Below, piece after piece: positions 1 through 32,000 of a DNA stretch of 32,000 bases. The stretch is from Propionibacterium ruminifibrarum. Lineage in GTDB: Bacteria; Actinomycetota; Actinomycetes; Propionibacteriales; Propionibacteriaceae. Within the stretch, counting starts at the first letter, position 1. Each line of letters starts with the position of its first letter. The notes under the pieces were generated by a model. That model made no database searches. It was not told where the DNA came from and saw nothing but the letters and a program-made list of their open reading frames with translations. The stretch lies in the NCBI RefSeq assembly GCF_900289195.1, contig NZ_OMOH01000004.1:60001-92000 (forward strand), in the 5' to 3' direction. The translations under genes were made by a program, and so were the position numbers.

Positions 1-930
1 CTCGTCGAGGGCCGCGGCGGCGGCCGGGGCGGCCTCGGCGAGCAGCTGGGCGGAGCAGGCGGCGCCGCCGGCCAGGACGACGGCGTCGGCCGCCACGAAC
101 TCGCCGTCGGCCAGTTCGACGCCCGCCCCGGTGAGGCGGGCGACGGTCGCCCCCGTCCGCAGCTCGGCGCCGCGCGCGGTGAGCCGGTCGGCGAGCACCT
201 CGATGACGCGGCCGAGGCCGCCGGAGAGGGAGCGGAACGGCGAGCAGGTGGCTCCGGGGGCCGCGTGGCCGGCCGCGGCGCGCGCCCTGCGGCCCTGGGC
301 GAGTGAGGCGAGCATGAGGGAGCGGTGGTCCTGCTCGTTCTGCCGCAGTGACGGGAGCACCGCGTCGAGGCTCAGTTCGTCGATGGCGGCGCCGTAGATG
401 CCGCCGACCATGACCTCGGCGTAGCGGTCGACGATGCCGTCGCCCAGGCGGGAGCGCAGGAAGGCGCCGATGGAGACGTCGGTGCCGTCGCGGAGTCGGC
501 GGGGCATGAACAGGTCGAGGCCGGCGCGGATCTTGTCGGGCCAGCTGAGCACGCCAGTGGTGACGAACGGCCACAGCCTGGTGGGCAGCACCATGCCCAT
601 GCCGGCCGGCATCGGGCGCAGCGCGCCGCGCGACAGCAGCGCCACGCGGCGGGCGTCGCCGGGGGCGATGACCTCGTCGGCGATGCCGAGCTCATCCAGC
701 AGCCGGGTCAGGGCCGGCTTGTAGGCGACGTAGCTGTCGGGGCCGGTCTCGATGACGAAGCCGTCGCGGCGGATCGTGCGGACCTTGCCGCCGAGGCGGT
801 CGGAGGCCTCCAGCACGGTGACCCGGGCGCCGCGGCAGACGCCCTGCCAGGCCGCGGACAGGCCCGTGAGGCCGCCGCCGACGACGACCAGGCGCGGGCC
901 CGGACAGTCCCCGGGCGTCCCCTGGCTCAT
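1..930 (-). CDS. hemY: Protoporphyrinogen/coproporphyrinogen III oxidase (HemY/CgoX family, FAD-dependent); first 310 codons, 3' end runs off the window
   Basis: Absent from the ORF track because it is open to the window edge. The reverse complement of 930..841 reads MSQGTPGDCPGPRLVVVGGGLTGLSAAWQG, a GxGxxG FAD fold. It continues EASDRLGGKVRTIRRDGFVIETGPDSY, typical of HemY. ATG 930-928 overlaps the upstream TGA 929-927 (ATGA). Confidence 0.8.
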   Translation of the reverse strand, partial: MSQGTPGDCPGPRLVVVGGGLTGLSAAWQGVCRGARVTVLEASDRLGGKVRTIRRDGFVIETGPDSYVAYKPALTRLLDELGIADEVIAPGDARRVALLSRGALRPMPAGMGMVLPTRLWPFVTTGVLSWPDKIRAGLDLFMPRRLRDGTDVSIGAFLRSRLGDGIVDRYAEVMVGGIYGAAIDELSLDAVLPSLRQNEQDHRSLMLASLAQGRRARAAAGHAAPGATCSPFRSLSGGLGRVIEVLADRLTARGAELRTGATVARLTGAGVELADGEFVAADAVVLAGGAACSAQLLAEAAPAAAAALDE

Positions 931-2096
931 GCCGTGGCCCCGCTCACCGCGGGCGACTGGCTCGTCCCCGGGTGCTGGGTGTGGACGCCCGCCTTGGCCG
1001 CGGCCGGCTTGTAGGGGCACAGCGGGTCGGACTCGAGGGGGTCGCCGGTCCACGCGTAGGCGCGGGCCCGGGAGCCACCGCACCACCTGTTGAACTCGCA
1101 GATGCCGCAGTCGCCCTTGAAACCGTCGGGGCGGCGCAGGGCCCGCATGAGTTCGGTGTCGCGGTACAGCTCGACGATCGAGCGGTCGCGCACGTTGCCG
1201 ACGCTGGTCGGCAGGAAGCCCGAGGGCATCACCTCGCCGAGGTGGGAGATGAACATGATGCCGTTGCCGTCGCGGATGCCGAAGCCGCGCGAGGCCGGGG
1301 AGTTGATGATCTGCTCCTCGGTCTGGCCGGCCCGCAGCAGCCGCTGCGCGATGATGCGCCGGTACTGCATGGCCTCGGTGGTCTTGATGCGGAAGGGCGC
1401 ATCGGGGCGGCGCTTGTTCCACTCGATGAGGGTGCGTTCGGCGTCGCCGGGGGTCATCTCGCGCAGCTGGGCGCCGCGGCCCACCGAGATGAGGAAGAAC
1501 AGGCTCCACTGGAAGAGCTTGTAGCCCTTGAGCAGCTCGTAGATGTCCTCCAGGTCGGCGACCGTGGTGTCGGTGACGAGCGTGTTGATCTGCATGGGCA
1601 TGCCGACCTCGTTGGCGTCGGCCAGGGCCTGCAGGGTCGCCTCGAAGGTGCCGGGCACCTGCCGCACGCCGTCGTGGTGCTCGGGCGTGGAGCCGTCGAG
1701 GGACAGGGACATGGCCTGCACGCCGAGGGCCGCCATGTCGGCGATCCGCTGCTTGGTGAGCAGCGGGGTGACGGCCGGGGACAGCGAGACGCCGATGCCC
1801 CGGTTGCGCGCCTCGGCGATGAGTTCGTCCAGGTCGAAGCGGCGCATCGGGTCGCCGCCGGTCATGATGACGTGCGGCATGGGGCTGCCGAAGTCGGCCA
1901 CCTGGTCGAGGATGTGCAGCGCCTCGTCGTGGGTGAGTTCGCCGGGGGGCGGCTCGAGCTGGGCGCTCGCCCGGCAGTGCCGGCAGGCCAGCCCGCACGC
2001 CGTGGTCAGTTCCCAGTAGATGATCATGGGGGCGCGGTCGTAGGCCCAGTCGACTGGCTTGACCGAACCGATCCCAGCGGGTCGCGACATGATCAT
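927..2096 (-). CDS. Radical SAM protein with C-terminal SPASM/twitch-type Cys cluster (AhbD/NirJ-like tetrapyrrole-modifying family)
   Basis: This is the C-terminal 389 aa of track ORF 927..3068. The start MIMSRPAG at 2096 overlaps the hemD::hemE stop (ATGA). CxxxCxxC motif TTACGLACRHC; C-terminal CGICEFNRWCGG...CPY cluster. The N-terminal 324 aa of the track ORF are Arg/Pro-rich shadow over hemE. Confidence 0.8.
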   Translation of the reverse strand: MIMSRPAGIGSVKPVDWAYDRAPMIIYWELTTACGLACRHCRASAQLEPPPGELTHDEALHILDQVADFGSPMPHVIMTGGDPMRRFDLDELIAEARNRGIGVSLSPAVTPLLTKQRIADMAALGVQAMSLSLDGSTPEHHDGVRQVPGTFEATLQALADANEVGMPMQINTLVTDTTVADLEDIYELLKGYKLFQWSLFFLISVGRGAQLREMTPGDAERTLIEWNKRRPDAPFRIKTTEAMQYRRIIAQRLLRAGQTEEQIINSPASRGFGIRDGNGIMFISHLGEVMPSGFLPTSVGNVRDRSIVELYRDTELMRALRRPDGFKGDCGICEFNRWCGGSRARAYAWTGDPLESDPLCPYKPAAAKAGVHTQHPGTSQSPAVSGATA

Positions 2097-4003
2097 TCCC
2101 CTTTCTCCGCGCCGGCGTCGTGCACGACGTCGACGATGTGTGCGAGCACCTGCGGGTCCGCGTCCTTGGGGACCCCGTGCGCCAGGTTGACGATGTGGGC
2201 GGGGGCCAGGCGCCCCTCGGTGAGGATCTGCTCCAGGGCGGCATCGATGGCCTCGACGGGGCCGGACAGCAGGGCCGGGTCGAGGTTGCCCTGCAGCACG
2301 GTGCGGCCGCCGAGCAGGTCGTTGGCCCGGGCGAGCGTGAGGTCGGCGGCCACGCCCATGACGTCGGCGCCGGCGTCGCGCATGGCACGCAGCAGGGCGG
2401 CGGTGCCGGTGCCGAAGTGGATGCGCGGGACGCCGAACCGGCCGATCGCCCGCAGCACCCGGCCGGACGCCGGCTGGGCGTGGACGAGGTAGTCGGCCTC
2501 GGACAGCCGGCCGGCCCACGAGTCGAACAGCTGGACGGCGCTGGCGCCGGACAGCACCTGGGCGCGCAGAAAGGCGGTGTCGGCGCGGGCCACCCAGTCG
2601 AGCAGGCGGTCGAAGACCTCGGGACTGGTGCGCATGAGGGCCCTGGTGTGCTCGTGGGTGGCCGAGGGACCGCCCTCGACGAGGTAGGACGCCACCGTGT
2701 AGGGGGCTCCGGCGAAGCCGATGAGCGGGACGTCGCCGAGTTCGGCGACGGCCAGGCGCACCGCCTCGCGGATGGGGTCGAGGGCCTCGTCGGGGAGTTC
2801 GGGCAGGGCGTCGACGTCGGCGGCGGTGCGCACCGGGTGGTCGAGGACGGGCCCGACGCCGGGGACGATGTCGACGCCGAGGCCGGCCAGTTTCAGCGGC
2901 ACCATGATGTCGGAGTAGAAGATCGCGGCGTCCACGCCGTAGCGGCGCACGGGCTGCAGGGTCAGCTCGGCGGCCAGCGGTGGGTTCAGGCAGCTCTCGA
3001 GCATCCCGATGCCCTCGCGGGCCGCACGGTACTCGGGCAGGGAGCGGCCGGCCTGGCGCATGAACCACACGGGCGTGCGCTCGGGGCGTTCGCCCCGGGC
3101 GGCCCTCAGCAGCGGGCTGTTCGCGACGCCGGGGCTCCGGCTCGGGTGGTCGGGGCCCAGTTCGTCAGGGGCCTCTCCCCCGTCCCGCCATCCGGTGTCG
3201 GGGGCGCCGAGGACGCGGGCGACCTCGGCTGCCAGGGCGGTGGGCTCGGTGCAGGTGCACTCGATCACGTCCAGGCCCAGGTCGCGGGCGGTGGCGCTGG
3301 TCGTGGGGCCGGCGCCGAGGACGCGGGTGCCGGCGCCGATGCCCTCCGGCCCGGCGAACCGGGCCAGGGCGCGGGCCGCGCTCGAGGAGCGCAGCAGCAC
3401 CGCCGAGTGGGCGCCGCAGGCCAGGGCACCGACGCTGGTGGGGGTGTCGGGTCTGCTGTCGGTGGTGTAGACGGGCAGCTGCAGGACCCGCCAGCCGCCG
3501 GCGCGCAGGCCCTCGGGCAGTTCGGCGCGGGCGATCAGGCTGCCGGGCAGGATGGCCAGGGCCTCGACGACGGGCATGGGCAGGGCGCGGATCTGCGGCA
3601 GGACGGTGTCGTTGAGCAGCGCGACGAGGGCTTTCGCATTGGGCGCGGTCTCTGCGCGGGCGGCCAGGGCCTCGGGCAGGGTGTCGAGGGTGCCGCGGCC
3701 GGTGGCGAACACGCGCAGGCCCTGGTTGAGTGCGGTGGCCGCGGCGCGCTCCAGGGGGGCTGCGCCGGCCGCGGACTCGAGATGACCCCAGGTGCGGGGC
3801 GAGGTGATGACGAGGACCGCCTGGGCGCCGGCGGCCGAGAGCAGCCCCACCAGGCGGCGGGCCGGCATCGGGTCGTCGCAGGCGCGGGTCTGCAGGTAGG
3901 GATCGATGCTGCTGGCGATGCCGTGGGTGTCGAGCGCGGCGGCGTCCCGCTCGTTGCCGTCGGGGCGGACGAGCAGCACCGGCCTGCGGTCGGGGGCGTT
4001 CAC
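2093..4003 (-). CDS. hemDE: Fusion protein: uroporphyrinogen-III synthase (HemD, N-terminal ~270 aa) + uroporphyrinogen decarboxylase (HemE, C-terminal ~350 aa)
   Basis: 636-aa ORF with GTG start at 4003-4001 overlapping the hemC stop (GTGA). The N-terminal part is VLLVRPDGNERDAAALDTHGI...ITSPRT, HemD-like. After a Pro/Gly linker comes PLLRAARGERPERTPVWFMRQAGRSLPEYR...FYSDIMVPL, the canonical HemE N-terminus. Confidence 0.85.
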   Translation of the reverse strand: MNAPDRRPVLLVRPDGNERDAAALDTHGIASSIDPYLQTRACDDPMPARRLVGLLSAAGAQAVLVITSPRTWGHLESAAGAAPLERAAATALNQGLRVFATGRGTLDTLPEALAARAETAPNAKALVALLNDTVLPQIRALPMPVVEALAILPGSLIARAELPEGLRAGGWRVLQLPVYTTDSRPDTPTSVGALACGAHSAVLLRSSSAARALARFAGPEGIGAGTRVLGAGPTTSATARDLGLDVIECTCTEPTALAAEVARVLGAPDTGWRDGGEAPDELGPDHPSRSPGVANSPLLRAARGERPERTPVWFMRQAGRSLPEYRAAREGIGMLESCLNPPLAAELTLQPVRRYGVDAAIFYSDIMVPLKLAGLGVDIVPGVGPVLDHPVRTAADVDALPELPDEALDPIREAVRLAVAELGDVPLIGFAGAPYTVASYLVEGGPSATHEHTRALMRTSPEVFDRLLDWVARADTAFLRAQVLSGASAVQLFDSWAGRLSEADYLVHAQPASGRVLRAIGRFGVPRIHFGTGTAALLRAMRDAGADVMGVAADLTLARANDLLGGRTVLQGNLDPALLSGPVEAIDAALEQILTEGRLAPAHIVNLAHGVPKDADPQVLAHIVDVVHDAGAEKGE

Positions 4004-4917
4004 CGGGCACCTGCCAGCAGTTCTGACGCGGCCCGCCGGCCGAGCGCGACGGCGTCGGCGAGGGGGTCGTCGCCGAGTTCGGCGCTGACCTCGACGCGGG
4101 CGTAGTCGACACCGAGGTGGCCGGACAGGTCGGCGACGAGCCGCAGCGTGCGGCCGTCGAGTTCGCTGAGGGCGCCGACGGCCGTGGTGCAGGTGGCCTG
4201 GACGCCGGTGAGCACCTGGCGTTCGGCGGTGACGCGCAGGCGGGTGTCGGCGTCGTCGATGGCCCCCACCGCATCGGCCATCGGGTGGTCGGCCCGCATC
4301 TCGACGGCCAGGGCCCCCTGGGCCGGTGCGGGGACGATGACGGCGGGGTCGATGGGCGCGGTGATCTCCTCGCCGCGGTCGATGCGTTGCAGCCCAGCGG
4401 CGGCCAGGACGGCGGCGTCCACCTCGCCGGTGCGGACCTTGCGCACCCGGGTGTCGACGTTGCCGCGGATCGGGACGATCTCGAGGTCGGGGCGGGCGCG
4501 CAGCAGCGCGGCGGCGCGGCGGGGGCTCGACGTGCCGACCCGGGCGCCGGCGGGCAGCTCGGCAAGACCCAGCCGGTCGCGGCTGACGAGGGCGTCGAGG
4601 GCGCTGGCGCGCCGGGGCACGGCCACGACGCGCAGGCCGGGTTCGGGCGCGAACGGCAGGTCCTTGAAGGAGTGAACGGCGACGTCGACGTCACCGGCCG
4701 ACAGCACGTCGCGCAGCCGGGCGGCGAAGGCGCCGGGCCGGGGCGGGGCCGACAGCGGGATGGACAGGTCGTCGCCCTCGGTGCGCACGCGGACGAGTTC
4801 GGCCACGCCGCCGGTGGCGTCCTCGATCATCTCGGCGACCGTCAGGGTCTGCGCGACGGCCAGCCTGGAGCCGCGCGTGCCGATGCGCAGCGGCTCGGTC
4901 CGGGGCCCGTGGCTCAT
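4000..4917 (-). CDS. hemC: Hydroxymethylbilane synthase (porphobilinogen deaminase)
   Basis: LRIGTRGSRLAVAQT...VHSFKDLP...VGTSSPRRAA...RGNVDTR motifs. Start ATG 4917-4915 overlaps the hemA stop (ATGA). Confidence 0.9.
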   Translation of the reverse strand: MSHGPRTEPLRIGTRGSRLAVAQTLTVAEMIEDATGGVAELVRVRTEGDDLSIPLSAPPRPGAFAARLRDVLSAGDVDVAVHSFKDLPFAPEPGLRVVAVPRRASALDALVSRDRLGLAELPAGARVGTSSPRRAAALLRARPDLEIVPIRGNVDTRVRKVRTGEVDAAVLAAAGLQRIDRGEEITAPIDPAVIVPAPAQGALAVEMRADHPMADAVGAIDDADTRLRVTAERQVLTGVQATCTTAVGALSELDGRTLRLVADLSGHLGVDYARVEVSAELGDDPLADAVALGRRAASELLAGAR

Positions 4918-6164
4918 TCGTCGACCTCGATCCCGAGCAGCACGTCGAGGGCCGTGAAGAACTCGTCGAGGCGCCCCTCCTCGGCGAGCTGGCTGCCGCG
5001 GACCGTGGGGGTGTGGAGCATGACGCCGGTCAGGTGGCGCAGCGAGCGTTCGACGACCGCGCAGACCTCCGCCGACTCGCGGGCCCGCACCCGGGCTATC
5101 TCGCGGTCGACGAGGACGCCCACCTCGGAGCGCATCGCGGCGATGGCCGGGTCGGCGCCGCGCGAGCGTTCCTTGTCGAGGTGCCTGGCGACACCCTGGT
5201 CGACGACCTGCTGGGCCTGCTCGATGACATCACGCTGGGCCTCGTCCGCCTTGTCGCGCACCTGTTCCAGGGTGATGAGGCGAACGCCGGGCAGGGCCCT
5301 GGCGTCCTCGGCGAGGTCGCCGCCGAGGGAGAGGTCGACGATGGGGAAGGACCCGGGCCCGGCCAGTTCGGGGCGCCCGGCCAGCAGGGCCTCGGCGCTC
5401 AGCGCGGTACCGGCCCCGCTGCAGGTGACGATGAGGTCGGCGGCCGCGACGCCGTCGGCGAATTCCGAGTCTCCCAGGGGGACGACGTCGTGGTGGGCCG
5501 CGAACTGCTCGGCGCGGCCCGAGGCCGACCAGCAGAAGACCCGGCCGGAGCGGCGCGTGCCGAGTTCGGCGAACACGACGCGGGCGAAGGCGCCGGTGCC
5601 CACCAAGAGCACCCTCTTGCCGCGCAGGCCGCCGGGCAGTTCGGCCATGTCGAGGCCGACTCCGGCGACGGAGCGGCCGGCGGCGCCCAGCGAGGTGCGG
5701 CTGGCGACGGCGCGGGAGCTGGTCAGGGCGTCGTGGAAGAGGCGGTGGAGGCGGCCGGTGCACTGGCCGCGTTCGGAGGCGAGCTCATAGGCGCGACGCA
5801 GCTGCCCGGCGACCTGCTTGTCGCCGATGACGGCGGCGCGCATGCCCGAGGCCACCTCGAAGACGTGCTGCACGGCGTCCTCGCCGGTGGCCGTGCGCAG
5901 GCCGGCGAGGGCCCGCTCGTCGACGTCGGGGACGAGCTCGCGGGCCAGGTCGGCGAGCTGGGTGCGCAACTGCTCGGCGCCGAGCCGGTTGTCGGTGTCG
6001 CAGATCAGTTCGAACCGGTTGCACGTGGACAGCAGAACCGCCCCGGCCACCTCGGCCTGCCGGGACATGAGGACACGGGAGAGCTCCCCGCCACCGTCGG
6101 ACAGTGTGGCCAGAGCCGCCAGAGGGGCGGTCTGGTGATCCACCCCGATGACTTGGATGCGCAC
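4914..6164 (-). CDS. hemA: Glutamyl-tRNA reductase
   Basis: MRIQVIGVDHQTAP...LLSTCNRFELI (catalytic Cys motif), NAD(P)-binding VLLVGTGAFA. GTG start at 6164-6162. Confidence 0.9.
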   Translation of the reverse strand: MRIQVIGVDHQTAPLAALATLSDGGGELSRVLMSRQAEVAGAVLLSTCNRFELICDTDNRLGAEQLRTQLADLARELVPDVDERALAGLRTATGEDAVQHVFEVASGMRAAVIGDKQVAGQLRRAYELASERGQCTGRLHRLFHDALTSSRAVASRTSLGAAGRSVAGVGLDMAELPGGLRGKRVLLVGTGAFARVVFAELGTRRSGRVFCWSASGRAEQFAAHHDVVPLGDSEFADGVAAADLIVTCSGAGTALSAEALLAGRPELAGPGSFPIVDLSLGGDLAEDARALPGVRLITLEQVRDKADEAQRDVIEQAQQVVDQGVARHLDKERSRGADPAIAAMRSEVGVLVDREIARVRARESAEVCAVVERSLRHLTGVMLHTPTVRGSQLAEEGRLDEFFTALDVLLGIEVDE

Positions 6165-6170
6165 GAAGGC

Positions 6171-6176
6171 ATATTA
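6171..6176 (-). promoter_or_regulatory. Candidate -10 hexamer TAATAT for a leaderless hemA transcript
   Basis: On the minus strand TAATAT is followed by exactly 6 nt (GCCTTC), then the GTG start. No Shine-Dalgarno is present. This TANNNT + 6 nt + start geometry is typical of leaderless actinobacterial mRNAs. Confidence 0.35.
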
Positions 6177-6622
6177 GGCCTTGACATGACGAGAACGTGA
6201 GTCCCAAAAATGGGGACATTACGTCGCACATGCAGTTTACGGGCAGAAATGGTCCTGAATTATGCCCTCGGCTGTATCGAATGATTGCCGTTTCGCGGGT
6301 CCCGTCCCGGGGGCCGCCCCACTGCGGCAGGCAGGAGGCCCGGGGCGCCGGCCGGGGCGCGCCCAGCCCGGCCGGTCCCTGGCGCCGCCCGCGGGTGCGC
6401 GGCAGCCGTGACGGACTCGGTCCCCGACCTGCCAGTCGGTAACACCGCCGCGCGGGGGCGCGGCCGCCGACCGAGGAGCGCCCCGGCCCCTCGACGCCCG
6501 CCCCCCGGCGGCGGGGGCCTCCCCGCGGGCGCCGCGCCCGCACCGGGCATCCGCATCGGCCATACTTGGGGAAGCGGCCTACTCCCCGGCGCCGCCGATC
6601 CCGGCAAGGAAGGCATCATCTC

Positions 6623-8533
6623 GTGTGCGGTTTCATGACGTTCATCTCCACCGGCACCCTGCGCGCCGAGCGCGTCGACCAGGTGCGGGCGGGAATGGTC
6701 CAGCAGCGCCACCGCGGCCCCGATGACACCGAGATCTGGCACGACGACCGGGTCGTGATGGGCTTCAACCGGCTGTCGATCATCGACATCGAGAACTCCG
6801 GGCAGCCGCTGCGCTGGGGCACCCCCGAGGAGCCGGACCGCTACTGGATGGTCTTCAACGGCGAGATCTACAACTACCTCGAGCTGCGCGACGAACTGGC
6901 CGCCGACGACGGAGCCGTCTTCCGCACCGAGGGCGACGGCGAGGCCATCGTCGCCGGTTACCACTACCACGGCGCCGCCTGGGTCTCCCGGCTGCGGGGC
7001 ATGTTCGCCTTCGTCATCTGGGACGCCAAGGAGAAGAAGGCCTTCGGCGCCCGCGACTGGTTCGGCATCAAGCCGCTGTACACCGCCACCACCGAGGACG
7101 GCTTCGCCTTCAGCTCCGAGGCCAAGAGCCTGCGCGAGCTCACCGGCACTGCCGAGGTGAACACCCGCGCCCTGCAGCACTACCTCGTCCTGCAGTACGC
7201 GCCCGAACCGGAGTCCCTGGACGCCAGGCTCACCAAGATCGAGTCCGGCTGCTCCTTCACGATCGAGGACGGCCGCTTCGAGCAGACCCGCTACTTCCAT
7301 CCGGTCTTCGACTCGAAACCGGTCACCGGCGTCCAGGCCCAGGAGGACCTCTACGACCGGATCGCCGCCGTGCTCGACGACTCGGTCGCCAAGCACATGC
7401 GCGCCGACGTGACCGTCGGCTCGTTCCTGTCCGGCGGCATCGACTCGACGGCGATCGCCGCCCTGGCCAAGCGCTACAACCCCGACCTGCTCACCTTCAC
7501 CGCCGCGTTCAAGGCCGAGGGCTACTCCGAGAACGACGTCGCCGACGAGTCCGCGAAGGCCATCGGCGTCGAGCACGTCACCCGCTGGGTCACCGAGGAG
7601 GAACTCACCAGGACCCTGCCGCTCATCATCTGGTACCTCGACGACCCGGTCGCCGATCCGGCCCTGGTGCCGCTGTACTTCGTCGCCAACGAGGCTCGCA
7701 AGCACGTCAAGGTGGTGCTGTCGGGCGAGGGGGCCGACGAGTTCTTCGGCGGCTACACGATCTACCACGAGCCCGTCTCGCTGGCCCCGTTCGAGAAGCT
7801 GCCGGCCGGCCTGCGCCGCGGTCTCGGCGCGGTCAGCCGGGTGCTGCCGAACGGCATGCGCGGCAAGGACATGCTGCGGCGTGGCGCACTGCGGCTGGAG
7901 GACCGCTACTACGGCAACGCCCGCATCTTCCGCGAGGACCAGCTGCCGGGCCTGCTGCGCAGCTACGACCCGTCGATCAGTTTCCACGACGTCACCGACC
8001 CCGCCTACGCGCTCTCGCAGGGCTGGGACCCGGTGCAGCGCATGCAGCACGTCGACCTGTTCAGCTGGCTGCGCGGCGACATCCTCGTCAAGGCCGACCG
8101 GATGACGATGGCGAACTCGCTGGAGCTGCGGGTGCCGTTCCTCGACAAGGAGGTCTTCGAGGTGGCCCGGCACATCCCGATGAGCGAGAAGCTGGCCGAG
8201 AACACCACCAAGTACGCCATGCGCAAGGCGCTGGAGCGGATCGTGCCGGCCCACGTGCTGCACCGCCGCAAGCTCGGCTTCCCGGTGCCGACCCGCGTCT
8301 ACCTCAAGGGCGACTCCTACGCCTGGGCGCGCGACATCATCACGAACTCCCCCACCGACGAGTTCATCGACCCGCAGGCCGCCATGAAACTGCTCGACGA
8401 GCACCGCGCCGGGGTCGCCGACCACTCTCGCCGGGTGTGGACGATCGTCTGCTTCATGCTCTGGTACGACATCTTCGTCGCCGGCACCATCACCCCCGAG
8501 GTGCCGCGCCCCGAGTACCCGGTACGGCTGTGA
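6623..8533 (+). CDS. asnB: Asparagine synthase (glutamine-hydrolysing), long actinobacterial AsnB/LtsA type
   Basis: GTG at 6623 gives (M)CGFMTF, the N-terminal Cys nucleophile of class II amidotransferases. RBS AGGAAGG at 6607-6613. SFLSGGIDSTAIAAL is the PP-loop. Total 636 aa. The 19 codons upstream in the track ORF are Arg-rich and were rejected. Confidence 0.9.
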   Translation: MCGFMTFISTGTLRAERVDQVRAGMVQQRHRGPDDTEIWHDDRVVMGFNRLSIIDIENSGQPLRWGTPEEPDRYWMVFNGEIYNYLELRDELAADDGAVFRTEGDGEAIVAGYHYHGAAWVSRLRGMFAFVIWDAKEKKAFGARDWFGIKPLYTATTEDGFAFSSEAKSLRELTGTAEVNTRALQHYLVLQYAPEPESLDARLTKIESGCSFTIEDGRFEQTRYFHPVFDSKPVTGVQAQEDLYDRIAAVLDDSVAKHMRADVTVGSFLSGGIDSTAIAALAKRYNPDLLTFTAAFKAEGYSENDVADESAKAIGVEHVTRWVTEEELTRTLPLIIWYLDDPVADPALVPLYFVANEARKHVKVVLSGEGADEFFGGYTIYHEPVSLAPFEKLPAGLRRGLGAVSRVLPNGMRGKDMLRRGALRLEDRYYGNARIFREDQLPGLLRSYDPSISFHDVTDPAYALSQGWDPVQRMQHVDLFSWLRGDILVKADRMTMANSLELRVPFLDKEVFEVARHIPMSEKLAENTTKYAMRKALERIVPAHVLHRRKLGFPVPTRVYLKGDSYAWARDIITNSPTDEFIDPQAAMKLLDEHRAGVADHSRRVWTIVCFMLWYDIFVAGTITPEVPRPEYPVRL

Positions 8534-8646
8534 ACCCGCACCGCGGACGACCCAACGGCCGCCGCCCGCCAGGGCGGTGCGCCCGCACCGAACCGCCCCG
8601 CTATCCCCCGGGCAGAGACCACCCGCGGCCGGCCGGGCCTGGGCGT

Positions 8647-9174
8647 TCAGTCGATGAGTTCGTCCCGGTCCGCGCTCACGAGCAGGGCGAACCGGACGGC
8701 GTCGGGGTGCGCCTCCTGCGCGAACGGGAGAAAATCCTCGGCCCACCGCGTGAGGATGATGAACTCGACCGCGGGCCAGGCGTACGGCTCGCCCGGGACC
8801 GGATCACCGCCCGATCCCATCACCATGACGACGTACGGTTCGAGGGCATCGCTCCAGCGGCGGATCATTGAGTCCATCTGTCGCACCGTGACCGGGCTGA
8901 CCGGCCCCTTCGCGCGGCACCACTCCACGGCCCGCTCGTCAATCCCGTCGGGGTCCTGGCCCTGGGCCGGAACCAACTCCTCGACGAGCACCCCGTCCCC
9001 CGTCCACCTGCCGCTGATGTCATAGCGCGCACCGGGGTCGACCTCACCTGTCCCCATGACAGCGATGCCCTCGTGATTGTCATCAGGAAAGGCCTTCAAC
9101 CGAAGTGCTCCACCCTCGGCCACGACCCAGCCGCGGGCCCAGCAGGGGTCACCCGGTCGAAGTACCGACGCCAT
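8647..9174 (-). CDS. Hypothetical protein (175 aa), no family recognised
   Basis: The ORF uses mostly G/C-ending codons. ATG at 9174 is preceded by GGAAGGA with a 6-nt spacer. I could recognise no motifs. Confidence 0.55.
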   Translation of the reverse strand: MASVLRPGDPCWARGWVVAEGGALRLKAFPDDNHEGIAVMGTGEVDPGARYDISGRWTGDGVLVEELVPAQGQDPDGIDERAVEWCRAKGPVSPVTVRQMDSMIRRWSDALEPYVVMVMGSGGDPVPGEPYAWPAVEFIILTRWAEDFLPFAQEAHPDAVRFALLVSADRDELID

Positions 9175-9367
9175 GTCGCATCCTTCCGAGCCTCGGACCA
9201 GCACTGGAGGTCATGCTGACATTGTCGCTGATGGGTGATCCGGATAGCGCCCGAGGGCAAGGACGCTCCGGGCCATAGGAACGTTGCCCCCATCAAGCAA
9301 CCGGCGCATCGCCAGGCGGTGTTGTCTCGGCTGAGGCGGAGCGCGGAAACGGCGCCGCGCATGCCCG

Positions 9368-10039
9368 TCACAGCACGTCGGCCATGTGGGCCTCGAAGGC
9401 CTCGACGGCGCCGGCCGCGAGGTCGTCGGTGAACAGCTCGGCGATGACCTCGGGCGAGATGGTGAAGCGGCGCACCCCCAGGCCGGCGAGGGCGACGACG
9501 TGCTGGGCCGACTTGATGGAGGCGGCCACGACGAGCGGGCCCGAGCCGTCCTGGGCGATGGCGCTGGTCATGTGGGAGATCTCGGCTGCGGCGTCGCGGC
9601 CGGCCAGGAACATCCGGTTGAAGTAGGGGGCGACGTACTCGGCACCCAGGGCGGCAGCGACGAGCGCCTGCCCGGCCGAGTAGACCGCCGTCATGAGCAC
9701 CGGGACCCCGGCCGCCCGCAGCCGGGACGCCGCCTGCGCGCCGGGCGCGGTGGTGGGCACCTTGATGATCGCCTCGGGTGCCATGTCGCGGATCCGCTGG
9801 GCGTGGGCGTACAGCTCCTCGGCGCCGGCGCCCCAGGTCTGGACGAAGAACTCGGAGGCGCCGAACTCACGCGACCTGGCGTACAGCGTCGGCACGTCGG
9901 CCAGGCGCACGGCGGCGTCCCTCAGCAGGGTCGGGTTCGTCGTGACGCCGCGGAAGATCCCGGTGGGCAGCCACTTCTCGTGGACCGCCGCATCGGCGGA
10001 GTCGATGTAGAACCCGAGCGGCACCGGAATGGTGGTCAT
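9368..10039 (-). CDS. Transaldolase-family class I aldolase, TalC/FSA subfamily; residues favour fructose-6-phosphate aldolase
   Basis: 223 aa with GVTTNPTLL, IIKVP (Schiff-base Lys) and GAEYVAPYFNR. It carries Gln (FFVQTW) and Tyr (APY) at the positions that are Gln59/Tyr131 in E. coli FSA and Glu/Phe in true transaldolases. RBS GAAGGG lies 7 nt upstream of the ATG. Confidence 0.8.
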   Translation of the reverse strand: MTTIPVPLGFYIDSADAAVHEKWLPTGIFRGVTTNPTLLRDAAVRLADVPTLYARSREFGASEFFVQTWGAGAEELYAHAQRIRDMAPEAIIKVPTTAPGAQAASRLRAAGVPVLMTAVYSAGQALVAAALGAEYVAPYFNRMFLAGRDAAAEISHMTSAIAQDGSGPLVVAASIKSAQHVVALAGLGVRRFTISPEVIAELFTDDLAAGAVEAFEAHMADVL

Positions 10040-10253
10040 GGCGAAAGCCCTTCATTGCGACGCAGATGCCCTGGGGCAGGGCCCGATTCGATCAACCGTG
10101 AACACCCCCAGTCCTATCACGCGCCGGGAGTCCGCGGCGGATCGCCCGATGGTGCGCATCCTGGCCCCATGAGGCCCTCGGCAGTGCCCCGACCAGGGCA
10201 TCCGGAAGGAGGCACGGGATCGTGCCGGGGCGGGCCGGCCATTCGTTCGGTCT

Positions 10254-10272
10254 TTTTCCGAGAACCGGAAAA
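10254..10272. promoter_or_regulatory. Inverted repeat TTTTCCG-AGAAC-CGGAAAA in the fsa-like/srlD divergent intergenic region
   Basis: A 7-bp dyad about 90 nt upstream of srlD, in a 324-bp divergent promoter region. A second dyad, GGCACG-GGAT-CGTGCC, lies at 10211-10226. The function is a guess: a possible operator/activator site. Confidence 0.2.
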
Positions 10273-10363
10273 GCGACGGCAGAACAAGCCGTTCACAACG
10301 CCTGACACAGACCATACCGTCGAATCCGTCACCACCCGAGCAGCAGTTGGAACGGAGCTATCA

Positions 10364-11167
10364 ATGACGAACACGTGGCTGGAACTCGATGACCGAGTCG
10401 TCATCGTCACCGGGGGCAACTCCGGCATCGGCAAGCACATCGTCGACGGTCTGCGCGCCGCCGGCGCCCGGGTCGCCTGCCTCGACCTGACCGTCACCGA
10501 CGGCGTGGACGAGGACAGTGGCGTGTTCAACGTGAGCGTCGACGTCACCGACTCCGCGGCGGTCGAGGCAGCGGTCGCCGCGGTCGAGGAGCACTTCGGC
10601 CGGATCGACGTGCTGGTCAACAACGCCGGCGTGAACCAGCCGCGGCTGCTCGTCGACGCCCGCGGCGAGGCCCCCCAGTACGAGCTGGACGAGAAGGCCT
10701 TCGACTTCATGGTCGGCGTGAACGTCAAGGGCGCGTTCCTCATGAGCCAGGCCGTGGCCCGCCGCCTCATCAAGGCCGGCAAGGGCATCATCATCAACAT
10801 CACGTCCGAGGCCGGCTCCGAGGGCTCGAAGGGCCAGTCGGTGTACTCGGCCACCAAGGGCGCCCTCAACGGCTTCACCCTGTCGTGGGCCAAGGAGCTC
10901 GGCCCGCTGGGCATCCGCGTCGTCGGCGCGGCCCCCGGCATCCTCGAACCCACCGGCCTGCGCAGCCCCGCCTACAATGAGGCACTCGCATACACGCGCA
11001 ACACGACCGTCGACCAGCTGTCGCCCGACTACAGCAAGACCATCCCGCTGGGTCGTCCCGGCACGCTCGACGAGATCGCCAATGTCGTGTGCTTCCTCGC
11101 ATCCGACCGGTCCGCGTACATCACGGGCACGACCGTCACCGTCACCGGCGGCAAGTCGCACGGCTGA
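10364..11167 (+). CDS. srlD: Sorbitol-6-phosphate 2-dehydrogenase (SDR family)
   Basis: 267 aa. VVIVTGGNSGIGK Rossmann motif, NNAG, YSATKGAL (YxxxK). Similarity along the full length to SrlD/GutF as I remember it. RBS GGAGC sits 5 nt upstream of ATG 10364. It is first in a gut-type operon. Confidence 0.85.
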   Translation: MTNTWLELDDRVVIVTGGNSGIGKHIVDGLRAAGARVACLDLTVTDGVDEDSGVFNVSVDVTDSAAVEAAVAAVEEHFGRIDVLVNNAGVNQPRLLVDARGEAPQYELDEKAFDFMVGVNVKGAFLMSQAVARRLIKAGKGIIINITSEAGSEGSKGQSVYSATKGALNGFTLSWAKELGPLGIRVVGAAPGILEPTGLRSPAYNEALAYTRNTTVDQLSPDYSKTIPLGRPGTLDEIANVVCFLASDRSAYITGTTVTVTGGKSHG

Positions 11168-11179
11168 CGGGCGAACCAC

Positions 11180-11215
11180 CGGCTCGTGCCGGCCACCGCC
11201 GGCCGGCACGAGCCG
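11180..11215 (+). terminator. Perfect 15-bp GC-rich hairpin (6-nt loop) 13 nt after the srlD stop; intra-operon terminator/attenuator or processing hairpin
   Basis: CGGCTCGTGCCGGCC-ACCGCC-GGCCGGCACGAGCCG; I checked every one of the 15 pairs by hand. No U-tract follows. It covers the alternative upstream start of the next ORF (11186). Confidence 0.5.
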
Positions 11216-11257
11216 CACCACTGCAACGACGCACGAACTTCACCAAGCAGGGCCACA

Positions 11258-13168
11258 GTGAACAGACGAGCAGAGATCCTCCTCCAGCTGGAGCGACATC
11301 TCTCAGCCGACCCGGAGGCGCTCCAGGACCGTCTCGGTGTCGGTGCGAAGACGATCACGAACGACGTCCACGAGCTGAACTCCGTCCTCGGCAAGGTCGC
11401 CCAGGTGCGACTCGACCAGGGACGCTACCGCCTGTGGGTGATCGACCGCGACCGCTACGCGCAGCTGCGCGCCGAACTCGTCGACGACTCCGCGTCCTTC
11501 AACGACCCCGGCACTCGCTGCGGCCACATCATCGCCCGCCTCGCCCGCGCCACCGGCCCCGTCCTCGTCGACGACCTCGCCCGCGAGATGTCGGTGGGCC
11601 GCTCCACCGTGCTCAACGACCTGGGGACGCTGCGCGAGCGCGGCGCCGCCTACGGTCTGGCCATCGTCGGGCGCCCGAACCAGGGCCTGGAGTGGCACGG
11701 CGACGAGCTGAGCAAGCGCCTGTACATCCTCGACCACCACTACTCGGCCGTCTACTCCGGCTACCCGATCGACGAGCCCCTGCTCGGCCTGGTCGACCGC
11801 ATCGCCGCCGAGTACCAGATCTCGATCCTGGCGGCGCAGGAGATCACCCGCTGGTACACGGTGATGCTCGACCGCATGCTCACCGGCCACCCGCTCAGCA
11901 CGCTGCCCGACGACTACGAGGCGGTCCGGCGCGACAGCGCCTACGCCTTCGGGGCCCAGCTGGCCGCCCAGGTGAGCGAGGCGCTGCAGCTGCCGGTGGG
12001 CGACAACGAGGCCGTCTTCATGACGCTGCCCGTCATCGGCATGCACACCCCGCACGACCAGCGCCGCCTGAAGCGCTTCCCCACCTCGGCGGAGATCCGC
12101 CCGCTGCTGGAGGAGATCCTGGCCGAGATCGCCGCGCAGATGGGTATCGAGATCCCGGCCTCGACGATGCTGACGAACTTCGCCCATCACCTGACCTTCA
12201 TGATCAACAGGCTGCGGTTCGGCATCCACATCGGCGACGGCCCCACCACCGATCTGCGCAGCGCCTACCCGGTGGCCTACCAGATGGCCACCATCACCGC
12301 GCAGGTCATCGACCGCGAACTCCGCCTGGAAGTCGCCGACGACGAGAAGCAGCTGCTCACCGGCTACTTCCAGGTGTTCATCGAGGAGCACCGCACCCTC
12401 ACCACACCGGCCTACCGCGTCGCCGTGGTGACCCACGGGGGCGGGGTCTCGGCCCGGCTCGTGCAGCTGGAACTGGCGAAGGTGATGGCCGACACCACCC
12501 AGTACACGCTGCTCAGCCTCGACGAGGCCGCCGAGGACGTGCTGGACCACTTCGACCTGGTCATCACCACGACCACCCAGCCGCTGCGCACCTCGGCGCC
12601 GATGCTCCGCCTGGCCGAGGTCTTCGACCGCGACGAACTGCTGCGCCACATCAACCGGCTGCGCTTCGACCGGGGCGTCCAGGTGATGCTCGGCGCCGGC
12701 ACCCGCTCGCTGCTGGCCGGGCTGCTCACCGGCGAGCGCTTCATGGTGCTCGACCCGGCCCTCGACTACGAGGACCAGCTCGAGGTGATGCTCGACCGGC
12801 TCGTCGCGTCGGGGCAGCTGCCCGCCGAGTTCGGCGCCCGCATCCGCGAACGCCAGGAGCGGGCCACCATGCTCATCACCCCCGAGGTGGCCTTTCCCCA
12901 CGCGACCCTGCCCGACGGCGCGGACCGGATCGTCCTGGCCATCGGCGTCGTGCCCCGCGCCAACGGCGAGGAGGGGCTGCGTCTGGTCGTCCTGCTCGGC
13001 GTGCCGGACAAGAACGACTACGACGACACGCTGCTCGTCGACATCTACGACGAGGTGATCCGGCTGGCGGCCAACCGGGCCGGCCTGGACCGGATCAGCC
13101 GCTTCACCTCCTACGAGCAGTTCTTCTTCTACATGACCAACAACCCGGCCCACCTCAAGGAGAGCTGA
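11258..13168 (+). CDS. gutR: PRD-domain PTS-controlled transcriptional activator (HTH-HTH-PRD-PRD-EIIB-like-EIIA-like; MtlR/LicR/Lactobacillus-GutR type)
   Basis: N-terminal wHTH (AEILLQLERHLSADPEALQDRLGVGAKTITNDV) and a second wHTH. PRD signature FAHHLTFMINRLRFG. C-terminal EIIA(Mtl/Fru)-like segment with VAFPHATL. I chose the GTG at 11258 because 11186 lies inside the hairpin; the start remains uncertain. This is not the DeoR-type E. coli SrlR. Confidence 0.75.
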   Translation: MNRRAEILLQLERHLSADPEALQDRLGVGAKTITNDVHELNSVLGKVAQVRLDQGRYRLWVIDRDRYAQLRAELVDDSASFNDPGTRCGHIIARLARATGPVLVDDLAREMSVGRSTVLNDLGTLRERGAAYGLAIVGRPNQGLEWHGDELSKRLYILDHHYSAVYSGYPIDEPLLGLVDRIAAEYQISILAAQEITRWYTVMLDRMLTGHPLSTLPDDYEAVRRDSAYAFGAQLAAQVSEALQLPVGDNEAVFMTLPVIGMHTPHDQRRLKRFPTSAEIRPLLEEILAEIAAQMGIEIPASTMLTNFAHHLTFMINRLRFGIHIGDGPTTDLRSAYPVAYQMATITAQVIDRELRLEVADDEKQLLTGYFQVFIEEHRTLTTPAYRVAVVTHGGGVSARLVQLELAKVMADTTQYTLLSLDEAAEDVLDHFDLVITTTTQPLRTSAPMLRLAEVFDRDELLRHINRLRFDRGVQVMLGAGTRSLLAGLLTGERFMVLDPALDYEDQLEVMLDRLVASGQLPAEFGARIRERQERATMLITPEVAFPHATLPDGADRIVLAIGVVPRANGEEGLRLVVLLGVPDKNDYDDTLLVDIYDEVIRLAANRAGLDRISRFTSYEQFFFYMTNNPAHLKES

Positions 13169-13169
13169 C

Positions 13170-13760
13170 ATGAATTTCTGGTTCCTCCTCATCGCACTCG
13201 GCGTGGCCTACCTGGGCCAGATGTACTTCGCCACGGTGCAGATGAAGGACTTCTCGACGTCCTACGGGGCGCTGCGCAGGCGCGGCAAGGTGGCGATCGG
13301 CAAGCGCAAGAACGCGCTGAGCGCCGGCGCCATCGCCATGCTGCTGCTCGACGAGGACGGCATGATCATCGACGCCAAGGCGATGTCCGGCCTGACCGTG
13401 CTGGCCCGGTTCAAGCCGCTGTCCCAGGTCACCGGCCAGCACATCGCCGACCTCGACCCGGCCTCACTGCGCCGCTGCCCGAAGGGCCTGCGCCTGGCCG
13501 TCGAGAACGCACAGAGCAACTGGGTCACCGTCCAGAACGGCGGCGTCCCCGAGGAGCCGCTCACCCCGCTCGGGCGTCTCCTCAAGAAGCTGCCAGGCCC
13601 CAGGGCGAGCGCGCCCCGGCAGCAGGCACCCGGCAACCGACCCAGGAAGAAGCAGGTCATCGCCATCCAGGCCCGTCCTGCCGCACCCACCGTCGTCGCG
13701 ACCGCCAAGACGGCCGTGAGGACAAACCGACTCACTCAACTGGAAGGAGTGACTTCATGA
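13170..13760 (+). CDS. gutM: Glucitol operon activator GutM family protein with a ~75-aa basic Pro/Ala-rich C-terminal extension
   Basis: An N-terminal TM helix is followed by GKVAIGKRK...MSGLTVLARFKPL...TGQHIADLDP. This parallels E. coli GutM (GRVGVG...MKGLTVFARPQKI...GMHAGDLQP). RBS AAGGAGAG. The stop overlaps the srlA start (ATGA). Confidence 0.8.
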   Translation: MNFWFLLIALGVAYLGQMYFATVQMKDFSTSYGALRRRGKVAIGKRKNALSAGAIAMLLLDEDGMIIDAKAMSGLTVLARFKPLSQVTGQHIADLDPASLRRCPKGLRLAVENAQSNWVTVQNGGVPEEPLTPLGRLLKKLPGPRASAPRQQAPGNRPRKKQVIAIQARPAAPTVVATAKTAVRTNRLTQLEGVTS

Positions 13761-14305
13761 ACATCGTCGTCAGGGCGGCCGAGTGGTTCATCGGCCTGTT
13801 CCAGCAGGGCGCCGAAACCTTCATCAGCTGGATGGGCACGACCGTTCCCCTCGTCCTCGTACTGCTCATCTTCATGAACTCCCTCATCGGCATGATCGGC
13901 CAGGACCGCATCAACACCCTGGCCCGCCACGCCTCGGGAAACCCGGTCAGCCGTTACATGCTCCTGCCGTTCCTCGGCGCCTTCATGCTGGCCAACCCGA
14001 TGGCCCTGTCGCTCGGCCGCTTCCTGCCCGAGTTCTACAAGCCGTCGTACGCGGCCGCCGGCATGCAGTTCTGCCACACGAGCAACGGCGTGTTCCCGCA
14101 CATCAACCCCGGCGAGCTGTTCATCTGGCTCGGTATCGCCAACGGCATCACCGAGCTGGGCCTGCCCACCATGCCGCTGGCCATCCGCTACCTGCTCGTC
14201 GGCCTCGTCATGAACTTCGTCGGCGGCTGGAGCACCGATTTCATCACCCGCTGGGTCGAAAGGCAGCAGGGCGTCCGACTCAGCCGCGAGCTGAAGACCG
14301 CCTGA
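13757..14305 (+). CDS. srlA: PTS glucitol/sorbitol-specific EIIC component
   Basis: AEWFIGLFQQGAETF...GNPVSRYMLLP...NPMALSLGRFLPEFYKPSY...FPHINPGELF is nearly colinear with E. coli SrlA. RBS GGAAGGAG. Confidence 0.9.
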   Translation: MNIVVRAAEWFIGLFQQGAETFISWMGTTVPLVLVLLIFMNSLIGMIGQDRINTLARHASGNPVSRYMLLPFLGAFMLANPMALSLGRFLPEFYKPSYAAAGMQFCHTSNGVFPHINPGELFIWLGIANGITELGLPTMPLAIRYLLVGLVMNFVGGWSTDFITRWVERQQGVRLSRELKTA

Positions 14306-14323
14306 GCGAGGAAGAGGACTTCA

Positions 14324-15394
14324 ATGACGTACAACGCAATCACCGTCACCCGCGGCAGCTCCGGCTACGGCGGCCCCCTCACCATCAAGGCCGAGGGCGC
14401 CAAGAACAAGATCGTCTACATCGTCGGCGGCGGCGCCAAGCCCGAGGTCGTCGAGAAGATGGAGGAGCTGTCGGGGATGGAGTCGGTCAACGGCTTCAAC
14501 ACCACGGTCCCGGACGAGGAGATGGCGGTCGCCGTCATCGACTGCGGCGGCACGCTGCGCTGCGGCCTCTACCCGAAGAAGGGCATCCCCACCGTCAACG
14601 TGATGCCGACCGGCAAGGCCGGCCCGCTGGCCCAGTTCATCAACGAGTCCATCTACGTCTCGGCCGTCGGCCCCGACCAGGTGAGTCTCGCCGACCCCGA
14701 CGCGGTGCCGGCCGGTGTCGCCGCCGCGGCGGCCACCGCGGACGCGGGCGCCCAGCCCGCCGAGAGCGCGGACGCCGCGGCGCAGGCCGAGGGCGGTGAC
14801 GAGGTCCGCTACTCGTCCGACATGAAGGTCTCCGAGTCGCTGGCCAAGAAGAAGAACAAGAACCTGCTGGAGAAGATCGGCCTGGGCGCCGGCAAGGTCA
14901 TCGCCATCTTCTACCAGGCCGGCCGCGACGCGATCCAGACGATGATCACGACGATCCTGCCGTTCATGGGTTTCGTCGCCATGCTCATCGGCATCATCCA
15001 GGGTTCGGGCCTGGGCAACTGGATCTCCCAGACCCTGTCGCCGCTGGTCGGCTCGGGTCCCGGCCTACTCGTCCTCGGCTTCATCTGCTCGCTGCCGTTC
15101 CTGTCGCCGCTGCTCGGCCCCGGCGGGGTCATCGGCCAGGTCATCGGTACGCTCATCGGCGTGGAGATCGGCAAGGGCGCCGTCAGCCCGAGCCTGGCGC
15201 TGCCGGCCCTGTTCGCCATCAACACGCAGAACGGCTGCGACTTCATCCCGGTCGCCCTGGGCCTGGCCGAGGCCGAGGCCGAGACGGTCGAGATCGGCGT
15301 CCCGGCGGTGCTCTACTCCCGCTTCGTCAACGGTGTCCCGCGCGTCGCCGTGGCCTGGCTGGCCTCCATCGGCCTGTACACGAGCACCGGCTGA
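14324..15394 (+). CDS. srlE: PTS glucitol/sorbitol-specific EIIBC component
   Basis: GGPLTIKA...KIVYI...AVIDCGGTLRCGLYPKKGIPTVNV...TGKAGPLAQFI...TILPFMGFVAMLIGII...LALPALFAINTQNGCDFIPV is colinear with E. coli SrlE. The phospho-Cys motif DCGGTLRCG is present. Confidence 0.9.
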   Translation: MTYNAITVTRGSSGYGGPLTIKAEGAKNKIVYIVGGGAKPEVVEKMEELSGMESVNGFNTTVPDEEMAVAVIDCGGTLRCGLYPKKGIPTVNVMPTGKAGPLAQFINESIYVSAVGPDQVSLADPDAVPAGVAAAAATADAGAQPAESADAAAQAEGGDEVRYSSDMKVSESLAKKKNKNLLEKIGLGAGKVIAIFYQAGRDAIQTMITTILPFMGFVAMLIGIIQGSGLGNWISQTLSPLVGSGPGLLVLGFICSLPFLSPLLGPGGVIGQVIGTLIGVEIGKGAVSPSLALPALFAINTQNGCDFIPVALGLAEAEAETVEIGVPAVLYSRFVNGVPRVAVAWLASIGLYTSTG

Positions 15395-15403
15395 ACCCCT
15401 GCG

Positions 15404-15431
15404 GCTCCCCGGCCCCACGGCGCCGGGGAGC
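15404..15431 (+). other. Intercistronic 10-bp GC hairpin between srlE and srlB
   Basis: GCTCCCCGGC-CCCACGGC-GCCGGGGAGC, located 10 nt after the srlE stop in a 100-nt gap. Confidence 0.4.
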
Positions 15432-15494
15432 TCATGGCCGGGCCCTGCACCTCACCCCGCAAGAGAGAACAACCCAACCCACCAGGAGACAGAC

Positions 15495-15854
15495 ATGGCT
15501 CAGATCTACACCACCACCGTCAAGGGCATCGGCCCCGAGGCCGCCTCGTTCGCAGACCAGGGCATGTACGTGCTGTTCGGCGACGGCGCGCCCGCCTCGC
15601 TCGCCGACTTCTGCTTCACCATCGACATGAACCAGTCGACCGACGACATCAAGCCCGGCGACCGGCTCGTCATCGACGGCGTCGCCTTCCCGGTCACCGC
15701 GGTCGGCAACCTCGTCCGCAAGAACCTGGACGGCCTCGGCCACATCACGGTGAACTTCGACGGCGCCGAGCAGGCCCAGCTCGAAGGCACCCTGCACGTA
15801 CAGGGCCAGCCCCCCGCCCTGACCATCGGCTCGACGATCTCGATCGAGAACTGA
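15495..15854 (+). CDS. srlB: PTS glucitol/sorbitol-specific EIIA component
   Basis: MAQIYTTTVKGIGPEA...FGDGAPASLADFCF...PVTAVGNLVRKNLDGLGHITVNFDG parallels E. coli SrlB, including the LGH phospho-His. RBS AGGAGA at 15484-15489. The upstream 54 codons of the track ORF were rejected. Confidence 0.9.
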   Translation: MAQIYTTTVKGIGPEAASFADQGMYVLFGDGAPASLADFCFTIDMNQSTDDIKPGDRLVIDGVAFPVTAVGNLVRKNLDGLGHITVNFDGAEQAQLEGTLHVQGQPPALTIGSTISIEN

Positions 15855-15858
15855 ACCC

Positions 15859-16131
15859 GTGATCAGCCGGACCGTCACCATCAGCGACCCCCTGGGCATC
15901 CATGCTCGGACGGCGGCCCTCCTGGCCGGCGCCGCAGAGCAGTTCGAGTCGTCGCTGTGGCTGAGCTGCCGCGGCGAGCGGGCCTCGCTCACCAACCAGC
16001 TCAAGGTCCTGGCCCTCGGCGCGCGCCAGGGCGACGAGGTACTGGTGCTCGCCGACGGGCTCGACGAGACCGAGGCCCTCGACGCCATCGCGGACCGGCT
16101 CACGCACCCCGTCGAGCCGTTCGGGGGCTGA
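15859..16131 (+). CDS. HPr-family phosphocarrier protein, operon-embedded paralog
   Basis: 90 aa, GTG start 4 nt after the srlB stop. His-15 motif PLGIHARTAALL. The LALGARQGDEVLV region aligns with the HPr MSLGVGQG region, and the residue aligned with Ser46 is Asn. Confidence 0.8.
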   Translation: MISRTVTISDPLGIHARTAALLAGAAEQFESSLWLSCRGERASLTNQLKVLALGARQGDEVLVLADGLDETEALDAIADRLTHPVEPFGG

Positions 16132-16158
16132 ACAAGAACCTTCCTCTCGCACACACAG

Positions 16159-16190
16159 GCGGGGGCCGGACCCATCGGTCCGGCCCCCGC
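16159..16190 (+). terminator. Operon-end terminator hairpin (14-bp perfect stem, 4-nt loop)
   Basis: GCGGGGGCCGGACC-CATC-GGTCCGGCCCCCGC, 28 nt after the HPr stop. No U-tract follows, which is common in high-GC Actinobacteria. Confidence 0.65.
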
Positions 16191-16455
16191 TCCCACACCA
16201 TGCCGCCATTCGCCGACCAGGGACCATTCCGCCGCTCGGACGCGGCGACCCGTCGAGGGTGATCATCGACTCGACGCACTCGCCCGGCCCCCACGAAGGC
16301 CCGAACCCCGCCCGCCATCATCGGCGCGCTCGCCGGCGGCCGGCGAGGGCCCACCGCCGAAGCGACCAGGGGCCTCAGTCCGGGGCGTTCCCGCCGAGCG
16401 GCCCCCTTTCGTCGGCCGGCAGCGGCCGGGCACGGTTGCCCTGGCGCCTTAATCT

Positions 16456-16490
16456 GGGTATGTCGCACCTTGTCCGAGGGCGACATACCC
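16456..16490. promoter_or_regulatory. 11-bp perfect inverted repeat (13-nt spacer) immediately upstream of the dehydrogenase RBS; candidate operator or 5'UTR hairpin
   Basis: GGGTATGTCGC-N13-GCGACATACCC. A TAATCT hexamer (16450-16455) abuts it, and the RBS GAGGAG lies at 16505-16510. Confidence 0.3.
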
Positions 16491-16518
16491 CTTACCCATG
16501 ATCAGAGGAGATCACCAC

Positions 16519-17550
16519 ATGGACGAGACCATGCGCGGCGTCATCCTGCACGCGCCGGGCGATGTGACGGTCGAGGACCGCCCTGTCCCGCACGTCATCG
16601 ACCCGACCGACGCCGTCCTCAAGGTCGAGATCGCCTGCATCTGCGGGTCCGACCTGTGGCCCTACCGCGGACTCCAGCCCGTCGAGGAGTCCCCCATGGG
16701 CCACGAGTACATCGGAACCGTCGTCGAGATCGGTTCCGATGTGAAGAACGTGAAGGTCGGCGACTTCGTCGTCGGCTCCTTCTGTCTGTCCGACAACACC
16801 TGCGAGATCTGCCAGTCCGGCTACCCGTCCCGCTGCGTCAACGGCGGCTTCATGGGTGACACGCAGGCCCAGTACACCCGCGTGCCCCAGGCCGACGGCA
16901 CGCTCGTCGTCGTCCCCGGCGGCAAGCCCGACGACCCCGAGGTCCTCGCCTCCCTGCTGGCGGCCTCCGACGTGCTCGGCACCGGCTGGTTCGGCGCCGT
17001 CGCCGCCGAGGCCGGGCCCGGCAAGACGGTCGCCGTCGTCGGTGACGGCGCGGTGGGTCTGTCCGCGGTGCTCGCCGCGAAGGCGCTCGGCAGCGAGCAG
17101 GTCATCGCCTTCTCCCGCCACGAGGACCGCGCCGCCCTGGCGCGCGAGTTCGGCGCCGACGTCGTCATCGCCGAGCGCGGCGAGGAGGGCGCGGCCAAGG
17201 TCAAGGAACTCACCGGCGGACTGGGCGCGCACAGCGTCGTCGAGGCGGTCGGCAACCAGGTCTCCATGGACCAGGCCATCGCGTCCTGCCGTCCCGGCGG
17301 GCACGTCGGCTTCGTCGGCGTCAGCCACGACCAGCAGATCGACGGGGGCAGCCTGTTCTTCTCCGAGGTGCACCTGCACGGCGGCCCCGCACCGGTGCGC
17401 CGCTTCCTGCCCGACCTGATCGACCGGATCCTGAAGAAGGAGATCAACCCCGGCAAGGTCTTCACCCTGCGCCTGCCGCTCGAGCAGGCGGCCGAGGGCT
17501 ACAAGGCGATGGACGAGCGCCGCGCCATCAAGGTGCTGCTGGAGGTCTGA
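16519..17550 (+). CDS. Zinc-dependent alcohol/polyol dehydrogenase (MDR superfamily)
   Basis: CGSDLW...GHEYIGTVVEIG (catalytic Zn), CLSDNTCEICQSGYPSRC (structural Zn) and VVGDGAVGL (Rossmann). ATG 16519 lies 8 nt after GAGGAG. The substrate cannot be assigned. Confidence 0.8.
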   Translation: MDETMRGVILHAPGDVTVEDRPVPHVIDPTDAVLKVEIACICGSDLWPYRGLQPVEESPMGHEYIGTVVEIGSDVKNVKVGDFVVGSFCLSDNTCEICQSGYPSRCVNGGFMGDTQAQYTRVPQADGTLVVVPGGKPDDPEVLASLLAASDVLGTGWFGAVAAEAGPGKTVAVVGDGAVGLSAVLAAKALGSEQVIAFSRHEDRAALAREFGADVVIAERGEEGAAKVKELTGGLGAHSVVEAVGNQVSMDQAIASCRPGGHVGFVGVSHDQQIDGGSLFFSEVHLHGGPAPVRRFLPDLIDRILKKEINPGKVFTLRLPLEQAAEGYKAMDERRAIKVLLEV

Positions 17551-17566
17551 GCCCGGACAACGACGG

Positions 17567-17601
17567 CCCGGAGGAGAGCCATGACCCGGTTCTCCTCCGG
17601 G
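17567..17601 (+). terminator. Terminator-like hairpin after the dehydrogenase gene
   Basis: CCCGGAGGAGA...TCTCCTCCGGG is an 11-bp perfect stem, extendable to 14 bp with one G.U and a 7-nt loop. It starts 17 nt after the stop. Confidence 0.55.
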
Positions 17602-17610
17602 CATCTGCAC

Positions 17611-17632
17611 GGCCGGCGTCGCGACGCCGGCC
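17611..17632. terminator. 22-bp perfect palindrome between convergent genes (possible bidirectional terminator)
   Basis: GGCCGGCGTCG|CGACGCCGGCC, lying between the dehydrogenase (+) and the GNAT (-). Confidence 0.35.
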
Positions 17633-17798
17633 TGTGACAGCCCGACGGCCTTCGCCTGTTCCGGCATCTGAACGACTCCTTGGACCGGCCCACCGCGCAA
17701 CAGCTCAGGGCAGAGTGCGCGGGGAGAAATGACCGAGGAATCAGGTCGCTCCGCCTTCGCCGCGGACAGCACGGGCCGGATCGTTTGCGACCGCGCCA

Positions 17799-18560
17799 TC
17801 ACCTCTCCCGACGCGTCCCGTGCTGCTGCGCCGGGGACTGCTTGGACATCATGACCATGGGCACGGCGTCCATGAGCACGGTGCCCACCACGCGATAGCC
17901 CAGAGCCTTGTACAGCCGGACCAGTTCGGGAAACTCCTCACCGGTGAAGAGTTCATACGACGCGCAGCCCTCGACACGATTCTCGAGTTCGCGCATGAGA
18001 CGCGTCCCGATGCCGCGGTGTTGCCACCGCGGGTCAACGATCAGCCGACCGACATGGGCCACTGAGTCCCTGACCTGAGCTCGCACCGATCCGACGATGC
18101 GGCCGCCCTGCTCGTACACGAGCACGATCCCGCTCTCGAACTCACGGATGATGTCGGGCATCGTCTGAACCATGGGTGCGATCTCCATGTCGCCGACCCG
18201 CTCGGCCACCGCGGCGAATGCCCTCCGCTGGAGCTCAAGGACGTCCCCCAACTCCTCGGCACGCGCGCTCCTGATCACTCCCGATTCCACTCCGGCCTGC
18301 ACCGGAACCGCCCCACGTGCTCGGATGAGATCGGCCAGCGCACCCATGTCCGCCATGGCATCGGGGGAAAGGTCTTCGGCACTCAAGGACACCCCGAACA
18401 CCTTGTTCAGTTCGGCCCGGAGCTCATCTCTCTTCGCATCATTCAGCTCATGATCTCGACCCAGGCACGATTCCTCAACGATCCCACTTCGATCACCGGT
18501 GGACCCGAGTCGATCAGCAATAATTCGCGTCAGTCGTTGCATGATTTCATCGCGTTGCAC
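17799..18560 (-). CDS. GNAT-family N-acetyltransferase with an N-terminal ~90-aa carrier-protein-like helical domain
   Basis: The C-terminal half has VLVYEQGGRIVGSVRA...LIVDPRWQHRGIGTRLM (GNAT motif A, Q/RxxGxG). I chose GTG 18560 because it lies 8 nt after GGAGG; ATG 18542 is equally possible. The nature of the N-terminal domain is inferred only. Confidence 0.7.
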   Translation of the reverse strand: MQRDEIMQRLTRIIADRLGSTGDRSGIVEESCLGRDHELNDAKRDELRAELNKVFGVSLSAEDLSPDAMADMGALADLIRARGAVPVQAGVESGVIRSARAEELGDVLELQRRAFAAVAERVGDMEIAPMVQTMPDIIREFESGIVLVYEQGGRIVGSVRAQVRDSVAHVGRLIVDPRWQHRGIGTRLMRELENRVEGCASYELFTGEEFPELVRLYKALGYRVVGTVLMDAVPMVMMSKQSPAQQHGTRRER

Positions 18561-19229
18561 AGGAACAACCTCCTGCCCATTCACCGAGTGGACACCACAT
18601 CGTGTCACATCCCTTTCCCCGAGAGCCGGCGGCGCCCCGCAAAGCCGCCCATCCCCGTCGCCGGCCTCTCAGCGTGGCAATCATCCATGCGTGTCGGCCC
18701 CAAGACCCGGGGCTGCCCATGGGAGGAACTCGCCTCGTGGTTCGCGGCCCTGACGATCCTTCGACACTGCGGCTGCTCGGCAGCTGCCGCTGCGTCACTC
18801 GGTGGGCTTCGGCGACGGCCGGACGGTCCTCCACACATGGGCCCCGACGGCGAGTTGAACCGGATGATGCGAGCTGCCGTGCCCTGCGGTTCCCGTTCTG
18901 GCCACGACGGGGAACGAGTCCTCGCGGAGGCCGACACCGGCCGAGGCGCCTTCAGCCGCAGGGAGGTCCATGACAGATTCTTCCCGTCAGCCGGGAGGAT
19001 CAGATACCCCAAGCGAAAGAAAAGAAATCCCGCCCTTCACTTAAATACAGGACAGCCACGACACAGCACCGGCACAGTTTCACCGGAATACCGCCCCCCA
19101 TGGGCACCCCTAGTCACCAGCAATTCCGCAGCGTATAGTCGCAGTAACGAAAACCCCTCCACCCCTCCGTGCCGTGTCATTTTCCGATGCCGCCCTTGGT
19201 GTGATGACGCGCCCGGCGAGAAGAAGACC

Positions 19230-20483
19230 ATGCCCGATCACAACCAGCCCCGGGAGCGGCAGATGGCTCCCCACGTCTCTTCGCCCCGCAACAGCCGGTC
19301 CGTCGACGCAGAACGACCGGCCGTCGCTCTGCTGACCCTGCACAATGTCCGGAACTACGGGTCCGTTCTGCAGACGGTGGCGACTCAGACGCTTCTCGAG
19401 GAGGCCGGAGCGCAGTGCACGGTGCTGGATTTCCGCCGCGAGGGCATCGGGGACGACGCCGCCCACTACATTGCCGGGAGCAGCTACGCCAAGGTGCCCT
19501 TCGCGAAACAGGCGTACAGCCTCGTCCGCGGGCGAGCCGCCCACAGACGGGCATCGGTCTTCCAGGATTTCCTCGCGCGGCGGGTCAACCTGACCTCATC
19601 GCATTACGAGTCCTACGAGAGCCTCCACGACACCGTCGCTGATCACTATGACTCCTACTGCGTCGGCTCGGACCAGGTCTGGAACATCGCCTACAACCGT
19701 GACAACCGCCCCTTCTACCTCTCGTTCCTACCGCCCGACACCCACCGCTTCTCCTTCGCGTCCTCCATCGGAATGTCCGCCCTGCCGAGGCTGGAGGAGG
19801 AGCTCGCCACCCGGGCGCTGTCCCGCTTCGACCGGCTCTCCGTCCGGGAGGCCCCCGCCAGGGACTACCTGGCCGGTCTCGGCCTCGACGCCGAGCAGCA
19901 CGTCGACCCCACTCTGGCGGTACCGTCCGCCTACTGGCACGGCCTCGCCTCGGACGTCGTGCTGGACCACGAGTACCTTCTGGTCTACCAGCTCAACCGC
20001 AATCCGCTGCTGACCAGGACGGCCTCCCGGCTGTCTGCCCGAACGGGTCTGCCCATCGTCCGGGCCGACTACTGGCCCACCACGCGCATGCCCCTCGCCC
20101 GCCGGATCGTCCTGCCCCCCGTCGAGGACTTCCTCACCCTCGTCAGAGACGCCTCCCTCGTCGTCACCGACTCCTTCCACGGCGTGGCCTTCTCGCACAT
20201 CTTCGCCACGCAGTTCGTCGCCGCACCGCCGCCGAGGTACGGCGGGCGCCTCACCTCCGTCCTCGACCTGCTCGGAACGCGCAGTCGGCTCATCCGCTCG
20301 GACGACCAGGCGGGGACCCTCGCCCTGGGCTCCGGGCCCCTCCTCTTCGATCAGGACCGGCTCGACCACGAGCGCCGGCGTGCACAGCAGTACCTCCGCT
20401 CCTGCCTGTCGCCCCTGAAGCCGGGCCGACCGGCATCGGGTCCCTCCCACGGGCGACCGGCGACCGCTCCGAGGAACACGTGA
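19230..20483 (+). CDS. Polysaccharide pyruvyl transferase family protein
   Basis: ALLTLHNVRNYGSVLQTVATQ...YCVGSDQVWN...FSFASSIG...VVTDSFHGVAFS are hallmarks of the PS_pyruv_trans family. The start is either 19230 or 19263. The upstream 260 codons of track ORF 18450.. are non-coding in appearance. Confidence 0.7.
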   Translation: MPDHNQPRERQMAPHVSSPRNSRSVDAERPAVALLTLHNVRNYGSVLQTVATQTLLEEAGAQCTVLDFRREGIGDDAAHYIAGSSYAKVPFAKQAYSLVRGRAAHRRASVFQDFLARRVNLTSSHYESYESLHDTVADHYDSYCVGSDQVWNIAYNRDNRPFYLSFLPPDTHRFSFASSIGMSALPRLEEELATRALSRFDRLSVREAPARDYLAGLGLDAEQHVDPTLAVPSAYWHGLASDVVLDHEYLLVYQLNRNPLLTRTASRLSARTGLPIVRADYWPTTRMPLARRIVLPPVEDFLTLVRDASLVVTDSFHGVAFSHIFATQFVAAPPPRYGGRLTSVLDLLGTRSRLIRSDDQAGTLALGSGPLLFDQDRLDHERRRAQQYLRSCLSPLKPGRPASGPSHGRPATAPRNT

Positions 20484-21565
20484 CCGCCTATCTGCTGACC
20501 GTCGTCGCCGTCGTCGTCCTGCAACTGCTCCGGGCGGCCGAGGCGCCCGCCGAGAGCGGCGGCGAGGACGGCTGGCCACACCGGGCGACGGCGGCGCAGC
20601 GCGGCATCGATGTCGCGTGCGTCGCGGTCCTCGCGGCCGCACCCGCGCTGCGCGCCTGGTCGATCGGAACCGACACCCGGATGTACGTGTCCATGTACAA
20701 CGGGGCGGTCGACCCGGCGTCGTGGCGCAACTCCTCGGGCCAGTCGGTCGTCGAACTCGGGTACACTCTGTGGGAGTTCGCCCTGAAGTCCCTCGGCCTC
20801 AGCGCCCGCTGGTTCCTGGCCGCCACCGCCGTCGTCACCAACGGCCTGCAGTACGGGGCGATCCGGATGATCGCCCCCAAGATGCTTCCCGCGATCAGCG
20901 CATACGCGCTCTCCGGCCTCTACCTGTTCCAGTTCAACGGGATGAGGCAGGCGCTCGCCATCGCAGTGTTCATGTTCGGCATGGCGCTCATCCTGCGTGG
21001 ACGCCGCAGCGGGTGGGCGGTCCTCGTCGTGGCCGTCCTCATCCACCGTTCCGCCATCATCGCCGTCCTGGCCTTCGCCCTGTCGCGCCGCCCGCGCAGC
21101 CGGACGACGTTCAGCACCCGCCTGGTGCTGCTGTGCGGCGGAACGGTCCTCGCGCTCCTGCTGGCCAGCGCCGCGACCTCGTCGTTCCTGACGCATCTGC
21201 TCGGCGACAAGTACGGCGCCTACCTGGGCAAGGACCTGGGGTCCGGGCGAGGCCGCCTCGCCCACCTCGTCCTCATGCTCGCAGTGATCTGGTTCCTGCA
21301 CTCCACCCCAATCCCCGGACCCCTCCAGTGCGTCTCGCGCTTCTACTCCCTCGGCCTCGGATTCCAGGTGGTCGGGCTCCAGCTGTCGGTTCTCGACCGG
21401 GGCACGCTCTACTTCACCGCCGCCCTGCCCCTGCTCGTGCCGGCCCTCGTCTCGCACGGGTCCAGGGCCCGGCACCTGGTGCTGTGGGTCGGCATCGTCA
21501 CGTACTACTTCGTGAACCTGACCCAGTACGGCGACCTGCTCCCCTACGCGTGGTCGGTTCCATGA
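20480..21565 (+). CDS. EpsG-family polytopic membrane protein (Wzy-type repeat-unit polymerase)
   Basis: 361 aa with about 10 predicted hydrophobic helices. TDTRMYVSMY and FNGMRQALAIAVF are EpsG-like. The GTG start overlaps the previous stop (GTGA). Confidence 0.6.
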   Translation: MTAYLLTVVAVVVLQLLRAAEAPAESGGEDGWPHRATAAQRGIDVACVAVLAAAPALRAWSIGTDTRMYVSMYNGAVDPASWRNSSGQSVVELGYTLWEFALKSLGLSARWFLAATAVVTNGLQYGAIRMIAPKMLPAISAYALSGLYLFQFNGMRQALAIAVFMFGMALILRGRRSGWAVLVVAVLIHRSAIIAVLAFALSRRPRSRTTFSTRLVLLCGGTVLALLLASAATSSFLTHLLGDKYGAYLGKDLGSGRGRLAHLVLMLAVIWFLHSTPIPGPLQCVSRFYSLGLGFQVVGLQLSVLDRGTLYFTAALPLLVPALVSHGSRARHLVLWVGIVTYYFVNLTQYGDLLPYAWSVP

Positions 21566-22809
21566 GATCGCACCCGGCGCTACTCGACCGCCAGAGGGTC
21601 GGCAGGGCACTCGTCATGGCGGGGACCTTCATCGGCCCGCTGTCCCAATGGCTGGTGTTCTGGCTGCTGGCCAGGGTCTCCGGGCCGACGGCGCCCGGTG
21701 AGTTCGCCACGCTCCTGGCCTATGCGACACCCCTGTTCACGGCGGCGGGGTGGGGGCTGCGCAACACCTGCATCACCCTGCGGAAGGAGTACCCGTTCGC
21801 CGCCTATCTGCGGTTGCGGGTCCTCGCGCTCGCCGCGGGATCCCTCTGCATCGTGGCCGTCGGCGCCGCCCTGGGCCTGCACGCCGTACTCGTCATCGCG
21901 GTCACGATCATGAAGATCGCCGACGGCGTCATCGACATCCTCTACGCCCCCCTGCAGAAGAGCGGGGCTCTGCTGCCCTTCGGTCTTCTCATGATCCTCA
22001 ACGGAGCGCTCACGGTACTGGGCGCCCTCGTCCTGGCCGCCGTCGGCGGGTCGGCACAGATCATCGTCCTGGGTTCGTCCTTCGGCTCGGTCGTCACGGC
22101 CGTCGTCGCCATACCGGTGGTCCGGCGCCGCGCCTCGCTCGGCGGACTGCGCCCCACGGCGGAGGAGAAGGCCGGGCTCCTGTGGCGCATCATCGTGGAA
22201 TCGACGCCGGTGGCCGTCTGGCAGGTGCTCGCGGTCCTGGTCGTCAACCTTCCGACGTGGGTCGTCTCGATCGCCGGCTCGGCGGCGGACGTCGGACGTT
22301 TCTCGGCGGCCGCCTACATTCTGACGGCCGGCTCCCTGCTGGGCGCTTCGCTGAACTCGATGTACATCGGCGACTACCGGATGCTCGTCAGGCGGAGCGG
22401 GCGCGACGCGCTGATCTCCATGGCCGGCCGCACGACGAGGTGGGTGCTGATCGGTGGGATCGTGGCGGCCGTCGTCCTCCACGTCCTCGGCCCGCCCGTC
22501 TTCTCGACGCTGTACGGGCGGGGTTTCGATTTCGAGTCGCTTCTGCTGTCGTCGCTGACCATCGCGGCGACGTTGAACGCGGTGACCCAGGTGCTCAATG
22601 CGGCACTGCTGGCCCTCAACCGCTACCGGAACCAGGTACGGGTCGCGGTCTGGTCCTTGCTGATCGGCGTCGTCGCCGTCATCCCCTGCGGAGCGCTCGG
22701 GGTCTCCGCGGTGTGGTGCGGTGTCCTCTCCGCCCTGGTCAGCAGCATCGTCAAGACCGGCATGTCCGTGCACTACGTGAGGAGTGATGATGCCGCTGTC
22801 GAGTCATGA
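21562..22809 (+). CDS. wzx: Polysaccharide/oligosaccharide flippase (Wzx, MOP superfamily)
   Basis: 415 aa, about 12 hydrophobic helices. Position and size are typical of Wzx. ATGA overlap with epsG. The first 315 codons of track ORF 20617.. were rejected as out-of-frame shadow of epsG. Confidence 0.6.
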   Translation: MRSHPALLDRQRVGRALVMAGTFIGPLSQWLVFWLLARVSGPTAPGEFATLLAYATPLFTAAGWGLRNTCITLRKEYPFAAYLRLRVLALAAGSLCIVAVGAALGLHAVLVIAVTIMKIADGVIDILYAPLQKSGALLPFGLLMILNGALTVLGALVLAAVGGSAQIIVLGSSFGSVVTAVVAIPVVRRRASLGGLRPTAEEKAGLLWRIIVESTPVAVWQVLAVLVVNLPTWVVSIAGSAADVGRFSAAAYILTAGSLLGASLNSMYIGDYRMLVRRSGRDALISMAGRTTRWVLIGGIVAAVVLHVLGPPVFSTLYGRGFDFESLLLSSLTIAATLNAVTQVLNAALLALNRYRNQVRVAVWSLLIGVVAVIPCGALGVSAVWCGVLSALVSSIVKTGMSVHYVRSDDAAVES

Positions 22810-23857
22810 GTCGACCGGGACGGCCGCCGGCAGTGGGGTTCGGCCGCTGAGGATCCTGCACGTCACCGAGTGCTTCGGGGCCGGCGTGGGTCGGGCCGTC
22901 AAACTGAGGGCCCAGGGATTCCCTGACGCCGAGCACCACCTGCTGTGGGCCGGGGAGGAGACGCCGGTGGCATCGGAATGGGCCTCCTCGGTCCCGCTGC
23001 CCCGGACCATCCTGCCGCGCATCGCGGCGATCCGCCGAAGGGTGCGCGAGCTGGGTCCTGACATCGTCCACGCGCACTCGAGCTGGGCCGGGGTGTACAC
23101 CAGGACCGGACGCATCGGCGCTCCGGTGGTCTACGAGCCGCACTGCTTCAAGTTCGAGGATCCCTCCCTCCCCCCGCCGTCGAGGATCGCCTTCCAGTGC
23201 GCCGAACGAGCCCTCATGGCCCGGACTGCGGCCGTCGGGGTGCTCTCCCCCCACGAGCGAGCCATCGTCCGCGGCATGAGACGGGATCTGCCCGTGGTCG
23301 AGGTCCCGAACGTGCCGACCATCCGGCCCGAGCAGGTTGGCTTCCGCCACGCGGACCTGCGCAGGATGGTCATGGTGGGCAGGATCGTGCCGCAGAAGGA
23401 CCCGCGCTTCTACATCGACGTGGTGCGCAGGCTCCGCCTGGCCGGCGTCGCCCTCGAGGCGGTCTGGATCGGCGACGGCGACGCCGCGCTGTGCCGGCTG
23501 TTGAGCGGAGCCGGAATCCGGGTGACGGGGTGGTTGGGCGCGTCCGAGATCGAGGATCTTCTCCGCGGGGCCGTGTACGTGCACTCGGCGTGCTACGAGG
23601 GCTTCCCCCTGAGCATCCTCGACGCCGCGGCATGCGAGGCCCCCGTCGTCGCGCGGAGAATCCCCGCCATCGAACACACCGGCCTGCTCATGGCGAGCGC
23701 CCCCGCCGACGTGGCGTCCCTGGTGGAACGCCTCGTCCATGACGAGGGCGAGTTCGCCGAGGCGAGGGCCCGGGGCCGCCGCCTGCTGCATTCCCACTCG
23801 TTGCCTCACCTGGCCGACGCCCTGACCGTGCTCTACTCGGAGGCGCTGAACCCATGA
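22784..23857 (+). CDS. Glycosyltransferase family 4 (GT-B)
   Basis: LRILHVTECFGAGVGR at the N-terminus. C-terminal YVHSACYEGFPLSILDAAACEAPVV is the EX7E motif. GAGGAG at 22779-22784; the start is one of GTG/ATG/ATG at 22784-22792. Confidence 0.8.
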   Translation: MMMPLSSHESTGTAAGSGVRPLRILHVTECFGAGVGRAVKLRAQGFPDAEHHLLWAGEETPVASEWASSVPLPRTILPRIAAIRRRVRELGPDIVHAHSSWAGVYTRTGRIGAPVVYEPHCFKFEDPSLPPPSRIAFQCAERALMARTAAVGVLSPHERAIVRGMRRDLPVVEVPNVPTIRPEQVGFRHADLRRMVMVGRIVPQKDPRFYIDVVRRLRLAGVALEAVWIGDGDAALCRLLSGAGIRVTGWLGASEIEDLLRGAVYVHSACYEGFPLSILDAAACEAPVVARRIPAIEHTGLLMASAPADVASLVERLVHDEGEFAEARARGRRLLHSHSLPHLADALTVLYSEALNP

Positions 23858-24666
23858 CACGATCCTCAAACCGCATCTGTTTGGTGATTCCCTACTACGA
23901 AGCGGGCGGGGACCTCACCGAGTCCCTGTCGACCGTTGAGCTGGGGGCCGACGACCTGATCATCGTCGTCGACGACGGGTCACGGCACCGCCCGGCCCGG
24001 CAGTTCCTCCCGCCGAGTGCCGGCCCCACCGCGGTACAGCTCATCGAATTGGAGCGCAACAGCGGCATCACCGTCGCGCTGAGGACGGGAATCTCCCGGG
24101 CGCCCAAGGATTACGGGCTCATCGCCCGCCTCGACTGCGGCGACAGCTGCCTACCGGACCGCTTCGACAAGCAGCGGCGTCTTCTCCGGGACCACCCGGA
24201 GATCGTCCTCGCCGGATCCTGGGTGGACTTCGTCTCGCCGGACGGCTCCTTCCTCTACCGGCTGGAGCAGCCCACCGGGGCCGCCGGGATCCGCAGGCGG
24301 ATGCGGGTGAACTGCGCGATCATTCACCCGTCGGCGGTGTTCCGGCGGGAGGCGTACGACGCCGTCGGCGGCTATCCGACCGATTTCCCCGCCGCCGAGG
24401 ACTACGCGCTGTTCATGCTGCTCCTCGGCCAGGGCGAGGCGGCGAACATCCCGGAGGCCCTGGTGCGCTGCCGGACCGGGGACGGCGGCATCTCCGAGAC
24501 CAAGCGCAGGGTGCAGCTGGCCTCGCGGCGCCGGGTCCTTCTGGCCCATTTCGACTGGCACCCGGCATCGGTCTACGGGATCCTCCGGGCGACCGCGCAA
24601 ATGGTGACGCCGCGAAGCTGGAGCACCGCGGCACACCGCGTCCGTCGGAGGATCACCGGGCACTGA
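23854..24666 (+). CDS. Glycosyltransferase family 2 (GT-A)
   Basis: CLVIPYY...LIIVVDDGS...RLDCGD (DxD)...AEDYALF. ATGA overlap with GT4. Confidence 0.8.
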   Translation: MTRSSNRICLVIPYYEAGGDLTESLSTVELGADDLIIVVDDGSRHRPARQFLPPSAGPTAVQLIELERNSGITVALRTGISRAPKDYGLIARLDCGDSCLPDRFDKQRRLLRDHPEIVLAGSWVDFVSPDGSFLYRLEQPTGAAGIRRRMRVNCAIIHPSAVFRREAYDAVGGYPTDFPAAEDYALFMLLLGQGEAANIPEALVRCRTGDGGISETKRRVQLASRRRVLLAHFDWHPASVYGILRATAQMVTPRSWSTAAHRVRRRITGH

Positions 24667-24709
24667 ACTGTTCCGACCCCGGGTGAACCGCCGGCCGCGC
24701 GGGGCCCGC

Positions 24710-26197
24710 TCAGGCGGACCCCTCCTGGGTGAGAACCACCTTGATGGTCTTGAGGAGAATCATCAGGTCCATGGACAGCGTCCAGTTCTCCACGTAGAAG
24801 AGGTCGAAGCGGAGCGCCTCCTCCCAGGTCAGGGACGAGCGCCCGTTGACCTGCCACAGGCCCGTCATCCCGGGTTTGACCAGGAGCCGGCGCGCGGCGG
24901 TCTCGTCGTACAGTTCGACCTCCTTGGGCACCTGGGGCCGCGGCCCGACCAGGCTCATGGAACCGTCGAGGACATTGAACAGCTGTGGGAACTCGTCCAA
25001 GGAGGTCCGCCGGAGCACAGCACCGATTCTCGTGATGCGCGGGTCGTGATCCACCTTGAACAAGGGCTTGTCGGCAGCACCCTGCTTGCTGAGAAGGGCT
25101 TGGAGTTCGTCATCCGCGTTCACGCGCATCGTACGGAACTTCCAGATCCGGAAGCCATGCCCGTTCCTGCCGATCCTCGTCTGGCGGAAGAAGACCGGGC
25201 CGTGGTCCTCGTGCCGGATGAGCAGCGGGACCACGATCCACATCGGGATCAGCACGATGATCACGATGGCGGACACGACGATGTCCCCCAGTCGTTTGAC
25301 GACCAGTCTCAGCCGACTGATGGAGCTGATCTGAATCTCAAGCAGCGATATCCCGCCGAGTGGGCGCAGGTGGAGCCGCGGGCCGGAGACGTCGATCACG
25401 GAGGGGACCATGATGAGTCGGCTCGTCGTGCCAAGCGCCCAACTGATCCGTCGGATGTCCGCTGGGGCCAGTCCGCTCTCCTGCGCAACCATGAGAGTGA
25501 TGCCCTCCACGTTCTGGATCGCATCCTCCAGCTGCTTCACTCCCCCGACAATGGGCACGGGGAAGGGGGCCGCCTGATCCCCGGGAGCGCCATCGGCGGG
25601 GGCCGGGGCGTCGGAGAGGAAGGCCCCGCAGGGTTGCAGACCCAACTCGGGGCGCTCACTGATCACGGCTATGGCTGCCGACGCCGACTCCCAGGAGCCG
25701 ATGATGAAGGTCGGGCGCATGAACGATCCAGCCCGCCTCGCCCTGACGAAGTACCGGCGGGCGAGCCAGCGCCAGACGAGCAGCATCACGCCGCCGAAGG
25801 GCAGGGCGGCGAGGAAGTAGGACCGCGGCAACTGGACGCCGCTCAGGTAGGACAGCAGGGCCAACGCCCCGAATTCGATCACGGTCGCCTGAATCACCCG
25901 ATAATATTCATCCGACGTACTACCGAGAATGCGTTCGCTGTAGGAGTGCACGGCCCCCAGAAGCACCCACCACGTGATGATGACACCGACGCCGAATACC
26001 GCACTGATCCACGAGGGGGCGGTGAGGCCCAGCGCCAAGGAATTCTCCTCGTGCTCGAGGCGGACAAGACGGGCGCCGGACACGGTCGCGGTGATGACCA
26101 CGAGGTCGCCGACGATGAGGGAGCGTTGGAAAAGAGCTGCCACACGTGCGGTGGTAGCGGCTGGTACCAGATGGGAGATGGATTGGGGATCGGACAT
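24710..26197 (-). CDS. Polyprenyl-phosphate glycosyl-1-phosphate transferase (WbaP/CpsE-type priming sugar transferase)
   Basis: N-terminal TM bundle. The C-terminal bacterial sugar transferase domain reads [10 protein letters not shown]...[22 protein letters not shown]...[37 protein letters not shown]...[10 protein letters not shown]. Confidence 0.9.
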
Positions 26198-26385
26198 GGT
26201 TCATCCAAGAGGTGGGTGAGCGCACAATGGCTCAGCGGAAATGAACGATGATCGCTGCCGGCAACCCGACTCTGAAATCGGGCAGACGAGCAGAAGAGGG
26301 TGCGAATAATTCCAATCCCGGACGCTCGGCCGCTCAGCGGGCGAGCGCCGCGGGCCAACCCGCTCGCGCGTCTTCTGTTCCGGAA

Positions 26386-26401
26386 GGGCCCGGTCGGGCC
26401 C
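26386..26401 (-). terminator. Small GC hairpin 5 nt downstream of the wzc-like stop
   Basis: GGGCCC-GGTC-GGGCCC. It lies in a 209-nt gap before the priming-transferase gene, where other short hairpins are also present. Confidence 0.25.
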
Positions 26402-26406
26402 GGCCG

Positions 26407-27723
26407 TCATGACGCGGTCTGTGGAGCGTGGTTGAGGATGACGCCGAGCATGCACCCGCCTCCCTGGCGGATGGACTCAGCGACGTGACTCAGCTGATCC
26501 TTCGTCGTGCGTCCGGAGCGCGCCACGACGAGGACACCATCGGTGTGCGGGGCGAGGGCCACCGCGTCGGTCACCGGGAGCACCGGCGGGGTGTCGATGA
26601 TCACCACCCGGTCCGAGGAGAGACGGGTCACCACGTCGGACATCCGCTCGGACCCGAGGAGTTCGGAGGGATTGGGTGGGATCTCTCCTGCGGGGATGAG
26701 CTGCAAACCCGGCACCGAAGTGGGCAGAAGCACCGCTTCCAAGGTGACCGTTCCGGCGAGCAGTTCGGACAGGCCGGGGTGGCGCTCCGCGCGTTCCGGC
26801 CCGGTGCCGGGCGTGCTCTGACGCAGGTCGCCGTTGATGAGAACGACCTCCTGGCCGCTCAGGGCCATGACCCGGGCGAGATTCGAGGAGACGACTGAGG
26901 TCCCGTCCCCGTGTTGGGGAGCGGAGATGACGAAGGAGTGCAGCCCCGCATCGACGTTGGCGTACCGCAGGTTGGTGCGCAGTTTCCGAAGGGCCTCCCC
27001 GAACTGGTCGGCGTCCTGCAGGGCATCGCGACCCTCCGCAACGGCTTCCGAGTACGGGAGGGCGCCGAGGACTGGGCGCCCGGCAGCAGCAGCGGCGACA
27101 GCAGCGGAGCGGACGCGTCTGTCCGACGCCTGGCGGGCCAGGGCCAGTGCGTACCCGAGCACCACCCCGCCCAGGGCGCCGATGCCGAGGCAGCTGAGAA
27201 TCGACGGCGAACGGGACGTGGTCGATAGGCCCGAGGGAGACATGGGGACGACAGCGACCGGCGAGTCCTCACCTTCAAGCCGCCGGACCTGTTCGGCCGA
27301 CTGACGGATGACCTCATCGACGATGATGCGGGCGTCCTCGGCAGTCGGAGCGGTAACGGTGACGGTGATCGTCAGGGTGTCATCCTCGTTGGTCGCCGAA
27401 ACCGAACGCGACAGGGCGGCCGGAGTCGTGTCCAATCCCAAGGTATCGATGACCCCTTGAGCAACGGCTTCGGAAGTGAACACCGGGACGAATGCCTTGA
27501 CCTTCTGGTTGGCCAGCTGAGATGCCGAGTAGTATTCGTCCGCCTGGTTCGGCGCGGTGTCATTCGCGGGAACCACGGCACGAACATAGGCGTCCGCGGA
27601 CGCCTTGTAGGAAACCGGGTACAGCCAGACGAATCCAATGCCGATGACGAGGCCAACGACAAGTCCCGCGGCGATCGTGATGATTCTCCGGTGAGTGAGT
27701 TCGAGAAGTCCTTCGAACGTCAT
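26407..27723 (-). CDS. Wzz/PCP domain fused to a BY-kinase-like P-loop domain (Wzc/CpsCD-like) with a degenerate Walker A and no C-terminal Tyr cluster
   Basis: TM helix RRIITIAAGLVVGLVIGIGFVWLY, a periplasmic PCP region, then a second TM. Walker A-like SAPQHGDGTSVVSSNLA, Walker A' VVLINGDLRQ, Walker B VVIIDTPPV. I chose the start at ATG 27723 (MTFEGLLEL) because of its short distance to TM1 and the coupling uORF. The 38 upstream codons of the track ORF are uncertain. Confidence 0.75.
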   Translation of the reverse strand: MTFEGLLELTHRRIITIAAGLVVGLVIGIGFVWLYPVSYKASADAYVRAVVPANDTAPNQADEYYSASQLANQKVKAFVPVFTSEAVAQGVIDTLGLDTTPAALSRSVSATNEDDTLTITVTVTAPTAEDARIIVDEVIRQSAEQVRRLEGEDSPVAVVPMSPSGLSTTSRSPSILSCLGIGALGGVVLGYALALARQASDRRVRSAAVAAAAAGRPVLGALPYSEAVAEGRDALQDADQFGEALRKLRTNLRYANVDAGLHSFVISAPQHGDGTSVVSSNLARVMALSGQEVVLINGDLRQSTPGTGPERAERHPGLSELLAGTVTLEAVLLPTSVPGLQLIPAGEIPPNPSELLGSERMSDVVTRLSSDRVVIIDTPPVLPVTDAVALAPHTDGVLVVARSGRTTKDQLSHVAESIRQGGGCMLGVILNHAPQTAS

Positions 27724-27978
27724 GGCGGCATCACCGGCCGGAATTCTTGGGTGGACATAACAGGTATCTCCTTGAAGGGGGTTTTGTCTGTTTATCACAG
27801 AGCCATCATGCTCTGCCATGGGCCCCTGAAGGTTCATATGTGATTCATACGATGACGTTGCCAGAATGTGATTTCCTCATGTGTTCCTTCTCGATGGGGC
27901 CGGGGATTGCCGAGGGCGGCCGCCCCGCGGTGGTTCCGGCGCCGGTCCGGCACTGGCGCGGCACCTGGATCCGGTACC

Positions 27979-28128
27979 GTCTCACCCCCGTGCCACCGGC
28001 CGCGGGCTCACCCGAAACCCCGACACCCGCGTCGTCCTCGTCTCACCCCCGTGCCACCGGCCGCGGGTAGCCATCGTTCAGCACTGAGAACTGGGAAGTG
28101 GTCTCACCCCCGTACCACCGGCCGAGGG
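27979..28128. CRISPR. Orphan mini CRISPR-like array: 3 x 28-bp repeat, 2 x 33-bp spacers, exact 61-bp period
   Basis: GTCTCACCCCCGTGCCACCGGCCGCGGG occurs at 27979-28006 and 28040-28067, identical. At 28101-28128 it carries two substitutions (GTCTCACCCCCGTACCACCGGCCGAGGG). The two intervening 33-mers are unrelated to each other. No cas genes are present in the window. Confidence 0.6.
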
Positions 28129-28163
28129 AACCGGCACGGCCCTTGGCGCCACGAACCCGGATC

Positions 28164-28215
28164 GGGAGCAACTGGGCGCCGCCCCGCTCCCGCTTGGCGG
28201 CGCCCAGTTGCTCCC
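28164..28215. terminator. Perfect 20-bp-arm hairpin (12-nt loop) 35 nt from the last CRISPR-like repeat
   Basis: GGGAGCAACTGGGCGCCGCC-CCGCTCCCGCTT-GGCGGCGCCCAGTTGCTCCC. I checked the arms base by base. It lies between divergently oriented genes, so it is not a terminator for either neighbour. Confidence 0.4.
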
Positions 28216-28444
28216 ACGACTCAGTGACCTTCTCCTCCTGCTCGCCCGCCTCCACCGGGCGGCGCCGCAAGAACCAGCCCTCACCACCCACCTTCTCCGG
28301 TCGTGGGCTCACGCCCGGCACCCGGCGATGGACAACGCAGCTCATGCCACGGAGCTCGCTGGCGGCGAAGCCGCGTTGTGGTCGGCTGATGGTCCGTAAT
28401 CCCACCGGGGGTTCTACTCTTGGGTGCGAGGAAAGGACCTGGCA

Positions 28445-30289
28445 ATGCCGAAACTGCGTTCACGCGTCACCTACGAGGGGCGTCCGATGGCCGGCGCCCG
28501 CGCCCTGTGGCGTGCCACCGGCATGGGCGACGACGACTTCGGGAAGCCCATCGTCGCGATCGCCAACTCCTTCACGGAGTTCGTCCCCGGGCACGTCGGG
28601 CTGCGCAATGTCGGCTCGATCGTCGCCGACGCGGTGAAGGCCGCGGGCGGTGTTGCCAAGGAGTTCAACACGATCGCCGTCGACGACGGCATCGCCATGG
28701 GCCACGGGGGCATGCTCTACTCGCTGCCCAGCCGCGAGATCATCGCCGACTCGGTCGAGTACATGTGCAACGCGCACCAGGCCGATGCGCTCGTGTGCAT
28801 CTCCAACTGCGACAAGATCACCCCGGGCATGATGCTGGCGGCCTTCCGCCTCAACATCCCCACCGTGTTCGTCTCGGGCGGCGGCATGGAGTCGGGCCGT
28901 CCGATCACCAACGACGACGGCACGACGAGCAGCCGCCTCGACCTCATCCACCCGATGACGGCGTCGGCCGACCCTGGCGTTTCGGACGCCGAGCTGGCGC
29001 GCATGGAGGCGAACGCCTGCCCCACCTGCGGCTCGTGCTCGGGCATGTTCACCGCCAACTCGATGAACTGCCTCACCGAGGCCCTCGGGCTGGCGCTGCC
29101 CGGCAACGGCACCACCCTGGCCACCTTCAGCGCCCGCAAGTCCCTCTTCGCCGAGGCCGGGCGGCTCGTCGTCGCCAATGCCCGGCGCTACTACGACGAG
29201 GACGACGACTCGGTGCTGCCGCGCTCGATCGCCACCCGCGGGGCCTTCGCCAACGCCATGACGATGGACATCGCCATGGGCGGCTCGACGAACACGATCC
29301 TGCACCTGCTGGCCGCCGCCCAGGAGGCCGGCGTCGACTTCGACCAGGACGACATCGACGAGCTCTCGCTCCACGTGCCCTGCCTGTGCAAGGTGGCCCC
29401 GAACAGCAACGTCTTCTTCCTCGAGGACGTCCACCGCGCCGGCGGCATCCCCGCGATCCTCGGCGAGCTGCGCCGCGGCGGTCTGCTCGACATGGAGGTG
29501 CACTCGGTGCACCACGACTCCATGGCGTCCTTCCTGGACGACTGGGACGTGCGCGGCGGCTCGGCCCTGCCCGAGGCCGTGGAGCTCTACCACGCCGCCC
29601 CCGGCGGCGTACGCACCACCGAGATGTTCAGCTCGACGAACCGCTACGCCGAGCTCGACACCGACCCGGTCGAGGGCTGCATCCGTGACATCGCCCACGC
29701 CTACACCGCCGACGGCGGCCTGGCGGTGCTGCACGGCAACATCGCCGTCGACGGCTGCGTCGTGAAGTCGGCAGGTGTGCCCGAGGACCAGTTCGTGTTC
29801 AGCGGTCCCGCCCATGTCACCGAGTCCCAGGAGGAGGCCGTCGAGCACATCCTCGGCGGCAGGGTGAGGGCCGGCGACGTGGTCGTCGTGCGCTACGAGG
29901 GCCCCAAGGGCGGCCCCGGCATGCAGGAGATGCTCTACCCCACCAGCTACCTCAAGGGCGTCGGGCTGGGTCCGAAGTGCGCCCTCATCACCGACGGCCG
30001 GTTCTCGGGCGGCAGCTCGGGCCTGTCGCTGGGGCACATCAGCCCCGAGGCCGCCGCCGGTGGCGCGATCGGCCTGGTGCGCGACGGCGACATCATCGAC
30101 ATCGACATTCCCGCCCGCGCGATCAATGTGCGGGTCAGTGACGAGGAGTTGGCCGCGCGCCGCGCCGAGCAGGACGAGGCCGGCTGGAAACCGCGCCACC
30201 GCGACCGGGTGGTCTCGAACGCGCTGAAGGTCTTCGCCCTGCTGGCCCAGAGCGCCGACAAGGGCGCGGCCCGCCGCCGACTCGACTGA
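28445..30289 (+). CDS. ilvD: Dihydroxy-acid dehydratase
   Basis: [26 protein letters not shown]...[16 protein letters not shown]...[16 protein letters not shown]...[17 protein letters not shown]...[36 protein letters not shown], with ATG 28445 following 7 nt later. Confidence 0.95.
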
Positions 30290-30342
30290 ACCCCCGCACT
30301 CGTCCTGCGGTTCTTGTGCGTCATTCCACGACGACCGCAGGA
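30252..30342 (+). repeat. 91-bp direct repeat, copy 1 (last 38 nt of the ilvD CDS including the stop + 11 nt + hairpin unit A)
   Basis: Aligns without gaps to 30596-30686 with 87/91 identities by hand alignment. Three of the four mismatches are C->T. Confidence 0.85.
30301..30342 (+). repeat. Hairpin repeat unit A (42 nt)
   Basis: GTCCTGCGGT-TCTTGTGCGTCATTCCACGACG-ACCGCAGGAC has 10-bp perfect arms and starts 12 nt after the ilvD stop. An inner CGTC/GACG stem with a 7-nt ATTCCAC loop is possible. Confidence 0.85.
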
Positions 30343-30410
30343 CTAGTGCGGGCAACGGACCGATCGGAGTCCAAGCGCATCCCCATGCTCACCCGCCCAC
30401 CGGACCATCG

Positions 30411-30450
30411 CCCTGCGCATCTTGTGCGTCATTCCACGACGACCGCAGGA
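30411..30450 (+). repeat. Hairpin repeat unit B
   Basis: CCTGCGCATCTTGTGCGTCATTCCACGACGACCGCAGGAC. The loop and right arm are identical to A; the left arm is degenerate (GT->CA). Confidence 0.85.
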
Positions 30451-30516
30451 CGAGCGAACATGGGCTGCTCAGACGAGCCCCGCGGACACCTGTCCCCAAG
30501 CCACCTTCAACCTCCA

Positions 30517-30556
30517 CCCTGCGGTTCTCGTGCGTCATTTCACGACGACCGCAGGA
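30517..30556 (+). repeat. Hairpin repeat unit C
   Basis: CCTGCGGTTCTCGTGCGTCATTTCACGACGACCGCAGGAC, with two loop substitutions relative to A. Confidence 0.85.
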
Positions 30557-30595
30557 CGAACCACAGAAGACCGACGGCAGCTCACCCTGCGCTTT

Positions 30596-30686
30596 ACGCC
30601 GACAAGGGCGCGGCCCGCCGTCGACTCGACTGAACCCCCGTACTCGTCCTGCGGTTCTTGTGTGTCATTCCACGAAGACCGCAGGA
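30596..30686 (+). repeat. 91-bp direct repeat, copy 2 (orphan ilvD 3'-end fragment + hairpin unit D)
   Basis: CGCCGACAAGGGCGCGGCCCGCCGTCGACTCGACTGAACCCCCGTACTC + unit D. It would encode ...[11 protein letters not shown], identical to the ilvD C-terminus, but has no gene upstream. Confidence 0.85.
30645..30686 (+). repeat. Hairpin repeat unit D
   Basis: GTCCTGCGGTTCTTGTGTGTCATTCCACGAAGACCGCAGGAC, with full 10-bp arms and two loop substitutions. Confidence 0.85.
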
Positions 30687-30767
30687 CGAGGGGGCTCCCC
30701 GTCGCAAGACAAACCGGTTCGGAAGCCAAACCGCAGGACGAAGCCGCGTTTCCCCATGGCGAGCCGG

Positions 30768-31376
30768 TCAGATCGCGCCGAGGGCCAGTCGCACGGCCAG
30801 GGCGAGCATGACGACACCGATGACCAGGTCAAGACCGCGCCACACCCTCGGACTGGACATCGGCCCGGAGAGGGCCCGGGCGCCGAAGCCGAGGGCGCTG
30901 AACCAGCAGACCGATCCGGTCATGGACCCGGCCGTGAACACCCAGCGCAGGCCGCCGTACTGGTTGGCGAGGGAGCCGAGGAAGACCATCGTGTCGAGGT
31001 AGACGTGCGGGTTGAGCCAGGTGACGGCCAGCGTCGCACCGACCACCGCGCCGAGTCCGGGCCCCGCCGCTCCCTGGGCCCTCAGTCCCTCGGCGTCGGG
31101 ACGCAGCGCGGAACGGAAACTGGTGAACGCGAACCAGCACAGGTAGGCCACGCCGGCCCAGGTCAGGACGGTGAGCACCCAGGCCGCCCGGTCGACGATG
31201 GCGCCGATGCCGAGTGTTCCGGCGGCCATGAGGACCAGATCGGAGGCGATGCAGATGCCGACGACCCAGCCCATGTGGGCCCGGCGCAGCCCCTGCCGCA
31301 GCACCCACGCGTTCTGGGCGCCGATGGCGACGATGAGCCCGAGCCCCGCGGCGAAACCGGTGACGAAGACATCCAC
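30768..31376 (-). CDS. lysE: LysE/ArgO-family basic amino-acid exporter
   Basis: 202 aa with about 6 TM helices. N-terminal FVTGFAAGLGLIVAIGAQNAWVLRQG is the LysE-family signature. GTG start at 31376. A divergent LysR-type gene is adjacent. Confidence 0.85.
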   Translation of the reverse strand: MDVFVTGFAAGLGLIVAIGAQNAWVLRQGLRRAHMGWVVGICIASDLVLMAAGTLGIGAIVDRAAWVLTVLTWAGVAYLCWFAFTSFRSALRPDAEGLRAQGAAGPGLGAVVGATLAVTWLNPHVYLDTMVFLGSLANQYGGLRWVFTAGSMTGSVCWFSALGFGARALSGPMSSPRVWRGLDLVIGVVMLALAVRLALGAI

Positions 31377-31415
31377 CTCACCGACGCTAGACGAGACCCA
31401 TGATGAAGACCAGCG

Positions 31416-31440
31416 AATGATTCTTCAGCATCATTAGAAT
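31416..31440 (+). promoter_or_regulatory. Dyad AATGAT-N8-ATCATT overlapping a TAGAAT -10 hexamer in the lysE/lysG divergent region
   Basis: The dyad spans 31416-31435. TAGAAT (31435-31440) is followed by 6 nt, then the lysG ATG (31447), which is leaderless geometry. It is AT-rich in an otherwise GC-rich 70-bp intergenic region, as expected for a LysR-type autoregulatory site. Confidence 0.35.
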
Positions 31441-31446
31441 CACTTC

Positions 31447-32000
31447 ATGGATGCAGAGCAGCTTCGGGCGCTGAGGGCCGTCGCCGACGCGGGCACCTTC
31501 GACGCGGCGGCCACTGCGCTGCACGTCACGCCATCGGCCGTCAGCCAGCGCATCAAGGCCCTCGAACGCCAGACCGGTCAGGTGCTCGTGCAGCGCACCA
31601 GACCCTGCAAGGTGACCGACGCCGGGCAGGTGCTGTTGTCGGCGGCACGGCGTTTCGCAGAGATCGAGTCAGACGTGGCTCTCGCGCTCGATCGGATCAG
31701 CGCCGCGCCGCTGCGGGTCGCGGTCAACGCGGACTCGCTCGCCACGTGGTTCACCGCCGTGCTCGCCGAGGCCGCGCGATGGCGTGACACCGACCTGCGC
31801 CTGCTGGTCGAGGACGAGCAGCTGACCCACCGCCTGCTGACCAGCGGCGAGGTGATCGCCGCCGTCACCACGGCCACCAGGGCGGCGGCGGGCTGCCGCA
31901 GCACCAGGCTCGGCGCGATGCGCTACCTGCCGGTGGCCTCCCCCGCCCTGTGGGACGGCGGCCCCCTGCCGGGCGAGCAGCTGGCCGCGATGCCTGCGGT
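31447..32000 (+). CDS. lysG: LysR-family transcriptional regulator (LysG/ArgP type), N-terminal 184 codons; runs off the window
   Basis: Absent from the ORF track because it is open at the window end. Translation from ATG 31447 gives MDAEQLRALRAVADAGTFDAAATALHVTPSAVSQRIKALERQTGQVLVQRTRPCKVTDAGQVLL, a LysR HTH closely resembling ArgP/LysG. It is divergent from lysE. Confidence 0.85.
   Translation, partial: MDAEQLRALRAVADAGTFDAAATALHVTPSAVSQRIKALERQTGQVLVQRTRPCKVTDAGQVLLSAARRFAEIESDVALALDRISAAPLRVAVNADSLATWFTAVLAEAARWRDTDLRLLVEDEQLTHRLLTSGEVIAAVTTATRAAAGCRSTRLGAMRYLPVASPALWDGGPLPGEQLAAMPA

Follow-up and report, generated by a model that had tools for sequence, protein, structure and literature searches.

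REP elements and BIMEs are found in tens to hundreds of copies dispersed through a genome, together with a cognate RAYT gene that encodes an IS200/IS605-like TnpA. In Mycobacterium, a conserved palindromic hairpin termed TRIT (Tuberculosis Rho-independent terminator) has 147 dispersed copies, is restricted to that genus and occupies a narrow position centred ~8 nt before the stop codon; conservation of its sequence prompted the suggestion that a factor binds it (Gardner et al. 2011, PMC3152330). Here we describe a set of hairpin units that fill the spacer between the convergent genes ilvD and lysE in a 32-kb stretch of Propionibacterium ruminifibrarum DNA, which we refer to as the window. We consider it somewhat better than even (a probability of roughly 0.55) that these units are a quasi-palindromic repeat family of the ilvD-lysE spacer in the P. 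ruminifibrarum/P. australiense clade, which changes by repeat recombination and presumably arose from a gene-end hairpin. The family is restricted to this spacer as far as searched, and the array's behaviour is that of a local repeat family prone to recombination, not of a novel genetic system.

The LysE protein of the window is 100% identical to one named by NCBI as P. ruminifibrarum, and Logan contig ERR1938110_51 encodes the exact IlvD protein, which contains the domains ILVD_EDD_N and ILV_EDD_C. Between the two genes, a 38-nt core (CCTGCGGTTCTTGTGCGTCATTCCACGACGACCGCAGG) recurs with at most two mismatches at positions 30304, 30412, 30518 and 30648, each time on the + strand, and had no match in 100 dinucleotide-preserving shuffles, such that none would be expected by chance. 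A prior reading of the DNA from its letters alone (the sequence-only reading) had reported four hairpin copies in the same orientation in this spacer, and that report holds, though the starts that it gave (30301, 30411, 30517 and 30645) are off by 1–2 nt. In a single register the 42-nt units occupy 30302-30343, 30410-30451, 30516-30557 and 30646-30687, and the gaps between them, put previously at 68, 66 and 88 nt, measure 66, 64 and 88 nt. The segments that fill these gaps had been described as unrelated and indeed share no similarity within the window. Two lone arms are present as noted before, at revised positions: the left one, CCTGCGC, lies at 30586-30592 inside CACCCTGCGCTT (30583-30594), and the right one is ACCGCAGGACGA at 30730-30741. 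Unit A starts 13 nt past the ilvD stop codon, with 14 nt from the stop to its core, and units B–D lie 120–360 nt downstream of that stop (Table 1).

Table 1. Features of the ilvD-lysE spacer and its flanking genes, in window coordinates.
Feature	Position	Strand	Remarks
ilvD, dihydroxy-acid dehydratase, 614 aa	28445..30289	+	From the ORF list
94-nt direct repeat, copy 1: true ilvD 3' end, stop codon, unit A	30253..30346	+	95% identical to 30597-30690
Unit A (core 30304-30341)	30293..30352	+	Longest hairpin; 26-nt arms, 85% complementary; RNA dG -42.8 kcal/mol
Spacer s1	30344..30409	+	Unique in the window
Unit B (core 30412-30449)	30410..30451	+	Left arm degenerate: GCGCAT for GCGGTT
Spacer s2	30452..30515	+	Unique
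Unit C (core 30518-30555)	30516..30557	+	
Segment sC (GAACCACAGAAGACCGACGGCAGCT), then lone left arm CACCCTGCGCTT (30583-30594)	30558..30596	+	
94-nt direct repeat, copy 2: displaced ilvD 3' end and stop codon (30597-30633), unit D (core 30648-30685)	30597..30690	+	
Terminator-like hairpin with T-rich tail: CGGTTTGGCTTCCGAACCG, then GTTTGTCTTG	30705..30733	- (lysE strand)	From a consensus scan only
Lone right arm AACCGCAGGACGA	30729..30741	+	Pairs at 13/13 positions with the left arm of unit D (30644-30656)
lysE/argO-type amino-acid exporter, 202 aa, convergent with ilvD	30768..31376	-	

In the fold of the units, an outer stem of 11 bp is separated by a 1x1 mismatch from an inner stem of 5 bp, which closes a loop of 8 nt (CGTCATTC), and the arms measure ~15–20 bp; the 22-nt loop proposed in the sequence-only reading is thus really 8 nt long, and the arms correspondingly longer. 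In unit A, an extra 8 bp of flank are paired, which accounts for its 26-nt arms. Units A, C and D fold much better than shuffled sequences (z -5.3 to -8.6). Unit B folds about as well as a shuffled sequence (z -1.3 as RNA and -1.4 as DNA), confirming that the changes in its arms are uncompensated, as had been suspected, and folding energy shows no consistent strand asymmetry among the units. Rfam, searched at permissive E-values, returned a sole match at chance level (malK-III, 15.9 bits against a threshold of 50, E = 2.7), and Tandem Repeats Finder reported no arrays between 30200 and 30800. We rejected a coding role for the units, in agreement with the initial view that they are non-coding: their start-to-start spacings (108, 106 and 130 nt) place them in differing reading frames, while the ORFs running across the units use three frames and lack any Pfam match.

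Close relatives were gathered by searching with the LysE and HepT proteins and then looking up the contigs; in a search for IlvD homologues, the best relatives among the matches listed were only 73% identical. The locus is highly polymorphic among close relatives, with alleles of two, three, four, five and seven units, as predicted when variation in unit number among strains was first proposed, and most of these relatives also carry a toxin-antitoxin pair in the spacer. At least nine further P. ruminifibrarum assemblies or metagenome contigs have seven units plus mntA-hepT, whose products contain NTP_transf_2 and HepT-like domains, between ilvD and lysE, and one assembly (contig L088) has five units plus the pair. 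A lineage with an 88% identical LysE (contig L117) has a complete spacer with two units, without the toxin-antitoxin pair and without the ilvD copy; more distant relatives have no units. A HepT homologue also occurs in another context, without units (contig L116). The order in P. australiense (L104) is ilvD, four units, mntA-hepT, three units, lysE. The same contig contains an 18-nt tandem repeat of the left arm (4.4 copies) and a 90-nt tandem repeat of whole units (2.9 copies), and P. australiense has a homologue of segment sC (GAACCACAGAAGACCGACGGCAGCT) and, adjoining the lysE stop codon, a counterpart of the lone right arm AACCGCAGGACGA. From P. australiense-like contigs the toxin-antitoxin pair is missing via a 1126-nt indel. 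An IS256-like ORF that adjoins ilvD in P. australiense is a single-locus fragment.

The window and a seven-unit contig (L109) are ~99% identical apart from a single clean indel with its junction within a unit. In L109, direct repeats of 157 nt that share 89% identity lie on either side of this indel, at a distance of 984 nt from each other. Judged from this alignment, the window allele is the common seven-unit allele minus ~984 nt, including the mntA-hepT operon, between the two 157-nt repeats, and the comparison of alleles shows the four-unit state to be derived. Unit A corresponds to the left half of H1 and the right half of H4 of the seven-unit allele, the lone left arm CACCCTGCGCTT is the left arm of H3 of that allele, cut after CCTGCGCTTT, and s1 is present there twice, within the 157-nt direct repeat. 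Flanking repeats of this length are enough for ordinary homologous recombination at the toxin-antitoxin indel. An attL/attR-type reciprocal crossover, with the hybrid outer stems of H1 and H4 as its products, was also entertained and was dropped, as the right flanks of H1 and H4 are paralogous in the 157-nt repeat; the apparent swapped-partner complementarity is due to these direct repeats.

The 94-nt direct repeat, a point that the sequence-only reading had missed, takes in the final 37 nt of ilvD coding sequence together with its stop codon, then 11 nt and one unit. The units are shown to be paralogues that are gained and lost together with their flanks, via recombination or slippage between direct repeats, and one past event is shown to have copied the 3' end of ilvD too. 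The five rearrangement junctions have five differing positions relative to the hairpin: in its right arm, at CCGCAC to its left, 15–20 nt to its right, after CCTGCGCTTT in a left arm, and between GCAGGA(C/T) repeats. All four units of the window, and all seven in other alleles, lie on one strand. Short-read contigs break at the units, which the local copies alone explain.

A loop as well conserved as the arms had been taken as a sign of sequence-specific selection. That inference is not supported, for the units are recent paralogues, and whole blocks, of 157 nt (89% identity) and of 94 nt (95%), have been duplicated. We infer that the loop is conserved because of recent common descent, through duplication and exchange between units, and not as a recognition code. 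In seven-unit alleles, variable sites amount to 2.26% in the cores versus 2.03% in the unique spacers. An orthologous core shows 74% identity between P. ruminifibrarum and P. australiense, as compared with 68–87% at the third-codon positions of neighbouring genes, and by this measure the unit cores appear no better conserved between species than synonymous sites. Covariation in the hairpin is marginal (73.6% of cells paired versus 71.0% in shuffles, over 25 distinct units), and H4, as well as unit B, has a fold no better than shuffles. The outer stems are of two types, GTC/GAC and ACC/GGT, and H1 and H4 combine the two; in H1, G-U pairs preserve outer-stem pairing on the ilvD-sense strand. Across all 25 distinct units from both species, 15 alignment columns never vary, among them GTC in the loop and the CAC that opens the inner right stem, which leaves some room for sequence-specific recognition; CTGCG and CGCAG are likewise the same in all 25. 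The P. australiense unit upstream of mntA forms a perfect palindrome of 16 bp, possibly a sign of selection for pairing.

With regard to distribution, strong matches to a covariance model of the units (R1; the units can also be written as the pattern CTGCGNNTNTNGNGNGTCNTNNCACNNNNACCGCAG) were confined to the ilvD-lysE spacer across 1.3 Mb of fetched loci, and no extra copy was found in the 32-kb window or in ~40 kb of further flanks of both species. The host DNA covered outside the array comes to ~70 kb from two genomes, a sample with which a dispersed family of fewer than roughly 100 copies per genome is compatible. An exact 28-mer had no match in a set with one genome per GTDB species, which is weak evidence as the host genome is possibly outside the set. 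Neither blastn against plasmids and phages nor a cross-species degenerate pattern run against viral contigs gave a match. The lone match of a degenerate 22-mer in JGI metagenomes (L002) is without a left arm and of lower G+C, and we judged it to be due to chance. This JGI scan was incomplete for the locus, having missed four pattern-bearing JGI contigs (L108, L112, L113 and L115), so negative scans of collections constitute weak evidence. No cas, RAYT, transposase or recombinase gene was found in the window, and no cas or RAYT gene in the flanks either. The sequence-only reading had also envisaged a deflationary outcome, in which the core occurs nowhere else and the copies stem from local duplication of what is a single ordinary terminator in relatives; the first two parts hold in the DNA searched and the third does not, the relatives having two to seven units.

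Several other readings of the units deserve consideration. The units might be the local cluster of a genome-wide palindromic family of the REP/BIME or TRIT kind, perhaps served by a RAYT-type transposase or a hairpin-binding termination factor; conservation of both sequence and structure, a position past a stop codon, a palindromic form and the lack of a U-tract are as in TRIT (PMC3152330), and short-read contigs break at the units. We regard this as unlikely, given that the local copies account for the breaks, that no extra copy turned up in the window, the ~40 kb of flanks or the 1.3 Mb of loci (nor, more weakly, any exact 28-mer among GTDB species), that the single orientation differs from BIME pairs, and that the window has no RAYT or transposase gene. 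Less probable again is a role as functional RNA or protein-binding elements, whether small RNAs, stability or processing signals of the ilvD 3'-UTR, or regulator sites of the form CCTGCG...CGCAGG. The motifs invariant across 25 distinct units in two species, the G-U pairs that preserve the outer stem of H1, and extra half-sites (the lone arms of the window and the 18-nt tandem left arms of P. australiense) all fit such a role, but the cores are as polymorphic as the spacers, the fold is lost in units B and H4 and energetically favours neither strand consistently, and two to seven units occur in no fixed arrangement. No promoter-like site was found. Their use as an MntA operator in particular is unlikely, since MntA is a bare nucleotidyltransferase domain in which no DNA-binding domain was detected and alleles without the toxin-antitoxin pair keep their units.

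It is also conceivable, at long odds, that the units serve a recombinase whose gene lies elsewhere in the genome, in the manner of attC, lox or dif sites, with segments such as mntA-hepT as the cassettes of an integrase-less array. Each unit has two inverted arms of ~15 bp about an asymmetric centre of 8 bp, and all units are directly oriented; a unit-bounded toxin-antitoxin pair is present or absent in two species; the indel junction of the window lies inside a unit; and H1 and H4 have hybrid GTC/GAC and ACC/GGT outer stems. Site-specific recombination is nevertheless hard to reconcile with five junction positions in five independent rearrangements, with 157-nt repeats at the toxin-antitoxin indel that make ordinary homologous recombination sufficient, with unit centres that differ (CGTCATTC, CGTCATTT, TGTCATTC and CGTCTTCC), or with the HepT homologue that occurs without units in L116. 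Direct reading of the units on both strands found no RYYYAAC or GTTRRRY boxes, and there is no recombinase within 32 kb. A version in which the recombinase is unlinked, mntA-hepT and short ORF-less segments are shuffled, and the variable junctions are secondary homologous events seems to us a shade less probable still. An unconventional CRISPR-like array, which the alternation of ~38–46-nt repeats with unique 64–88-nt segments in the window might suggest, we regard as refuted: no cas gene is present in the window or flanks, the "spacers" are common to strains, s1 is duplicated, one "spacer" holds a copy of the ilvD 3' end, the sister species has plain tandem repeats, and the repeats differ from one another by 2–5 mismatches.

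For the spacer-specific repeat family that we favour, the founding unit would have been a stem-loop ending ilvD, the toxin-antitoxin operon or both, and the family has probably descended from such a gene-end hairpin. The units may still be mainly putative RNA 3'-end or terminator-type hairpins, roughly symmetrical and without a U-tract, that separate convergent transcription, and their palindromic nature may itself promote instability. Counting against a terminator role, no U-tract or T-run follows any unit on either strand, and a terminator scan at the units returned just small alternative hairpins plus a separate site on the lysE side. At least one report describes a U-tract as required by mycobacterial RNA polymerase (PMC3993855). 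The separate site, 35–63 nt past the lysE stop codon, is a candidate for lysE's own terminator on the basis of its predicted hairpin and tail.

As read here, the locus is a clear natural example of a palindromic gene-end hairpin seeding an unstable intergenic repeat array, one that copies the end of an essential gene (ilvD), disrupts short-read assemblies and, in two sister species, repeatedly removes the MntA/HepT toxin-antitoxin operon (type VII). With its range of two to seven, unit number might be used to type strains of rumen Propionibacterium. The locus also holds a caution for reading function from sequence alone, in that a loop conserved like its stem can just mean recent paralogy. Were the units instead a dispersed TRIT- or REP-like family, or recombinase sites, they would be new for Propionibacteriaceae and carry more weight.

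The initial judgement that the array fits none of REP/BIME, MIRU or CRISPR cleanly is borne out by its orientation, its unique spacers and the lack of RAYT and cas genes in the window and its flanks. Like integron attC/CALIN arrays and the pdif sites of Acinetobacter plasmids, the units are hairpin sites in one orientation that bound segments including a present-or-absent toxin-antitoxin pair; unlike them, they lack attC R/L boxes, an integrase and a fixed crossover point, and long direct repeats of an ordinary kind flank the indels. They share with REP/BIME elements a short, imperfectly palindromic, intergenic form, often clustered after convergent genes, and use as rearrangement substrates, but BIMEs pair inverted REPs whereas these units have one orientation, no RAYT gene in 32 kb and no dispersed copies found. 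From a canonical intrinsic terminator they have the hairpin without the U-tract that follows it. TRIT differs in that the present units are clustered in one spacer, start 13 nt past the stop codon and occur at no other gene end in the DNA examined; both are actinobacterial gene-end hairpins, conserved in sequence and structure, palindromic and hence bidirectional, with no canonical U-tract. MIRU/VNTR loci, compared here by description, differ from the single locus known so far here, where the units are palindromic, are neither in frame nor translationally coupled with the flanking genes and, in the window, are split by unique 64–88-nt segments, with no arrays reported there by Tandem Repeats Finder. 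The likeness lies in intergenic units of 40–100 nt that vary in number among strains of an actinobacterium (two to seven here), and it extends in P. australiense to true head-to-tail arrays (90 nt x2.9 and 18 nt x4.4).

The four repeats in the ilvD-lysE spacer (units A to D) are genuine and lie in the same orientation, as the sequence-only reading had proposed. The 38-nt core CCTGCGGTTCTTGTGCGTCATTCCACGACGACCGCAGG matches the + strand of the window four times with two or fewer mismatches (starts 30304, 30412, 30518 and 30648) and had no match in 100 dinucleotide-preserving shuffles. The lone left arm (inside 30583-30594) and lone right arm (30729-30741) reported in that reading are likewise real; its unit coordinates were 1-2 nt off, and successive 42-nt units are separated by 66, 64 and 88 nt. 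What had been described as a 22-nt loop was a misreading of a fold in which an 11-bp outer stem and a 5-bp inner stem, separated by a C/C mismatch, close an 8-nt loop. With flanking pairs the arms of unit A reach 26 nt. Units A, C and D fold far better than shuffled sequence (z -5.3 to -8.6), and unit B folds no better than shuffled sequence, either as RNA or as DNA. Overlooked earlier was a 94-nt direct repeat (30253-30346 and 30597-30690, 95% identity) that spans the final 37 nt of ilvD with its stop codon, a further 11 nt and one unit. We also observed that the left arm of unit D (30644-30656) pairs 13/13 with the lone right arm as an alternative to its own right arm; this pairing overlaps a terminator-like hairpin on the lysE side (30715-30733), so mutually exclusive structures are possible.

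Genes, intervals and rearrangement junctions at the ilvD-lysE locus (L-numbers are fetched loci or contigs; L109, a 7-unit allele of P. ruminifibrarum; L104, P. australiense LR134442.1)
Feature	Position	Strand	Context
ilvD	window 28445-30289	+	
Spacer	window 30290-30767		between ilvD stop and lysE stop
LysE/ArgO-type exporter gene	window 30768-31376	-	
mntA-hepT operon	L083:10969-11624	-	same genes at L109:9690-10345
Five-gene peptide/ABC-transporter operon	L101:6009-11555		lysE-ilvD interval, Propionibacterium lineage with LysE 72% identical
Junction 1	inside right arm, 9-nt identical block CGACCGCAG		window vs L109
Junction 2	at CCGCAC, left of hairpin		L088 vs L109, 214 nt
Junction 3	15-20 nt right of hairpin, in CAGAAG(A/C)C..AAC		L093 vs L104
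Junction 4	left arm, after CCTGCGCTTT, joined to ilvD codon -13		duplicated ilvD end
Junction 5	between two GCAGGA(C/T) motifs		38 nt missing, L089-L091

Exact look-ups of the LysE and HepT proteins recovered about 25 contigs of the species (in NCBI, a protein named as from Propionibacterium ruminifibrarum matches the window LysE at 100% identity), and the suggested comparison across strains revealed variation in unit number, with 4, 5 and 7 units within the species. The commonest allele, complete in nine assemblies (L083/L106, L084/L111, L107, L108, L109, L110, L113, L114) and partly present in L112 and L115, contains seven units (H1 to H7) and a two-gene toxin-antitoxin operon, mntA-hepT (domains NTP_transf_2, E = 5e-11, and HepT-like, E = 2e-17). 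With s1, s2, sC and sC' denoting segments between units, it reads ilvD, H1, s1, H2, sC', H3, mntA-hepT, H4, s1, H5, s2, H6, sC and a lone left arm, followed by a copy of the ilvD 3' end, H7, a lone right arm and lysE. The operon occupies the spacer in most P. ruminifibrarum assemblies and in P. australiense, and is absent from the window strain. Assembly L088 carries five units together with the pair; the sole allele with four units and no pair was seen in the window and in two Logan contigs from run ERR1938110, which break inside units A and B. In global alignment the window spacer is ~99% identical to that of L109 save for one clean indel, whose junction lies inside a unit's right arm, and window unit A consists of the left half of H1 and the right half of H4. 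Because the missing segment is flanked in L109 by 157-nt direct repeats (H1-s1-H2 left and H4-s1-H5 left; 89% identical, 984 nt apart), the window allele is most simply a deletion by recombination between them. A second presence/absence polymorphism lies near the array, beyond the LysR gene, where a sugar-acid utilisation block (ADH, SDR, MFS, SGL, IclR, MR_MLE) carried by L083, L086 and L106 is missing or shortened in L084 and L085 (L083:1-8712 vs L084:1-8176 and L085:1-8852).

The complete P. australiense genome (LR134442.1) has the gene order ilvD-mntA-hepT-lysE; its HepT shares 83% identity with the P. ruminifibrarum protein, and homologous units lie on both sides of the pair (four upstream, three downstream). 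Also present are a perfect tandem repeat of the left arm straight after the ilvD stop (18-nt x4.4) and a whole-unit tandem repeat (90-nt x2.9). P. australiense-like contigs L093-L095 have three units without the pair (indel 1126 nt), and the complete spacer of a lineage with LysE 88% identical (L117) has two units, no pair and no ilvD copy. Such units were found neither in P. freudenreichii nor in lineages with LysE 77% identical, where lysE does not adjoin ilvD, or 72% identical, where a transporter operon intervenes. None lay near a HepT homologue in another context (L116, adjoining a PIN/FitA pair). Across the genus, the junction between ilvD and lysE varies. We aligned 25 distinct units and built a covariance model, which was searched against 1.3 Mb of fetched loci including ~50 actinobacterial ilvD loci and gave strong matches (47-80 bits) confined to this spacer, with all else at 25 bits or less. 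Upstream of ilvD in P. australiense (L104:4548-6510) are a pRiA4-ORF3-like gene and an IS256-type transposase fragment, and thus mobile-element remnants 1-3 kb from the array; the P. ruminifibrarum counterpart is a polysaccharide cluster. Downstream of lysE in P. freudenreichii (L103:6700-6900), four tandem ~30-nt hairpin left arms (CGATCGGCTCCGGGxAGGGGCCTGCGAGAC) precede a full hairpin, GGGGCCTGCGAGGCGC...GCGCCGCCTCGCAGACCCC; this sequence is unrelated, and its layout of tandem half-palindrome plus hairpin is that seen after ilvD in P. australiense.

Searching Rfam at E values up to 10 returned only malK-III, a chance-level match whose 15.9 bits fall well below the gathering score of 50. Weak negatives came from one genome per GTDB species, searched with an exact 28-mer (0 matches), and from the plasmids, phages and viral contigs searched (nothing real), and a degenerate 22-mer gave one chance-like match in JGI metagenomes while missing the pattern-bearing JGI contigs L108, L112, L113 and L115. 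Because these four surfaced by another route, the collection negatives weigh little. Among the matches listed from the genome collection, the closest IlvD relative is 73% identical. Genes in the window are of housekeeping or polysaccharide-synthesis type (radical SAM, HemA, AsnB, transaldolase, glucitol PTS, alcohol dehydrogenase, a glycosyltransferase/EpsG cluster, IlvD, LysE and a LysR-type regulator), with no cas, transposase, RAYT or recombinase gene among them.

Five independent rearrangement junctions are each placed differently relative to the hairpin. This is consistent with slippage and homologous or short-homology recombination among repeats and speaks against a recombinase whose crossover point is fixed. 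We considered whether the hybrid outer stems of H1 (GTC/GGT) and H4 (ACC/GAC) are attL/attR-like products and rejected this: the complementarity is accounted for by the right flanks of H1 and H4 being paralogous segments of the 157-nt repeat. The proposal that loop conservation reflects sequence-specific selection is not supported. Among five distinct 7-unit haplotypes, variable sites make up 2.26% of cores, 2.03% of unique spacers and 0.3-1.0% of flanking genes, so core polymorphism is about that of spacers. Between species, the orthologous core upstream of mntA (H3 vs Hd, its P. australiense counterpart) is 28/38 = 74% identical, within the range of third-codon-position identity (L109 vs L104: ilvD 0.87, lysE 0.75, mntA and hepT 0.68). 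That unevenness among genes reflects either strong codon constraint on ilvD or a different history of the toxin-antitoxin genes. Across the 25-unit alignment, 73.6% of cells are paired vs 71.0% in shuffles, the covariation score was matched by 28/500 shuffles, and the G-C pair at columns 17/43 is broken in 16/25 units. In H6 (L109:10597-10634), four linked substitutions within 29 nt split two haplotypes (CTTGCGGTTCTTGTGCGTCATTCCACGACAACC vs CCTGCGGTTCTCGTGCGTCATTTCACGACGACC) and look like a gene-conversion tract between units. Recent duplication and exchange thus appear to be the main factors that keep units alike. Conservation is higher in the right arm than in the left, 15 columns do not vary (among them CTGCG, CGCAG, loop GTC and the CAC opening the inner right stem), and a few positions may be under residual constraint.

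The array is therefore a real feature rather than an artefact, absent from Rfam, and most likely of an ordinary kind, a lineage- and locus-restricted palindromic repeat/VNTR array; its notable property is the repeated gain or loss of a type VII toxin-antitoxin operon. The units are located at the ends of genes: the start of unit A/H1 is 13 nt past the ilvD stop, H3/Hd ends 36-40 nt ahead of the mntA start, and H4 and its P. australiense counterpart He come after hepT. Ahead of mntA in both species, TATCAT is followed 6 nt later by ATG, leaving no room for a ribosome-binding site (L109:9670-9692; L104:9670-9692); from its sequence, TATCAT looks like the -10 box of a leaderless mRNA. With moderate confidence, we propose that the units are gene-end stem-loops that would act in RNA to block transcription or stabilise 3' ends, and that they have multiplied through the repeat recombination seen among alleles. 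No T-run follows the units, and among terminator-like sites a T-rich tail was seen only at a small, separate hairpin of the lysE strand (30733-30715); according to one report, a U-tract is necessary for mycobacterial RNA polymerase (PMC3993855).

Copy number outside the array bears on comparison with dispersed families. About 70 kb of such DNA from the two host genomes contains 0 copies, which excludes REP-like densities. At the density of the Mycobacterium element TRIT (~1 copy per 30 kb), the probability of 0 copies in 70 kb is ~0.1, so a TRIT-like dispersed density in these genomes is weakly disfavoured. As a functional precedent, TRIT comes closest: its sequence and structure are conserved, and a terminator role has been proposed for it (PMC3152330). 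TRIT and the units here are both palindromic gene-end hairpins; TRIT differs in that its 147 copies are dispersed and lie around -8 relative to stop codons (PMC3152330).
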